Positions 1-64,000 of a DNA stretch of 64,000 nucleotides are shown one piece after another. The translations under genes and the position numbers were made by a program. Numbering within the stretch: position 1 is the stretch's first letter; each line of letters opens with the position of its first letter. Origin of the DNA: Candidatus Latescibacterota bacterium (GTDB lineage Bacteria > Latescibacterota > UBA2968 > GCA-2709665). The notes beneath the pieces were generated by a model that did no database searches, was not told where the DNA came from, and worked only from the letters and a program-made list of their open reading frames with translations. The DNA lies in the NCBI GenBank assembly GCA_965237675.1, contig OZ250150.1, positions 3,936,001 to 4,000,000 of the forward strand, read 5' to 3'.

Positions 1-2
1 TG

Positions 3-2885
3 TCCGCCCTCACGTTCTTTCTTGGAGCCGTGTTACGTCGGCAGGCTGCAGTGACGGTGCTGACCATCGCGTATGTCCTGATTGTACTCTTGTTTCTCGG
101 ACGCCGATACGGGGGCATTTACGATTTCGGCGCATTTTTCGCCCCCGTGTTCTATTCGGATATGCTCGGGCTTGGCGACATCCGGCGGGTTGTGGAAATC
201 CGGTTCTTCTACATGATGGTTGCCATGTTTTTCTTCGGTCTGTCAATCGACAGGTATCCGCGCCTGCCGCAATCCAGGTCCTGGCGCAGGTTTGGCCGGT
301 GTCTGACCGCGGGCGGTTTCGTCGCCGCGCTGGGGTTGTTCCTTTATATGGAGAATCTGGACGCGACCGACCTCGACTACAGGTCGGCGCACCTGGAATT
401 TCAGGAAAGATACGCCGAACAGCCAACGGTTGCAGTAACGCATTACACCCTCGATCTGGACCTGGCGACCGACCGGGCGCCGCTGCTTGGCAGGGCGGTC
501 CTGCAAGTCTTGAACCCTCATCCCATACCCCTGGATACCCTGGTTTTCAGTCTCAACCCGGGATTGCGTTTGCGGTCTGTGGGCACACAGCAGGAAGGGG
601 GCGTTAATGTCAACTGGCGTCGCGATTTCTCAACCGTGCGGGTCGTGCGCCAACTGCAACCCGATAGTCTGGCTACACTGGTTTTTGTATACGACGGGTG
701 GATTGATCGCAGCGGATTCGACCTGAGGCGTCATCCGGACACAAGGCGTCTGCAAAAAAGGCGTTCGGGGCCGGGAACAAAAGGTGATCTGACCGCCTGG
801 ATTCACCACGATTCCGTATTTCTGCCGCCTCGCAGCCGGTGGTATCCCACGCCGGGCGTGGATTACGGCCATCAGGATGGCAGACCCTTTTCCTTCGCAA
901 CGGCAGACCTCAACATTTCTCTTCCCGCCGGGCTGGAAATTGCAACCCAGGGTGTGCCGGTTAACAGAGAACAACTGCGTAAACGGGAGATCCATACATG
1001 GAAAGTGGAAACCCCGGTACCCGTTCTTTCGCTCAATGCCGGCGTCTATCGTGTTTTTCGGGCTCGAATTCATGATATCGACTGTGCTATTTATGTGCAT
1101 CCGGCCCACGCCAGGCAGGTCACCTTTTTCGAAGACGCAAAAGATGACGCCATTAAAACCCTGGGCGAAATCCTGGATAGCGTTGAGCAGGAGACCAGTC
1201 TGGCTTACCCCTATCAACGGCTTTCGGTAGTGGAGGTGCCATTTCAGATACAATGGTATTACGACGGATGGGAGGAAGCGGGTGGATTGGTACAGCCCGG
1301 CGTGCTGATGCTGGAAGAGGATGTCCTGATGCGGTTGAAGTTACGCCAGCGGCTGAAGTGGATGCAGCGGCGGCAACGGCGAAACGACGACCCGTCGCGA
1401 GTCAAGCGGGATCTGCTGGTCAGCACGGTCCTGAACACGTTTCTCGCGAGGGAATCGGCTCAGAGTGGAATATATCGGAGTCCTGTTGCGCAACTCTGGT
1501 CGTTCAACAAGGGATTCGAAGGCGAACACTATTCCCTGCTCAAGCGCGGAATGCCAGTCTATATGCAGAAGCATCTCGGAACCAATTTACAGCAGACGTT
1601 CTATTCGCGGCGGGGCCGGTTTCGCGGGCGGTTCCGGCGAGAAAGAGGCGTGGGCGGCGTCTCGTGGGATACGATAACCACACGGATGCGGCAGCGTTCC
1701 TTCGCGGAACTGGACCCGAGCGGCGAAGCGGAACTCTACCGCGCGGTCGTCGACGCCAAGGGCGCCTCCATGTTCGGCATGATGCAGGCGGTGGTGGGGG
1801 ACGAGTCATTCCGGGATGTGGTGAGCGGGTTCGATGAGGCGAATCGACACGTCGGGGTTGACTTCGCTTCGTTTGAACAGGCGGCGATCGGGGATTCCTC
1901 ACGCCAGGTGAACAGGCCCATCCTGAATCGCCTGGTCCGCGACTGGCTGCACGGTACGCAGGTGCCGGGATACACACTGACACGGGCAAAAGCATATAAG
2001 GTGGACGATGGGTGGGGTATGCTGACGTATCAGGTCATTGTGCGGATCCGAAACGGTGAACCCGGGCGCGGGTTTGTCCAGATTCGAGCGATGGGCAACG
2101 AGGACGAGGCCGTAAAGGGAGTCGAGATAGAGGGCGGGCAGGAAGTGGAGGTGGGGTTGATCCTATGGGAACGGCCCTTAAGGTTGAGTGTCGAGCCATT
2201 CTTTGCACGCAACCGACGCGTCCTGATGGCGCCGTTGCGAATTCCCGAACAGCCGATGGACGGGTCTGCCACGACCTACGTGAGGGAGGTTGCCCCGGAC
2301 GAGACCGGATTGACGGAGATCATCGTGGACAACGATGATGAAGGATTCGAGATGCCGGTCCGCAGAGTGCGGCGTTATTTGAGGCCGCATTTGAAGGGCG
2401 ACAACTGGCAGGAGCGCCAGATGCCGTTTGCCTTCGGCCGGTATGAGAACAACTTCCGATGGAAGAAACCCGGCGACGGCGCGCAACCCGCCGTTTGGAC
2501 CGCAAGGTTGCCGCACAGCGGGGATTACGATGTCTACTATTTTTTCGTTCCTTACAGGTTTTCAAGGCGTCTGCGCATGGCATCCGAGTTCAATCTGGCC
2601 GTCTTTCACGGTGAGGCGGTGGATACACTGGCAGTCGAAGCACGCGAACTGAAGGCGGGCTGGAACGTCCTGGGTCGTTATCGGTTCGAGCAGGGGGAAC
2701 TGGCACGCGTCGAATTGTCGGACCGTGCCAATGGGCGCCTGTACGCCGACGCGGTGCGCTGGAGGTACGTCGATCCGGACCATCCCGAGGAGGTATATGA
2801 AGAGGAACTCCCCACTTGGAACTTCGGCCGCCGCCGCAGGGGTGACCGGAGCGGGCGGGAACAAAGGCGCGGAGGACAATGGTAA
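3..2885 (+). CDS. ABC-permease/M1-aminopeptidase-like membrane protein with C-terminal golvesin/xanthan-lyase-CBD-like domain (5'-truncated by window edge)
   Basis: Frame open from position 3. N-terminal TM helices; M1-like segments (VTHYTLDLDL, FSLNPGL, YPYQRLSVVEVP) with no HEXXH. C-terminal IIVDNDDEGF...WTARLPHSGDYDVY...YADAVRW resembles the golvesin C-terminal domain. Confidence 0.7.
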   Translation, partial: SALTFFLGAVLRRQAAVTVLTIAYVLIVLLFLGRRYGGIYDFGAFFAPVFYSDMLGLGDIRRVVEIRFFYMMVAMFFFGLSIDRYPRLPQSRSWRRFGRCLTAGGFVAALGLFLYMENLDATDLDYRSAHLEFQERYAEQPTVAVTHYTLDLDLATDRAPLLGRAVLQVLNPHPIPLDTLVFSLNPGLRLRSVGTQQEGGVNVNWRRDFSTVRVVRQLQPDSLATLVFVYDGWIDRSGFDLRRHPDTRRLQKRRSGPGTKGDLTAWIHHDSVFLPPRSRWYPTPGVDYGHQDGRPFSFATADLNISLPAGLEIATQGVPVNREQLRKREIHTWKVETPVPVLSLNAGVYRVFRARIHDIDCAIYVHPAHARQVTFFEDAKDDAIKTLGEILDSVEQETSLAYPYQRLSVVEVPFQIQWYYDGWEEAGGLVQPGVLMLEEDVLMRLKLRQRLKWMQRRQRRNDDPSRVKRDLLVSTVLNTFLARESAQSGIYRSPVAQLWSFNKGFEGEHYSLLKRGMPVYMQKHLGTNLQQTFYSRRGRFRGRFRRERGVGGVSWDTITTRMRQRSFAELDPSGEAELYRAVVDAKGASMFGMMQAVVGDESFRDVVSGFDEANRHVGVDFASFEQAAIGDSSRQVNRPILNRLVRDWLHGTQVPGYTLTRAKAYKVDDGWGMLTYQVIVRIRNGEPGRGFVQIRAMGNEDEAVKGVEIEGGQEVEVGLILWERPLRLSVEPFFARNRRVLMAPLRIPEQPMDGSATTYVREVAPDETGLTEIIVDNDDEGFEMPVRRVRRYLRPHLKGDNWQERQMPFAFGRYENNFRWKKPGDGAQPAVWTARLPHSGDYDVYYFFVPYRFSRRLRMASEFNLAVFHGEAVDTLAVEARELKAGWNVLGRYRFEQGELARVELSDRANGRLYADAVRWRYVDPDHPEEVYEEELPTWNFGRRRRGDRSGREQRRGGQW

Positions 2886-2929
2886 TTAACTGCGTATCAA
2901 GGGCATATAACTTTTTGGTGAGGTTTGTT

Positions 2930-4006
2930 TTGAATCGACGATTTTCTGAATTCTGGGTGCTATTCAGCGCTGTTTCCGTGCTGTCCGGTTGCGGCGGGCA
3001 AACCGAGCAGCGGTCCGTGGATCTGACAGTTCCGGTAACGGTTCAGGCTGTGAGGCTGGATACAATGGAGGCGACGGTGGCCGCCACGGGCACGCTCCGC
3101 TCCATAAAAGAGGCTCGAATTCAAACTGAGGTCGAGGGCATTATTCGATTTGTCGGCCGGGACGGTTGGGGAAGGCCAACCGAAGGCTTGCGGGTTTCCC
3201 GAAACCAGGTGATTGCCAGCCTGGTGAACAAGGAGCTTGTTGTGAACGCCCGGCTGGAATCCCGGGAGCTTGCGCGGGCCACTGCGAAGCGAACGCTGCG
3301 CGAACAGGAGGTACTTGTTGAGCGCAAGCTGAGCACACGGAGAGATCTGGAAGAAGCACGCCACGCCCTTGCCGAAGCCGAATCAAACTATGAAGACGCC
3401 ATCGTTCAGATCGCCAAGACAACGATTCGGACACCTATCGCCGGGTTTTTGACGGGCCTGGCCGATATTACCGAAGGTACACTGGTCGACGCCCGTACGA
3501 CCATCGCGACGGTGATGGATTACAGCCAGGTACTCGTCGATCTCAAAATACCGAATGCCTATATTTCTTCGGTGATGCCGGGCCAGGTTGTGCGAGTGGA
3601 GAACTATGCGTTGCCCAACCGACTGTTCTTTGGCACCATCAAGGTGGTGGACCCGGCCATCGATCCGACGACCCGTACGTTCCGGGTGGTGGGGGCCGTG
3701 GAAAACTCGAACCTGATGTTGCGACCGGGCATGTTCGTGACGGCGGAGATTGTGACGGAGTCACACGAAAACGCCGTGGTCATTCCGCGTCGCTATGTCC
3801 TGACCCGTCAGAATCGCAAGGTCGTGTTCGTTGAAGAGGAGGGGAGGGCGCAGATGCGCAACGTGGAACCGGGGTTGGAGGGGCCGGAGTTGGTCGAAAT
3901 CCTGGAAGGTCTTGAACCTGGAGAGCGCCTGATTACCAGCAACTACGAGACCCTGCGGCCCCGAACGCGCGTCCGGGTAACCGGTGCGGGAGTGCCAGGG
4001 CGGTAA
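2930..4006 (+). CDS. RND efflux periplasmic adaptor (membrane fusion protein), probable lipoprotein
   Basis: MFP motifs (TPIAG, IDPTTRTF, LRPGMF, GLEPGERLI). TTG at 2930 after GAGG gives a lipobox LSGC about 20 aa in; alternative ATG at 2879. Confidence 0.9.
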   Translation: MNRRFSEFWVLFSAVSVLSGCGGQTEQRSVDLTVPVTVQAVRLDTMEATVAATGTLRSIKEARIQTEVEGIIRFVGRDGWGRPTEGLRVSRNQVIASLVNKELVVNARLESRELARATAKRTLREQEVLVERKLSTRRDLEEARHALAEAESNYEDAIVQIAKTTIRTPIAGFLTGLADITEGTLVDARTTIATVMDYSQVLVDLKIPNAYISSVMPGQVVRVENYALPNRLFFGTIKVVDPAIDPTTRTFRVVGAVENSNLMLRPGMFVTAEIVTESHENAVVIPRRYVLTRQNRKVVFVEEEGRAQMRNVEPGLEGPELVEILEGLEPGERLITSNYETLRPRTRVRVTGAGVPGR

Positions 4007-4244
4007 TGAACACGAGCGCCGGTCGTCCGCGGTCCGAGGAATGGTACCGGCTTGAAAAATCCCATCTGCGCCGATATATCAACGCAAAACACAGTGTGAG
4101 TTCTGAATTGAAGCCCTCTGGGACGCACGGACCGCGTATGCCCCTTCCGGAGGGTCCTTTTTAGGCCTGCGGGTCGGGAAGCGCATTCGCACGAGCAACC
4201 AGCGATAAGACACCTGGCCACATCCTTTTCAAAGAGTTGAATCG

Positions 4245-7200
4245 ATGTCATTGCCCGAATTTTCGACAAAGTATCCCGTGACGGTTGCGATGGCCACGCT
4301 GGCGGTAGCGCTCCTGGGTTGGATCTCGCTGGCGCGGCTGGACGTGGATCTGTTGCCCGACCTGCGTTCTCCCGTGATAACCGTCGATTTGCGTTTTCCG
4401 GGAAAGACGCCCATGGAGATGGAAGAGCGTTACGCGCGAAGGCTCGAAGGGGATATCGGTACGGTCCGCCACGTCAAACGTGTACATTCCGTGTCTCGCT
4501 CCGGACAAGCCGTGGTGATCGCGGAATTTGAATGGGATGCGGATATGGATTTCGCCCTGCTCGATGTACAAAAGAAAGTGGGGCGGTACGCAGCGGATCC
4601 CGATATCACGAGTCTGGACGTTACACAGGAAGACCCCCATGCGCTGCCGGTGATGCGTCTGGCCGTCTACGGAGCGGATTGGCAGGATCCGGACGAACTG
4701 CTGGGTAGCGTGGAAACGGTGATCAGGCCGAAACTGGAAGGGTTTCCGGGGGTGGCTTCAGTCGAAATCGAAGGGGGGGCCGAGAAAGAGATTCGTGTCA
4801 CGCTGGATTCCTATCTCCTGGAGGCCTTTGGCGTTGGTTCCGAAACGGTCGTCTCGAGGATTCGTGAGGCGAATGCGGATGTCTCCGGGGGAACGTTGAA
4901 GGATGGGCAACGTACCTATCTGGTCAAGGGTCTGGGACGTCTGACCGATTTGCAGGACGTGAACAACCTGGTGGTGGGCGAGCGCAGGGGCGGCGCCACC
5001 AACGGCCAGGAAGACGCCCCCACCCAGCGCGTACCCGTCACCGTGGCCGATGTGGGCACTGTGGCGTTACGTTACATGGAGCGGGAAACCATTGTGCGCC
5101 TCGATGGTATGGAGTGCGTGGGCCTTTCCGTATACAAGGAAGCGGGCGCGAATACGTCGGCGGTGGTCAACGGGGTTCTTCGAGAATTGGAAGGCCTGGA
5201 GGCAGATCTGGCGGGCGTCCGGTTTACCGTGGTGGAGAATCAGGCACGCTTTGTCGAGCGAGCGGTAAACGAAGTGGAAGAAGCGGCCGTGCTCGGCGCG
5301 TTGCTGGCCCTTGGCGTGCTGCTGGCTGCGCTCCGGCAGTGGACGGCCACACTGGTCATCGGCCTGGCCATTCCAATTTCCGTACTGGCCACCTTCACGC
5401 TGATGTACTTCCAGGGTTTGACGTTGAATGTGATGACCCTGGGCGGGTTGGCGCTAGGCGCTGGCATGCTGGTTGACAATGCCATTGTGGTGATTGAAAA
5501 CATCTACCGGCATATCGAACGGGGAGAAACAGCCGCCGAAGCCTCCATCCGAGGTGCGGGCGAGGTCGGTGTGGCCATTCTGGCTTCCACACTTACCACG
5601 GTGTCCGTGTTTCTGCCCATCGTCTATCTTCACGGGTTGGCCGGCGAACTCTTCAAGGAGCAGGCGTGGACGGTCGCGTTTTCGCTGATTTCGTCTCTGG
5701 TGGTGGCCATGACGCTGGTCCCGATGTTGACCGCCCGTCTCTTCAGGCGGTTTCCTCGCCGAGCCCCCAGAGCCGCTGGATCAGCCATATTCGGACGATT
5801 TCTGGCAGCATCACTCAACCGTAAGGGCCGCACGATGGCAGTGCTTGTCGCCTTTCTTCTGGCCGCTGTGTACATGGCCCGGTCCATCCATACGTCTTTT
5901 ATTCCCAGGGAAGACGAGGGTGTACTTCACGTGGCCCTCGCGCTGCCGGAGGGCACAAGGCTCGAGTCCACGGACAGGGTGGCGAGACGCGTTGCCGCAA
6001 TCACACAGGCGGTCGCCGGAGAGGAAGCCCTGCACATCTACCTCCGCGCGGGAACCGATTCGAACCGGCTGACGGCCGTGGGCGAACCCTCCGGCCCAAA
6101 CAGGGCCGAGTTGACGGTGGTGCTGGCGCAGCGAACGGACCGCCGTAGTGTCTCCGAACTGACCACCGCGCTGGATACGGCCATTCGGGAAGTGCCGAAT
6201 ATCAAGGTCAACTATCGACTTCAAAAGGCTGCATTAGAAGGACTTATCCGAGGAGATGCCGCTCCGGTTCAAGTCGAGGTGAGCGGCGAGAACCTGGCGT
6301 TACTTCGGGAATTGACGGCAGATCTGAAACGGCGCATGGCGGGGTTGCGCACGGTATATAACGTGCGAACGAGCTTTCAGGATGGTCAGCCCGAAGTGGA
6401 CGTGGTGTTGCGGCCGGACGTCACAGCGGCGTTTGGCCTGACCGCGGAGAATCTGGTGCGCGAACTCGGGCGGAGGCTGGGAGGCGAGATAGTCGGGGAA
6501 CTCTCCAAGGACCAGCGGGCGCGAACCATCCGGGTGGGTTTCGAAGATTTGGATCTTCGTGCGTTGAAACACGCGAGAATTGACGGCCCCGACGGTGCAA
6601 TGCTCACTCTGGGAGATCTCGCCGACCTGCGGGTGGTCCATGGGCCACGGGAGATATTGCGCGACGGGCAGCGTCGGGTGGGCAGGGTATCGGCTTACCT
6701 GACCGAAGGGGTGGTATTGAGCCAGGCGGCGACGCAGATCAGACAGGCGGTGGAACAGATGGCCATTCCGCACGGGTACCGGTTGACGGTTACTGGCGAG
6801 GAACGGGAACGGGCCGAGTCGTTTGCCGGTCTGCAATTCGCCCTGTTACTGTCGGTTGTGCTCGTCTATATGGTAATGGCTTCGCTTTTCGAGTCTTTAC
6901 TCCATCCGTTTACCGTGATGCTGACGGTGCCGCTGGCAGGCATCGGGGTCGTGTTCGCATTTTGGAGTCTTGGAGAGGCGTTTGGCGTGATGGCGTTCAT
7001 CGGAGCGATTATGCTGGGAGGTATCGCCGTGAACGACGCCATTATTCTGGTGGACCGGATCAACCAGCTCCGGCGCGATACGGGCGACTTGAGGACGGCC
7101 GTTCTCCAGGGGGCACAGGATCGGCTGCGTCCGATCCTGATGACCAGCGCCACAACCATTCTGGCGCTGTTGCCCATGGCGGTGGGGGTTGGGGAGGGAG

Positions 7201-7328
7201 CCCGGCTCAGGGCGCCGATGGCGGTGGCGGTTATCGGCGGGTTGGTGACGTCCACGCTGATGACGCTTGTGGTGATTCCGGTCGTTTACGAATTGATCGA
7301 ACGGGTCAGAATCAGGAGGGCGCCGTGA
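4245..7328 (+). CDS. RND efflux permease (AcrB/AcrD/AcrF family)
   Basis: 1027 aa; GMLVDNAIVVIENI, MASLFES, RLRPILMT motifs; two large periplasmic loops. Confidence 0.95.
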   Translation: MSLPEFSTKYPVTVAMATLAVALLGWISLARLDVDLLPDLRSPVITVDLRFPGKTPMEMEERYARRLEGDIGTVRHVKRVHSVSRSGQAVVIAEFEWDADMDFALLDVQKKVGRYAADPDITSLDVTQEDPHALPVMRLAVYGADWQDPDELLGSVETVIRPKLEGFPGVASVEIEGGAEKEIRVTLDSYLLEAFGVGSETVVSRIREANADVSGGTLKDGQRTYLVKGLGRLTDLQDVNNLVVGERRGGATNGQEDAPTQRVPVTVADVGTVALRYMERETIVRLDGMECVGLSVYKEAGANTSAVVNGVLRELEGLEADLAGVRFTVVENQARFVERAVNEVEEAAVLGALLALGVLLAALRQWTATLVIGLAIPISVLATFTLMYFQGLTLNVMTLGGLALGAGMLVDNAIVVIENIYRHIERGETAAEASIRGAGEVGVAILASTLTTVSVFLPIVYLHGLAGELFKEQAWTVAFSLISSLVVAMTLVPMLTARLFRRFPRRAPRAAGSAIFGRFLAASLNRKGRTMAVLVAFLLAAVYMARSIHTSFIPREDEGVLHVALALPEGTRLESTDRVARRVAAITQAVAGEEALHIYLRAGTDSNRLTAVGEPSGPNRAELTVVLAQRTDRRSVSELTTALDTAIREVPNIKVNYRLQKAALEGLIRGDAAPVQVEVSGENLALLRELTADLKRRMAGLRTVYNVRTSFQDGQPEVDVVLRPDVTAAFGLTAENLVRELGRRLGGEIVGELSKDQRARTIRVGFEDLDLRALKHARIDGPDGAMLTLGDLADLRVVHGPREILRDGQRRVGRVSAYLTEGVVLSQAATQIRQAVEQMAIPHGYRLTVTGEERERAESFAGLQFALLLSVVLVYMVMASLFESLLHPFTVMLTVPLAGIGVVFAFWSLGEAFGVMAFIGAIMLGGIAVNDAIILVDRINQLRRDTGDLRTAVLQGAQDRLRPILMTSATTILALLPMAVGVGEGARLRAPMAVAVIGGLVTSTLMTLVVIPVVYELIERVRIRRAP

Positions 7329-10300
7329 TTCTCCCCGATCTTGCCGTCCGGAGGCCGGTAACGACGTCCATGTTTTTCTCCGCATTGGCCATATTGGGTG
7401 TCGTGTCTTGGACCCGGCTTCCGGTACAGCTCTTTCCGGAGCTGATTTTTCCGGAAGTCTTCGTCACGCTCACGCTGCCCGGAGCGACTCCGGAACAGGT
7501 TGAAAGGGATCTGGTGATTCCGGCCGAAGGGGAGATTGGCAAGCTTGACGGGGTCCAGGAGATGGAGTCGTTTGCGATGGCAAATATGGGTGGCGTAAGG
7601 ATATCCTATGCCCCGGACGTGGATATGAAATTCGCCCTGCTTCAGCTCCAGAGCAACCTGAACAGATTACAGCCGACACTGCCCGAACGATCGCAAACTG
7701 ATGTACGGAGGTTTGATTCGACAGATCTGAGCAGCATCATCATGGAGCTTCACGTACTTGCCGATTGGGATCTGAACCAGCTCCGGGAGTTCACCGAGGA
7801 AAAGATCCGTCCTGAACTGGAGTCTATAGACGGTGTCGTGAATGTGTCCGTTATGGGTGGGCGGCGCAGTGCCGTGGAAATTGTCCTGGATCCGTTCCTG
7901 CTCGAGGCGCATGGACTTTCGACCGGACAGGTACGGGAACGCCTGAACAACTACAACCGGCGACGGGAATACCTGGGTCGCGTATATGACGGGAACAGGG
8001 CCTATTCGGTGAGCATTCAGGGACAGTTTACGGATCTGCGCCAGATCCGTAATCTGGTGTTGAACACGGACGGCACCCTCAGACTGGGCGACGTATCCCG
8101 GGTGGGATACGGACTGCAGGAACAGGCCGATCGTCACAGAGTCAACGGCAAACCTTCGGTGGGGGTCCGAATCCAGAAAGACGACGAAGCGAATCTGATC
8201 GAGGTGGCCGCGGCCGTCGAAGCGGCCATTGGCCGGCTGAATCGGGATTTCAAAGGCGAGGGCGTGGAATTGGGCGTGAGTTCGTCTCAGGCGGATCTGA
8301 TGTCCGGGGCGCTATCCACTCTGAAACAGGCGGCCATTGTAGGCGCTGTCCTCGGACTGATCGTGCTTTTTCTGTTTCTTCGAAACTTTCGTTTTGTCTC
8401 GGTCCTCCTGCTGGCCATTCCGGTTTCTCTTCTGATGACCTTTAATCTGATGTACCTGGGCGGGCTATCCGTAAACGTCCTGTCCCTTTGCGGCCTTGCC
8501 CTCGCGATGGGAATGCTTGCCGACAACGGCATTGTCGTGATGGAGAATATCTTCAAGCATTACGAGCGTGGAAAATCCCCTGTCCATGCAGCGCGTGACG
8601 GGGCGGCTGAGGTCGGGCGCGCGGTGGTCGCGGCAACCGCAACCACGGTAACCGCTTTTTTGCCTGTTTTGTTTATCGAGAGCGACGCGCGGGACCTGCT
8701 CCGTGAACTGGCGTTGTCCATGGCGTTTCCTCTTATGGCCTCCCTGCTGGTGGCGCTGACACTCGTACCGGCCCTGGCGGTGCGGGCACTGAGCCGCGAG
8801 GTCCGGCGACCACCCGATGTCCGTGGCTTGCTGGAACGGTATACGCTGTTGTTGAAAGCCGCCCTGCGGCACCGCGCGTTGGTGGCCCTGTCCGTAGGAG
8901 GTGCCCTTACACTGACACTCGTCGTGGCCTTCTATTACCTGCTTCAGCAGCAGGTACGGAGAGAGGAAACGCGATTTACGGTCTATGTGAACCTGCCGGA
9001 AGGGGCCACGCTGGATGCTACCGATGAAGTCGCGAAACAGGTGGAAGAATCTGTGCGTGACGTTCCCGGGCTGGATCGATTCACAACGTCGGTTCGGGAG
9101 GCGGAATCCAGCGTTACTGTCTTGCTGGAAGATCGGTCTGACCGGCCCGGCGACATCTCACTGGATGAAATCAAAGAACAACTCGACGAAAAACTGCAGA
9201 ACGTACAGGGCGGCGTGGTAGGGTACGAGCCCAGGCCACGGGCGGGGAGGGGCGGTCGTGGGCAGGGAATAGGACAGCGTCGGAGACGCAGTTCGGGTGG
9301 ATTCGATCTGACCGGGGCCACCCCGAACGAGCAGGCCGTGGTTCGAGGATACGACTTCACTTTACTGACAATGATTGCCAACGACGTGGTGTACCGCCTC
9401 GAGGAACTGGAGGAGGTCGACGCCAACAGCGTCCGCGCGGACGCCGAACGGAGTTCGCCCGAGGTTCAGGTGATACCCGATGCGGCGGCTCTGTTCGACA
9501 GGCAGCTTGGGACACGGGAGGTGTTGGCCGCAATGGGTGATACCCGTTGGGACGGTTTCCGTACCACCGTACCGTTTCTCCTGCCCGACGCAACCGAGAT
9601 ACCCATTGAAGTGCGTACAATTGAAGAGGAGGACCGGGACCGGTACGGGCTGGCTGAATTCAAGCGCTCCCGCATTCTCAACCAGGTCGGGCAGTACGTG
9701 TCTCTGGACGAAGTCGCGCGTGTTCGAACGGATGAAGGCAGGAGCAACCTGTTGAGGACCGACCAGGCCCGTCGGATCGTGGTTTCGTACCGGTTTCCTT
9801 CGGAAATTCTCGATTCACAACCGCGGTTGGAGACCGCGAGACGTGTCGTACGGACGACTCTTCAGGATATGGTGCTGCCGGAGGGCTATTCGATCGAAAT
9901 AACAGAGGCACAGGAGGAGACGATTTACTATTGGATGATGGGAGTTGCCGCGGTGCTCATCTACATGATTCTGGCCTCGCTGTTTGAATCTTTCGCGTCT
10001 CCGGTCATCATTCTGTGTACGCTACCACCCGCGGCCATTGGTTCCTGTTGGGCGCTGATGATGTCGGGTACGGGTCTGAGCCAGCAGGAGGGGCCCATGG
10101 CGCTGCTGGGCTTTGTTGTCCTGCTGGGCATTGCCGTGAATAACGGGATTATCCTGATCGATGCAGTCGGCGTGCTCAGGTCCCGATTCGGTTATCGCCG
10201 GGAACGCGCGGTATTGGCGGCGGCACGGTCCCGGGTACGACCGATATTGATGACGACGGCCACAACGCTTCTGGGCGTCCTACCGCTCGCTCTGGTATTC

Positions 10301-12037
10301 GGAGGCGACTTTGAAATCTGGCCGCCGTTTGCAATCACCGTTCTGGGCGGGTTGTCGGTTTCCATGGTGTCCACACTGATCCTGATTCCGGTCGTTTACA
10401 TGGGGCTGGACCAGATCGGAGCCTGGCTGGCCGATATGGGGTTTATCGGCGTCACTCTCTCACTGCTGGCTACAGCGGCGGCCGGCTATGGCGTATATAC
10501 CCGGTATGACAGCGTCTTCTGGGCGGCCCTGTCGATATTGCCTATCTGGGTTGTGTTCTTGTCAGCGGTGTGGATCGTACTGAAGGTCCATCGCGCTCGA
10601 GTGTCCGCCCGTCGCGTGGCGGACGCCGTGTATTCCATTCAGTTGCGGAATCTGACGAAGACCTACGGCGCGCCCGGGCGATTTGCACGCGAGTGGGCGC
10701 GAAGCGAACGTCGGAGAGGGCGGTTGATGGAAACGGGGTTGGATCCGCAGGACCGCAAGGCGGTCCGGGATACTCTTTTCTGGAAGCTGCCGTTACTCGC
10801 CCTGTTGCTGTTTTTTGCGGCCTATTTCGAGGATGAAATCTGGATCTATCTGCACGGGGTGGCGCTGGCCTTTATGCTGGCCCATGTGGGTCAATGTTTC
10901 GGCGCCCTCTGGCGCGGGCAAACGTCGGCACCGGTCACTCGCATCGGCGACTTTCTTCGTAAAGTGGTTCTGCCACTGGGATTTCTGGCCTATGTGCACT
11001 GGCGGCTGAACCTGCTTTCCGTCACGATTGCATCGTTCGGGTTGTGGGTTGTCTATCGTCTGGCGCGGCGGCTCGCGAACAGGGTGCGGACGGGCAAGGT
11101 AAACCCCGACGAAATGTCCGGACGGGTTGGATGGGCACGCCGATGGGTCTATCGGATGGCATCGGCCTTACCTCTTATAGGGGTTCCCCGGCCGGCATTT
11201 CGGGCGCTGGCGGGCGTCAACCTGGAGATTGGCAGGGGGATGTTCGGTCTCTTGGGCCCGAATGGCGCCGGTAAGACCACGTTGATGCGTATTCTCTGCC
11301 GGGTTCTCGAGCCCAGCTGCGGGTCAATTCTGATCGATGGTCGAAACATCCTGAGAAGGGGTTCGATTCATGGGCTGATCGGGTATCTTCCGCAGCACTT
11401 CGGTAACTATGGACATCTTTCCGCATACGAATTCCTGGAATACCGGGCGCTGCTGGAAGGCTTTAAGGACCGAAAAACCCGGGAGACGCGGGTGATCGAG
11501 TCTCTGGAACAGGTCAATCTGATCGAGCGGAAGGAAGATCCGATCGGATCCTTCTCCGGTGGCATGAAGCAGCGCCTGGGCATCGCGCAGACCCTGTTGC
11601 ACACTCCGCTGATCGTGGTCGTGGACGAGCCCACTGCGGGGCTCGACCCGCTGGAGCGCATCCGGTTTCGCAACCTGCTCGCCCGTTTGAGCCAGGATCG
11701 GATCGTCATTTTTTCCACGCACATCGTGGAAGACATCTCAGGAAGCTGCAATCGACTGGCGGTACTGGATCAGGGGCGCCTACTGTATACCGGAACGCCA
11801 CAGGAGATGAGAAACCTGGCAGAGGGACGGGTGTGGGATGCGGTTGTGCCGGACCGGCGCTTTTCCGAACTCGAAGAAAAACTGAAGCTCGTAACGCATC
11901 AGCGAACGTCAGCCGGGGTCCGAATGCGATTCTTGTCCGATCGCCCACCGGTTGGCGTCGGCGCGCAGAGCGCGGATCCAACGCTTGAAGACGCTTATCT
12001 TTACCTTCTTGGCAGGGGAAAGGAACAGCCGTGCTGA
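7325..12037 (+). CDS. RND permease fused to C-terminal ABC ATPase domain (about 1570 aa)
   Basis: GTG at 7325 overlaps the upstream TGA, with SD AGGAGG. RND motifs GMLADNGIVVMENI and RVRPILMT, then Walker A GPNGAGKTT, Q-loop YLPQ, signature FSGGMKQR, Walker B/D-loop VVDEPTAGLD, H-loop STH. Confidence 0.9.
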   Translation: MILPDLAVRRPVTTSMFFSALAILGVVSWTRLPVQLFPELIFPEVFVTLTLPGATPEQVERDLVIPAEGEIGKLDGVQEMESFAMANMGGVRISYAPDVDMKFALLQLQSNLNRLQPTLPERSQTDVRRFDSTDLSSIIMELHVLADWDLNQLREFTEEKIRPELESIDGVVNVSVMGGRRSAVEIVLDPFLLEAHGLSTGQVRERLNNYNRRREYLGRVYDGNRAYSVSIQGQFTDLRQIRNLVLNTDGTLRLGDVSRVGYGLQEQADRHRVNGKPSVGVRIQKDDEANLIEVAAAVEAAIGRLNRDFKGEGVELGVSSSQADLMSGALSTLKQAAIVGAVLGLIVLFLFLRNFRFVSVLLLAIPVSLLMTFNLMYLGGLSVNVLSLCGLALAMGMLADNGIVVMENIFKHYERGKSPVHAARDGAAEVGRAVVAATATTVTAFLPVLFIESDARDLLRELALSMAFPLMASLLVALTLVPALAVRALSREVRRPPDVRGLLERYTLLLKAALRHRALVALSVGGALTLTLVVAFYYLLQQQVRREETRFTVYVNLPEGATLDATDEVAKQVEESVRDVPGLDRFTTSVREAESSVTVLLEDRSDRPGDISLDEIKEQLDEKLQNVQGGVVGYEPRPRAGRGGRGQGIGQRRRRSSGGFDLTGATPNEQAVVRGYDFTLLTMIANDVVYRLEELEEVDANSVRADAERSSPEVQVIPDAAALFDRQLGTREVLAAMGDTRWDGFRTTVPFLLPDATEIPIEVRTIEEEDRDRYGLAEFKRSRILNQVGQYVSLDEVARVRTDEGRSNLLRTDQARRIVVSYRFPSEILDSQPRLETARRVVRTTLQDMVLPEGYSIEITEAQEETIYYWMMGVAAVLIYMILASLFESFASPVIILCTLPPAAIGSCWALMMSGTGLSQQEGPMALLGFVVLLGIAVNNGIILIDAVGVLRSRFGYRRERAVLAAARSRVRPILMTTATTLLGVLPLALVFGGDFEIWPPFAITVLGGLSVSMVSTLILIPVVYMGLDQIGAWLADMGFIGVTLSLLATAAAGYGVYTRYDSVFWAALSILPIWVVFLSAVWIVLKVHRARVSARRVADAVYSIQLRNLTKTYGAPGRFAREWARSERRRGRLMETGLDPQDRKAVRDTLFWKLPLLALLLFFAAYFEDEIWIYLHGVALAFMLAHVGQCFGALWRGQTSAPVTRIGDFLRKVVLPLGFLAYVHWRLNLLSVTIASFGLWVVYRLARRLANRVRTGKVNPDEMSGRVGWARRWVYRMASALPLIGVPRPAFRALAGVNLEIGRGMFGLLGPNGAGKTTLMRILCRVLEPSCGSILIDGRNILRRGSIHGLIGYLPQHFGNYGHLSAYEFLEYRALLEGFKDRKTRETRVIESLEQVNLIERKEDPIGSFSGGMKQRLGIAQTLLHTPLIVVVDEPTAGLDPLERIRFRNLLARLSQDRIVIFSTHIVEDISGSCNRLAVLDQGRLLYTGTPQEMRNLAEGRVWDAVVPDRRFSELEEKLKLVTHQRTSAGVRMRFLSDRPPVGVGAQSADPTLEDAYLYLLGRGKEQPC

Positions 12038-12753
12038 ACTGGCATGAATTGCTGCTGACCTGGTGGCGGCTCTATCGGCTTAGCTGCAGAATCATATTTC
12101 ACAGGAAATTGATGTTCATGGCTATTGGTGTTCTCGTTTATTACGCTGCCATGTATGCATTTGCGGTCTGGCGGCCCAGCGAAGGATTCGGCGTATCGCG
12201 GGCGCTCAATGTTCTGGTTGAAATTCCCGGCATCGCCCTGGCCATTTATCTGACGATGGATCTGGTTGCGGGCGAACGAGATAGAAATACACTGGAAACG
12301 CTGTTCAGTACCACGTCGTCCCACTATAAGATCTGGGCGATTCGTATGCTCGGAGTCTATTTCGTGTTGGCGGCCACCCTGATGGGTATGACGGTGGTTG
12401 CCTATTTTGTTTTCGCGGAGTTGCCTATCTTTTGGGGCGGGCTGAATGCTTTTCTGCCTGCGTGCCTTGCCGCGGGGCTCACTTTTTATTTTTCTGTTCT
12501 CTGTCGAAGCGGCAATGCGGCCGCGATGCTCGCTACGGGAGTGATGGGCCTGACTGTGTTCATCTCGGAATCCATGCCAGATTCACCCTTCGCGCTTTTT
12601 CTGAGTACGTTTGATCCCCCGGTGGGAATGGAAGGCACCCTTTGGGGCGACCAGATGCTGCTGAATCGCCTGGGTGTAATATTGCTGTCGGGTTTGCTGC
12701 TTTTTATGGGCCTCCGGAAGATGGAAGCCAGGGAGCGATTGGTTTCTTCCTGA
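12031..12753 (+). CDS. ABC-2 type transporter permease
   Basis: About 6 TM helices; GERDRNTLETLF coupling-helix motif; overlaps the end of the ATPase fusion gene. Confidence 0.8.
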   Translation: MLNWHELLLTWWRLYRLSCRIIFHRKLMFMAIGVLVYYAAMYAFAVWRPSEGFGVSRALNVLVEIPGIALAIYLTMDLVAGERDRNTLETLFSTTSSHYKIWAIRMLGVYFVLAATLMGMTVVAYFVFAELPIFWGGLNAFLPACLAAGLTFYFSVLCRSGNAAAMLATGVMGLTVFISESMPDSPFALFLSTFDPPVGMEGTLWGDQMLLNRLGVILLSGLLLFMGLRKMEARERLVSS

Positions 12754-12920
12754 TGTTGAAAAGTGACTTACGTGCGCAAGTCACGCTAATTGAGGTCTAC
12801 TGAAGATATCTATTTCATTTTAAATTGGATAGTCTGTCGGTACGTTTTCTTCCTCAATGACATATCCGCTAGTTTACGTTGTGTTCTGAATTAATGACTC
12901 TTGATGGCCTTCCGTGTTTA

Positions 12921-13505
12921 TCACTCAGATTCCCATTCGTTTGGAATCGAACAACTGTTTTGGGCGGCCCAGCGACGTGCCTGCTCGTAAAAGTCCTTAA
13001 ACGAACCTGATCCAGCAATCCAAGATCTCAATGATGTTGTTGAAACGTAGTTGCAGACTCGTGCTTTTCCCAGTTCTTTGTCACGTCCAGTCAACCCGAA
13101 TCTCCGCTTTACAAAATCAGAAGGGTTGTCCCTCGGTATCTCTTCCTCCTTACATTCCAGTTCGCGGGCAAGCGAGCCCCGGTCAATTGCCAGCCACCAT
13201 TCTATATTTTGGTCAGCCACGCCAAATACGGTCAGATGACGGAGATTTTCGGGAATCCGAGCGCCCTCGCGATTTTTGACCTCACGCCAGGGATTGTTAT
13301 CGGCATCCGTCAACACAACCAGTATGTTACATCCTTCATGGCTATTTAAGACCTGGAGATTCTTGGCAATCTCTCGCCTGTGAGATTCCTTCGACCCACC
13401 TCGATATCGCCCCGGTGCCAACTCCGCAGCAGGACACCAGCGTTCTTTCAGCCCCCGGACGACTGCTTCATCCATATCCCCCTGGACATAAAATCCAATC
13501 TTCAT
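12921..13505 (-). CDS. TOPRIM-like DUF4276/RloB-like partner of AAA ATPase
   Basis: MKIGFYVQGDMDE start, LTDAD (DxD), NIEWWL; 4-bp overlap with the ATPase gene. Confidence 0.6.
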   Translation of the reverse strand: MKIGFYVQGDMDEAVVRGLKERWCPAAELAPGRYRGGSKESHRREIAKNLQVLNSHEGCNILVVLTDADNNPWREVKNREGARIPENLRHLTVFGVADQNIEWWLAIDRGSLARELECKEEEIPRDNPSDFVKRRFGLTGRDKELGKARVCNYVSTTSLRSWIAGSGSFKDFYEQARRWAAQNSCSIPNEWESE

Positions 13506-14689
13506 CCCAACAACCCCCGAAAATGCTGTTCTCCCAGCGGGAATTGTTCAAGGCGCGCCTTCAGATTATCGATATTCGGTTGCGAAATTGAAGTGTGCTG
13601 TTCGTCGCGATTAAGCACAAAGACCGCATCCAAATATTGATCGAATAGATCGATAAAATACGGTGCATGCGAGGTAAAAACGACCTGAGGGCCTTGCGAC
13701 TGTTCGATCAATTCGAACAAGGATTTCAATAAACCGACATAAATTCCATTTTCCGGCTCTTCAATTATTAACAACGGTCGGGTATCAACGATTGGCTGCA
13801 TCAACAAAACATAGGTTAGGGCCAAGAATCGCAACGTGCCACTCGATGCACTCCATGCTGGGTATGCACTCCGGTCTGCATATTCGAAAATCATGTTCAC
13901 TTGGTTTGAAAAAACCTCAAAGTTGATTAGTTCAAGTCTTGGGTCCACTTCTTTTATTACATTCAGAAGCTGGCGATAATCCCACTCCCGGGACGTTTTT
14001 AGCCTGTAGAGTAACGAGGCGAGATTGCTGCCATCGCGAGCGAGGACGACTTCATTTGGGTTGTGTTCCGACGACCTCATTGCAATAGGGGATAGATCAT
14101 AAGAGCACCAAGTGCTCAAATAACGTTTAAAGTGATTAGCCCGTGCATTCGAATCCGAATCATAGAGCCGCTGCAGCATCGTTGTATCTGCGGGTGGGCT
14201 TGCCTCAACATAGTTCTCAGTTCCATCAATGAAATCCTTCTCATGCAAAAGGCGAATCCGACCATTGGAATGATGGAGCAGGGCAGTTTGATCGAATTTT
14301 CCGCCGGTAACGATCAATTTCTCTCGGGTAACTCTAATTGTAGATTCTTCTCCAGAAAAAGCATTCGTACTAATAGAGAACCCCGGTAGCGATATCGTCA
14401 GTTCATATTCAAATGTGTGAACATCGTGCATAAAGGGAACATCTGCTCGCAGATAGAAATCTATGGTTTGTTTATTAAACGCGAAATTCGTCAAACCAAA
14501 TCGCCAACTTTGGATCAAAGACACGCAATCGTCTAGCTTCAAGACAGAACTAGCAGCAACAAACTGCAATGCCTGGCAGAGATTGGTCTTTCCGGAGTTG
14601 TTTTTCCCTATAATTAGATTGATTTGACGCGGCTCAAATACAATATTAATCAAAGACTTAAAATTATCGACGCGAAATTCTTTCAACAT
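13502..14689 (-). CDS. AAA_21/ABC-like ATPase (AbiEii/PARIS/AbiL-type)
   Basis: MLKEFRVDNFKSL start after GGAGG; Walker A GKNNSGKTN, SSGTLR, Walker B LLIIEEPENG, FTSHAP. Confidence 0.85.
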   Translation of the reverse strand: MLKEFRVDNFKSLINIVFEPRQINLIIGKNNSGKTNLCQALQFVAASSVLKLDDCVSLIQSWRFGLTNFAFNKQTIDFYLRADVPFMHDVHTFEYELTISLPGFSISTNAFSGEESTIRVTREKLIVTGGKFDQTALLHHSNGRIRLLHEKDFIDGTENYVEASPPADTTMLQRLYDSDSNARANHFKRYLSTWCSYDLSPIAMRSSEHNPNEVVLARDGSNLASLLYRLKTSREWDYRQLLNVIKEVDPRLELINFEVFSNQVNMIFEYADRSAYPAWSASSGTLRFLALTYVLLMQPIVDTRPLLIIEEPENGIYVGLLKSLFELIEQSQGPQVVFTSHAPYFIDLFDQYLDAVFVLNRDEQHTSISQPNIDNLKARLEQFPLGEQHFRGLLG

Positions 14690-14762
14690 TACAAGCCTCC
14701 TAAACAGACGTGGCCTGAACAGTGGTTTTGCCAATAGATGGTAACATAAGACCCACATGGCC

Positions 14763-14785
14763 TCAGGTCAAATCATTTGACCTGA
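14763..14785. repeat. Perfect palindrome (REP-like or operator)
   Basis: TCAGGTCAAAT-C-ATTTGACCTGA, 11-bp arms, about 75 bp upstream of the ATPase start. Confidence 0.6.
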
Positions 14786-15077
14786 CCGCAACAAACACGT
14801 TCTCCAACATCGCGCGATATGTACTGCTTCAAAGTCTGCATCGTCCGGGCGTTTCCAAAGAGGTCTTGCTCGACGGTTTCAGACCATTGACCAATGCAAC
14901 GTGCTAAACGGAGTTGACTCTCGTTCCGAATGCCACCCGAGAAAACCGGCGTAGGGAGTACGATTCCAATTGTCCATTCCGACTCTTGCCGTCGTACCTA
15001 TATCGTCGTATTAGATCGATCGTCTTTAAGGGAACGACTGATAACCGCATTTTGATTCGGGATCTTTGCGTTCCATT

Positions 15078-16220
15078 CTATTCTTTGCGTACATCCAACC
15101 GGACCTTGCGGGGTTCTACCTTTACGACCGTCAGATCCGTCCCGTGTGTTATCGACTCGGTGTCAAACTCGAAGGTTCTGCGTCCGTACCTGACGTAGGC
15201 GGCATCGATAACGAGGCTGAAGTCCACCACAGACGCCAGTAGCAGGGCGCGTCGTGTTCCCTTTACGGTTACGCTCACCGCGGGGGGTTTGACGCCCTCC
15301 AGCGAGTATCCCTGTGGTAAGTTCTCCACACTGACACCCACCTCGTACGTCGTTTCCTGCACCGCCGCGCCGGGTACCAGCAACATCCATGCACCGAAGG
15401 CCAGCGCGAAGGAGAGCAGCCCTTCGCCGAGATGCCGGGCCAGCCGGCCGCGCTGGATCCGGCCCGCACCGACCACCGCGTGCTGAACGTGCTCCTGTAA
15501 CCTGGCCAGCAATTCGTCAGGATCGTCTATAGTCTCCAGTCGACCCTGCCGCGCGACGGCGATGGTGCCGCGCTCCTCGGAAACCACAATGCAAAGGGCG
15601 TCGCTGCGCTCGGCCAGCCCCAGTGCCGCGGCGTGGCGCGTGCCTCCCGGCCCGAGTTCGCCCCGGTTTTCCGAAAGCGGCAGATATACGGCAAAGCGCT
15701 CCAGCCTGTCTTCGCGCATCACCAGCGCACCGTCGTGGCCCGCCGATGTCGTGCCGAAAATGCTGTCGATGAGTTCCTCGCTAATGGTCGCTTGCAAGGC
15801 GATCCCGCCTTGTAAATACCGCTCCAGGGGCTCACGTCCGGGCAAAACCACCAGGGCGCCGCGTCGCCTCGCCACCAGCTGATGCATCGCTCGAACCAGG
15901 ACCGCCAGACTGCCACCGCGGGGCCTGGATACCCTCTGGCCCAGACCCAGTGCGGCGATCCGCTCGAAGAGCCGACGCAGGTCGTCTTGAAACACCACGA
16001 CGAGCAGTACGACGAGGACGGCGAAAAAACCTTGGAAAATCCACGCAGTCAGTTGCAGTTCGAATTGCCGCGCCAGCAGATAGAAAGCGCCGAGAAAAGC
16101 CAGCCCGATAAGCGCCATTCGGGCGTGCATCCTCCGAGTCCAGGCCAACAGGCCCCACAACAGGACGCCCACGACCACTATATCCACAAAATCCGTAAAT
16201 GCGATTTCAAGTAACGTCAT
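15078..16220 (-). CDS. Diadenylate cyclase (CdaA/DisA_N) fused to a YbbR/CdaR-like domain
   Basis: 3 N-terminal TM helices, VVVFQDDLRR, RRGALVV, HDGA, GTRHAAA; then a TM helix and YbbR-like VSVENLP...VSVTVKG domain. Confidence 0.85.
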   Translation of the reverse strand: MTLLEIAFTDFVDIVVVGVLLWGLLAWTRRMHARMALIGLAFLGAFYLLARQFELQLTAWIFQGFFAVLVVLLVVVFQDDLRRLFERIAALGLGQRVSRPRGGSLAVLVRAMHQLVARRRGALVVLPGREPLERYLQGGIALQATISEELIDSIFGTTSAGHDGALVMREDRLERFAVYLPLSENRGELGPGGTRHAAALGLAERSDALCIVVSEERGTIAVARQGRLETIDDPDELLARLQEHVQHAVVGAGRIQRGRLARHLGEGLLSFALAFGAWMLLVPGAAVQETTYEVGVSVENLPQGYSLEGVKPPAVSVTVKGTRRALLLASVVDFSLVIDAAYVRYGRRTFEFDTESITHGTDLTVVKVEPRKVRLDVRKE

Positions 16221-16302
16221 ATCCAATGATCTTCCGGCTGGCGAAATCAGTCGTTTGGGGGCGCGAGAATACCCAACGATGTGCGTCTTGCTCCTGGTCC
16301 GG

Positions 16303-16331
16303 AATATGGGCAAACTTTCACATTTCGTCAA
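16303..16331 (-). promoter_or_regulatory. Putative sigma70 promoter for the diadenylate cyclase
   Basis: Minus strand TTGACG-17 bp-CATATT. Confidence 0.45.
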
Positions 16332-16630
16332 GACCCCCCGGATCCCTTTTTTACGACCGATTATCGTCGAAACCCGGGGGCCCCGGCGGTAAATCCGTCG
16401 CTCGTTTCGGGGTTGGGCGTCTGCGGGAAACCGCTGTTGCCGCCGATCCCGCTCATCACGTCATGCGGTAACACCCGGGGGCCGGGCATGAACGTCCTGC
16501 AAAACAACCCTGCGGATCTCGTCTTTCATTTGGTCAGTCCTGTGAAAATGCATATATTTAGAGACATTCGGGACCGACCGGAAATCGATATCTTGTAATC
16601 TGACGCTGTTTTTGGACGGAGGAAAGCGAT

Positions 16631-17311
16631 ATGCAGGGCTCACGGGGACGATTGAGCAGGCGGGAACTCAAGCAGGACGAGTTTGCGAACAGGATACTGG
16701 CTGCCTGGGCCTATGTGGAGGAAAACTACGTCCGGGTGCTTGCCGTGGGCGGCGGCGTGGTCGTTCTTATCCTGCTGGGTGTCTTCGTCAAGCAACAGAT
16801 GGACGCCCAGGCCAGGGAGGCCGTGGAAGCGGAGGGGCGGGTCCGGGTCTTATTGCTCCAGGGGCAAATTGACGATGCCATTTTGGAAGCGGAACGCATT
16901 GCGGACGCCTATAGCGGTGAAACAGCTGCGGGGCGGGCGCTTCAACTGGCTGGTGGACTCTATTTCGAAATGGGGCGCCACGCCGAGGCACAGGCTGCAT
17001 TTGAAAAATATCTCAAGGAGTTCGAGGCGACGGGCCCCACCGGGTACAGCGCCTGGTCCGGCGTGGCCGCGGCGATGGAAGAACAGGGCGATCCTGCCGG
17101 CGCGGCTGCCAGATACAAGGCGTTCGCCGATGAGTTCGAAGACTCGCCCTTCGCCCCCAATGCGCTCAAAGAGGCGGCCCGTTGTTTTAGGGCTTCGGGA
17201 GATACCGATCAGGCCAGGACGCTGTTGCAGCGCATCCTGGACAGGTATTCCAACAGTCCCGTCGTTCGTAGCGCGGAGGAGGAACTCAAGCAGATGGGCG
17301 GTATCGGATGA
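16631..17311 (+). CDS. Membrane-anchored TPR protein (YfgM-like)
   Basis: RRELKQDEF N-terminus, one TM helix, TPR-like helices; SD GGAGG. Confidence 0.8.
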   Translation: MQGSRGRLSRRELKQDEFANRILAAWAYVEENYVRVLAVGGGVVVLILLGVFVKQQMDAQAREAVEAEGRVRVLLLQGQIDDAILEAERIADAYSGETAAGRALQLAGGLYFEMGRHAEAQAAFEKYLKEFEATGPTGYSAWSGVAAAMEEQGDPAGAAARYKAFADEFEDSPFAPNALKEAARCFRASGDTDQARTLLQRILDRYSNSPVVRSAEEELKQMGGIG

Positions 17312-20300
17312 CCGATCCGGAACTGCGGTTAACTCGTTCTCGCGGATTTCGCCCGACCAACCTGGCCGAGGATATCCTGCTGGTGGTACCGGACGATATG
17401 CTGCGGCGTCCATCCGTCGCCCGCGTCCGGGAAGCGTTCGGGCAGGTGGGACAATTGCCTGAAACGATCCCGGAGAGGGATTTTCAGCAGGCTTTCTTCC
17501 GAGAAAAACAGGTGATTGCCTGCGGAAATCTGGCAAACAACCGGGCGATTCAACGCCTATATACCGCCCGGTGTTGTTTTGTGGATACCTTTTTCCCGGG
17601 AACGAACGGTTATTTTGTCAAATCGATTTCGGATCCGTTCGGGTTCGACCGGAATTGCATTGTCGTAGGTGCCAGCACGGAGGAGGGGCTGGAGGCGGCC
17701 CTCGCCGTCTTCAGGGACATCGTCGCCACCAGTAGCGGCAGCCTGGATCGGGTTCACGCCGCGTCCTTCGACCACGAATTACCGGGGCGGCCGGATGCGT
17801 CCGAGACCGACCGGATGGTGCGGGACGATCTGGCAATCTGGGGGACGGGGTGGTCGGCTTCGCCCTTTCGGGGCGGCCGGGTGCTTTCCTATCTCTGGCA
17901 CTATTACCTGACAGATCATCCGGTCTGGGCGCGAGCGGCGGTGGATATCCTGAAGGGATCGATAGAACCGTGGCGCGCGGAGTGCCGTGCGCACCCGGAG
18001 GCCTACCACTGTTTTTTCAACCTGCACAGCTACATCCATCTATGGGATCTGGTGGAAGACAGCCCACTGTTTATACCGGAAGACCGCCTGGGGGCGGTCA
18101 CTATGTTTGGCGAGTTGTTGAGACATCTCATGACACTCTCCTACGTCTCGGAGGAAGTGAATCCGCCGGGTGAAATTCGACAGAATCACACGACTTACAT
18201 TGGATTGAACCTGGCCGTGGGCGGCGATTATATGATCAGGCGGCACGGTATCGCGGAATTTCAGCGGGCAAACGTAATCGCAAGGCGGATATTCGAAGGT
18301 CAGATGGATTGCTATAAGCCCGATGACGATGGGGGAGTGGGATATACCTGGCATGTACCCCAGGAAACCCTCTCTTATTTCCTGTATCGCGGCGACGACC
18401 GTTATATTGCCGGTGGCCACGTGTCGGATCTGTGTAAATTGGCGGTACTGACAACCGACAATATGCGCAGCGAGTGCGGTTACGGCGATACCTCCGGATA
18501 CGCCCGCTTTTCCACAGACGGATGGGAAGCGCGCCTCTGGCCGTTAATGGTTTCGACATGGCATGATCCGAACCCCGAACACCTCTGGACGTTGAACTGG
18601 CTGGGCCAGGGAAAACGCCCTCCGCTGGACCGGGTGCTGCACGGTCTCTATTCGGCAATAGGCTACGTCGACGACGGCTTCGCCGTTGGGGGGGTCGAGC
18701 CGGAAGCACCCCGCGAACTGCTTGGGATCTGCGTGATGGATATGCCCCAGGCCGTGCTGGACTGGGTCCGTCGACACGTCCCCCGGGCGCATCATCCGGA
18801 TCCCGGAAAACGATATTTCGATAAATTGTCACTCCGGCGGAATTTCCTGCCCGGGGGCGAATACCTGTTGCTGGAAGGACTCGGCACGACCTGCCACGGA
18901 CACGAAGATACCAATGCGATTGTACGGCTGACGTGGAACAACAGGGCCTGGCTGGCCGACGGGGATTACATCCGGGCGGCGCCCAGGTTTCACAATTCCG
19001 TCGTGGTCATGCGCGAAGGCGTCGGTGTCCTTGAATCGCCTGGAGCCGGCGTGGTCATTCCACCGCTGGCGTCCCTGAATACAAGCAACGGCGGTTCGGA
19101 ACTTGCGATGGTCCGCACCGAAGCAGCGGGTTACAACGGCGTGGATTGGCAACGGGATATTTTCTGGCGCAAGGGTCGATATATGGTGATCATGGACCGG
19201 CTCCGCTGTTATGAAGCCGGCCACTATAACCTGCAATGTCTGTGGCGGATGGTAGGGGATACGGAACTGGGAGAGGACGGGGTTCGCATCCGGCAGAAAG
19301 GAGAAGGGTTCCATATTCGCAACGTGGACGGTTCCGCACAGGAGATCGTCCCGGACCCGCACGTCAAAAGCCGCTGGGGGACCTACCCGTTTGCAGACGG
19401 TAAACTTTCCGTGCTGCATCAACGAATGGGGTGTCCACTCGATGCCGGAACCTCGTTTACCTTTATGAATCTGCTCACCCCGGACCCGGACATTCGTCTG
19501 GAGCGGCTCGGTCCCGAAGCGGTTAAGGTGACGGACGGGGACGAAGTCACGTTGTTGGGCGCGGGTACCCTGGAACTGGATGATCTCGAGCTTTCGGGAA
19601 GCATGTTTGCGTGCCTGGCCCGGGACAATAGAGTGGTTGTACAGGGCATCGAACGGCTGGCTGGACGGGAGGTTGACAGCCTTGAACAGGTGCTGGATCG
19701 TCCGGATCTCGCTGCAGGGATCCGGTCCGCGCGAGAAGCGTCGGCGGTGAGCCCACCGACAGACACACCGCTCGTTTCACGCGGTCTGACGCAACGGTGG
19801 CGCCGGGAGTTCCCCGCCGACATCCGGGATATATCCGTCTCAGGGGACGGCAGATTGCTTCTGGCAAACGGCGGGAAGGTTGGGTGCCTGGTTGCGTCGA
19901 CCGGCGCGACGGTCTGGTCTCGACCGGTTGAAGGGGAAGGTGGCGCCAGCCGGGTACATGCATCGGATATCGACGGTGACGGAAATTCGGAAGCACTGGT
20001 GGGAACCTCGGACTCGCAACTGATTGTACTGGCGGGAGATTCCGGCGAAGAACGGTGGCGGCGCGGGTTGGAAAATATGTGGAATCGCGGCATGAGGGTT
20101 TCGGACATCGCCGTAGCGGATCTGGAGGGAAACGGCGACCTGAGCGTGCTTGCCGGTACCGAAGGATGGTTTGTCAATGCGTTTGGGCACGATGGCACCC
20201 CCAAATGGGCCGAATGGTTTCGATATCACGCCATAACCGCGCTGAAAGTGGAGGACACGGACGGAGATGGAAGGGCCGAGATTCTGGTCGGTACGGAATA

Positions 20301-20850
20301 TTGCACGCCGCTAACCGTCCACAATTTCGACGGGTCGTTTCGCTGGTCCACGTTCGAGCAGGTTGGATCGGATGGCAACGCGACAACGCCGAGGCGCGGC
20401 ATCTGCCTGAAACATATGGTTGTATGTGATCTTGATCGCGACGGGATCCTTGAAATTGTCTATGGCACGGAGGATGGCTGGGTCTATGCCGTCAAACCGC
20501 ACGATGGAGCGGAACTCTGGCACATCAATCTCGTGGGAGAAATCACGGGAATTGTCGTTAAGAAGGACGTCCTGATTGTCGCGTGCGAATACGGCGCGCT
20601 TTATGGATTCGATTTTCACGGCAACATGAAATGGCGAAATCACGAAGCGCAATGGATCCACGCGCTCGCTGAATCCCGTGGCGTGATCGCCGTCGCGGCG
20701 AACCGGCGGGAAATCCGGACGTATGACATCGAGGGACGTTGTCAGGGTTTGTTGGAAATGCCCGCGAACGTCTCGTCGCTCGTCGCCGGCGAGAACGGTT
20801 TCGTGTGTTGCACAGGGCGGGGGCTCACCGCGCTTGATCTTCCGTCCTGA
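17308..20850 (+). CDS. Large hypothetical protein: heparinase II/III-like core plus C-terminal FG-GAP/PQQ-like beta-propeller
   Basis: QNH, HGHEDTN and HNSV resemble PL12/15/17-type lyase motifs; repeated DIDGDG/DTDGDG/DLDRDG Ca-binding repeats and G-x-x-x-W propeller motifs. Confidence 0.55.
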   Translation: MTDPELRLTRSRGFRPTNLAEDILLVVPDDMLRRPSVARVREAFGQVGQLPETIPERDFQQAFFREKQVIACGNLANNRAIQRLYTARCCFVDTFFPGTNGYFVKSISDPFGFDRNCIVVGASTEEGLEAALAVFRDIVATSSGSLDRVHAASFDHELPGRPDASETDRMVRDDLAIWGTGWSASPFRGGRVLSYLWHYYLTDHPVWARAAVDILKGSIEPWRAECRAHPEAYHCFFNLHSYIHLWDLVEDSPLFIPEDRLGAVTMFGELLRHLMTLSYVSEEVNPPGEIRQNHTTYIGLNLAVGGDYMIRRHGIAEFQRANVIARRIFEGQMDCYKPDDDGGVGYTWHVPQETLSYFLYRGDDRYIAGGHVSDLCKLAVLTTDNMRSECGYGDTSGYARFSTDGWEARLWPLMVSTWHDPNPEHLWTLNWLGQGKRPPLDRVLHGLYSAIGYVDDGFAVGGVEPEAPRELLGICVMDMPQAVLDWVRRHVPRAHHPDPGKRYFDKLSLRRNFLPGGEYLLLEGLGTTCHGHEDTNAIVRLTWNNRAWLADGDYIRAAPRFHNSVVVMREGVGVLESPGAGVVIPPLASLNTSNGGSELAMVRTEAAGYNGVDWQRDIFWRKGRYMVIMDRLRCYEAGHYNLQCLWRMVGDTELGEDGVRIRQKGEGFHIRNVDGSAQEIVPDPHVKSRWGTYPFADGKLSVLHQRMGCPLDAGTSFTFMNLLTPDPDIRLERLGPEAVKVTDGDEVTLLGAGTLELDDLELSGSMFACLARDNRVVVQGIERLAGREVDSLEQVLDRPDLAAGIRSAREASAVSPPTDTPLVSRGLTQRWRREFPADIRDISVSGDGRLLLANGGKVGCLVASTGATVWSRPVEGEGGASRVHASDIDGDGNSEALVGTSDSQLIVLAGDSGEERWRRGLENMWNRGMRVSDIAVADLEGNGDLSVLAGTEGWFVNAFGHDGTPKWAEWFRYHAITALKVEDTDGDGRAEILVGTEYCTPLTVHNFDGSFRWSTFEQVGSDGNATTPRRGICLKHMVVCDLDRDGILEIVYGTEDGWVYAVKPHDGAELWHINLVGEITGIVVKKDVLIVACEYGALYGFDFHGNMKWRNHEAQWIHALAESRGVIAVAANRREIRTYDIEGRCQGLLEMPANVSSLVAGENGFVCCTGRGLTALDLPS

Positions 20851-20954
20851 AAGCGAACACCGCTCCGACGCGATTATTCCTTACCGGAAAACACCACAGG
20901 AAAACCGAGAGGACTTACTGTAAAACATATGTTGAAGGCATGAATTTAAATTTG

Positions 20955-20967
20955 CCTGATTAATTCA
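20955..20967 (+). mobile_element. Orphan IS1380-like terminal inverted repeat split by intron A (continues at 25504-25513)
   Basis: Joining the flanks gives CCTGATTAATTCA|TGAATTGTCA, 22/23 identical to the IS end at 22395 (CCTGATTAATTCATGAATCGTCA). Confidence 0.65.
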
Positions 20968-21080
20968 GTAGAGTCGAGATGTGGCGCGGTGGTTTAGGAG
21001 GTGCCTATCTGTTTCCGCCCCTTTCGTCTGGCGGTGCCTCAATAGCCTCTCCGTGCTCCGTCTCCACCTCCCGCTCGTCG

Positions 21081-21939
21081 GTAGGGTCGAGAACTGGCGC
21101 GCCGACGGTAGGGTCCGGTGGCCGTTCCACCGCTTTCGCGATGGGCCTCAGTCCGGCTCCCGTGGTCACGTTTCCAACTCCCGCCGCGTCAAACCCGGCG
21201 TGCCGTTTGCCGGCACCGGGCTTTCCTGCTGATTTCCTCTCAAGGGTTATGGGACCTATTGTACCGGAGTGGCTTTCGGCCCGTGGTCGTCAACCCGATA
21301 CTCAGAAAAGAGTTCGAGTCCTTTGTATAGCCACTGCCTACTCCACCGCTTCCAGCCAAATCAGCCTTCGCCTTGAGATATATTCTCCTTCTCAGGTCCT
21401 GCACCTTGATGGGCGTGTTTGTCATTCCGCCCGTGCCTCCCTTTTTGTTGGAGAATGGTCAACAGCAGGGCGCCTTCGCTCCACGGGCATTACCCCACTT
21501 CTTCGCTACTACGCGCCCCTCCGCCACCCTCTCACCTTCAGCCCCCTTCCCGGTGTCTCCGGTTATAGGGCTTACCTTGCTCTGGCGATTTCGCGCCAGG
21601 GCGAGGAGGGCTTCTCCAGTTGCTCGGTATGTCCTTGTCAACGTGCCATCGCTACCACCCCGCCGAAGTGGGGCAGCCGTCTCATTCAGCATTCGGCTGC
21701 CCATGCTGCCTTCGCCCTCTGGTTGTGGGCTCGGCCTTCGGGCCTTCGCACTTTCGGGGCCACCTCTGCGTTCACTGCGCGTTACGGCCCAATGACTCGC
21801 TATCTCCCCCAGGGAGACTCTGTCGATAGGCTTCAGGATTTTGGTTTCCCGCCACCCTGCTATCCAAGCTACGGGGCTGCTGACTCTTACCCCGGCAGGA
21901 CTGTCTCCTGCTGAACATGCCAGCCTTCGCTGGACACAC
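21081..21939 (-). mobile_element. Group II intron B (859 nt, RT ORF internally deleted), inserted in domain V of intron A
   Basis: 5' GTGTG at 21939; 3' TCGACCCTAC at 21081; own domain V AAGCCCGGTGCCGGCAAACGGCACGCCGGGTTTG at about 21190-21224; removing it restores intron A domain V. Confidence 0.88.
21240..21425 (-). pseudogene. Remnant of intron B reverse transcriptase/maturase
   Basis: MTNTPIKVQDLRRRIYLKAKAD (IEP N-terminus) joined out of frame to FGWKRWSRQWLYKGLELFSEYRV (IEP C-terminus). Confidence 0.75.
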
Positions 21940-21970
<31 letters not shown>

Positions 21971-22645
21971 CTCGGACAAGGATTCATGCGTTCGCCCACG
22001 GAAGGTTGCGCGTCTGCACTTCCAGCCGGGCCAGTCCCAGGGTATCGTAGAGGACCTCGTAAGGGAAGCGTGAGGTTCCCTTTCCCGGTATCCTATGCTT
22101 GTTGCACAACCACCAGCGGAGCCGATGTCGGGTGTGGGCATCCCCACTCCGGTAGGCTTTGCTGACCGGTCCAAGACAGAAGTAGTTGCCCCAGCCTACC
22201 AGCTTTCGGTTCAGGTGGGCAATCCGTTCTTGAAGGTCTTTCAGCAACCACCGTCGCGCCGTTGCCTCGCTGATGGCCTGGCAGATGCGCCGGATGGCCT
22301 TCTTTGACGGGCGCGTGCCCAGGTAGGCCCTGCCCGTTTTTGGCGAGTAACAGCGTGAGATGGTGTAGCCCAGAAAGTCAAATCGTCCTTCTAACCTGAT
22401 TAATTCATGAATCGTCAGATAATGCATTTTAAGGAAGCAGAAAGAGCTTGCGAGTGAGACGAGAAACGAAAGAGCACGGGCTGGACGGATTTGGCGTGTT
22501 CAAGCCGTGTGGGCGGCGCCTGCTGGCAGCACGTTTGCCCCGTGGCGTCAGGTTTCCCTGAATTCCGCTGTCAAAAGCACAGACGTCTCCATGTCCCTTG
22601 GTCGTGTCGCTCCAAACGTGAAGGCGGGGTCAGCACGTCGATGGG

Positions 22646-23989
22646 TTATGGAACATCCGTTGCCAGATTATAGAGGATCTTGCCGTAAAGGTGTTTGAGT
22701 GGAAACGCCGTTGGGAGATGGAACTTGATCCTGGTTTTCAACTCACAAACGCGCCCGGCGACTTTCAAGAGACGATTTTGCAGGGTATTGAACTGTGCGT
22801 TGGTCCACTTCGTGCCGCGCAACCCGGTTTGTGCCAAGGCGTGCATCAGGACATAGGCGGCGCTGTGGAGAAAGAGACGGAAGTGATTGGCCTGGAAGGT
22901 GTGACAAGAGGTGCGATCGGAATGGAGAAAGGTCTTGTGATTTTTGATGAAGTTTTCCATCCTGCCGCGTGCGCAATAGGCGGTTTTGTAGATGAATGAC
23001 GGTTGGGCGCGCTTCAGGTTGGTGACCACGAATCGGATATTGTCACCTTGCGGCGTCACCTCCGCCTTGCAGATGATGCGTTGTGGACAAGCCCCATGTT
23101 TTGGCCTGATAGGGCCAACAGCGATAAAGGCGCACGGTTTTTCCCGAAGCGGCATACAGCGTTTTGGCCTGGTCCATCAAGGACTGTGCCGAGCGCAGGA
23201 GTTTGGCGTTGCCGTTCTGTCCGAGGACAAAATACACATCTTCTTCCTCACACAACACGTGCACTTCCGGACACGAAAAATGAGCATCGCCACGTAACAG
23301 GATCGCCACGTCGGGCCAGGCGCGACGCAGGTAGGCGATCACCCGTTTGAGGATGGTGACGATCTCTTTACCCGTGGGCCGCCTGCCAGGACGCAAGACC
23401 GTCGTGATCAACTTGCCCGTCTGGCCTTCATAGATATGCAGGGGCTGGTAGCAATAGCCATTGAAATACGCATTGAACAACGACAACTGTTGAGACCCAT
23501 ACACCTTGTCTTCCGTGTCATCGATATCCAACAGAATGGCTTCGGGCGGTTCCTCATACGAGGCGACAAACACATCCGCAAAGGCCTTGGCGATCCGATA
23601 CAAATCGGTTCTGCTGATCCGGTTCTCGAACCGACTCATCGTGGGCTGACTGGCCAGATCCGCACCGGAAAGCGGCAACCGATCACAGGCCGCCTTGAAG
23701 CCGGGATCCTCGCGCAACGTCTTGCAATCGTTCGCATCCTCATAGCCACAGGCCATCTGAAAGACACGTTGTTTGATCAGGTCCGTCATCGAATGATGTA
23801 CGTAATTTGATGCCGATGATCGGTGAGCGCCGCAACCATCCGATGCAAAATGCCGATTCTGGCCTCCGCCTCACGAAGCAGCATCACCCCGACGTCGGTC
23901 GTCAGCACGCCCCCGTCGAACGTGGCTTCTACCTGCCTACCAGAAAGACTTGCGAAAGACAACCTGTGATGTGTATCTTGATCTCCCAC
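22646..23989 (-). pseudogene. IS1380 transposase with two frameshifts
   Basis: FDGGVLTTDVG, GYEDAND, LASQPTMSRFEN, LDIDDT, LRGDAHF, YCARGRMENFIK spread over three ORFs; frameshifts near 23805 and 23093. Confidence 0.85.
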
Positions 23990-23990
23990 G

Positions 23991-24070
23991 GTAGTTTCCT
24001 CCTGTTTCATTGTTATTAGGTTATTTGCGTAACCATAATATAATACAATGACTTGGGTATGGAAACTACC
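23991..24070 (-). promoter_or_regulatory. Hairpin overlapping the transposase SD/start region
   Basis: GGTAGTTTCC (23991-24000) and GGAAACTACC (24061-24070) are inverted repeats; one arm lies between AGGAGG and the GTG start. Confidence 0.5.
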
Positions 24071-25595
24071 TTTTTTGTGAATTTTTCAGGCTAAAAGCGT
24101 GCACACGCTTGTCTTCGTCTCATTGACCGTCAACTTAAGCGCTTTCATGATGGATCGCATCACGCGCATCGCTTCTTGTGCAGTGCCGCGACAACAGATC
24201 ACATAATCGTCCGCGTAGTTGACAATATGAGCCTTCAGGCGCTGCTGATGTCCCAGAAGCTGCCATCCCAAAATGAACCGGCGCATATACAGGTTCGCCA
24301 TCAACGGGGAGAGGGGGGCGCCTTGCGGTATCCCCCTTCCCTGATCCTTGTTCGGCGTTGTTCGCTGCTTCCGACCCCGCGCGTCTGTCTCCTCGACCGG
24401 GGCCGTCAGCCACATCTTGATCAGGCGCAGCATCCTCCCGTCCGAGATGCGCCGCGCTACCGATTTCATCAACTCGGCGTGCGGGATCGTGTCGAAGTAG
24501 CCGCTCAAGTCGGCGTCGATGACCTGCGTGTGGCCTGTATTTACCAGACCGTGTACCGCCCTGATGGCGTCGTGCGCACTCCGTTTCGGACGGTAGGCAT
24601 ACTGCTGCGATGGCAGGTCCGCTTCAAAGATCGGCTCCAAGACCAGCATCGCTGCACTTTGCACCACACGGTCCTTGACCGTCGGGATACCAAGCGGTCG
24701 CTGCCTGCCGTCCGCCTTGGGGATGTAGACCCGACGGATCGGAGACGCTCGATACGATTTGCTTCTGACGGCTTCCGCCAGTTCACCCAACCACCCGTCA
24801 CGTCCATATGACTCGATGTCCGCAAAGGTCTCTCCGTCCACACCCGCCGCGCCGCCATTGGCCTTGCAGCTGCGGTAGGCATAAAGCAGGATGTCCTCGC
24901 GATACACCTTGTCATATAGCGCGTAGAATCGGTAATCGGGCGATTCCTTCGCTTTGGCATGCAACGTCCTCTGCAGCTTCCGAACCTTTTCCGGAGGTCT
25001 TAGGCGCATACCAATCTCCCGGCTCTCGCTCCTTTGACGTTGCCCTTGAACCAAGGCCCCTTTCCTCCACCGGCATTACCCGGCTTCACAGGTACTACGG
25101 GCCTCTCCGCCACCCCTCTCGGCCCGGCCTGGCCCTCGCGGGTTGCCGGTTGGTGGCCATCCACCACCGTTGGGGCTTCCCGTGTTGCCTCGGATCTCCT
25201 TGTATGCAAGCCGTCGCCATTACCCCGGCGGGACCGTTGGGTGCTCCCGTTGCCTTCTTCCCCAACGACGGCGGCCTTCCCCGAAATTCAGGCGGGTCGG
25301 CTCCCGCATTACCTTTTTCGAGGCCTGCTCAGCGTTCACACACGTTTCGGCCCGCATACTCGCCAAGTCGCCTTGCGACCCTCTACACCGGAGGCTTCGG
25401 AGATGTCGTTACCTGCGTCCCCGCTCCGATTGCTACCGACTGTGGCAACATTTGTCGGGTGGGACTCTCACCCACTGGAGTTCCGCGCCTTTTCACGGCG
25501 CACTGAATTGTCACGGTTAGCTGGTTTCCTCGCGAATCAACCAACGCGACGCCAGCACAGTGGCTTGTCGAGCCTTTGAGGAGACGTGTGTGAGT

Positions 25596-25620
25596 GTGGG
25601 GCAGACATTCCGGTCTGCCC
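25596..25620 (+). repeat. REP-like palindrome (GTGG type)
   Basis: GTGG-GGCAGAC-ATTCCG-GTCTGCC-C. Confidence 0.5.
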
Positions 25621-25831
25621 TCGGCATTGCCGTTCTGCCGGAACGCAGACAGAAGAAAGACCTACGTCATCCTTTGTCCAGTGGCAAAAAACGGGGTCGC
25701 GTCCTGGCGACTCCAGACACAGGATGGTGTGGTGTGGGTTTGATGTATATGAGCAGACGAAGATGGGATTGACTCGATTTGGTGGACACCCATCTTCTTG
25801 TTATTTTGATGGGAAGAAAGGAGCGATTGAG

Positions 25832-26260
25832 ATGAGGGAGGATCTTGAAGGTCGTAATGTTTGTTTAAGAATGGCAAGGACGCAGGTAGATAGATCGTTA
25901 GAATTGACGTGGTCGATCTATGGTACGAATGTAAAGGCGTTAATTTCGTTTGAAGACAAGCGTACGAATCGAATCGCTAAATGGGTTCTGAAAAGAAGCG
26001 TTAGTAAGAGTTCGAAGAATGCAGTGTTTCAGGCAGGATTGGCGACAAGAGCGGTGGAGAACATCATAGCGGAGTTTGGAAGGGATGACGTTAGTGGATT
26101 TGTTGCGGACAACATCGATGACTGGATGAGAAAGGTAAATGAGACCGAGGATGAAATGAAAGCAATGGTTGAGATGACAAGAGTGTGTTACGAGATTACG
26201 AGAAAAGCTAAGGAAGCGTTAAAAAGAATAGCGGGGGACCGGCCGATAGGCGGCGGCTAA
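25832..26260 (+). CDS. Hypothetical protein (142 aa)
   Basis: ATG after AAGGAG; very A/G-rich, C-poor coding strand; no recognisable motif. Confidence 0.55.
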   Translation: MREDLEGRNVCLRMARTQVDRSLELTWSIYGTNVKALISFEDKRTNRIAKWVLKRSVSKSSKNAVFQAGLATRAVENIIAEFGRDDVSGFVADNIDDWMRKVNETEDEMKAMVEMTRVCYEITRKAKEALKRIAGDRPIGGG

Positions 26261-26459
26261 CGTGCACCTGAGTTGTATAATCATGAATGAACGGTCCTGG
26301 CCGTGTCAAGGGTTTTGGAATGCGTGTTGATTCGTCGTTGATCGTGTGCGTCTATAGTAAATATCGTCGTACGACAGTAATGCCTTCCATTTTTTAACCT
26401 TACGACGGTTTTTTCCAAGGCTGCACGAATTGCAGGCAATGTGCGTGCAAACAACAGAA

Positions 26460-26487
26460 AACCGGTATAAGATATATTATGTAAACT
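26460..26487 (+). other. dif site (XerC/XerD chromosome dimer resolution)
   Basis: AACCGGTATAA-GATATA-TTATGTAAACT in 11-6-11 layout; right arm matches the Bacillus-type XerD arm; intergenic; near the gene-orientation switch. Confidence 0.78.
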
Positions 26488-26533
26488 TACGCCTGTCGTT
26501 GACAGGTCTGTCTCCCTTTAATCTGCGGTCGTT

Positions 26534-27202
26534 CTATTCAAGAGACCCTTCCTGCTTACCTCTGTCCTGCAGTACGGTTATTTCGGTTCTCAATCGCCCT
26601 ATTTCCCTGTTTTTGGCCGCCAGGTCCTCTTTGAATGCGTCGCAGCTGTTTTCAAGAATCCTGTTTTTCTCTCTCAGGCGTTTCCGCTCACCTCCGAGCC
26701 TGTCCAGTTCTTTTCTGAGCCAATGCGCCGCCAAAACCGCCGCCTCCCGGGTTTTGTCTGATGCGCGGAGGTTTTCTCGCAAACCCTCGACGTCACCTTT
26801 GTATTTTCGTGCTTCGGTCCATCCGGATGCGGACGAAGCCTCGAGTTGGGTCTGGCGTTCGCTCAACGCTTTAAGTTCGATCATGCGTTCACTCAGTGTC
26901 CTCTCAACGGCCTCGAGTTTGCCCACCCGCTGTTGCAACCGGTCGTAGTCGTCCCGCTGGAGTTGCACATAGGGTTCGTTTTGAAGCCGTTCCAGATTTT
27001 CATATTCTATTATTTTTCCATATTTTTTCCGGTATATTTCTAATAAATTTCCCCGCGGAATTCTCCACGAACCATTCCACTTTTGGGCGTTCAGAAATTC
27101 ACGATCTATATAGTTTCGCACGGTTTTTGTGGTCACTTTGAGGATATTTGCCGCTTGTTCAATGGTCAAATATTGCGGCTGATCGTTCCCTGGATCGGAC
27201 AT
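26534..27202 (-). CDS. HTH_17/MerR-like DNA-binding protein with long coiled coil
   Basis: YLTIEQAANILKVTTKTVRNYI...WRIP excisionase-type HTH, then a heptad-rich C-terminus; SD GGAGG. Confidence 0.75.
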   Translation of the reverse strand: MSDPGNDQPQYLTIEQAANILKVTTKTVRNYIDREFLNAQKWNGSWRIPRGNLLEIYRKKYGKIIEYENLERLQNEPYVQLQRDDYDRLQQRVGKLEAVERTLSERMIELKALSERQTQLEASSASGWTEARKYKGDVEGLRENLRASDKTREAAVLAAHWLRKELDRLGGERKRLREKNRILENSCDAFKEDLAAKNREIGRLRTEITVLQDRGKQEGSLE

Positions 27203-27320
27203 AGTACCTCCATTGTTACGTAATTATTACATTTATTTTCATGAATTATTATAAGAAATTTCATTCACAAATTCAACAACGATCTACAGGGTGGATTTTC
27301 CTTCCGGAAGGAACACAGAG

Positions 27321-28430
27321 ATGAAAAAAAGCGAGTTGAAACGCACCCCACTCTACGGGCAACATATCGCATTGAACGCGAAGATGGTCGAATTCGGCGG
27401 TTGGGAGATGCCGGTCCAATATTCCGGTATCGTTGCGGAACATCAAGCAGTGCGAACGGCCGCGGGCTTGTTCGACGTCAGCCACATGGGGCAGGTCCAG
27501 GTCTCCGGCGACGGAGCAAGGGAATTTTTACAATATCTGGCAGCCAACGACATCGAGAAGCTCGAAATCGGCAAATGTCAATATTCCTTCCTGCTAAACG
27601 AACGTGGCGGTACGATTGACGACATGATGGTCTACCGGACCGAAGCGGACACGTACGTTCTTGTTGTCAACGCGTCGAATGCAGATAGAGACTGGGCCCA
27701 CGTGTCATCCACAGGGGCTGGCCGAAAGGGAATTCACTTGGAGAACCGAAGCGGCACCTGGGCCCTGCTGGCATTCCAGGGTCCGGCTGCCGGCGAAATC
27801 CTATCGAAACTGACGTCCGACGACGTCGCGGCGCTTCGTTTCCACGATGTGCGTCCGTTTACCGTTGCCGGTGTGCCGGTAGTGCTCGCCGCGTCCGGTT
27901 ATACCGGCGAAAACGGCTTTGAGGTCTTCGTGTCGTCGGACGAGGTGGAACTGCTGTGGCGCGCACTCCTGGACGCGGGTAAAGACGCGGGAGCGGTACC
28001 GGTTGGTCTGGGCGCCCGGGATACGCTCCGGCTGGAGGCCTCGCTCGCCCTGTACGGGCACGAACTGGATGAGAATACGTCCCCGTTGGTGGCCAATCTC
28101 GGTTTCGCGGTGGCCAAGACCGGATCGTATATCGGTTCCGGCGCGATTCGGAAACAGATGGCGCGCGGCGTCGACAAAAGGCTCGTGATGCTGGAAATGA
28201 TCGACAGAGGCATCCCGCGCCAGGGTTACGAGATTCACCGATCAGACGGCACAACCACAGGCGTCGTCACCAGCGGGTCGGTCTCGCCCTGGTCCGGCAA
28301 GATCATCGCCATGGGCTTTGTGAGCCCGAAGCTGGCCAGGCCGGGCCGGGAACTGCTTGTGTCCGTCCGAAGCCGTCGGCTTCGAGCCAAGGTGGTTCGC
28401 AGGCCGTACTACAGGCGTCCGGGCAGCTAG
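27321..28430 (+). CDS. gcvT: Glycine cleavage system aminomethyltransferase T
   Basis: KRTPLY, FGGWEMPVQY, GLFDVSHMG, GYTGENGFE, GLGARDTLRLEA. Confidence 0.95.
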   Translation: MKKSELKRTPLYGQHIALNAKMVEFGGWEMPVQYSGIVAEHQAVRTAAGLFDVSHMGQVQVSGDGAREFLQYLAANDIEKLEIGKCQYSFLLNERGGTIDDMMVYRTEADTYVLVVNASNADRDWAHVSSTGAGRKGIHLENRSGTWALLAFQGPAAGEILSKLTSDDVAALRFHDVRPFTVAGVPVVLAASGYTGENGFEVFVSSDEVELLWRALLDAGKDAGAVPVGLGARDTLRLEASLALYGHELDENTSPLVANLGFAVAKTGSYIGSGAIRKQMARGVDKRLVMLEMIDRGIPRQGYEIHRSDGTTTGVVTSGSVSPWSGKIIAMGFVSPKLARPGRELLVSVRSRRLRAKVVRRPYYRRPGS

Positions 28431-28509
28431 TGTCCTCCCCCTACCATGCTCAGTTCGTTTTCTTGATTGACTGCAACCGGACTGTACGAATTTCAAATAC
28501 AATCAAAAG

Positions 28510-28544
28510 AAAAACCCGGAGTCGGTGGATGACTCCGGGTTTTT
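28510..28544. terminator. Bidirectional intrinsic terminator between gcvT and leuS
   Basis: AAAAACCCGGAGTC-GGTGGAT-GACTCCGGGTTTTT. Confidence 0.85.
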
Positions 28545-28548
28545 GGAT

Positions 28549-30999
28549 TTACGCCACGATATTAACGAGGCGATTGGGAACGACAATTACCTTTCTGGGG
28601 ACCTTGTCCGCCAGATGGGTCCTGACGTTGGGCTGCTCCAACGCCAGTTTTTTTACGTCGTCGCCGTCGGCATCCACCTCCACCTGAAACCGTGCACGGA
28701 CTTTGCCGTTGACCTGTACCGGCATCTGAATGGTTGACGGGCGTGCAAGGGTTTCATCCCATTCGGGCCAGGCTTGTTGGTGAATGCTGTAGCTCCCGCC
28801 GATGCGTTCCCACAATTCTTCTGACAAGTGCGGTGCAAAGGGCGCCAATAACAGGCAAAGCGACCGGATGGCTCCTTTCCAGGCGTCCGAGTCCGCAACT
28901 GACGCGGCTTTTGCTTTTCCGAGCCGGTTGACGAAGGTCATCAGCGCGGCCACGGCGGTGTTGAAGTTGAACGACTCTAGATCCTCCGAAACCTTCTTGA
29001 TCGCCTGGTGGGTCACCCTCCGCAGTTCCGTCTCCTCCCCCTTCCCCGGTGGTTCACCCTCCAACGCCGGCTCCACGACCAGCGACCAGACCCGGTTCAG
29101 AAATCGGGGTACGCCCTCCATGCTCGCCGAGTTCCAGGGGCCGCCCTGGTCCCAGCGGCTGATGAACATCAGATACGCCCGAACGCTGTCGACGCCGCAT
29201 GCATCGATGAGATCGTCCGGATTCACCACGTTGCCCCGGGACTTGCTCATCTTTTCAGAATCCTCGCCGAGTATGATTCCCTGGTTGAATAACCGGACCA
29301 TGGGTTCGGCTTCGTCCGTGGCGATCAGCTTCATATCCCGCATCGCCATGGTGAAAAAACGCGTATAGAGCAGATGCATCGTGGCGTGTTCTATACCGCC
29401 CGTATACTGATCCACCGGCAGCCAGTAGGCCCCCTCGATCGGATCGAACGGGCCCGCGGCGTATTGAGGACTGAGATACCGGTACTGATACCACGAAGAA
29501 CACATGAATGTATCCATCGTATCGGTTTCTCTCAACGCATCCCCGTGACATTCCGGGCAGGTCGTATGCAGGAATCCTTCGTGATGTTTCAGCGGAGATT
29601 CGCCCGTAGGCAGAAACTCCGCATCCTCCGGCAATGTCAATGGGAGGTCCCGCTCCGGGACGGGCACGACCCCACAGTCGGCGCAGTAGACGATCGGTAT
29701 GGGACAGCCCCAATATCGTTGACGAGAAATCAGCCAGTCGTGCAACCGGTAGTTTACCTTCCGTTTGCCGATTCCCCGATCCTCCAGGTCTTCAGCCACC
29801 GCATGCTTCGCGGCCTCGGATGGCATTCCGATGAACCGGCCGGAATTGACCAGCACGCCTTCTCCCTCGTATGGACGCGTCAGTGGGCGACCATCCCAAT
29901 CCGGAGGTGCAATAACCGTTGGAACGGGCAATCCGTACCGTTTCGCAAACCCGAAATCCCTTTCGTCGTGTCCCGGAACGGCCATAATGGCGCCGGTTCC
30001 GTACGTTGTCAGCACGTAGTCCGCGATAAAAATCGGAACCTCGGCGTCGTTCATCGGGTTAATCGCATACGCCCCCGTGAAAACACCGTCCCGTTCTCTG
30101 TCCAGCGACAACCGGTCGATCTCGGATCGCCGGGCGGCTTTTTCGCGGTACGACGCGACGTCGGCCGCCTGGTCCTGTGTGGTGATGGTATCCACAAGGT
30201 GATGCTCTGGCGCCAATACGGCGAAGGTAACCCCGAAAATCGTATCCGCACGCGTGGTGAAAACGCGGAACGACTCCCCGGTTCCCTTAATTATCATTTC
30301 AAACTCCACCCCTTCGCTGCGGCCGATCCAGTTGGACTGCATCGTTTCGACCCGGTCGGGCCAGTCCAGGCCAGAAAAATCCAGCAGCGAATCCGCATAT
30401 TTCGTAATCCGGAACAGCCACTGATCCAGGTTTTTTTTGATTACGGGCGTATCGCAGCGTTCACAGTGGCGGTCGTCTCCCCACACCTGCTCTCTCGCAA
30501 GTGTGGTATTGCAACGGGGGCACCAGTCCACCGGGGCCTTTTTGCGGTAAGCCAGTCCGTGGCGATAGAACTGCAGGAACAGCCACTGCGTCCACTTGTA
30601 ATATTCAGGCTCGCACGTTACGATTTCTCTTTCCCAGTCGAACATGGCGCCCATTTTCTTCAGATGCCGCCGCATTCTTTCCACGTTGTCCATCGTCCAC
30701 CTGGCCGGATGAATTCCCCTTTCGATGGCGGCATTCTCCGCCGGTAGTCCGAACGCATCAAAACCAATTGGAAACAGGACGTTATAACCTTTCATCCGCA
30801 TCCATCTGGCGCGAGCGTCTGAAGGCGCCATCGCATACCAGTGTCCGATATGCAGGTCTCCTGAGGTATACGGCAACATGGTCAGCGCGTAGTGCTTGGG
30901 CCTGCCTTCTTGAACGGTACTCTTGTAGAGCCCCGTCTCCTCCCAGCGTGTGCGCCATTTGGATTCGATCAACGCAAAGTCATATCCGCTGTCAGCCAT
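28549..30999 (-). CDS. leuS: Leucine--tRNA ligase
   Basis: HIGH, FDAFGLPAENAA, SRQRYWG, GGIEHA, KMSKS, VQVNGK. Confidence 0.97.
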   Translation of the reverse strand: MADSGYDFALIESKWRTRWEETGLYKSTVQEGRPKHYALTMLPYTSGDLHIGHWYAMAPSDARARWMRMKGYNVLFPIGFDAFGLPAENAAIERGIHPARWTMDNVERMRRHLKKMGAMFDWEREIVTCEPEYYKWTQWLFLQFYRHGLAYRKKAPVDWCPRCNTTLAREQVWGDDRHCERCDTPVIKKNLDQWLFRITKYADSLLDFSGLDWPDRVETMQSNWIGRSEGVEFEMIIKGTGESFRVFTTRADTIFGVTFAVLAPEHHLVDTITTQDQAADVASYREKAARRSEIDRLSLDRERDGVFTGAYAINPMNDAEVPIFIADYVLTTYGTGAIMAVPGHDERDFGFAKRYGLPVPTVIAPPDWDGRPLTRPYEGEGVLVNSGRFIGMPSEAAKHAVAEDLEDRGIGKRKVNYRLHDWLISRQRYWGCPIPIVYCADCGVVPVPERDLPLTLPEDAEFLPTGESPLKHHEGFLHTTCPECHGDALRETDTMDTFMCSSWYQYRYLSPQYAAGPFDPIEGAYWLPVDQYTGGIEHATMHLLYTRFFTMAMRDMKLIATDEAEPMVRLFNQGIILGEDSEKMSKSRGNVVNPDDLIDACGVDSVRAYLMFISRWDQGGPWNSASMEGVPRFLNRVWSLVVEPALEGEPPGKGEETELRRVTHQAIKKVSEDLESFNFNTAVAALMTFVNRLGKAKAASVADSDAWKGAIRSLCLLLAPFAPHLSEELWERIGGSYSIHQQAWPEWDETLARPSTIQMPVQVNGKVRARFQVEVDADGDDVKKLALEQPNVRTHLADKVPRKVIVVPNRLVNIVA

Positions 31000-31027
31000 C
31001 TGGCGGCTCCCTCTTCTCACATTTTAA

Positions 31028-31214
31028 GAAGCTGTTATAAAATTTCTGGTGAGTTCCCGAGCGCGAGCGAAAATGTGTCGGTTCAGGCGGGCGAATCCGC
31101 CTATGAGAGGCGAGGGGCGCGCAGCCTCGACTGAAGATACGGGTGGATTTGTCCAACGCAGACCGACGCTCTTGCAGCCGCGCGAAGACCGCCGGGAGGT
31201 TTTAAGACAGCTTC
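31028..31214. mobile_element. 187-bp MITE-like element, copy 1
   Basis: TIR GAAGCTGTTATAAAA...TTTTAAGACAGCTTC; near-identical to 37697-37883. Confidence 0.8.
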
Positions 31215-32509
31215 TAGGGGTAAAGCCTCTGCATCATCCGGGGAAACGGAATCGTCTCCCGTACATGCCGCAACCCGCAGATCCACGCCACGGTCCGCTC
31301 GATGCCCAGGCCGAAACCGGCGTGCGGCACCGATCCGTAACGCCTCAGGTCCAGGTACCATTGTAAAGGGGTCTCGTCAAGTCTGTGTTCGGCGATCTTC
31401 CGCCGCAATTCCTCCAGGTTGTCTTCCCGCTGCCCGCCCCCAATGATCTCTCCGTATCCTTCAGGCGCCAGCATATCCATGCACAGCGCAAGCCGGCCGT
31501 CGTTTGGATCTCCCTTCATATAAAAGGCTTTACACGTCGCCGGATACCTGTGCACCAGGACCGGACGATCGAACTGTTCGGCCAGAACCGTTTCTTCGTC
31601 GCCGCCGAAATCATCGCCCCACCCATGCGGGACGCCCTTTTGGTTCAGGATATCCACCGCTTCCGTATAGGAGATTCTAGGGAACGGTTTCTTCACGCGT
31701 TCGAGCGGCTCGAGTTCCCGTTCCAGTAGCTCCAACTCCTCCCGCCGGTTTTCCAGGATCTGCTGAACGACGGTGCTGACGAAATCTTCCGCCAGATCCA
31801 TGTCGCCATTCAGGTCCAGGTAAGCCACCTCCGGCTCGACCATCCAGAATTCGGTGAGGTGCCGTCGGGTTTTCGATTTCTCCGCTCTGAATGTCGGCCC
31901 AAAGCAGTATACCTTTCCGAAGGCCATGGCGCTGGCTTCCAGATAGAGTTGTCCACTCTGGGTCAGATAGGCATGATCGTCAAAGTAGTCGGTCTGAAAG
32001 AGCGTCGTGGTACCCTCACAGGATGAAGGTGTAAAAATCGGTGAATCCGTCAGGACGAATTCTCTTTTATCGAAATAATTCCTGCATGCCCGGATTACTT
32101 CGCTTCGCACCCGCAAAATGGCGTGCTGGCGGGAAGAACGCAGCCAGAGATGACGATGATCCATCAGAAAGGCGGTACCGTGCGCTTTTGGCGTTATGGG
32201 ATAGGGTTCCGATGCCTGGACCACCTCGAAATCGGAAACGCCGACCTCAAAACCAAGGGGCGAACGTGTGTCCTCGCGCACAACGCCCCAGACGCGCAGC
32301 GACGACTCCTGGGTCAGGTTACCGGAGCGCTCAAACAGGTCGGACGACACATCCCCCTTGAACACGATACATTGCACCACACCGGTTCCGTCTCTCAGTT
32401 GCAGAAAGTGCAGCTTTCCGCTGGAGCGTTTGTTGTGCAGCCAGCCCTGAAGAAGCACCTGACGCCCTTCGTACTCGGCGATCTTTGAAATCGAAATCGG
32501 TTCGGCCAT
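31214..32509 (-). CDS. asnS: Asparagine--tRNA ligase
   Basis: OB fold [51 protein letters not shown]. Confidence 0.95.
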
Positions 32510-32648
32510 CGTTTCCCTCTTTGAACCAGGCGGTCGTTGCGTCCGTATACCCCGCGTCAGGGCCCGACGACCCGCAGGATCTGCTGCGTCCTGGATATGG
32601 ACGCCGTGGTTCGCGATGTGTGGTACCCATGCGCAACGTCGCAAAACC

Positions 32649-32680
32649 AAAAAAGACGACCGGAAGTTGCCGATCGCCTT
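32649..32680 (-). terminator. Intrinsic terminator after pnp
   Basis: Minus strand AAGGCGATCGG-CAACTT-CCGGTCGTCTT followed by a T run. Confidence 0.65.
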
Positions 32681-32707
32681 CTGCCGACCATTGGTTTTCC
32701 AGCCAGA

Positions 32708-34846
32708 TCAGCGCCGATTGGGCCTTCGTGGACCTCGAGAGTGGCGGGGCGGTGGTTCGACGTACCCGGGGGGCGGTTGGAAAGTCGCCTTGCGACTGAG
32801 TCGAACCTTACCCTGATCGTCGATCGAAACCACCTTGACATCCACCTTATCCCCTTCGGACAGCACGTCTTCCACCTTGTTCACACGGTGGTAATCCAGC
32901 TCGGAAATGTGGCAGAGCCCCTCTTTCCCGGGGAGAATCTCGATAAAGGCTCCGAAGTCCAATGTTCGCTTGACCGTTCCATTGTATACACGGCCCACTT
33001 CCGGATCTTCCACCAGCGCCTTGATCATTTGCATGGCTTCTTCGCCGGCCGCAGCGTCGACCGAACTGACGGTTATCAACCCGTCGTCATCCACCGCTAC
33101 GGTGGCTCCCGTTTCTTCGATACGGCGGATGGTCTTTCCACCCGGGCCGATAACCGTGCCGATCTTGGAGGGATCGATATAGACTGAGAGAATGCGCGGC
33201 GCATAATGAGATAACTCCGCCCTGGGGCGGGAGATCGCTTCGTTCATTTTGCCCAGAATATGGTCCAGCGCTCCCCTGGCGCGCCCGAAGGCCTCCTGCA
33301 TAATCTCAAGACTGATTCCCTTGATTTTGATATCCAGCTGGATCGACGTCAATCCCTCGGCTGTCCCCGAAATCTTGAGATCCATATCGCCGAGATGGTC
33401 TTCCGCACCCAGAATATCGGTCAGCAATGCCCAGTTGGAACTGTCCTCCCCCATCACGAGCCCGACTCCCGCGCCCGCAACGGCCGTCTTGACGGGAACC
33501 CCCGCATCCATCAGTGCGAGCGATCCGCCGCACACCGTGGCCATGGACGACGAACTGTTCGATTCCAGAATCTCGGAAACCACCCGAATTGTATAGGGAA
33601 AGTGCTTTTCGTTGGGTATGACGGGTATCAGAGCCTTTTCCGCAAGAACGCCGTGTCCGATTTCCCGCCTTCCGGGAGCCCCGATCCGGCGGGTTTCCCC
33701 GACGCTGTACGACGGAAAGTTGTAGTCCAGCATGAAACTCTTAAAGGACCTTCCTTCGAGATCGTCCACCATCCGGGTATCCAGCTTGCTGCCCAGCGTG
33801 GCCACGCATAGCGCCTGGGTCTGCCCCCGTGTAAACAGAGCCGACCCGTGCGCGCGCGGCAAACTCCCGATTTCAATCTCGATCGGCCGCACTTCGTCCA
33901 GGTCCCTTCCATCGATCCGCCGGCCTTCTTCCAGAATCATCCGACGCATTTCCGCCTTGACAAGCGCCCCAATTTCAGCGGCGACTTCAGCGCGCGATTC
34001 CGGATACCCCTCTTCAAGGGCCGCCTGCACATCCTCCTCGATTCCGGCAATAACACTCGCCCGGTCTTCTTTCTCAGACAACCGGTTTGCCTCTCTGATG
34101 CGTTGAGCCGCCAGTTCCCTTACGGCTTCCCCAAGCGCTTCATCGGGTTCAGGTTCGACAACCACCCGCTTTGGTTTTCCGCATCGGGCTACCAGATCTT
34201 CCTGCATTTCCACCAGCCTGGCGATGGCATCCTGACCCGCCCGCAGCGCCCCCAGTACATCGGCTTCGGGTACCTCGTGGCATTCGCCTTCAACGGAAAT
34301 AATCGATTCCTTGTTGCCGGACACGATGATGTTGATATCGCTCTCTTCGAGCTGTTCATACGTGGGATTGATCACGTACTCCCCGTTAATCCGCCCTACC
34401 TTTACCGCACCAATCGGTCCTTCGAAGGGAATATCGGAGATACAGACAGCAGCCGACGCGCCGGTCATCGCCAGCACGGCAGGGTCATTCTCTTCATCGA
34501 ACGACAGCACGGTAACCAGAACCTGCGTTTCCACGTTCCGTTTCAGAAACAACGGCCGAATCTGGTGGTCAATCAGCCTGGCGCTCAACTTTTCCGTCGT
34601 GGAAGGCGCGCCTTCACGCTTGAAAAAGTTGCCGGGAATTCTGCCGCCCGCGTAGAACTTCTCTCGATAGTCCACCGTTAACGGGAAAAAATCCAGATCG
34701 GATTCTCTGGTATCCGCCACCGTCGCAACCAGCACTACGGTTTCACCATATTGCATCCATACGGCGCCGTGGGCCTGCTTGGCCACCCTCCCGTATTCGA
34801 TGGACAACGTCCGTCCTTCAAGTTCCATCTCAAATTTTTCTACCAT
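32708..34846 (-). CDS. pnp: Polyribonucleotide nucleotidyltransferase
   Basis: DFFPLTVDYRE, GSALFTRGQTQ, RREIGHG, EDHLGDMD, KH (IGPGG) and S1 domains. Confidence 0.97.
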   Translation of the reverse strand: MVEKFEMELEGRTLSIEYGRVAKQAHGAVWMQYGETVVLVATVADTRESDLDFFPLTVDYREKFYAGGRIPGNFFKREGAPSTTEKLSARLIDHQIRPLFLKRNVETQVLVTVLSFDEENDPAVLAMTGASAAVCISDIPFEGPIGAVKVGRINGEYVINPTYEQLEESDINIIVSGNKESIISVEGECHEVPEADVLGALRAGQDAIARLVEMQEDLVARCGKPKRVVVEPEPDEALGEAVRELAAQRIREANRLSEKEDRASVIAGIEEDVQAALEEGYPESRAEVAAEIGALVKAEMRRMILEEGRRIDGRDLDEVRPIEIEIGSLPRAHGSALFTRGQTQALCVATLGSKLDTRMVDDLEGRSFKSFMLDYNFPSYSVGETRRIGAPGRREIGHGVLAEKALIPVIPNEKHFPYTIRVVSEILESNSSSSMATVCGGSLALMDAGVPVKTAVAGAGVGLVMGEDSSNWALLTDILGAEDHLGDMDLKISGTAEGLTSIQLDIKIKGISLEIMQEAFGRARGALDHILGKMNEAISRPRAELSHYAPRILSVYIDPSKIGTVIGPGGKTIRRIEETGATVAVDDDGLITVSSVDAAAGEEAMQMIKALVEDPEVGRVYNGTVKRTLDFGAFIEILPGKEGLCHISELDYHRVNKVEDVLSEGDKVDVKVVSIDDQGKVRLSRKATFQPPPGYVEPPPRHSRGPRRPNRR

Positions 34847-34929
34847 CCACTCATTCTCCTCAACAAAAATGAAGTTGCCTATAGCCTGCAGCCATCAATC
34901 CGTGGGAGGTTCGATTTCGCTACTGGCAT

Positions 34930-35199
34930 TCAACCACGGATCCCGAGTTTGCCAATTAGTGTACGATATCCGGCGAGATCACGACGCTGCATATACGTCA
35001 TGAAACGCCGGCGCTGGCCAACCAGTTTGAGCAGCCCCCGGCGCGAATGGTGATCTTTCTTGTGGCGCTGGGCGTGCTCGGTCAACATTCTGATCCGCTC
35101 CGTCAACAGTGCGATCTGCACCTCGACGGATCCCGTATCCTGAGCGGCTCGACCGAAGGTCTCAACCAATTCGCCTTTCTTTTCATTTGTTAAACCCAA
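34930..35199 (-). CDS. rpsO: 30S ribosomal protein S15
   Basis: [24 protein letters not shown]; TTG start after GGAGG gives 89 aa. Confidence 0.95.
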
Positions 35200-36146
35200 T
35201 GCCTTACCTCCATGTGATGAGCGCACTTCTCTTCTACGATTTCCCGGGCACGCTGCCCGTCTCTCTGAATTTGCGATACAAGTGCCTCCGAATTTCGAAA
35301 CCTGCGCTCGTCGCGCAGGCGCCCCACGAGTTCCAGGTATATCCGGCGTCCGTAGAGATCCCCGTTGAAATCCAGCAGGTGGGCCTCCAGCAGCCTGTTT
35401 TTTCCGTTAAACGTGGGACGCACGCCGAGGTTCAGAACGGCCGCATACGTTTCCGGAATAAATACTCTGGCGGCGTAGACGCCATTGGGAGGCAACAGCT
35501 TCATGGAATCGTCCAATGTAAGATTGGCGGTCGGAAAACCCAACTGTCGCCCGCGGCCTTCGCCCGACGCCACCCGGCCTGAAATGGGATATCCACCGCC
35601 AAGCAGTGCATGGGCTTCGTCGATCCGTCCACTTCCGATGAGGTCCCGAAGCCGGCTGCTGCTGACGGGGCAATCCCCCACCATAACCGGAGGAACAAGC
35701 GTGACCTCGAAACCGAATCGTTCACCCAGCGCCCGCATGGTCTCCAATCCACCGCTGCGGCCCTTGCCAAAGCCGTGATCGTAACCCAGTACCACAAGTT
35801 CGGCGCCGAGATATTCGACCAGATAGGTCGATACAAATGCCTCGGGACTCAACGTCTGTACCTGCCGGGTAAAAGGTATCACCGCCAGCAGGTCGATTCC
35901 GGCATCGCTGAGCCGTCGGCGCTTCTCGTCCAGGGAGGTCAGGACAACCGGCGGGTCGCCAGGATGGATGACGGCCCGGGGGTGCGGATCGAAGGTGATG
36001 GCAACGGCGGTGCCGGACCGCGCCCGGGCTATGGAGACAACGGCTTCAAGGACAGCACGATGTCCGCGGTGGACACCGTCGAATGTGCCGACCGTGACAA
36101 CCGCGTTGGAAATCCCGAGAGCCTCTTCTAACCACCGTGTCTGCAT
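35190..36146 (-). CDS. ribF: Bifunctional riboflavin kinase/FAD synthetase
   Basis: [42 protein letters not shown]. Confidence 0.95.
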
Positions 36147-36151
36147 CTGTT

Positions 36152-37072
36152 TCAACCTTTGGGTTGACCTAGCACCCGCACAGGCTTCAAGATCCCGTCG
36201 TCGGCTCTCCACTTCCCGATGCCGAGCAACACCCCCTCGGGATAAAGCGCCCGTACGAGCCGGCCGGACTCAAGGGCGTTTCCGTCCACGACATTGGCGA
36301 CCGCGTTGCCATGAACAAAACAACCTGCCTGAACGGCGTTAAGGGTAAGGCCGGGCAGATCGTGCAACAACCGGCTGGGATCCATCAGATACGGCTGCAG
36401 ATCCTCCTGCGACCCGACCGTTTCGAGCCGGCTGAGGGTAACACACTCGTCGATACGTACGGGTCCGGCGGCCGTGCGTCTGAGCCCCGCGAGATGCGCG
36501 CCGCAACCCAGTTCCCGGCCGATGTCGTCGGCCAGGGTACGGATATAGGTCCCCTTTGAACAGGAGACCGTCAGGTGGAGATCGGGAGGATTGAACGCTT
36601 CAACATCGATTTCGTAAATGCGGATACGGGTCGGTCGCCGGACGACTTCCCGGCCCTCCCGAGCCAATTGGTACAATCGCCTGCCATCCACCTTCCGGGC
36701 TGAAAACATCGGCGGCATCTGTTCAATTTCACCAACAAAAGATGCCACCGCGCGATGGACAACCGCCATCTCGGTGGGTACGCGGTCCGACCGGGCTATG
36801 ACTTCGCCTTCCGCATCGAGGGTGTTGGTCCGGATTCCCAGCCGGATGTGTGCGGAATAGGTTTTGTCGTGGTTTGCGAGATAGGAACTGAGTCGCGTCG
36901 CCCGGCCCAGGCACACCACCAGAACTCCCGTCGCGAGCGGGTCCAGGGTGCCCGTGTGCCCCACTTTTTGGATGTGCATCCGTCGACGAACACGGTCTAT
37001 TACATCGTGAGACGTCAGTCCCAGCTCCTTGTCGATGGGCAACACACCAGTGACGTTGATCCCTACCTCCAT
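36152..37072 (-). CDS. truB: tRNA pseudouridine(55) synthase
   Basis: KVGHTGTLDPLATG, QMPPMFSA, CSKGTYIRTL. Confidence 0.95.
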   Translation of the reverse strand: MEVGINVTGVLPIDKELGLTSHDVIDRVRRRMHIQKVGHTGTLDPLATGVLVVCLGRATRLSSYLANHDKTYSAHIRLGIRTNTLDAEGEVIARSDRVPTEMAVVHRAVASFVGEIEQMPPMFSARKVDGRRLYQLAREGREVVRRPTRIRIYEIDVEAFNPPDLHLTVSCSKGTYIRTLADDIGRELGCGAHLAGLRRTAAGPVRIDECVTLSRLETVGSQEDLQPYLMDPSRLLHDLPGLTLNAVQAGCFVHGNAVANVVDGNALESGRLVRALYPEGVLLGIGKWRADDGILKPVRVLGQPKG

Positions 37073-37073
37073 T

Positions 37074-37412
37074 CTACGGTTTCAAGTCATCCAGCAGTCT
37101 GTCTATTCTGCTGGCTCGCTCCAGCGTCTGATCCAGTTCAAACTCCAGTTCCGGCACGTTCTTCAGCCGGATCCGCCTCCCGAGTTCCTTGCGGAGATAG
37201 GGCCGCGCCCGCTGCAGAGTTTTCAGGCTCGCGTCACGGATCCGATCCTCACCCATCACGCTAATGTAAACCCGTGCGAACTTCAAATCTCGCGCCACGT
37301 GCACCCCTGTGACTGTGACGTAGCCCAGACGAGGGTCCTTTACGTGCCGGTGGATCAATTCGCTCAATTCTTCCTGAATCTGCCTTCCGATGCTTTCTGG
37401 GCGCCACATCAC
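37074..37412 (-). CDS. rbfA: Ribosome-binding factor A
   Basis: VKDPRL, VTVTGV, ARVYIS, VPELEF; position in the infB operon. Confidence 0.92.
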   Translation of the reverse strand: MMWRPESIGRQIQEELSELIHRHVKDPRLGYVTVTGVHVARDLKFARVYISVMGEDRIRDASLKTLQRARPYLRKELGRRIRLKNVPELEFELDQTLERASRIDRLLDDLKP

Positions 37413-37690
37413 ATCATTTCCAGGGAATAGTCGATGAGCTCCACGCGATGGTCACGTTGCACCATTTCCACGACATTGGAAAGCACGCGATTGACGAAAC
37501 GCGATTCGTTCGCCACCATTGCCACGCCGACCTCCGCCTTCTGCCAGAGTTCGTTATGGCCGACCTCCGAAACGGATACGTTATATTTCGCGCGGACCCT
37601 CTGTCGAAGGCTTTCGAGAATGCGGCGTTTGTCCTTTAACGAACCACTTTCGGGCAGATACAACACCAGACGACAAAGGCCAAGGGTCAT
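37409..37690 (-). CDS. DUF503 (YlxP-like) protein
   Basis: SLKDKR, YNVSVSEV; typical position between infB and rbfA. Confidence 0.88.
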   Translation of the reverse strand: MTLGLCRLVLYLPESGSLKDKRRILESLRQRVRAKYNVSVSEVGHNELWQKAEVGVAMVANESRFVNRVLSNVVEMVQRDHRVELIDYSLEMM

Positions 37691-37696
37691 AAGTTG

Positions 37697-37883
37697 GAAG
37701 CTGTCTTAAAATTCCTGGCGCGTTCCCGAGCGCGAGCGAAAAGGTGTCGGGCAAGGCGGGCGAACCCGCCTATGAGAGGCGAGGGGCGCGCAGCCTCGAC
37801 TGAAGATACGGGTGGGTTTGACCCAACGCAGACCGACGCTTTTGCAGCCGCGCGAAGACCGCTGGGGGTTTTAAGACAGCTTC
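37697..37883. mobile_element. 187-bp MITE-like element, copy 2
   Basis: TIR GAAGCTGTCTTAAAA...TTTTAAGACAGCTTC; abuts the infB stop codon. Confidence 0.8.
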
Positions 37884-40358
37884 TTAGAGCGTGCGCGCGG
37901 TTTCAACCTGTTCATAGGCCTCGATCACATCGCCCAGCTTGGTATCGTTGAAATTCTCCAGACCGATACCGCATTCGAACCCCGACTGAACCTCTCTCAC
38001 GTCGTCCTTGAACCTGCGCAGGGATCCAATCCGGCCCTCGTAGACCACGACATTGTCTCGCAGCACGCGCACCATGGCGCTGCGCGTCATGGTGCCGTTG
38101 GAGATATAACAGCCGGCGATGATTCCGACCCGCGGCACCTGGAACGTCTCCCGGACCTGGGCCGATCCCACGATCTGTTCATCGATATCGGGAGTGAGCA
38201 ACCCTGCCAGCGCCGACCTGATATCTTCAACCGCTTCGTAAATAACCCGATAGGAGCGCACATCCACTCTCTCGTGTACAACCACCTCGCGCGCACGGAG
38301 ATCCGGCCGTACATTGAAACCAATGATGATCGCATCGGAGGCGGAAGCGAGCAGAACATCGGATTCCGACACCGCGCCAACCCCCCGGTGGATCACGTTG
38401 ATTCGAACTTCCTCGCTCGGGATCTGCATCAGAGAATCGTGAAGCGCTTCAACGGATCCGTCGACGTCGCCTTTGAGAATCAGACGCAACTCCTGTACCT
38501 GTCCGGCCTTGATCTGATTGTGAATGTCGACCAGGCTCACCCTGCGAATCCGGTGGGCCTCCCGCTCGCGGCGTAACTGTTGTCTTTTCTGGCTGATTTC
38601 CCGGGCGGTTCGTTCGTTTTCCACGGAGTAAAAGGAATCTCCGGCCTGAGGCAGTCCAGCCAGGCCGAGCACCTGAACCGGCACCGACGGTCCCGCCTGG
38701 GGAACCGGATGGCCGCGCTCGTCCAAAAGGGCCCTCGCCCTGCCACTGTAGAGCCCCGTGACAAAGGTATCGCCGACCTTGAGTGTCCCTTTCTGCACAA
38801 GCACGGTCGCCACATTGCCGCGGCCACGGTCAAGGCGCGCCTCCACAATGGCGCCTTTGGCACGCTTATTCGGGTTGGCCCTGAGCTCAAGCAGATCCGT
38901 TTCCAGGGCTAGCAACTCCAGCAGATCGTTGATATTCTCACCGGTTTTGGCTGAAATCTCACAGGATTGGACCTTGCCTCCGTAATTTTCAAGGATCACG
39001 TTGTGTTCCGCCAGTTGGCGCTTGATTCTATCCACATCCGCGCCGGGAAGATCTATCTTGTTGATAGCGAGCACTATGGGAACACCCGCGGCACGCGCAT
39101 GGTCGATGGCCTCCACGGTCTGCGGCATCACATTGTCGTCGGCCGCAACGATCAGTACGACCACGTCTGTCACCTGGGCTCCCCTGGCGCGCATCGCAGT
39201 AAAGGCCTCGTGACCGGGCGTATCCAGGAAAGTCACCATCCGGCCGTTGTCCAGTTCCACGTGATAGGCGCCGATGTGTTGGGTAATGCCCCCTGCCTCG
39301 CCGGCGACCACGTTGGTATTGCGGACATAATCCAGAAGGGACGTCTTTCCGTGGTCCACATGGCCCATGATCGTCACCACGGGAGGACGCGGCTCAAGAT
39401 CGTCATCCACGTCTTCGTCTTCCTGCTCGAGCACGTCTTCTGCGAATTCCTGGAGCTCTTCAACGCCTATTCCGAACTCGTCGGCAACCAGGATAATGGT
39501 GTCCATATCCAGCCGCTGGTTGATCGTGACCATCAGGCCAAGGGTGAGGCACTGTTTGATCACATCGGTGAGCGGTATGTCCATCAGGTTCGACAGTTCG
39601 CCGACGGTGGTAAACTCGCTTATCTTAATGACACGGTCTACCTCCACCTCCTCGTCTGCTGCCTCGTCGTCTCTGCTGTGACGTCGACGTGTCCGGGCCG
39701 TGCCGGACTCCATCTGTGCCAGCGTGCGTCGCACGCTGGCTTCAATTTCCCCCTGGTCGGGGGCGGATCTGCCGCGCCTTCGGCGTCGGCGCCTGCCTTC
39801 GGCGCGATCGGGGGTCGGTTTATCACCCGATTGTGGTGCATCGGCTTTCCGCCCGGAGTCCGCCTTGTCTATCACTTCCACCGACGGTACTTTTTGCGTT
39901 GTATCACGCCGCCGCCGCCGCCGCCGCGTCGCCTGGTCGTCGCGAATCTCGCGAATCTCGACAGCCGCCCGGACCGGCTCGGCGGGCCTGGGGGCGTCCG
40001 CAGGTTTGGATGCGGGCTTCTTGGCGCTTCGCGCTCTAGGCTTGGCAGGTGTCTTCGGAACTTCCTTTTTGGGTTCCTGACGTTGTTTTTTCTGAGCGGA
40101 CTTGCGTTTGATTTCCTGACGGGAGGCGTTCCGTTCCTCCTCGAATTTGCCTTGAATGCTCTCAAACATCTCCGTCGTACACACAGCCATGTGGTTCTTG
40201 ACATCGAACCCCAGGCCTCTGACGACCTCGACCATCGCAACACTGGAAAGATTGAACTCCCGTGCCACTTCGTAGATGCGTCTTTTTTTGTCATCGGCGT
40301 CATCGGATGCCGCCTTAGCGGTCTTTGCGGGTGCGTTTCTAATCATGATCCGATTCAC
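37884..40358 (-). CDS. infB: Translation initiation factor IF-2
   Basis: [33 protein letters not shown]. Confidence 0.97.
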
Positions 40359-41881
40359 CTCTCCTCACGTTCCGATGGGCCGCCGACCAGGTCGTTATCC
40401 GATGCCGCAGTCTCGACCGTTTCGCTTTCTTCTGACAGTTCCATTTCCTCGTCGGCCACCGATTCATCGCCCACTTCGGCGGTGGCGGCGGCTTCAGCGG
40501 CAACGGCGGCTTCAGCGGCAGCGGCGGCTTCAGCGGCAGCGGCGGCTTCAGCGGCAGCGGCTTCTTCAGCGGCGATTCGCGCCGCTTCCTCCGCCCTCTG
40601 CCTTTCCAGTTCCTCGCGGTAGGCCTGGACCTTGACGGATACGACCTTCTCCGCGGCGTTCTGGATCTTTTCGCCGGTGGATTCCCCGATCCCGGGGACG
40701 TCGAGCAACCGGACGAGCGAGACATCCACAAGATCGTTGGCGGACAAGATCCCTGCGGCCTCGAGACGTTCAAGCATGACTTTCCCCACCCCGGCGACTT
40801 CCGCAAGCGGAACAAACGTCGCCGCTTTCTCTGCCTGAAGCTCCTGGAACCGGGTCTCGGTGATAATGTCGACCTTCCATCCGGTCAGTTGCGCCGCGAG
40901 GCGGGCGTTCTGCCCGGATTTGCCAATGGCGAGCGACAACTGGTCGTCTTCTACGATTGCCGTCATCGTTGTCTTGTTTCGATCGACCACCACCCGTTTA
41001 ACCGTGGCCGGACTGAGCGCGCGGGACAGGAAGATGGCTTCGTCGTCGCTCCAGGGTACGATGTCGATCCGCTCGTTACTCAACTCCCTGACGACCGCCT
41101 GGACCCGCGAACCCTTCATCCCCACGCAGGCACCAACCGGATCGATGCGGGCGTCGTTCGAATAGACCGCGATCTTCGCCCTTTCTCCCGGTTCTCGAGC
41201 GACCGCCTTGATTTCGATGATGCCCTCGTAGATTTCAGGGACTTCGAACTGGAAAAGCTTGACCAGAAACTGCGGGTGGGTCCGGGAGAGGACCACCTGA
41301 GGCCCTTTGGATGTGCGGAGCACGTTTACCAGATAGGCGCGGATGGGATCTCCCTGGCGGTAGCGCTCCTTTCGAATCTGCTCCTTGAGGGGGATAACCG
41401 CCTCCGTGCGACCCAGGTTGATCAGAATATCGCCGTGGCTGATCTGTTGGACGGTGCCGCTGATAATTTCGCTGATTCGATTCTGGTAATCCTCGAAGAT
41501 TTTCTCGCGTTCGGCCTCCCGAACCCGTTGGATCAGGATCTGCTTGGTGGACTGAATGGCATTCCGTCCGAAATCGGCAAACCGGAGCAACTCCTTGAGT
41601 TCCCCATTGACTTTGATGCCGGGTTCGATCTCGCGGGCGGCCGTAAGCCCGATCTGCAAGGCCGGATCCTCGACGTCGTCGTCTTTGACGACGGATTTAA
41701 TCGCAAAGACCTGGATATCGCCGGAATTGACGTCGATGTTCACCTCGACGTTGTCCGATGTGCCGAACCGCCTTTTGGTTGCGGAGAGCAATCCGATTTC
41801 CAGGGTTTCAATCACCAGCGCCTTGTCAACGTTTTTTTCCTGAGCAATCTGACCCAGCGCCTCCAGGATTTCGTAGTTCAA
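40355..41881 (-). CDS. nusA: Transcription termination factor NusA
   Basis: FGRNAIQ, S1, AREPGER, DPVGACVG, AIGKSGQN, HhH domain, Ala/Glu-rich tail. Confidence 0.96.
   Translation of the reverse strand: MNYEILEALGQIAQEKNVDKALVIETLEIGLLSATKRRFGTSDNVEVNIDVNSGDIQVFAIKSVVKDDDVEDPALQIGLTAAREIEPGIKVNGELKELLRFADFGRNAIQSTKQILIQRVREAEREKIFEDYQNRISEIISGTVQQISHGDILINLGRTEAVIPLKEQIRKERYRQGDPIRAYLVNVLRTSKGPQVVLSRTHPQFLVKLFQFEVPEIYEGIIEIKAVAREPGERAKIAVYSNDARIDPVGACVGMKGSRVQAVVRELSNERIDIVPWSDDEAIFLSRALSPATVKRVVVDRNKTTMTAIVEDDQLSLAIGKSGQNARLAAQLTGWKVDIITETRFQELQAEKAATFVPLAEVAGVGKVMLERLEAAGILSANDLVDVSLVRLLDVPGIGESTGEKIQNAAEKVVSVKVQAYREELERQRAEEAARIAAEEAAAAEAAAAAEAAAAAEAAVAAEAAATAEVGDESVADEEMELSEESETVETAASDNDLVGGPSEREER
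40487..40574. repeat. 18-bp coding tandem repeat (AAAAAE) in the nusA tail
   Basis: About 4 copies of GGCGGCTTCAGCGGCAGC. Confidence 0.8.
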
Positions 41882-41893
41882 AAGGGCATCTCC

Positions 41894-42343
41894 TCAAAAT
41901 TCGAAATGGAGGTTGGCTTTTGTAATTTCGGCAGCCGAAACATTTCTTGGCTCACCGTTGACCGTTAGTACCAGCTCCGGCCCGCTGTATCGCGTCAGTC
42001 GGCCAATCAGTTCCCGCCCGCCTTCAAGTATTACTCTGACGGTCCGACCAACGGCCAGTTCGTAATCGCGGTCGGACTTAAGGGACCTGTCAAGCCCGGG
42101 CGAGGAGACTTCCAGGACGTAGCGCCCGTTGATGGGATCGTGGGTATCCAGGACATCCGCGATCCCCCGGCTGAGGCGTGCGCATTCATCCACCGTGATG
42201 CCGTTGCTGCAATCCAGGTCGATGCGCAACGTCCTGTTCGGGGGACTGCCTTTGAGTTGCAGATCGACCAAGTCCGCGCCCTGGTGCTCCAGATAGGGTG
42301 CGATGAGCTTTTCAATGGATTCCTGCAGCTCCGGATCGTTCAT
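41894..42343 (-). CDS. rimP: Ribosome maturation factor RimP
   Basis: GITVDEC, YVLEVSSPGLDR; upstream of nusA. Confidence 0.93.
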   Translation of the reverse strand: MNDPELQESIEKLIAPYLEHQGADLVDLQLKGSPPNRTLRIDLDCSNGITVDECARLSRGIADVLDTHDPINGRYVLEVSSPGLDRSLKSDRDYELAVGRTVRVILEGGRELIGRLTRYSGPELVLTVNGEPRNVSAAEITKANLHFEF

Positions 42344-42376
42344 AAGCCGGGAACACGAATGGAGGTCCAGATATTC

Positions 42377-42402
42377 AAAAGAGCGGGCACCCGCCCACTC
42401 TC
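42377..42402 (-). promoter_or_regulatory. rimP-leader terminator-like hairpin
   Basis: GAGAGTGGGC-GGGT-GCCCGCTCTTTT between the promoter and the rimP start. Confidence 0.6.
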
Positions 42403-42418
42403 GCTGTTCAGAAGCCTA

Positions 42419-42447
42419 AATATATGGTATTTCAGGCCATAGCGCAA
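42419..42447 (-). promoter_or_regulatory. Putative sigma70 promoter of the rimP-nusA-infB operon
   Basis: TTGCGC-17 bp-TATATT. Confidence 0.55.
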
Positions 42448-42473
42448 GCATAAATTTCCACTCCGAGACCCGC

Positions 42474-42836
42474 TTACCCGCCTCCGGCGACCAGCCTTTT
42501 GAGTTCCCTGAGCATCTCCCGCATCTCCGCGACAACCGCGTCCAGTCCAGGCGGGTGATTCGACGCGGCCGTTTCCTTTTCGATGGACAGGTCTCGCCAC
42601 AGGGAGGGTTCTTCCTTAAGCCGGTCGCGGGCACCCTGAAGCGTGTACTTTTCATCCTGTCTCAGCCGTTTGATGGCCAGTACAATTCTGAGGTCTCGCT
42701 CCCTGTAAAGCCGGTTGCCGGACCGGCCTCGCCTGGGCCGGAGCATGGAAAATTCTTTTTCCCAATAGCGCAGTACCTGTGGTTCTGTATCGGTTTTTTC
42801 AGCCACTTCACGGATGGAAAAGTAGATCTTATTCAT
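42474..42836 (-). CDS. MerR-family transcriptional regulator
   Basis: YFSIREVA...LRYWEKEF...GNRLY. Confidence 0.88.
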   Translation of the reverse strand: MNKIYFSIREVAEKTDTEPQVLRYWEKEFSMLRPRRGRSGNRLYRERDLRIVLAIKRLRQDEKYTLQGARDRLKEEPSLWRDLSIEKETAASNHPPGLDAVVAEMREMLRELKRLVAGGG

Positions 42837-42842
42837 TCGATC

Positions 42843-44195
42843 TCATCGCTTTTTCTTGAATACGATGCGTACCGGGGTCCCTTTCAAATCGAAGCGCTCC
42901 CGTAGGCGGCGTTCAAGAAAACGCCGATAGTGTTCCGGCACGTCGCGCGGTCTGGTGGTGAAAAAAATTATCGTGGGAGGCTCGACCACAGGTTGGACGC
43001 AATAGTACATCTTCGACGCCCGTCCCCGCCTGGTGGGAGGCGGGCTGGTCGCGTTGACGTCCTCCAGAAGCCGGTTCAACGGCGAGGTTGCGATGCGCAG
43101 GCGGCGTTTTTCGTAGATCTCCAGCGCCACTTCCACCGCCTTCCATGCACGTTGCCCGGATAGCGCCGATACGAAAAAGATCGGAAAATCGTTCAGCGAG
43201 GGAAACCGACCGATAATATCACGGGAATAGGCAATCGCCGTTTTGTCGTCTTTCTCGACCAGATCCCATTTGTTCATCGCCAGAAGCGCGCCCTTGCCCA
43301 ATTCGGCCGCGTCGCCGAGTATCTTGACATCCTGAAGCGTGATGCCTTCATCGGCGTCGGCAATGACGATGGCGACGTCACACCGCTCCAGACTCCTCCT
43401 GGTGCGGACGGTGCTGTAATATTCGACCTGCTCTGTCACCCTTGTGCGCCTGCGAAGTCCTGCGGTATCGACCAACAGGAAACCCCGGCCATTTCGCTTC
43501 ATCGGCAGGTCGATCGCATCGCGCGTCGTACCGGGAATCGGGCTGACCACCACGCGGTCCTCACCCGCAAGACGGTTGACGAACGTGGACTTTCCCACAT
43601 TCGGCCTGCCCACCACCGCAATACGCGGCACACCGTCATCTTCCTCCGGATCCGGGTCGGTTTCGGGAATGAGGGCGACCACCTCGTCCAGAAGATCTCC
43701 GGACATCCTGCCGCTCAGCGCCGAGACGGGAATGGGATCTCCCAGGGCCAGGGCGTAGAATCCGGCCACGTCCGGCTCGTCGCGCTCCGAATCCACTTTA
43801 TTGACAACCGGAAGGCACGGTGTCCCGTTCAGGCGTACCAGACGGGCAATGGCCGCATCATCGTCGGTCGGACCGGTTTTGGCATCCATAACCAGCAGAA
43901 TCACATCCGCTTCGGCCACGGCCACCTCCACCTGTTCCCCGACGGATTGCGTTATGCCCGCCGCCGGGTTTTGCATATAGCCGCCCGTGTCCACCAGCGT
44001 GAAAACCCGCCGGTTCCAGGCAACCTCCGCATAGTTCCGATCTCTGGTCGCGCCGGGCAGATCGTCGACAACGGCCCGGCGATGTCCCAGAAAACGATTG
44101 AAGAGTGTGGACTTCCCGACGTTGGGCCGCCCGACTATAGCAACGACTCGTCGCCTCGGCAAAAGTTGCGCTCCAATGTTTGCCGCGTCAGGCAA
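42843..44195 (-). CDS. der: Ribosome biogenesis GTPase Der (EngA)
   Basis: Two GRPNVGKST G domains, DTGG/DTAG, NKVD/NKWD, KH-like C-terminus. Confidence 0.96.
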   Translation of the reverse strand: MPDAANIGAQLLPRRRVVAIVGRPNVGKSTLFNRFLGHRRAVVDDLPGATRDRNYAEVAWNRRVFTLVDTGGYMQNPAAGITQSVGEQVEVAVAEADVILLVMDAKTGPTDDDAAIARLVRLNGTPCLPVVNKVDSERDEPDVAGFYALALGDPIPVSALSGRMSGDLLDEVVALIPETDPDPEEDDGVPRIAVVGRPNVGKSTFVNRLAGEDRVVVSPIPGTTRDAIDLPMKRNGRGFLLVDTAGLRRRTRVTEQVEYYSTVRTRRSLERCDVAIVIADADEGITLQDVKILGDAAELGKGALLAMNKWDLVEKDDKTAIAYSRDIIGRFPSLNDFPIFFVSALSGQRAWKAVEVALEIYEKRRLRIATSPLNRLLEDVNATSPPPTRRGRASKMYYCVQPVVEPPTIIFFTTRPRDVPEHYRRFLERRLRERFDLKGTPVRIVFKKKR

Positions 44196-45603
44196 CCTGA
44201 TGCGGCAGAATATACGGATGCTGCGTGCTCATCTGATCGTCTTCCGCGCCCGCGCGGGTATCGCCAACGGCGGCCCGTGCCGCCGTATCCGCAAGATCGT
44301 AGGTGCCGATACAGACCTGGCGATTCAAGGCTTTTTCCAGATCCATGGGGGTCATGTCGTCCAGAAACAGGCCGTGATGGCTCACGCAGTTGGGTGGCAG
44401 GATCACGAAATCGGTTTCCCGCCACTGCGCTTTCAGCACGTCCAGCATATCCTGTCCGGTCAGCAGTCCCGAAACCGTGATACCCTCACCCAGAAAACGG
44501 TTTTTTACCTCCACGACATGCGCTGTCAACCAGGGGATGCGGTTCAGACGCTCCGCCATTGGCCGGATGAATTCCGCGCCGAGCACGCTTGTGACCAGCG
44601 TCATCGAGACCGGTCGGCATTTCAGCGATGCCAGCGCGGGTACCCCCGCTTCGAAGCAATCCGTGAACCGGCGCACCATTCCCACACCGTTCTCCACAAG
44701 CGGAAAGCCGTCGTAGTGAGCGGCCTCGGGGATTCTCCGGCCGGCCATCAGATAGAATTCGTCACCAAAATACACGAAGTTGACGCCGAACTTCCTGTGA
44801 AGACGACGCTGCCACGCCGCAGCCTGGTCCAGGCACTCGACGGCAACCTCCGGCGTTACCGGGTCCAGGCGGGGCAGATTCCGGCGGAATCGGGTCAACC
44901 CCAGTGGAACAATGCCCACGGATTCTACGGATGGGTACCATCGGGCCAGATCGAACACCGTGCGCTTGAGGTGCCCTCCGTCGTTAAGACCCGGGCACAG
45001 AACGACTTGTGCATGCATTTGAATGTTGTGGCTGGCCAGAAAACCGATGCGATCCATAACGTCCACCGGCTCTTTCCGCCCCAACAACGCACCCCGTAGT
45101 TCCGGATCGGTTGCATGCACCGATATGTACATGGGGCTCAGGCGCTGTTCGACGATCCTCTGAAACTCCGCTTCGGACAGATTGGTGAGTGTGACGTACG
45201 CACCATGGAGAAAGGATAGTCTGTAATCGTCGTCCTGGTAGTAGAGGGTCTTTCGCATCTTCCTGGGCATCTGGTGGAGAAAACAGAAAACACACTTGTT
45301 GTTGCACTTGATGATGGGCATGTCCGCCAATGTCACGCCAAGGTCGTCGTCCGTTTCTTTTTCGACGTCCACCACAATGACGTCGTCTCCCCGCCGCAGA
45401 ATGACCTTCACCGTCTCTTCGGCGATATGGAAACGATAGTCGATCGGATCGCGTACCGGTTCCCCATTGATGGATTCTATGACATCTCCCGGCTGGATTC
45501 CAACGGCTTGTCCGGTACCTCCGGCGGCCACGTCCTCCACACCAAGCCCCACGACCGCCTCGTCGACCTGAAGCGACCCCTCTACCTGACCTGATTTCTT
45601 CAT
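44188..45603 (-). CDS. PDZ + DUF512 radical-SAM-like Fe-S protein
   Basis: N-terminal PDZ (GIQPGDVIESING), CNNKCVFC, DDDYRLSF, ENGVG. Confidence 0.88.
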   Translation of the reverse strand: MKKSGQVEGSLQVDEAVVGLGVEDVAAGGTGQAVGIQPGDVIESINGEPVRDPIDYRFHIAEETVKVILRRGDDVIVVDVEKETDDDLGVTLADMPIIKCNNKCVFCFLHQMPRKMRKTLYYQDDDYRLSFLHGAYVTLTNLSEAEFQRIVEQRLSPMYISVHATDPELRGALLGRKEPVDVMDRIGFLASHNIQMHAQVVLCPGLNDGGHLKRTVFDLARWYPSVESVGIVPLGLTRFRRNLPRLDPVTPEVAVECLDQAAAWQRRLHRKFGVNFVYFGDEFYLMAGRRIPEAAHYDGFPLVENGVGMVRRFTDCFEAGVPALASLKCRPVSMTLVTSVLGAEFIRPMAERLNRIPWLTAHVVEVKNRFLGEGITVSGLLTGQDMLDVLKAQWRETDFVILPPNCVSHHGLFLDDMTPMDLEKALNRQVCIGTYDLADTAARAAVGDTRAGAEDDQMSTQHPYILPHQVA

Positions 45604-45793
45604 ATGGATTTATATGTACCTGTTAGAGAATAAAGTGCAGAAAAACCTTATACCATCACTTTGAAGTTAAAACAAATTGAGAAAAGGTCAAGAAAAATGT
45701 GGCAATCCATTCGCTTTTCACAATGAATCCGGCAAACTGCCCCGGGCATTTGTCCACAGGCCGGGCGCAACGGACCGCCTGCACGGATGGGCC

Positions 45794-46342
45794 TCACCCT
45801 CGACCCCGCGGAGGATTCAAAAGCCGGGGTCGTGTGCTGGCAACCTCGTCCAGAATCAGCGGGTTCAGGTCGATGACGCGATGCAGGGTTTCGGCGTGGA
45901 CAAGCTGCGAGGCCGTCAGGCCCTCCGCTCCGGTAAATGTGGTACTGCACAGGTTCGTGTTGTGAAAAACGGCATCTTCCAGGTCCGCTTCCTTAAGAGA
46001 GCCTTCACTGAGATCGCAATCGGTGAAATCGACGCCGGCAAGTACCGCCCCGTAGAGATTCACACAGTTCAAATTGGCTTGCCGGAAGGTGGCATTTCGA
46101 AGAAATGCATCACTCAAATCCGTGTGATCCAGTACGGTGCGGTCGAAATTCGCGCCGATCAGTGTGGCCGAACTGAGATTGTCGTAACTCAGGTCCATTC
46201 CGCTGAAGTCGACGCCGCTGAGGTCTTCGTAGCTGAAATCGGCGCCTGACAGATCGGGCGTGTGTGCGCGATTCTCGGCCCGCCAGCGATTCCATGTCTG
46301 AACACTTTTCCTGATGATGCTCAAATGGGTTGGATTGGCCAT
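45794..46342 (-). CDS. Pentapeptide repeat protein
   Basis: MANPTHL...WNRWR followed by (A/D)LSGA-type repeats. Confidence 0.9.
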   Translation of the reverse strand: MANPTHLSIIRKSVQTWNRWRAENRAHTPDLSGADFSYEDLSGVDFSGMDLSYDNLSSATLIGANFDRTVLDHTDLSDAFLRNATFRQANLNCVNLYGAVLAGVDFTDCDLSEGSLKEADLEDAVFHNTNLCSTTFTGAEGLTASQLVHAETLHRVIDLNPLILDEVASTRPRLLNPPRGRG

Positions 46343-46385
46343 TCTGTCGACTGCCAGGGGTAACGAAATCGATTTTTCGGAACGT

Positions 46386-47285
46386 TTACGATGTGAGCGT
46401 GTTTACGAAATAGCCCAGAAAGCGCTCCGAGTCCACGTCCACGCACACGTCCGCGTTGGCCTCGCATTTATCGGAACGGATCGGAACCGTTGCGCCGTTG
46501 AGACGGTCGGAACGTGTTTCGACGTGGATGGCGCTGGGCCGGGTATCGCAGAACGAAGGGTCGAAAACCATCGCGACGGCTAAGGGATCATGGAGAAGCG
46601 GATGCGTCCTTCCAGAGTCCTTGCTCCACAGTTGAATGAGATCGAAGCACAGGCGGTTGAGGGGTCGGTCCACGGATCCGATCGTCTGTACCTGCGCAGT
46701 GTCCAGACGGCATTTTTCGGTTACGTCGAGGCCCACCATGGTGATCGGGGCGCCGGCGCCGAAAACCACGTGCGCCGCTTCGGGATCGCAAAAGAAGTTC
46801 CACTCCGCCTTCAATTGACCCACACATCCGCCCATCAGGATGATTCTGGTCTTCTGTGCCAGGCGAGGTTCCAGCGTGAAAGCGGCGGCGATATTCGTCA
46901 GCGGCCCGATCGGTACAAGCGTAACGTCGCCGTTGCCGTTCATGACGGTATCGATGATGAATTCGACGGCGCGGCCGGCGGCGGGCTTGCTGGTTCCCGG
47001 GTATCGCCGGATCGCCTCCATCTGCCGCGGTCGATGCGATTCAATGGCGGCCTGGCCCTTGGATAGTGGATCGAACAACGGCTTCCCGAGGCCCGCGAAC
47101 ACCGGAACGTCACCTTGGCCTAGCGCGTCCAGGATGCAACACGCCAGTTCGGCTCGACGCCAGGTATTGCGGAATACGGTCGTTACGCCGACAATCTTAA
47201 TCTCCCCGCAAAGCAGCGCAAAGGACAGCGCGAGCGCGTCGTCCACGTCGTCTCCAATATCCGTATCGAGGATGATCTTCTTCAT
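46386..47285 (-). CDS. Inosine/uridine-preferring nucleoside hydrolase
   Basis: ILDTDIGDDVDD, IGPLTNIA, AEWNF, LHDP. Confidence 0.92.
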   Translation of the reverse strand: MKKIILDTDIGDDVDDALALSFALLCGEIKIVGVTTVFRNTWRRAELACCILDALGQGDVPVFAGLGKPLFDPLSKGQAAIESHRPRQMEAIRRYPGTSKPAAGRAVEFIIDTVMNGNGDVTLVPIGPLTNIAAAFTLEPRLAQKTRIILMGGCVGQLKAEWNFFCDPEAAHVVFGAGAPITMVGLDVTEKCRLDTAQVQTIGSVDRPLNRLCFDLIQLWSKDSGRTHPLLHDPLAVAMVFDPSFCDTRPSAIHVETRSDRLNGATVPIRSDKCEANADVCVDVDSERFLGYFVNTLTS

Positions 47286-47323
47286 TTGATTCCTTTCGCA
47301 CAACCCTGGCCGCGGATGTAATT

Positions 47324-47350
47324 GCAGGGGCGACCCTTGTAGTCGCCCTG
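47324..47350 (+). repeat. REP-like palindrome
   Basis: GCAG-GGGCGAC-CCTTGTA-GTCGCCC-TG. Confidence 0.5.
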
Positions 47351-47364
47351 GTGCCGGCAGACAA

Positions 47365-47994
47365 TCAACCCCCAATCAGTGCCACTGGATTGTCTGCGTC
47401 CACCGGCCGTGCGCCGATTTCAAACAGGTGAGCGTTGTCATCGGAGTCCAACGCGAAAACGGTTTTTCCAGCCCCGGTTGCCTCCCGGCAGAGCGCCTCG
47501 GTCTTCCGTCCTATTTCCGCATGGGCGATCAAGATGATGTCCGAGAGCGCGGCGACACGTGCATTTCGTTCGGCTGCGGTAGCTGCAGTGGGACGGCGGA
47601 CATGATCGTCGAAAAAGGACAGAAACATGAGACGGCCATCATCGAGCAGCGGGTTCCATACCTTCAGAATCCGCATCCTGCCGAGCCCGCGCGCCGGACA
47701 GACGACTACCCGCGCCGAGCCACGCACCAACAGCCACAGGAACTCACACTCCATTGGAGATTGAAACCCGCCCACAAACGTCACGTCAACATCCCGCAGC
47801 GCCCTCGCAAGATCGAACGTCTTCAAAATCACGTCGCCGGGACAACGAACCGAACAGAAGAAACCGATCAGCCGTCCATCAAGTATTCCCGGATCCCCCA
47901 AAAGCGCAACCGGCGCCTCTCTCCCGGTGCCGACGCATCGCCTCAACACCGCCGGCATTTCCGGCGCGTACGTATCAAAACGCTTGATGTTCAA
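47365..47994 (-). CDS. Short DprA/SLOG-family protein
   Basis: FFCSVRCPG, VGGFQSPME, AAERNARVAALSD; lacks SAM and winged-helix domains. Confidence 0.75.
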   Translation of the reverse strand: MNIKRFDTYAPEMPAVLRRCVGTGREAPVALLGDPGILDGRLIGFFCSVRCPGDVILKTFDLARALRDVDVTFVGGFQSPMECEFLWLLVRGSARVVVCPARGLGRMRILKVWNPLLDDGRLMFLSFFDDHVRRPTAATAAERNARVAALSDIILIAHAEIGRKTEALCREATGAGKTVFALDSDDNAHLFEIGARPVDADNPVALIGG

Positions 47995-48061
47995 TTGATC
48001 AGATCCGGGCTAATTCTGCGGTTCATCATCAAGTGACAGATCACCGTAAAAAGCCTACATC

Positions 48062-48301
48062 TCACGCGAACTCATAGAGCGGCACTGTCGTTACCGGCTG
48101 GCGGTCTTCCTCCAGCAGGCGTTCAATCCTTCGAACCGTCTCGAGATTCAGCAGCACATCGCCGCAGAAAGAACAAACCTCAGCCGGAACATGGTCGACG
48201 ACGATCACCTGGTCATCACGACGTACGGTGTGCGTAACGTCTTTCGCTTCGTATTGTCCGGGACATCCGTCGATGCTACATTTCATGTCGATTGTCTCCA
48301 T
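48062..48301 (-). CDS. YgiT-type zinc-finger protein (MqsA-like antitoxin)
   Basis: MKCSIDGC...VPAEVCSFCG. Confidence 0.85.
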   Translation of the reverse strand: METIDMKCSIDGCPGQYEAKDVTHTVRRDDQVIVVDHVPAEVCSFCGDVLLNLETVRRIERLLEEDRQPVTTVPLYEFA

Positions 48302-48595
48302 TCATACGTAACGCGCGTCCTTTTCGATACGTTGAACAAACGGAGTGCGGAGACTCTTACTCAGCCGCCGGATATCCACCCTGCACCCGAGGGCTTGCTC
48401 CAGATAGATGTGAAGCCCGGCCAGATCGTCGAACTTTGGTTCCCTGAGTTCTACAACGAGGTCGACGTCGCTGTCTGCCCGCTGTGTTCCCGAAGCGTAT
48501 GACCCGTACAGGCCGATCCGGCGAACGCCAAATCGACGATCCAGTTCAGCTTTATTTTGGGCAAGAAACCTGAGAATGTCCTGTGCTGATCTCAT
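48302..48595 (-). CDS. MNT nucleotidyltransferase antitoxin
   Basis: LYGSYASG, SDVDLVV. Confidence 0.88.
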   Translation of the reverse strand: MRSAQDILRFLAQNKAELDRRFGVRRIGLYGSYASGTQRADSDVDLVVELREPKFDDLAGLHIYLEQALGCRVDIRRLSKSLRTPFVQRIEKDARYV

Positions 48596-48729
48596 AATTG
48601 CTTCTTTAATTCGCGCTGGGCAGGGTCTGTTCTGCTGCTCCATGGTCGTGTCGAGCCAGACGGTACATCCGCAAATTCGCACAGAACATCGCGTGCCGAT
48701 TCAAGCCACGCTTTCGCTTGATTTCTCAA
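48592..48729 (-). pseudogene. Truncated HEPN toxin remnant
   Basis: RNQAKAWLESARD resembles a HEPN N-terminal helix and overlaps the MNT stop; only about 45 codons remain. Confidence 0.5.
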
Positions 48730-49063
48730 ACAGCGTCTTTCCTGAGCTTTCAATCCTACTGAGAAACGAAGCGCCCTGTTTTCGAAGAAGCTCGTACTCG
48801 GACCTGGTGTAGACAACAAGGTCGACGGGAATATGCCTGTTGATCGCTCGGATACTCTTCCTGACTGCAGTTCTTAATGCCATCCTTTCGTCGTAGGTAC
48901 CCGAGACCGCCTCCGAGTCCAGAATGACCAGCAAATCGAAATCGCTCTCCGATTCTCGCTTACCCGCGGCAGCAGATCCAAATAGTACAACCCTGTACGG
49001 ATCAACAGTCAGAAGACACGAGACGATATCGTCAAGGTCGCTGGTGGTCGTCTTCTCCGTCAT
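48701..49063 (-). CDS. MNT nucleotidyltransferase antitoxin
   Basis: VLFGSAAAG, SDFDLLV, PVDLVVYT. Confidence 0.88.
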   Translation of the reverse strand: MTEKTTTSDLDDIVSCLLTVDPYRVVLFGSAAAGKRESESDFDLLVILDSEAVSGTYDERMALRTAVRKSIRAINRHIPVDLVVYTRSEYELLRKQGASFLSRIESSGKTLFEKSSESVA

Positions 49064-49124
49064 CTTCCCCTCTCATAATCGACTCCAATTTGCTCCCCGC
49101 TGCGGAAGGTCACGTCTCTCAATC

Positions 49125-49189
49125 ACTCCCCCCTTGAGGGGGAGTCGGCAAGCCGAGGGCGCCAGCCCGAAGGCGCGCCGGTGGGGGGT
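49125..49189. repeat. GC-rich palindromic intergenic repeat
   Basis: ACTCCCCC-CTTGA-GGGGGAGT followed by further hairpins and GGTGGGGGG. Confidence 0.45.
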
Positions 49190-49244
49190 TCTTATCGTCC
49201 TCCCCAACCGCAAGAATTCAGCTATGCCACGGCGGGACGCAATA

Positions 49245-49421
49245 CTACTCGGGGACAGACAGCGCATCTTCCTGGAGCGAGATGATATATCCTTGGATCG
49301 CCTCCTTGATATTGGCAATCGCTTCCTGCCTCGTGACCCCCTGGCTGACACAGCCGACCAGGCTGGGGCATTCAGCCACCCAGTAATCGTCTTCTCCGGG
49401 ATAAAGTAATACCTGTCTCAT
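49245..49421 (-). CDS. HicB-family antitoxin
   Basis: EDDYWVAECPSLVGCVSQGVTRQEAIANIKEAI. Confidence 0.85.
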   Translation of the reverse strand: MRQVLLYPGEDDYWVAECPSLVGCVSQGVTRQEAIANIKEAIQGYIISLQEDALSVPE

Positions 49422-49583
49422 TACGGTCCCTTTCGGCAATAACGTCTGCAATCACAGTCGATTGCTTGCTGGCAGTGAAATGCGACCCACTGCGTTAATT
49501 CATCCCGTTGATTGCCGTGACGCCAACTGTTCGCGGAATGTGCGGACTTCCTCAATGATACATCGTGGTTCATCGCCTTATTC

Positions 49584-50062
49584 TTACAGCAACTCTCCCG
49601 GAGTGCAGATGATAGGTGGCTCGTATCCCATTGAACGACACGCTCGCTCAATTTGGTTTCGCATCGTCGCGTTGTCCAGATACTCAAAATTCCAGGTCAG
49701 CAAGTAATCTATCTCACCGCTGATGGCTACCGCGATATGTAGAGCATCGAGTGCCGCCCTACATGGTAGCGGGCCTTCATCAATTAAAATCACGTAAAAT
49801 CACGCCAAATTCAGCCGCCGTTTCGGTCTGCTCGATTGTCTGGCAAATCGGCTATCGGTCCAAGACGCGGTGTAGCCAGCTCAGAATCGCCTGCTACAGC
49901 GTCTGATACAACGAACTCGGAAATATACAATTCGTAGTCGAGCCGTTTTTCGCTCCACCACTGCCGGGTTAACGCCTGGCGAGCAGCGGTGATGATATCA
50001 CGGCTTGGATCAGCAGCGAGATAGCTAATGACTGAGTTTTCGATGTAGAGCTTCGGCTTCAT
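49584..50062 (-). pseudogene. PIN/VapC-family toxin, frameshifted
   Basis: KPKLYIENSVISYL...TRQWW and DALHIAVA...DYLLTWN...IICTP are in separate ORFs. Confidence 0.8.
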
Positions 50063-50139
50063 ACGCAATGTCGACGCTTAATGCCAGTACGCGGTCTATT
50101 TCATCAATGATCGGCCTAAGGATGCTCACGTTGCACCGA

Positions 50140-50367
50140 TCAACTTGAGGCCCCCAATAGATAATCTCCAGTAGTGCGCGAAGCGAACCGTATGTCGCCC
50201 CGTTTATCCAGACACGTACTTGCGCCCAGGATTTCAATACCGGCGAGGCGGCCTGCCGCATCGTAGTCCAGCGCGATTCCTTCCTCAATGACGTCCGTCG
50301 TCACCGTTGTTTCCTTTAGGCGGATGTATAGGGCATCCACCTCACGATCGTAAGAAATCTTCATCAT
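50140..50367 (-). CDS. DUF2283-family antitoxin-like protein
   Basis: MKISYDREVDALYIRL...LDYDAAGRLAGIEIL. Confidence 0.85.
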   Translation of the reverse strand: MMKISYDREVDALYIRLKETTVTTDVIEEGIALDYDAAGRLAGIEILGASTCLDKRGDIRFASRTTGDYLLGASS

Positions 50368-50420
50368 CGCCGCCTCATATTTCGAGCTGGAGTGCCATCT
50401 CGCGTGCTCGCAGAGACCGC

Positions 50421-53400
50421 TCAGTCCATTACACTGAAATAGCCCCTACGCAGCAGGTTCTCCCGAGCCCGCCTAGCGTTCTCACGAACGTCTTCGTCGT
50501 CGTGGTCCAGACCTGCTTTCAGAATGATCTTTGCATCGCTCGTTGGGATGGAGAACCTGCCGCTGCTGGGTAGCGCATCGGTCAGCTTGGCGAAGCATGC
50601 CACGACCGGCGGCGTGTGCATTGGAAGCAACGTCGGCATCGACCGAGTAACCTCGTGAGGGAGCCATGTTCTGGGGTGTTCAACTCGTCCCTCCTCGAGA
50701 GTACCGGTTTCGTCAAGGATTCCGTCTACGTCCAAAACCTCCGAAAAGGCATCCAGACGCCATTCGGCATCCAAGCACTCGGCTTTCAACCACGCCGCAA
50801 ACTCTCGAAGTTCCATCGGGTCCCCGGCTTTCAATCGCGACTCGAAAAAGGCAACGATCCTCTGCTTTAAACCCGTTTCAAGCTGCTTGCCAGTATTTCG
50901 CAATGAATTCCCGACATAATTGAACAACGTCGCCCAATGATTCCGTACACCGTCGGTTTTCAGGTAATAACGTTCCAGCAGGCTCTGGTCTCCCTTAAGC
51001 GGATATACGTCCCACAAATAGTAGGTAAACAAATGTTGACCTAGCTTCACGGTTAACTCTCGTCCGATTCCCTTTTGCTCTCCCAGCGACCCCAGATGAT
51101 CCAGCGCAAATTCGAAATCGCCGCGCAGTTTATCGAATATTGGGCTGCAAGGACGGTTGTAACGCATGAAATAGCCAAATGCCACCCGCCACGATTCCAT
51201 GTCATGTTGGGGAAACAATCGCGACTTTCGGGATGCGCCCCACTCTGCATCCAGCTGGAACAGACAACCGAATCGCATACCCAGGACGGCGTGCTCAGGA
51301 AGCGCAAATGGATACTTGGATTCGGAGCCGAGTCTCTGTTCAAGGATCGCCGTTACCTCAGGTACATCCGCTTTATCATCGTGCCGGAGCACCCAGAGTC
51401 CGAATTTAACCAGAATATCCACCGCACTGCCACGGGTCGTGTTTATCGCTTCGGCAAACTGATCGTCACGGTTCAGGAGTACCGGGTTGTCGTTATCCAG
51501 GCGCCAATCGTATTGCGTGCATAGCACTTCAAGTAGCTTGCCCAGTTTTCCACGGAAAGAAAGTGGCAAATCGACATCCAACTTGATACAGGCTTCGACA
51601 AAGTCACACACCGCTCGACGAGAATGACGCCAGTTGGGAGATTCACTGGACTCGTCTCCTGTACGTCCGAATCTGTCGGCCTCCTCGTTTTCCGGATCCT
51701 CATGGGAGAGTACCCACTCGCAGAATTCTAACCATTGTACAAGCCTAACAAAGTTCCTCCCTGCCACGTCATCCCGCATTGCGTCGACAATCATACGCAC
51801 GTAAATGGGCCTCAGTATGCTGTCACGATTTGTAATCCAGAAATTCAGCCGTTCCGAACAAGGGATGATCGAATCCTTGAAGACCGTTTGAAAAGCTCCG
51901 GCCAATGCTCCGACATTAATCTCTGTGGCTCCATCATTCGAGTCCCAATGCTCATCCTGCCATTCGTTGATGTAGTCGAGTAACTCCCCATCTGAGAGAT
52001 TCATCAGCTCTTCGGACGACACGGGGCTGCGAGAGGAAACCCATCCACCTTTGGACTGGCTATCGGGCGGGTAGCTTGCGTCCGTGATTTCATCCTCGTC
52101 GTCATCTGCTACAAGTCGCTTGAAGTTGTCCAGGTACTTTCCAAACAGGATCGTCGCGAACGGTCTGAGTTGCTGACGATGAAAGCGTTTTTTCCGCCGC
52201 TCGAATTCGGTCTTCGTGAATTGGTCACCCATCCATTCACGGAAATCTTCCTCTGGAGGACCGTTAAGAATTGCATCGAATATTTGGCTGCGCTTGTCCT
52301 CAGTCAGCAACTCCTCACCGAAATGGTTACAAGCCAGCCGTATCATGCGTTGAAACTCATACTTGTGTTCCCGTCTCCCGTAGTCGCTGTGTGTGCGCAC
52401 CATCTCCTGAATCCACGGTTTGGTTTGCTCGCTTGGGCAAAAGGCGTATAGGTGTTGCCGGAGACGTTTGAATACATCCCACCGTGCGTCCCTCAACGCG
52501 TTATCAAGGGCTTCTATCGATTCGATTTCTAGTTCATAGACCTTTTCGCAGGCATGAGTAAGCGTATGAACGAGTGACTCGTCTAGGTCTGGATGTTCAC
52601 GTTTTGGATCTTTGAGTCGCGGACACCATATATCGGAATAATCAGAGCTCCTGCCGCTCTCAAGATCTTCCTGATGCATCCCTAGACGAATCATATTCGA
52701 CGTCGCGTCGATCAATGTACGGGCAACCTTGTAGGGCTCTTTTTCCGCCAGAGGACGAACCCCTTCGTCCAAGATATCCTGGTAATTCTCGTTGAAACGT
52801 GGCAAGGGTCTGAGTAGAGTCATCATAGACGCAATCTCATCCTCTACAGAAGAATTCCCATCCACATTCAACTGTCTTTCCTGTTTCTGTTTTTCTACTG
52901 CATTAGGATCGGGAACAAACTGAACGAGCAAATTTGCAAGCTCCAATGCGGCATCCGTCTGGCCCTCAGCCGTCCAATATGCCAGAACTTGAGGGAATTT
53001 AAACGGAAAGAATTGGTTTTCAAGTTTGGCGTACTCGAGCATTTTGTTCTTTAGTAGTACGGATTGCTCACTGTCGAGTTCCAAGACTATGTCCAAAATA
53101 TCACTATACACCCTCGGATTATCGACTGACGGAAGTTGCAACACTATCTGAATGATCTCTTGAATGACTTCCTTTGTGGCATCATTACAGATGTTTTTGA
53201 GATATCGGAGCTCAGGCCAGAAAGGGTATTGAATATTTCCATCTGCCGAGGCCACTACATTCGGTGGATCTTTGAAATAACCATTTTGACGAAGAGGGTC
53301 CAGCCATATGGGATCAGTGGTGTAAAGAAAGAAATATCTGTAGTTCTCACCACGGCTACGAAGCAGCTTTAGCGCTCGATTTGTTTCAATTGATGTGGCA

Positions 53401-54089
53401 GTGCTTCCCCTACCTAGAATTGCCTTAAGTTCGGTGAGATCCTCAGTGACAATCGGCTGAGTTGGATCAATGGGTTCGGATTCAAGGTCTTCTGCGGTTA
53501 AGGCCGGCACAAAGGCATCGACGTATTTCTCCAGACTATCGTAGTAATCTATAAATGAGCGCTGCATGCATGCCTGCGAAAAGTCTCTGTCGGCACTCAC
53601 GACGGCAATATTTGCATCGTACACTTGGTAGTAATGTTCCAATGCACTAAGTATAAAGGCATCAGGGAATTCCTTATGCTTTTTCTCTGAAAATGGCGCT
53701 TCGATGGAAAAATACCAGCCCACTACATCATTCAAATCTCCAACAAGCGGCAGTTGTTCAACGGTAAAATGTCCTTTGAATGCTTCCCATTGACGCCTCA
53801 GTACAGAAAGACACTTGGCCTCCATTTCTCCAGTCGGAGGTAAGTCGCCTAACGAAAGTTCGCTAACCGGATGGGTCTTATGGGCTTTTTCAAGGGCAAC
53901 AGCGGAATCTCTCGCTCTTTTTTGGTAGTGGCGCAAGAGTTCTCGCTCCATCATTTCGGGTATCAATAGCCGAAGCCCACCTTTCACGAACGTCTCCTTC
54001 AACATACCAAACCCACCTGTATCCAGACGTAGGTTATTTCTTTTGAAGACTTCAGTATCGATATAAAGTGATGTGGGTACGTGTCTCAT
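50421..54089 (-). CDS. PIN (DUF4935/PIN_8-like) domain fused to a large helical domain; putative defence protein
   Basis: N-terminal YIDTE, KEFPDAFIL, VVSADRDF; about 1000-aa alpha-helical C-terminus; AT-richer than the core genes. Confidence 0.7.
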   Translation of the reverse strand: MRHVPTSLYIDTEVFKRNNLRLDTGGFGMLKETFVKGGLRLLIPEMMERELLRHYQKRARDSAVALEKAHKTHPVSELSLGDLPPTGEMEAKCLSVLRRQWEAFKGHFTVEQLPLVGDLNDVVGWYFSIEAPFSEKKHKEFPDAFILSALEHYYQVYDANIAVVSADRDFSQACMQRSFIDYYDSLEKYVDAFVPALTAEDLESEPIDPTQPIVTEDLTELKAILGRGSTATSIETNRALKLLRSRGENYRYFFLYTTDPIWLDPLRQNGYFKDPPNVVASADGNIQYPFWPELRYLKNICNDATKEVIQEIIQIVLQLPSVDNPRVYSDILDIVLELDSEQSVLLKNKMLEYAKLENQFFPFKFPQVLAYWTAEGQTDAALELANLLVQFVPDPNAVEKQKQERQLNVDGNSSVEDEIASMMTLLRPLPRFNENYQDILDEGVRPLAEKEPYKVARTLIDATSNMIRLGMHQEDLESGRSSDYSDIWCPRLKDPKREHPDLDESLVHTLTHACEKVYELEIESIEALDNALRDARWDVFKRLRQHLYAFCPSEQTKPWIQEMVRTHSDYGRREHKYEFQRMIRLACNHFGEELLTEDKRSQIFDAILNGPPEEDFREWMGDQFTKTEFERRKKRFHRQQLRPFATILFGKYLDNFKRLVADDDEDEITDASYPPDSQSKGGWVSSRSPVSSEELMNLSDGELLDYINEWQDEHWDSNDGATEINVGALAGAFQTVFKDSIIPCSERLNFWITNRDSILRPIYVRMIVDAMRDDVAGRNFVRLVQWLEFCEWVLSHEDPENEEADRFGRTGDESSESPNWRHSRRAVCDFVEACIKLDVDLPLSFRGKLGKLLEVLCTQYDWRLDNDNPVLLNRDDQFAEAINTTRGSAVDILVKFGLWVLRHDDKADVPEVTAILEQRLGSESKYPFALPEHAVLGMRFGCLFQLDAEWGASRKSRLFPQHDMESWRVAFGYFMRYNRPCSPIFDKLRGDFEFALDHLGSLGEQKGIGRELTVKLGQHLFTYYLWDVYPLKGDQSLLERYYLKTDGVRNHWATLFNYVGNSLRNTGKQLETGLKQRIVAFFESRLKAGDPMELREFAAWLKAECLDAEWRLDAFSEVLDVDGILDETGTLEEGRVEHPRTWLPHEVTRSMPTLLPMHTPPVVACFAKLTDALPSSGRFSIPTSDAKIILKAGLDHDDEDVRENARRARENLLRRGYFSVMD

Positions 54090-54365
54090 GTGGACAAATA
54101 TCCAGATAAACGGTCAATCTCGAGAATTGAAGGAAGATTTCGATTGAAATGGGTCCGGGTTCTATCGCATCTAATGGGTCACACTGACACTCCGAAAATG
54201 AAGACCGGCGGACCAATTGACCCGGGGCTAATTTTGTTAACTAATTCTTCGATGTAATCGTAAGAATTGAATTCACGACCCCACCCCGTGCGGGATTCAC
54301 CTTGAGAGCAGATGAGGTTACCTGGCCCTTACCGATCATGCGTACTCCGTGTCATGTTCGCATCC

Positions 54366-55352
54366 CTAAACCCCGACTCCACGTAATTCGTTTCCGAGGA
54401 TGAGATTCTCTGGGGCGGGAACCCAATTGTCATCAGTGGGAAGGAGCAGTTGAACTCTAAGTTGCCGCTTGTACCGTTGGAGTCCCTCTGCCCTCCCCAT
54501 TTTTCGCAGATGCCTGGCCCGCGCAGAGTTCAAGTGGATTGAGTAGTCGCCATCGACGTACAGTAGTCCCGTGTCGTACGATCGATGATGAAGAGTGCAG
54601 AGGGCTAAACCATTGCTGACGGCATCAAGGCCTTTTGGATGAGCATGAGGGACAATGTGGGCAGCATCCACAAGATCCAATTGAATCCCACACATCGCAC
54701 AGGTATGGGCATATCCCTCCAACACCATTTGCCTGAATTGGGGGCTTCGAGGATACGCAATACTGGATATAGTGACTCTTTGTCTGTTTACCTCAACTGG
54801 TCGGTGAAGGGGCTGTCCGAGTGAAGTCTCACAATGGACCGCGAACAACTCCTGGAGCTCCATGTCGGCGGCTTGATGAAGTACTGATGAGTTTTCAACG
54901 TACAAGCCGATTAGATCGGGACGAAAGTTTATCACGTTTTGCCCGTCAGTGTCGATATACGCAGAGAGTCCTTTTGTTAAAGCCGTACGCATTGATGATA
55001 GACGAGTATAAATGGAAAACCGTTGAGCTCGCGGGTTACGATCCACGAATCTATCAGGATCCCATGCACTGAACGCCTTCACATCTGCCGAGAATCCGAA
55101 GACCAATACAGTGTCGCCGGTTTGCTTTTCGTTGTTTAATTTCGTTGGCAGATAGCCTGGGCACTGGATCCGATATTCATCTGGATCAGTGCGATTAGCA
55201 AAGTGGATGTTACCAATGAATACTGAAAGATACCGTCCTTTATAGTAAAATCGGTACGGGTTAACTCCACCGGCGAAGTAGACAGCAGGCGTTTGCTGGC
55301 GGAGGGCGTCGAATAACGCATGAAAAAGGTCGGTCTTGTCGAGTAGCGTCAT
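54366..55352 (-). CDS. HNH endonuclease with N-terminal methylase-associated-like domain
   Basis: CAMC...AAHIVP...NGLALCTLHH; N-terminal DEYRIQ...FSAWD. Confidence 0.85.
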   Translation of the reverse strand: MTLLDKTDLFHALFDALRQQTPAVYFAGGVNPYRFYYKGRYLSVFIGNIHFANRTDPDEYRIQCPGYLPTKLNNEKQTGDTVLVFGFSADVKAFSAWDPDRFVDRNPRAQRFSIYTRLSSMRTALTKGLSAYIDTDGQNVINFRPDLIGLYVENSSVLHQAADMELQELFAVHCETSLGQPLHRPVEVNRQRVTISSIAYPRSPQFRQMVLEGYAHTCAMCGIQLDLVDAAHIVPHAHPKGLDAVSNGLALCTLHHRSYDTGLLYVDGDYSIHLNSARARHLRKMGRAEGLQRYKRQLRVQLLLPTDDNWVPAPENLILGNELRGVGV

Positions 55353-55371
55353 TTCCGATAAGCCTCGTTGA

Positions 55372-58300
55372 TCAAACTGACGAAATCTTTTCGACGATTT
55401 GAAAATCAATCGAGTATGTCGACGATATCCATTCATCAATTTCGTGCAAACGGCGATCCGCGGACAAGTCAGTAAGGCTTGATGGCATGAATCGTTCCTT
55501 TATCGAAGTAGGTATATTCTTCTCACCGGCATCCCGGTTTATACCGCGCACGAGTGAAACGAATGAGAACAACTCTTTAAGATCAACCCAACTTGCACCA
55601 ATTCCTGAAAGGAACACGAAGTCGGCCCTTCTCGTTAGCGACGATAGTCTTTGGTAGTTGAAATTGCCGATGTATTTGCCGGCGTTCTTCTTGAAGACAA
55701 GTGCAGAATATCTATAATTGTTCAGCACCTCTCCGATGATTGCCAATCGATGCAAATGATCCTTTGGGATCGAAGTGACCGGTGCAACGAGATCCTCAAG
55801 TAACCAATTTGTGACGTGGAATCCATCACCCCTCGTTAGCCAATACCAGAAACCCGCGTCGCCCCCTGTGATCGCGAGAGCCGCGAAGGCCTCCTCTTTC
55901 GAACCCAACGTCACCCAGCCGGATTGCGACGGAACATGAACACTTCGGCCATCGGGGTGCAATACTGGTGGCGGCTCAATATACGTGGAGATGAAATTGC
56001 GCGCGGTTGGCGAGAATCCCAACTTGACAGATTCACCACGTAGACCGTGTCCGGAAGTTAAAACTGAAGTAGAAAACTGATTGTGCATTGCTAATAATTT
56101 CGCTCCAAAACGGTTCGTTAGGCGGGGAATGCCGAAAGTTTCGTTCGGCATCACATCATCGACTTTGTTGTAGGATATATTGTCCAACAGATAATCACGA
56201 TAGGCTGCGCGCCACCTGTATAGACGGGTAGCAAACGAACCGATTTTTCGCGCGGAGGTAGTTAGCCAGATTGTGCATCTCTGGCTAACTCCAGAAAACA
56301 GTGCGGCCGGTATGTTATCGAACGAAGAAAACCAGTGAGTCCCGCTGTTGGCCAAAAGTTCACGTAGACCTGAAAATTCAAAGCTAAATGTCGTTGAAAG
56401 AGGAACAATTAACCCACGGCGTCCGCACCGGCTTGTTATGCGGTGTGATTGTACGACCACGTAACCATAAATATCGGGGAATCTTAAGCTCGTGGTAGAC
56501 CGTACTCTATAACCAACCGACTTGCGGTTTACGTAGGGAGGATTTCCGACAATCACGTCAAATCCGCCCTGTCGCATGATGCCGTAGAATTCGACAAACC
56601 AATGGAATGGCTGGTGACTGATACGCCATTGCTCATAGGAAGCCGTGTCGCTTTCTTGAACGCCGTACTCGCTTGCCAAATATCGGTCCAATTGTTGACG
56701 CAGATCATCTAATCGTCTTCGCAATTCTAACTTCGCATTGACGAAAGCACCGGCGTCCATGTTCAAGCCGATCTGCATCGTGTGGAATATGCGAAAAGCC
56801 CGGTTTGCTAATTCTGTGCGTTCTTCGATATCAGGAAGAGATTGTTCCTTAAACAAATCGCCCCTTACAGCCCGTCTCACATCGCCCAGAGACGTAAAAC
56901 CTACCAATGTGTTTCCCGCGCGGATGTTGAAATCGATGTCGGGCAGTGGCTCAATCTGTTCGTAGCTTTCCAGTTGCGCAACGAGTTTCAAGAAGAGGCG
57001 CAATTTACAGATCTCTACGGCCTCTTCCATGATGTCCACCCCATAGAGATTGTTGATAATGATGGACTTGAGTATGAAGTAGCGTTCGCTGGGATGGGAT
57101 TCGACCTGTTCCAGTATCTTTCGAAAGTCGCTCATTTTCTCGGGGCGGTGTTTACGCTTAGAGCGCTTCAGATCGTCCAGTAGCCCCCGCATAACCTCAA
57201 GGCAGGCAATGTAGCCGGGCTCCAGGATGTTGAGCGCCGCGAACAGGAACGCGCCGGAGCCGCAGGTAGGATCCAGAATCGAGACGGTGGTAAGCCCTTT
57301 CCAGAAAGCACGGATCAATTCGGGGCCCTCGCTCCCGCGGATGACGTCCTCCGCGAATTGCTCAATGTCAAGATTATACGTGATCAGGTCGTTGATGGCT
57401 GTGACCTGACCCGAAGCGAGTTTGGCGTATACCTCCTCGTAGTGGCGGCGGCGTGCGACGTGTTCGCGCCAGGTTTCCGTTGGCAGGGCATAGTCGCTTG
57501 TCGTAGGTTCATTCCAGCCGTCGCGTTTCGAGACGTCGTCCAGTCCTGCTGCTATCTCCTTAGGCAGGTCACGTTCTTGCTTGAGGGTTTCGTTCTTGTG
57601 AATATCGTACGTGATCCCGTGACGGACCGCCTCGTAGAGATACCGGTCCGGCTCGTCCTCTAACAGAGACCACACGCCGCCGCCGGGCCTGAAGGCAATC
57701 GGACAGGCCTTTTTTGCTCGGTCGAACAGGAACGGGATGACGGTGTTGCGGCTGATGTATCCGGTGATATCCTCTTTGGTGTAGTAGGCCCCCATCTGCT
57801 TCTGGTTGATGTATTTCTCGAAGATGTAACCGAGCACGTCGGGGTTGATTTCGTTGTCCTTGCGCAGCGTCCGGTCATCCAGGTGCCACGTATAGGCGTC
57901 GAAGAAGTCAAAGATTCTCTCGAACGCTTCATCGGGGATTTGGATATCCGGATTGTCCTGCTCCAGATCGTGCATGTCAAACAGGCCGCCGTTAAGAAAT
58001 GGCACCTTACCGAGCAACGCTGCCAACTCCGGGGGGCGATTCTCCTCCGGTTGCCCAAGACCGTCATGGAACAACCTCAATAAAAACAGCCGGTAGAAAC
58101 TGTTGAATCGCCCGTTTCCATATTGCTGCCGCACCCTTTGGAGCCGGTCCCGGAGGTATTCGGTGTTGTTGTCGAGGAACCCGCGTTTTTGAATGAAGTA
58201 GATGAACATCATTCGATTCAACATCAGCGAAGCATACCACTCGCGGTCCGCCCGTTCTCCGATTCCCTCAATGAAACCCAGAAAGTCCTGTTGTTCCTTC

Positions 58301-58821
58301 TTAAAGCGGTCGTAAAACCGTTTTGTGACCTTTTCTACGTCGAAGGCCGCGCGAACCCGGCCAGATACGTCGACGATGGTAAGGTCATCTTCATCGTTCA
58401 GTGTAAAGGCGATTTTTTCGAGCTTTTGAATGAGGCGCTCACCGGTATCCCTGCGGCGGTACGATTCCGAACGTTGCCGGTCGGGACGACTGGGTTCACG
58501 TTTCACCCATTGCCAGGATTGTTCCTTCCTGTCGTGCGTAGCATAAACGATGATGTGTTCGCGGACCTCTTTTGCAACGGCTTTTTCGATTTTTCTGCGG
58601 GTGGAATGGTCCGGAAACGTAGTCTCGGAGTCGGCGACGAACTGGTAGGCAACCATGCCTCGTTTGTGCGCGACGGCTTCGAGGGCGAAAGACTGCTCAC
58701 CTGCGTTAATGACTGTATCGGTGCCTCCATGGTCCCAGCCGAGTTCTTCGATGAAGAGGGTGCGGAGGTCGAAATTCTCGAGATGCATCCTGACTTTGTT
58801 TCTATTCAGTTTCGTCGGCAT
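55372..58821 (-). CDS. Type IIG/Eco57I-like N6-adenine DNA methyltransferase
   Basis: GAYYT, DPTCGSGAF (SAM binding), GVDI, GNPPY, C-terminal target-recognition region. Confidence 0.9.
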   Translation of the reverse strand: MPTKLNRNKVRMHLENFDLRTLFIEELGWDHGGTDTVINAGEQSFALEAVAHKRGMVAYQFVADSETTFPDHSTRRKIEKAVAKEVREHIIVYATHDRKEQSWQWVKREPSRPDRQRSESYRRRDTGERLIQKLEKIAFTLNDEDDLTIVDVSGRVRAAFDVEKVTKRFYDRFKKEQQDFLGFIEGIGERADREWYASLMLNRMMFIYFIQKRGFLDNNTEYLRDRLQRVRQQYGNGRFNSFYRLFLLRLFHDGLGQPEENRPPELAALLGKVPFLNGGLFDMHDLEQDNPDIQIPDEAFERIFDFFDAYTWHLDDRTLRKDNEINPDVLGYIFEKYINQKQMGAYYTKEDITGYISRNTVIPFLFDRAKKACPIAFRPGGGVWSLLEDEPDRYLYEAVRHGITYDIHKNETLKQERDLPKEIAAGLDDVSKRDGWNEPTTSDYALPTETWREHVARRRHYEEVYAKLASGQVTAINDLITYNLDIEQFAEDVIRGSEGPELIRAFWKGLTTVSILDPTCGSGAFLFAALNILEPGYIACLEVMRGLLDDLKRSKRKHRPEKMSDFRKILEQVESHPSERYFILKSIIINNLYGVDIMEEAVEICKLRLFLKLVAQLESYEQIEPLPDIDFNIRAGNTLVGFTSLGDVRRAVRGDLFKEQSLPDIEERTELANRAFRIFHTMQIGLNMDAGAFVNAKLELRRRLDDLRQQLDRYLASEYGVQESDTASYEQWRISHQPFHWFVEFYGIMRQGGFDVIVGNPPYVNRKSVGYRVRSTTSLRFPDIYGYVVVQSHRITSRCGRRGLIVPLSTTFSFEFSGLRELLANSGTHWFSSFDNIPAALFSGVSQRCTIWLTTSARKIGSFATRLYRWRAAYRDYLLDNISYNKVDDVMPNETFGIPRLTNRFGAKLLAMHNQFSTSVLTSGHGLRGESVKLGFSPTARNFISTYIEPPPVLHPDGRSVHVPSQSGWVTLGSKEEAFAALAITGGDAGFWYWLTRGDGFHVTNWLLEDLVAPVTSIPKDHLHRLAIIGEVLNNYRYSALVFKKNAGKYIGNFNYQRLSSLTRRADFVFLSGIGASWVDLKELFSFVSLVRGINRDAGEKNIPTSIKERFMPSSLTDLSADRRLHEIDEWISSTYSIDFQIVEKISSV

Positions 58822-58893
58822 TAGGATCGTCCGGATTGTTGTGTTGGTATTGGATTTAATCGGGCGAGGAGTAACCGCACGAGAACTGACGTG

Positions 58894-59157
58894 TCAATCC
58901 CGAAGCGAAGGGTCATACGATTGCTCCCGGAAGTCCTGGAGATCAAACGTCCCATGTCCGCGCCGGATCTTATCGCGCAACGTCCCGAGACGGGAATGAT
59001 CGATGCGTCTGGGCCTCAGGGCGAACCCGTCGGGCCCTTCTACGATTTCGAGTTGGTCTCCCGGGCCGACCCCCAGAGCGTCCAGCACCCGCTGAGGAAG
59101 GGTGACCTGGCGTTTTGAAGTGATTTTGACAATCAAGGGAAATCGGCTGAGAGTCAT
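58894..59157 (-). CDS. AbrB/MazE-family antitoxin
   Basis: KITSKRQVTLP...LGVGPGD. Confidence 0.85.
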   Translation of the reverse strand: MTLSRFPLIVKITSKRQVTLPQRVLDALGVGPGDQLEIVEGPDGFALRPRRIDHSRLGTLRDKIRRGHGTFDLQDFREQSYDPSLRD

Positions 59158-59217
59158 TGGACTACGAAATACGCGAAATGGGGTGAGTGGCGTTGGACTA
59201 CGAAAAATACGAAAAAA
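59157..59217 (+). repeat. Two ACTACGAAA..CGAAA repeats downstream of the GxxExxY gene
   Basis: TTGGACTACGAAATACGCGAAAT and TTGGACTACGAAAAATACGAAAA, 36 bp apart; inverted relative to 59622-59651. Confidence 0.7.
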
Positions 59218-59232
59218 GGGGAAAGATGTGGC

Positions 59233-59619
59233 TTATAATTCGTTTACGAAACGTTCGTATTCCAGTCCTGGATGATGGCCGAAATTGACGAGCAGGCCGA
59301 GTTTCACACCTGTTGATTTCACGTAGTTGATGACTTGTGCGCGATGTTCATCTTTCAATTGTTTCACTGCCTTGATTTCCACAATAATTCTGTCGAAACA
59401 GAAAAAATCAGGCTGGTAAAACTGCTTCAACGCCTGTCCTTTGTAATGAAGTTTCAAATCTATCTTCTCCTTGTACGGGATCGCCGAAGAAGTGAATTCC
59501 ATTGCAAGACACTCCTGGTAAACTGCTTCAAGAAAGCCGGCTCCTTTTTCTTTGTACACTTCAAAGCAGGCACCGATAATCCGATAGCTTTCCTCTTTGT
59601 AGACGATTTTTCCAGTCAT
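59233..59619 (-). CDS. GxxExxY protein (PD-(D/E)XK-like nuclease fold)
   Basis: GAGFLEAVY, PDF...IIVEIKA, GLLVNFG. Confidence 0.92.
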   Translation of the reverse strand: MTGKIVYKEESYRIIGACFEVYKEKGAGFLEAVYQECLAMEFTSSAIPYKEKIDLKLHYKGQALKQFYQPDFFCFDRIIVEIKAVKQLKDEHRAQVINYVKSTGVKLGLLVNFGHHPGLEYERFVNEL

Positions 59620-59829
59620 ACATTTCGCGCCCTTTCGCGACTTTCGTAGTTAATCAAGCCCATAGAGCAGATGATTCGGGGCTCCCGCGGTTCATCCTCC
59701 ACCTCGAGAACGCGAGCCCCTCTTTACCGACGATTTTTCCAGTCATACATTTCGCGTCTTTTCGCGACTTTCGTAGTTAATCAAGCCCATAGAGCAGATG
59801 ATTCGCGGTTCATCAGGTTCATCCTCACC
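59592..59829. repeat. Diverged tandem duplication (period 127 bp) of the helicase 3' end and GxxExxY start
   Basis: 59592-59702 aligns with 59719-59829 and shares TTTCGCGACTTTCGTAGTTAATCAAGCCCATAGAGCAGATGATTCG. Confidence 0.85.
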
Positions 59830-62800
59830 GTGGATGATGCAAAGCCGCCCATCCTCCCGCATTTCGATGACCAGTCCGGCGAGATCATCGTCAGAGATTC
59901 CGCTGCGCAATTGGCGGTTCAGCGTATCCACCGCGGATTGGCGCAGCGGATATCGGTATATCTCGCCCACTGTCCTGCGAAGTTGTTCTGTATCGAAGAG
60001 TGTGCCCTCGACCCTCTCGGCGTGATTCTTAAGCCGTTCATAGGTGCGGAAGCGCGCACCCGAGGGTCGTCCCAGTTGGCCGCCGACCTGTTTCTCCTCC
60101 TTAGCTATGCGTTCAGCGGCTTTTCGTACAAGATCGTGATGGGTTTCGTGCCGGGGAAGCGCCGGTGTATTCGGTTTGCATTCGGCGGCCCGGAGAATCT
60201 CGAATTGGCTTTCGGTGACGCTGCCCCCTTCGCGATCCATCCACGCGAGGGCATCGTTGCCCTGTGATGTACGCATGTATACAAGAACACCGTCCTCCCG
60301 GTCCTGTGTATGTACGCCGGATTTGGAGGAATGGACGACGTGAGGCATCTCCTCCACCTTTTTCTTCAGCGGCGGATCGGCAGTCGTGGCGTTTCTCCAG
60401 ATCTGGTAGGCATACGACGCAAGATCCACCTCGGAATCGTCATCGCCATCGAGGACTCCGGTCTGTTCGTTATATAGATCGACCACCGCAAGAGTGTCCT
60501 CGTCCTCAAAAAAGGCTTCGTCGGTTCCCACCACTTCGGCGTTCTGTTCGAGGCGTTGCCGTACCCGGGCTCGCAGCCGAATCAGACGTTCGATGCCCTC
60601 CGCGGGTAGGAAGGAATAGCAGAGGATGTTCGGCGCCGATTGACCGATGCGGTCCACGCGTCCGGCTCTTTGGATCAGCCGGATAATCGCCCACGGCAGG
60701 TCGTAATTTACGACAATGGCGCAGTCCTGAAGGTTCTGTCCCTCGCTCAACACATCCGTGGCAACCAGCACCCGGAGTTCCTCCTCCGGCGCGATCTGCC
60801 CGCCTTTCTCGTTGCTCTTGGGACTGAACCGCCAGGCCAACCGCGTGGGATCCGTGGAGTCGCCAGTAACGCCGGACAGCCGTTCGACGCCTCCACCCTT
60901 TAGCTGACGTTCCAGGTATTGCACGGTGTCGGCGAACTGAGTAAAGACCAGAACCTTCTCGCGTGGATGTCTATCCCCAAGGATCTTTTGCAAAGCGGCA
61001 AGCTTGGCGTCGAGTGACGGAATCCATTCACCGAATTCCTCCAACATTTCTCGTAACGTTCTCGCATCCGTCACCAGGGCTTCCCGAAGAGTCTCGTCGA
61101 AATGACGCGGGCTCAGCCAGCGAAATCGCCTTCTGTATCGTTCGCGGTAGGCATCGTAGACTTGTGTGGCGTGCCGCCGGAAGTCTTCTTCGGTTCTCAG
61201 AACGTGCTGTGTCTGAACTTCGCCGTCTCCGTCCTCTTCTTCTTCGAAAATGTCGCCGGCAGCGCCGTCCGGATCCGCGTCGAAAGATTGAGGGTCCAGA
61301 AGCCCTGCGTCGGTTGTCCCGATCGGTAAATCCAGACCGTTTTCGATGGCATGGATAAAGATGAAATTTCTCAGCACATGTCGCTCAACCGAGAGCTGGA
61401 ACGAATGACCGCTGCTTTCAAGGCGTTTGAACAGGTTGGTACGGCAGAACCCCATGAGGCGCCTGCCGGCGCGCGACAGGTCTTGCAGGATCCGGTCCTC
61501 AGTCGACGATGGCGGCGGATCGGCCGCGGAGGTCAAGTAGTTTGCCAGACCGTAACGCGGGAGCTCCAACCCATTGATCGCGGATACAACGTTTTCGTCA
61601 AAGAGCCGAGCATATTGTTTGTCGATATTGAAACCGACGGTTCTGGGAACGCGGACGGGAAAATAGGATCGGGTACCGTCCTCAAATGTCAGATACTTGC
61701 GGCCCTTGGCCGGATCCATCTCGGCATAGTTTTCCTGGATGAAGCTGCGCGTGCGTCGTACAAGGTAGAGTCGCATCAATTCACGCCAGTCGTCGGTATA
61801 TTCCGAATGGTCGAATGCCGCAAGCGACCGGACAGATGCCTGGTGGCGACGAATGAACTCGGTTTCGCCGATCTCTCGCAACAGGCGTTCGGGACGAATG
61901 CCCAGGTCTTCATTGTCAGAAACAAACAATCGGATCTGGTTTGAGAGATCCTGGTACGTCTTGTTATATGGCGTAGCCGAAAGCAGGATGCACTTGCTTT
62001 CATTCTCCGCGATGTATTCCTGGATTGCCCGGTATCGCTTGCCCTCACGGTTCCTTAGATTATGACTCTCGTCAATCACCACGAGGCGATACCGGCGCAT
62101 GTCGGGAAGTTCCCGGGTCGCGCGGCTGATCGAAAGAACCCGGGCGCGCATCCGATACTCTTCGCGATAATCCTCCCACATCGGCACCAGGTTCTTTGGG
62201 CAGATAATCAGCGTTTCAACCCCATAATCGTCTTCAAACACCCGCGCCAAAGCCGTGGCCATCAGCGTTTTACCGAGCCCCACCACATCGCCGATAATGA
62301 CGCCGCCGCGTTTGTTCAGGTGATGTGCGGCGATCTTCACGGCGGCCACCTGGAAGTCGAGAAGCTTATTCCCGAAATCTCTCGGTATACGGAATTCCGT
62401 CAGACCCGCTCGGGCTTCCTGCGACAGGTGATAAGCCATCTTCACGTAAATATGGTACGGTGGGATCAACCGCGGCCCCGCCCAACTCTCATCGATGATT
62501 TGTGCCAGTTCCTCGGATATATCGACGCACCAACGGTCGGACCACCGATCTTCAAACCATTTTTCGAGCTTAGTGCAGGCATCGTGATCCATCACGTCGA
62601 CGTTCAACTCTCCCTGCCCGGAAAGGCCGGATTGGGTAAGATTGCTACTGCCCAGGTACCCCACTTTAGGGTTGATGGGATCCGAGCGGAACAGCATGTA
62701 GAGCTTTGCATGAAGCGGATGCCTGAGGAAGAGCTTTACGACTACCTTTTTCGTCTTGATCTGCATTGACAACCTGCGGAGGCCGGCCTCGTCCGCGTTG

Positions 62801-63126
62801 CTGGGCGCCCCCGTGGCCAATTGGTCTCTGAATTCCTCGGCCAGACGTTTCTTCAGCCGAATGGCGGTCTGATTATCGAGTTTCCCATCCTGCGCAGTGA
62901 GACTCCTGGCGACTCGAAACTCCTCGTGCGGCAAGCGATGCATGCCCACCAGCAGGCGGCAGCAATGTCCCTCCCCACCCTTCCATCTCTCGACATATTC
63001 GTCGATCTTCCGCCATCCACGCAGGTTGAAATAACCCACGCAGAAATCCGCGCGATAAGACACCTCCATAGTCTCCTGGAGCGCAGGAAGAAGTGGCTGC
63101 TCGATATTGTCGAAAATACGTGGCAT
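59743..63126 (-). CDS. PLD nuclease-SNF2/SF2 helicase fusion (restriction-like)
   Basis: N-terminal HAKLY...GSSNLT...GELN; GDVVGLGKT; DESH; SATP; SEGQNLQ; QRAGRVDRIG. Confidence 0.9.
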   Translation of the reverse strand: MPRIFDNIEQPLLPALQETMEVSYRADFCVGYFNLRGWRKIDEYVERWKGGEGHCCRLLVGMHRLPHEEFRVARSLTAQDGKLDNQTAIRLKKRLAEEFRDQLATGAPSNADEAGLRRLSMQIKTKKVVVKLFLRHPLHAKLYMLFRSDPINPKVGYLGSSNLTQSGLSGQGELNVDVMDHDACTKLEKWFEDRWSDRWCVDISEELAQIIDESWAGPRLIPPYHIYVKMAYHLSQEARAGLTEFRIPRDFGNKLLDFQVAAVKIAAHHLNKRGGVIIGDVVGLGKTLMATALARVFEDDYGVETLIICPKNLVPMWEDYREEYRMRARVLSISRATRELPDMRRYRLVVIDESHNLRNREGKRYRAIQEYIAENESKCILLSATPYNKTYQDLSNQIRLFVSDNEDLGIRPERLLREIGETEFIRRHQASVRSLAAFDHSEYTDDWRELMRLYLVRRTRSFIQENYAEMDPAKGRKYLTFEDGTRSYFPVRVPRTVGFNIDKQYARLFDENVVSAINGLELPRYGLANYLTSAADPPPSSTEDRILQDLSRAGRRLMGFCRTNLFKRLESSGHSFQLSVERHVLRNFIFIHAIENGLDLPIGTTDAGLLDPQSFDADPDGAAGDIFEEEEDGDGEVQTQHVLRTEEDFRRHATQVYDAYRERYRRRFRWLSPRHFDETLREALVTDARTLREMLEEFGEWIPSLDAKLAALQKILGDRHPREKVLVFTQFADTVQYLERQLKGGGVERLSGVTGDSTDPTRLAWRFSPKSNEKGGQIAPEEELRVLVATDVLSEGQNLQDCAIVVNYDLPWAIIRLIQRAGRVDRIGQSAPNILCYSFLPAEGIERLIRLRARVRQRLEQNAEVVGTDEAFFEDEDTLAVVDLYNEQTGVLDGDDDSEVDLASYAYQIWRNATTADPPLKKKVEEMPHVVHSSKSGVHTQDREDGVLVYMRTSQGNDALAWMDREGGSVTESQFEILRAAECKPNTPALPRHETHHDLVRKAAERIAKEEKQVGGQLGRPSGARFRTYERLKNHAERVEGTLFDTEQLRRTVGEIYRYPLRQSAVDTLNRQLRSGISDDDLAGLVIEMREDGRLCIIHGEDEPDEPRIICSMGLINYESREKTRNV

Positions 63127-63189
63127 CAGGGAATCTCTCTACAGACTGAGGTCGGAACTGAATTTACCAGCACGGATTCGGCAATACCA

Positions 63190-63218
63190 GATATAGGCAA
63201 GTATCGCCAACCTGTCAA
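63190..63218 (-). promoter_or_regulatory. Putative sigma70 promoter of the helicase-methyltransferase operon
   Basis: TTGACA-17 bp-TATATC, about 60 bp upstream of the ATG. Confidence 0.6.
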
Positions 63219-63559
63219 CCGGCCAGTGATACGTCCTCCAACTAAATTAACCATTATTTCGTTGATAACAATGTACTTATGGTCTATCGTGACCGTTTCC
63301 CACATGGTCGGGCGTCCATACGTGCTGCTATTAATTGCGTCGGATGAACGCTGGCCCAGACTAACCATCCGTGTTGTGCAAAATAAAACAGCCATCCAAA
63401 TCGAATTTGGGTGACTGTTGACTACCCTGGAATATCCAAACAATCCAATTTGCTCGTGGTGCGAGGGCTGAATGCCTGAAAACAGTCTACTGAAGCGATC
63501 AATACAATGAATGGAAAAGCGTTCAATCGATCTGTAGATCCCTGGTAACAACAAGATCG

Positions 63560-64000
63560 TTAGCCACTATCGCGTCGTTTCAGGAATTGGATTCCTGAAT
63601 CACTTATCTCCCAGACTCCATGAGGGCTGTCCTTGCGCATTAACCCTCTCTCTTTCAACACATTTCGTGCCCAGGCTGCAGAGTTTTTCAAGCGTGGTAT
63701 ACCTGGAGTAGAGGCGAGGGGTTCGAAGTCAACATCCTGCAACATATCCTTCATTCGTTGGAGGACGCGCTCAAGAACCTCCGACTTTCGCGCCGATCCA
63801 CCCAACTCTCTTAGGGCTTCCAGGATCGGACGATGGTATCGATCCTCGGGAGTTCGTACCCCCGGTTCGAGACCGCCGCCATTAGTGGTCGTCCCCCCTC
63901 CCGGGATCAGTGTCTTCCACTCATTCTTAATCGTCTCGATCCTATCACGGAGGCTTTTCAACTTTTCCGCACGTTTAAGGGCATCTCTGGCCCTCACGTG
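63560..64000 (-). CDS. Mrr N-terminal winged-helix domain protein (5'-truncated by window edge)
   Basis: YHRPILEALRELGGSA...AWARNVL...SPHGVWEI. Confidence 0.8.
   Translation of the reverse strand, partial: HVRARDALKRAEKLKSLRDRIETIKNEWKTLIPGGGTTTNGGGLEPGVRTPEDRYHRPILEALRELGGSARKSEVLERVLQRMKDMLQDVDFEPLASTPGIPRLKNSAAWARNVLKERGLMRKDSPHGVWEISDSGIQFLKRRDSG

Follow-up and report, generated by a model that had tools for sequence, protein, structure and literature searches.

The window (the whole 64,000-nucleotide stretch analysed, from a Candidatus Latescibacterota bacterium) opens inside a transport operon whose five genes all lie on the forward strand, as a sequence-only reading of this DNA had it. 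The 3' part of PermA comes first (positions 1 to 2885, 960 codons; the gene is cut by the window start), followed by MFP (2879 to 4006), RND-1 (4245 to 7328; a complete RND permease of 1,027 aa), the RND-2::NBD-B fusion (7325 to 12037; 1,570 aa in one open frame), and PermB (12031 to 12753; a probable six-helix ABC-2-type membrane subunit of 240 aa). The same reading called these genes mostly overlapping; most do overlap, but MFP and RND-1 are separated by 238 bases (4007 to 4244), the sole sizeable gap in the operon, and the gap is also found in the closest relative (L033; 237 bases). A scan for strong promoters and terminators gave no more sites than shuffled sequence. The five genes are real, but the operon reaches beyond the window: the complete PermA gene (1,125 aa) starts 492 bases upstream of it and is preceded by a sixth gene, NBD-A, a free ABC ATPase of 307 aa. 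The cassette order is NBD-A, PermA, an outer-membrane factor (OMF) gene in most relatives, MFP, RND-1, RND-2::NBD-B, and PermB. No OMF gene lies within the window, as had been noted.

The frame of the fusion gene is open from position 6962, and its stop ends at 12037. The true start is most likely the GTG at 7325, because it overlaps the RND-1 stop (GTGA) and has AGGAGG upstream. Pfam places ACR_tran (E value, 8e-183) and ABC_tran (1e-26) in that same frame. The RND-2 domain (residues 1 to 1029; positions 7325 to 10411, forward strand, as are all parts of the gene) matches the ACR_tran profile from 3 to 1019 of 1021. Two extra membrane helices follow, TM13-14 (10412 to 10633; helices 2-32 and 35-70 of an AF2 model of the C-terminal module), and by this model and hydropathy they return the chain to the cytoplasm. 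The ABC ATPase begins with its first beta-strand and A-loop Tyr (IQLRNLTKTYG; 10634 to 10678; AF2 strand 75-85), where K1112 and Y1114 are invariant (108/108), and is then interrupted by an insertion (10679 to 11197) modelled as a cytoplasmic helix, TM15-18, and a second cytoplasmic helix (90-107, 112-135, 142-167, 173-199, 202-226, and 240-251). The remainder of the ATPase, with the ABC_tran match and a C-terminal regulatory-type domain, completes NBD-B (11198 to 12037), which is thus attached to the cytoplasmic C terminus of RND-2 through two plus four extra membrane helices. A four-helix membrane insertion within an ABC ATPase is an unusual protein architecture in itself.

The linker has eight invariant residues (S34, W37, R61, W95, W124, W144, G237, and Y247). 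A search of 1.84 billion representatives with the linker helices gave 52 matches, all of them from the fusion's own family or fragments of it. The six helices were also considered as a cryptic ABC-2 membrane domain, and this was rejected (hhalign probability below 2% against both PermA and PermB). A fold search with the C-terminal module found partners for the NBD part only. Long fold alignments of the module to ABCA proteins have an rmsd of about 20 Å and carry no meaning where the helices are concerned.

The junction was checked against Logan contigs from public runs of three studies. Contigs X1 and X2, from one study that is possibly the source, cover positions 9800 to 11600 with 0 differences; X3, from a second study, covers 10381 to 11290, again with 0 differences; and X5, from a third, covers 9838 to 10680 with 6 substitutions. 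Contigs of all three studies span the junction, with zero indels. Among the matches listed, both Pfam domains occur in 120 of 120 database clusters (39 to 100% identity, most about 1,570 aa), and a match reaching the linker was found in 82 of 168 genomes of the phylum. A genome-wide scan found the fusion in 35 of the best 80 loci; the other 45 are plain NBD relatives, because the query was the linker alignment including the NBD. Fused loci occur in cultured Prolixibacter, Draconibacterium, Maribellus, Marivirga, Bacteroides sp., and Parabacteroides, and in metagenome-assembled genomes labelled Calditrichaceae, Gemmatimonadaceae, and Latescibacterota. The sequence-only reading was to be abandoned if the fusion proved to be an artefact absent from homologues; homologues and contigs alike keep it, and a single frame, indel-free contigs, and conserved homologues together mark it as genuine. 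The fusion cassette is vertically conserved in several bacterial phyla.

No full-length unfused NBD-B with the linker was found, and the short matches look like fragments. One candidate (P0147) has a Met start but was rejected as an unfused form; it lies on a contig of 2,433 bases, and its cluster includes a member of 1,567 aa. At two variant loci (L089 and L108), where the gene order differs, RND-2 is joined to the ATPase without the extra helices, which are therefore not essential to the principle of the fusion.

All 20 neighbourhoods retain the gene order, as do cultured Bacteroidota. In other phyla, MFP was present at 31 of 31 loci, an OMF gene at 30 of 31, and PermB at all 31 loci having downstream sequence. 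A TolC-like gene sits inside the operon in 12 of 20 related neighbourhoods (the extra in-operon gene was TolC-like in 6 of 6 tested); the window's clade is without an in-operon outer-membrane gene, and five OMF genes lie elsewhere in the window's genome. The genes flanking the cassette vary between relatives. NBD-A is unlinked from the cassette in two genomes (G084 and G091), yet keeps 67% identity, and a third (G083) carries an additional NBD-A/PermA pair remote from any RND gene, so this pair may work alone.

NBD-A and NBD-B are mutual best paralogues (46% identical; E value, 1e-83; next best, 38%). In NBD-B, the Walker A Lys, Q-loop Gln, SGG, Walker B Asp-Glu, and H-loop His are each conserved in 108 of 108, and the motifs of NBD-A are canonical (GPNGAGKTT, LPQ, FSGGM, VDEPT, and STH). 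The fold of NBD-B matches TM_1403, NosF, and the NBDs of ABCA proteins. PermA and PermB are each single copy in the window's genome. PermA consists of an ABC-2-type membrane domain (six helices and a likely seventh), an M1-fold domain of about 830 aa, and Golvesin_C (Pfam ABC2_membrane_3: E value, 1e-7; 31.8 bits against a cut-off of 31.6; Golvesin_C: E value, 4e-15). Its large domain (AF2 pLDDT, 79) is matched by Foldseek to IRAP, ERAP, and PepN (E value, 1e-22; about 10% identity; TM score, about 0.43), and its predicted periplasmic placement hinges on the weakly hydrophobic seventh helix. Neither the HEXXH(18)E zinc site nor GXMEN is present in PermA, and no HEXXH occurs in the invariant columns of 18 homologues. 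PermA had been called peptidase-like; the M1 fold bears this out, but with the zinc motif HEXXH and GXMEN absent the domain is probably not a peptidase.

PermB matches Pfam ABC2_membrane_2 and ABC2_membrane_3 only weakly (19.7 and 17.3 bits, under the cut-offs). An alignment to the membrane domain of PermA (hhalign probability, 60%; E value, 9e-5; 231 columns) weakly suggests homology over the full length. Structure prediction for the PermB:NBD-B complex scored 0.70 (best control, 0.00), passing a mark attained by 116 of 157 solved complexes and 2 of 215 mismatched pairs; the runs agreed on at least 87% of contacts, and partner pLDDT was at least 75. Because ABC-2 NBD-TMD complexes have already been solved, this pass may reflect likeness only. 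The predicted contacts join the Q-loop and helical subdomain of NBD-B to the N-terminal helix and 85-96 loop of PermB, so that PermB is predicted to dock on NBD-B via the usual coupling-helix groove. None of the six extra helices is among the confident predicted PermB contacts. The ABC part had been described as one NBD plus two permeases; because the free NBD-A precedes PermA just outside the window, it is actually two NBDs and two membrane subunits, enough for a single complete heteromeric transporter or for two homodimers.

RND-1 matches ACR_tran (E value, 7e-224) from 3 to 1020 of 1021, and the two RND permeases are 33% identical. Both have the features of HAE-1-like RND proteins, namely full-length ACR_tran with a TM4 acid and a TM11 Arg, and both score below the cut-off of NCBIfam RND_permease_2 (622 bits for RND-1 and 526 for RND-2, against 1,250). 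MdtB (9lyq) is the best solved relative of each (E value for RND-1, 3e-100). In 21 of 21 sequences, RND-1 has D411/N412 in TM4, N930/D931 in TM10, and R962 in TM11. RND-2 has D400/N401 in TM4 and R972 in TM11 (each 108/108) and N939/N940 in TM10 (N940 in 105/108), where there is no charge. This departs from AcrB, whose proton relay is D407/D408/K940/R971, and from MdtB: TM4 of the cassette proteins is D-N, not D-D, and TM10 is without Lys. That RND-2 might be a proton-dead subunit replaced by ATP was considered and rejected; its DN/NN pattern recurs in four RND paralogues of this genome that carry no fusion, and is therefore not a sign of decay. MFP is a periplasmic adaptor that matches TIGR01730 RND_mfp (181 bits; cut-off, 94.9) and HlyD_D23 (E value, 1e-23) and, from its LSGC lipobox, is probably a lipoprotein.

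Discussion

Tripartite efflux is taught as having either an RND or an ABC engine in the inner membrane, RND pumps being proton-driven and ABC exporters ATP-driven. The cassette holds parts of both. The sequence-only reading that an ABC exporter is tethered to an RND pump stands, because the fusion is conserved and its operon combines RND with ABC-2 components. We tentatively favour a reading in which a heteromeric RND tripartite pump is fed by a heteromeric ABC-2-type (type V-like) transporter to which it is covalently tethered; this may well be right but stops a little short of probable. Both motors look active, since the ATPase motifs are invariant and the charged RND residues are kept as in the unfused paralogues.

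The nearest known system on the RND side is MdtABC-TolC of E. coli, in which the heteromeric RND pump is an MdtB2C trimer. As there, two adjacent paralogous permease genes follow one MFP gene (at 20 of 20 loci of the cassette); MdtB is the closest solved structure, and relatives have a TolC-like OMF in the operon. Unlike RND-2, MdtC is not fused to an ATPase, and ABC genes are absent from the mdt operon; for the cassette, the heterotrimer is inferred. On the ABC side, the cassette resembles ABC-2/type V exporters (NosFY, Wzm-Wzt, TarGH, ABCA, and ABCG) in the fold and C-terminal domain of NBD-B, in its probable six-helix subunits, and in the predicted use by PermB of an N-terminal interface helix and coupling loop. 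It differs from them in that four membrane helices intervene after the first strand of NBD-B, which is itself joined to an RND permease, in the M1-fold periplasmic domain of PermA, and in the scores of PermB under Pfam cut-offs.

Under the favoured reading, RND-1 and RND-2 would form one mixed trimer of the MdtB2C kind, a stoichiometry taken from MdtBC alone. With one RND-2 per trimer, the free NBD-A would be the partner of the single tethered NBD-B; with PermA and PermB as the membrane halves, each RND trimer would then have one ABC transporter. This ATP-driven module would extract substrate from the cytoplasm or from the inner leaflet, the large zinc-less M1-like periplasmic domain of PermA may capture it, and the proton-driven RND trimer would receive it and expel it via MFP and an OMF encoded elsewhere in the window's genome. 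Such a two-step export route is what we infer; the direction of hand-over, from ABC to RND, is a guess.

Possible but unlikely is that the ABC part carries no substrate through the inner membrane and acts as a periplasmic loader, in which ATP-driven mechanotransmission like that of MacB or LolCDE works the M1-fold domain of PermA. That domain would open and close, capture a periplasmic or outer-leaflet substrate, and present it to the RND porter domain. The roughly 830 periplasmic residues of PermA, in a clamshell M1 fold with no zinc site, would suit this; in ERAP and IRAP, the M1 fold binds peptides in a closed cavity, and the PermA gene adjoins the OMF and MFP genes. PermA shares with the M1 aminopeptidases PepN, ERAP1, and IRAP the fold of this domain, but at about 10% identity, without HEXXH or GXMEN, and fused to an ABC-2 membrane domain. 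Against loading, PermA and PermB appear to belong to the ABC-2 type, whose known members translocate substrates across or out of the membrane, and the periplasmic location of the PermA domain again hinges on the seventh helix. A MacB-type (type VII) fold was not detected: no MacB/FtsX family match was obtained, and the MacA model was far under its cut-off. MacAB-TolC resembles the cassette in that genes for an MFP and an OMF accompany one for an inner-membrane component driven by an ATPase, but MacB, a type VII ABC protein, has a periplasmic domain of its own and works without an RND partner, whereas the cassette MFP is of the RND-adaptor type (MacA model, E value of only 1e-9; cut-off, 342 bits).

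A dual-energy exporter, in which a heterodimeric ABC-2 transporter would be built 1:1 into a mixed RND trimer with ATP binding and hydrolysis coupled mechanically to the proton-driven cycle of the RND part, is likewise an unlikely candidate. Its parts would be NBD-A/PermA, NBD-B/PermB, and the six-helix linker, with coupling as gating, priming, or direct substrate hand-over.

We consider it rather improbable that the RND pump is itself ATP-gated or ATP-assisted, NBD closure acting through the six-helix linker to prime, gate, or power an RND cycle that would use ATP and the proton-motive force. TM12 of RND-2 leads directly to the membrane helices beside and within the ATPase, the linker, conserved down to invariant residues, is unique to the fusion family, and RND-2 is without the TM10 acid that RND-1 retains. 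The DN/NN pattern, however, also occurs in unfused paralogues, and the variant loci do without the linker helices. The full set of ABC membrane subunits, unneeded by an ATPase that drives an RND pump, is always present, and the coupling groove of NBD-B is predicted to be occupied by PermB.

Doubtful, too, is co-assembly only, in which an RND pump would work independently of one or two ABC-2 exporters, each on related but separate substrates, the fusion fixing their stoichiometry or co-localisation. Every module holds all the parts it needs, and the NBD-A/PermA pair can stand alone; yet the gene order is constant across phyla, with ABC genes flanking the RND genes, and the short matches to NBD-B with the linker look like fragments. 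That an assembly or frameshift artefact joined two genes is practically excluded by the conserved homologues and the independent contigs that span the junction.

In the parts of the literature open to full-text search, no RND-ABC fusion or characterised system of such architecture was found. The family, in Latescibacterota, Gemmatimonadota, Calditrichota, and Bacteroidota, joins RND to ABC, always with complete sets of both. Genetics and cryo-EM are feasible, because it is present in cultured bacteria (Marivirga tractuosa, Prolixibacter bellariivorans, and Parabacteroides and Bacteroides species). The dual-energy exporter, if true, would be the first pump with ATP and the proton-motive force in one transport pathway. 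If the two machines are functionally coupled, the cassette would raise the question of what substrate needs such a machine, and would represent a new way to energise or feed cell-envelope transport.

A single open frame in the window (G000:C1:3936001-4000000, G000 being the source genome) encodes both an RND permease and an ABC ATPase, with Pfam matches to ACR_tran (E value, 8e-183; profile positions 3-1019 of 1021) and ABC_tran (E value, 1e-26). The frame is open from 6962; because a GTG at 7325 overlaps the stop codon of the separate RND permease gene RND-1 (4245-7328, +) as GTGA, has AGGAGG on its 5' side, and lies just before the start of the ACR_tran match, the fusion gene (RND-2::NBD-B) was taken as 7325-12037 (+; 1570 amino acids [aa]). 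The five genes listed in the sequence-only reading are all present at 1-12753 (+), and a 307-aa ABC ATPase (NBD-A) sits 5' of gene 1, outside the window, making six genes in the order NBD-A, PermA (gene 1), MFP (periplasmic adaptor), RND-1, RND-2::NBD-B, and PermB (ABC-2-type permease; 12031-12753). When read upstream of the window, PermA has a true length of 1125 aa, with an N-terminal ABC-2 membrane domain. A 238-base gap (4007-4244) separates MFP from RND-1, as a 237-base gap does in the closest relative (locus L033); the remaining junctions overlap or almost touch.

Upstream neighbors (L002:464-8486) encode a DMFA2_C/Laminin_G_3 protein, a homocysteine S-methyltransferase-like protein, a TPP enzyme, a DAO oxidoreductase, and an L-PSP-domain protein, the gene for the last lying 92 bases from the operon. 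Open reading frames flanking the cassette (the operon with all its genes) vary in size among relatives, and none matches any cassette protein. Downstream, a convergent two-gene island (12921-14758, -; GC content, 0.45-0.50 versus about 0.59) encodes a 418-aa AAA_21/AAA_15 ATPase and a 194-aa protein and matches the PADLOC candidate defence system HEC-01 (HEC-01A E value, 1e-37; HEC-01B E value, 6e-7). A diadenylate cyclase CdaA-like gene (DAC, CdaA_N, and weak YbbR domains) is found at 15078-16331 (-).

The fusion is genuine, as judged from bridging contigs, database clusters, genomes of the phylum, and a genome-wide scan; the assembly or frameshift artefact considered in the sequence-only reading now merits practically no credence. 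Logan contigs matched the window without a difference over 9800-11600 (two runs from a single study, which may be the source study) and 10381-11290 (second study), and with six substitutions over 9838-10680 (third study); in none of the three studies' contigs was an indel or joint reported. The proposed domain search was run with residues 1020-1570 (limited to proteins of 863-2748 aa) and returned at least 120 clusters, with PF00873 and PF00005 both in every one of the 120 listed. Among these, most proteins were 1540-1650 aa long, identity was 39-100%, and source names included Gemmatimonadota, Latescibacterota, Acidobacteriota, KSB1, and Krumholzibacteria. The stretch from the linker (six extra membrane helices) through the ATPase was matched in 82 of 168 species genomes of the window's phylum.

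Of the 80 best loci kept from a pattern scan over 185,579 species genomes, 35 were fused. Their sources include Prolixibacter bellariivorans, Draconibacterium mangrovi, Maribellus maritimus, Marivirga sericea, Marivirga tractuosa, Bacteroides sp. 224, and Parabacteroides massiliensis, together with metagenome-assembled genomes (MAGs) labelled Calditrichaceae, Gemmatimonadaceae, and Latescibacterota. In a 36th locus (L084, from a MAG labelled Prolixibacteraceae), the fusion gene is in broken pieces, and BLAST splits each of the OMF (TolC-like outer-membrane factor), RND-1, and fusion genes into two or three adjoining parts, which could be sequencing-error frameshifts or a decaying cassette. Two of the best 80 loci (L089:6521-10834 and L108:6539-10855) carry a shorter RND::ABC fusion (1437-1438 aa), with the ATPase after the RND domain without intervening membrane helices and a different gene order: PermB-like (seen in L108 only), RND-1, PermA-like, fusion, OMF.

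Gene order was compared across 20 neighborhoods from the window's phylum and was NBD-A, PermA, MFP, RND-1, RND-2::NBD-B, PermB in all 20, one of them seen in part (L051, where the contig start cuts the locus and leaves NBD-A out of view; PermB was not found there with the queries used). In 12 of the 20, an added gene of about 500 aa lies between PermA and MFP, and its product is TolC-like (OEP) in 6/6 tested; the eight neighborhoods that lack it come from the closest relatives of the window. The window's clade has lost the OMF gene from the operon, and five OMF genes lie elsewhere in the window's own genome. In other phyla, RND-1 and MFP were present in 31/31 fused loci with upstream sequence and an OMF in 30/31 (the exception being a Latescibacterota locus); the PermA end was visible in 29/31, the remaining two being cut by the contig start, and PermB followed in 31/31 loci with downstream sequence. 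NBD-A can part from the cassette and still be retained: two genomes (G084 and G091; L053-L055) keep an orthologue (67% identity) far from it, elsewhere in the chromosome. A third (G083; L056) carries a further NBD-A/PermA pair that has no RND gene as a neighbor.

For the C-terminal 541 residues of the fusion protein, an AF2 model (32-row alignment; mean pLDDT, 80.9; model residue 1 is residue 1030) places two long membrane helices immediately past RND helix 12, then the opening beta-strand of the ATPase, which carries an invariant Lys and A-loop Tyr (K and Y of IQLRNLTKTYG; 108/108 sequences). This strand is followed by one cytoplasmic helix, a set of four membrane helices, and a further short helix, after which come the second strand, the remainder of the NBD, and a C-terminal domain. 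The 2+4 helices leave both ATPase pieces on the side of the RND C terminus, so the topology is self-consistent. In AcrB this C terminus is cytoplasmic. The NBD fold resembles TM_1403, NosF, and ABCA-type NBDs. The linker region (271 residues) has 52 matches among 1.84 billion representatives, all within the RND-2::NBD-B family, either full-length proteins matched at the same position or short fragments, and contains invariant residues across 18-32 homologues. Kinship of its helices with PermA or PermB was rejected, as no relatedness was found.

Both motors appear intact. NBD-B keeps its Walker A Lys, Q-loop Gln, SGG, Walker B Asp-Glu, and H-loop His unchanged in all 108 full-length sequences compared (the protein of the window and 107 homologues); the corresponding motifs of NBD-A are canonical too. 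RND-1 has TM4 Asp-Asn, TM10 Asn-Asp, and TM11 Arg in 21/21; RND-2 has TM4 Asp400-Asn401 and TM11 Arg972 in 108/108, with Asn-Asn in TM10. The RND-2 pattern does not point to decay, as four RND paralogues of this genome that are unfused show the identical D-N / N-N arrangement.

NBD-A and NBD-B are reciprocal best paralogues in the genome (46% identity along the full NBD plus C-terminal domain; E value, 1e-83; next best, 38%). The PermA membrane domain aligns with PermB over 231 columns (hhalign probability, 60%; E value, 9e-5), and each permease has one copy in the genome. The operon thus encodes two NBDs and two ABC-2-type membrane domains, enough for one heteromeric or two homodimeric transporters. 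Complex prediction of the fusion's C-terminal module with PermB scored 0.70 (best control, 0.00), passing a mark reached by 116/157 solved complexes and 2/215 mismatched pairs, with runs sharing at least 87% of contacts and partner pLDDT of at least 75; since similar NBD-TMD complexes are already solved, this pass may reflect likeness only. The predicted confident contacts join the NBD-B Q-loop/helical subdomain to the PermB N-terminal helix, 85-96 loop (invariant D84, E89, and F92), and C terminus, in the model the usual NBD-TMD interface; none of the six extra helices is among them.

PermA has six clear helices and a weaker seventh; with this count, roughly the last 830 residues would be periplasmic. 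The AF2 model of this part (18 rows; pLDDT, 79.2; pTM, 0.75) matches the M1 aminopeptidases IRAP, ERAP1/2, and PepN (Foldseek E value, about 1e-22; TM, about 0.43; about 10% identity), with a Golvesin_C match at the C terminus. HEXXH and GXMEN are absent from the PermA sequence and from the invariant columns of the 18-sequence alignment; PermA has the M1 fold but is probably not active as an enzyme.

The RND half of the cassette is similar to MdtABC-TolC and the ABC half to ABC-2/type V exporters, for example NosFY; the PermA domain shares only its fold with M1 peptidases and is without the zinc site. Unlike the cassette, none of these joins the RND and ABC transporter classes. A full-text search of literature outside the subscription journals listed no description of such a fusion.

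Beyond this conserved architecture, how the parts cooperate is what we infer. In the leading, tentative reading, an ATP-driven ABC module would deliver substrate that an RND trimer then expels via MFP and OMF. It is unlikely that the ABC part serves instead as a MacB-like periplasmic loader, and still less likely that ATP gates the RND cycle via the linker; mere co-assembly of RND and ABC machines is improbable to the same degree. For delivery followed by expulsion, a trimer mixed from RND-1 and RND-2 would be expected by analogy with that of MdtB2C; with a single RND-2 in each trimer, a single NBD-B would be tethered. Its pairing with free NBD-A would explain why one free and one fused ATPase are always in the operon. 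PermA and PermB would be the two membrane halves of the ABC transporter, which would move substrate to the periplasmic side, possibly into the M1-like cavity of PermA, and the RND trimer would pass it out through MFP and an OMF.
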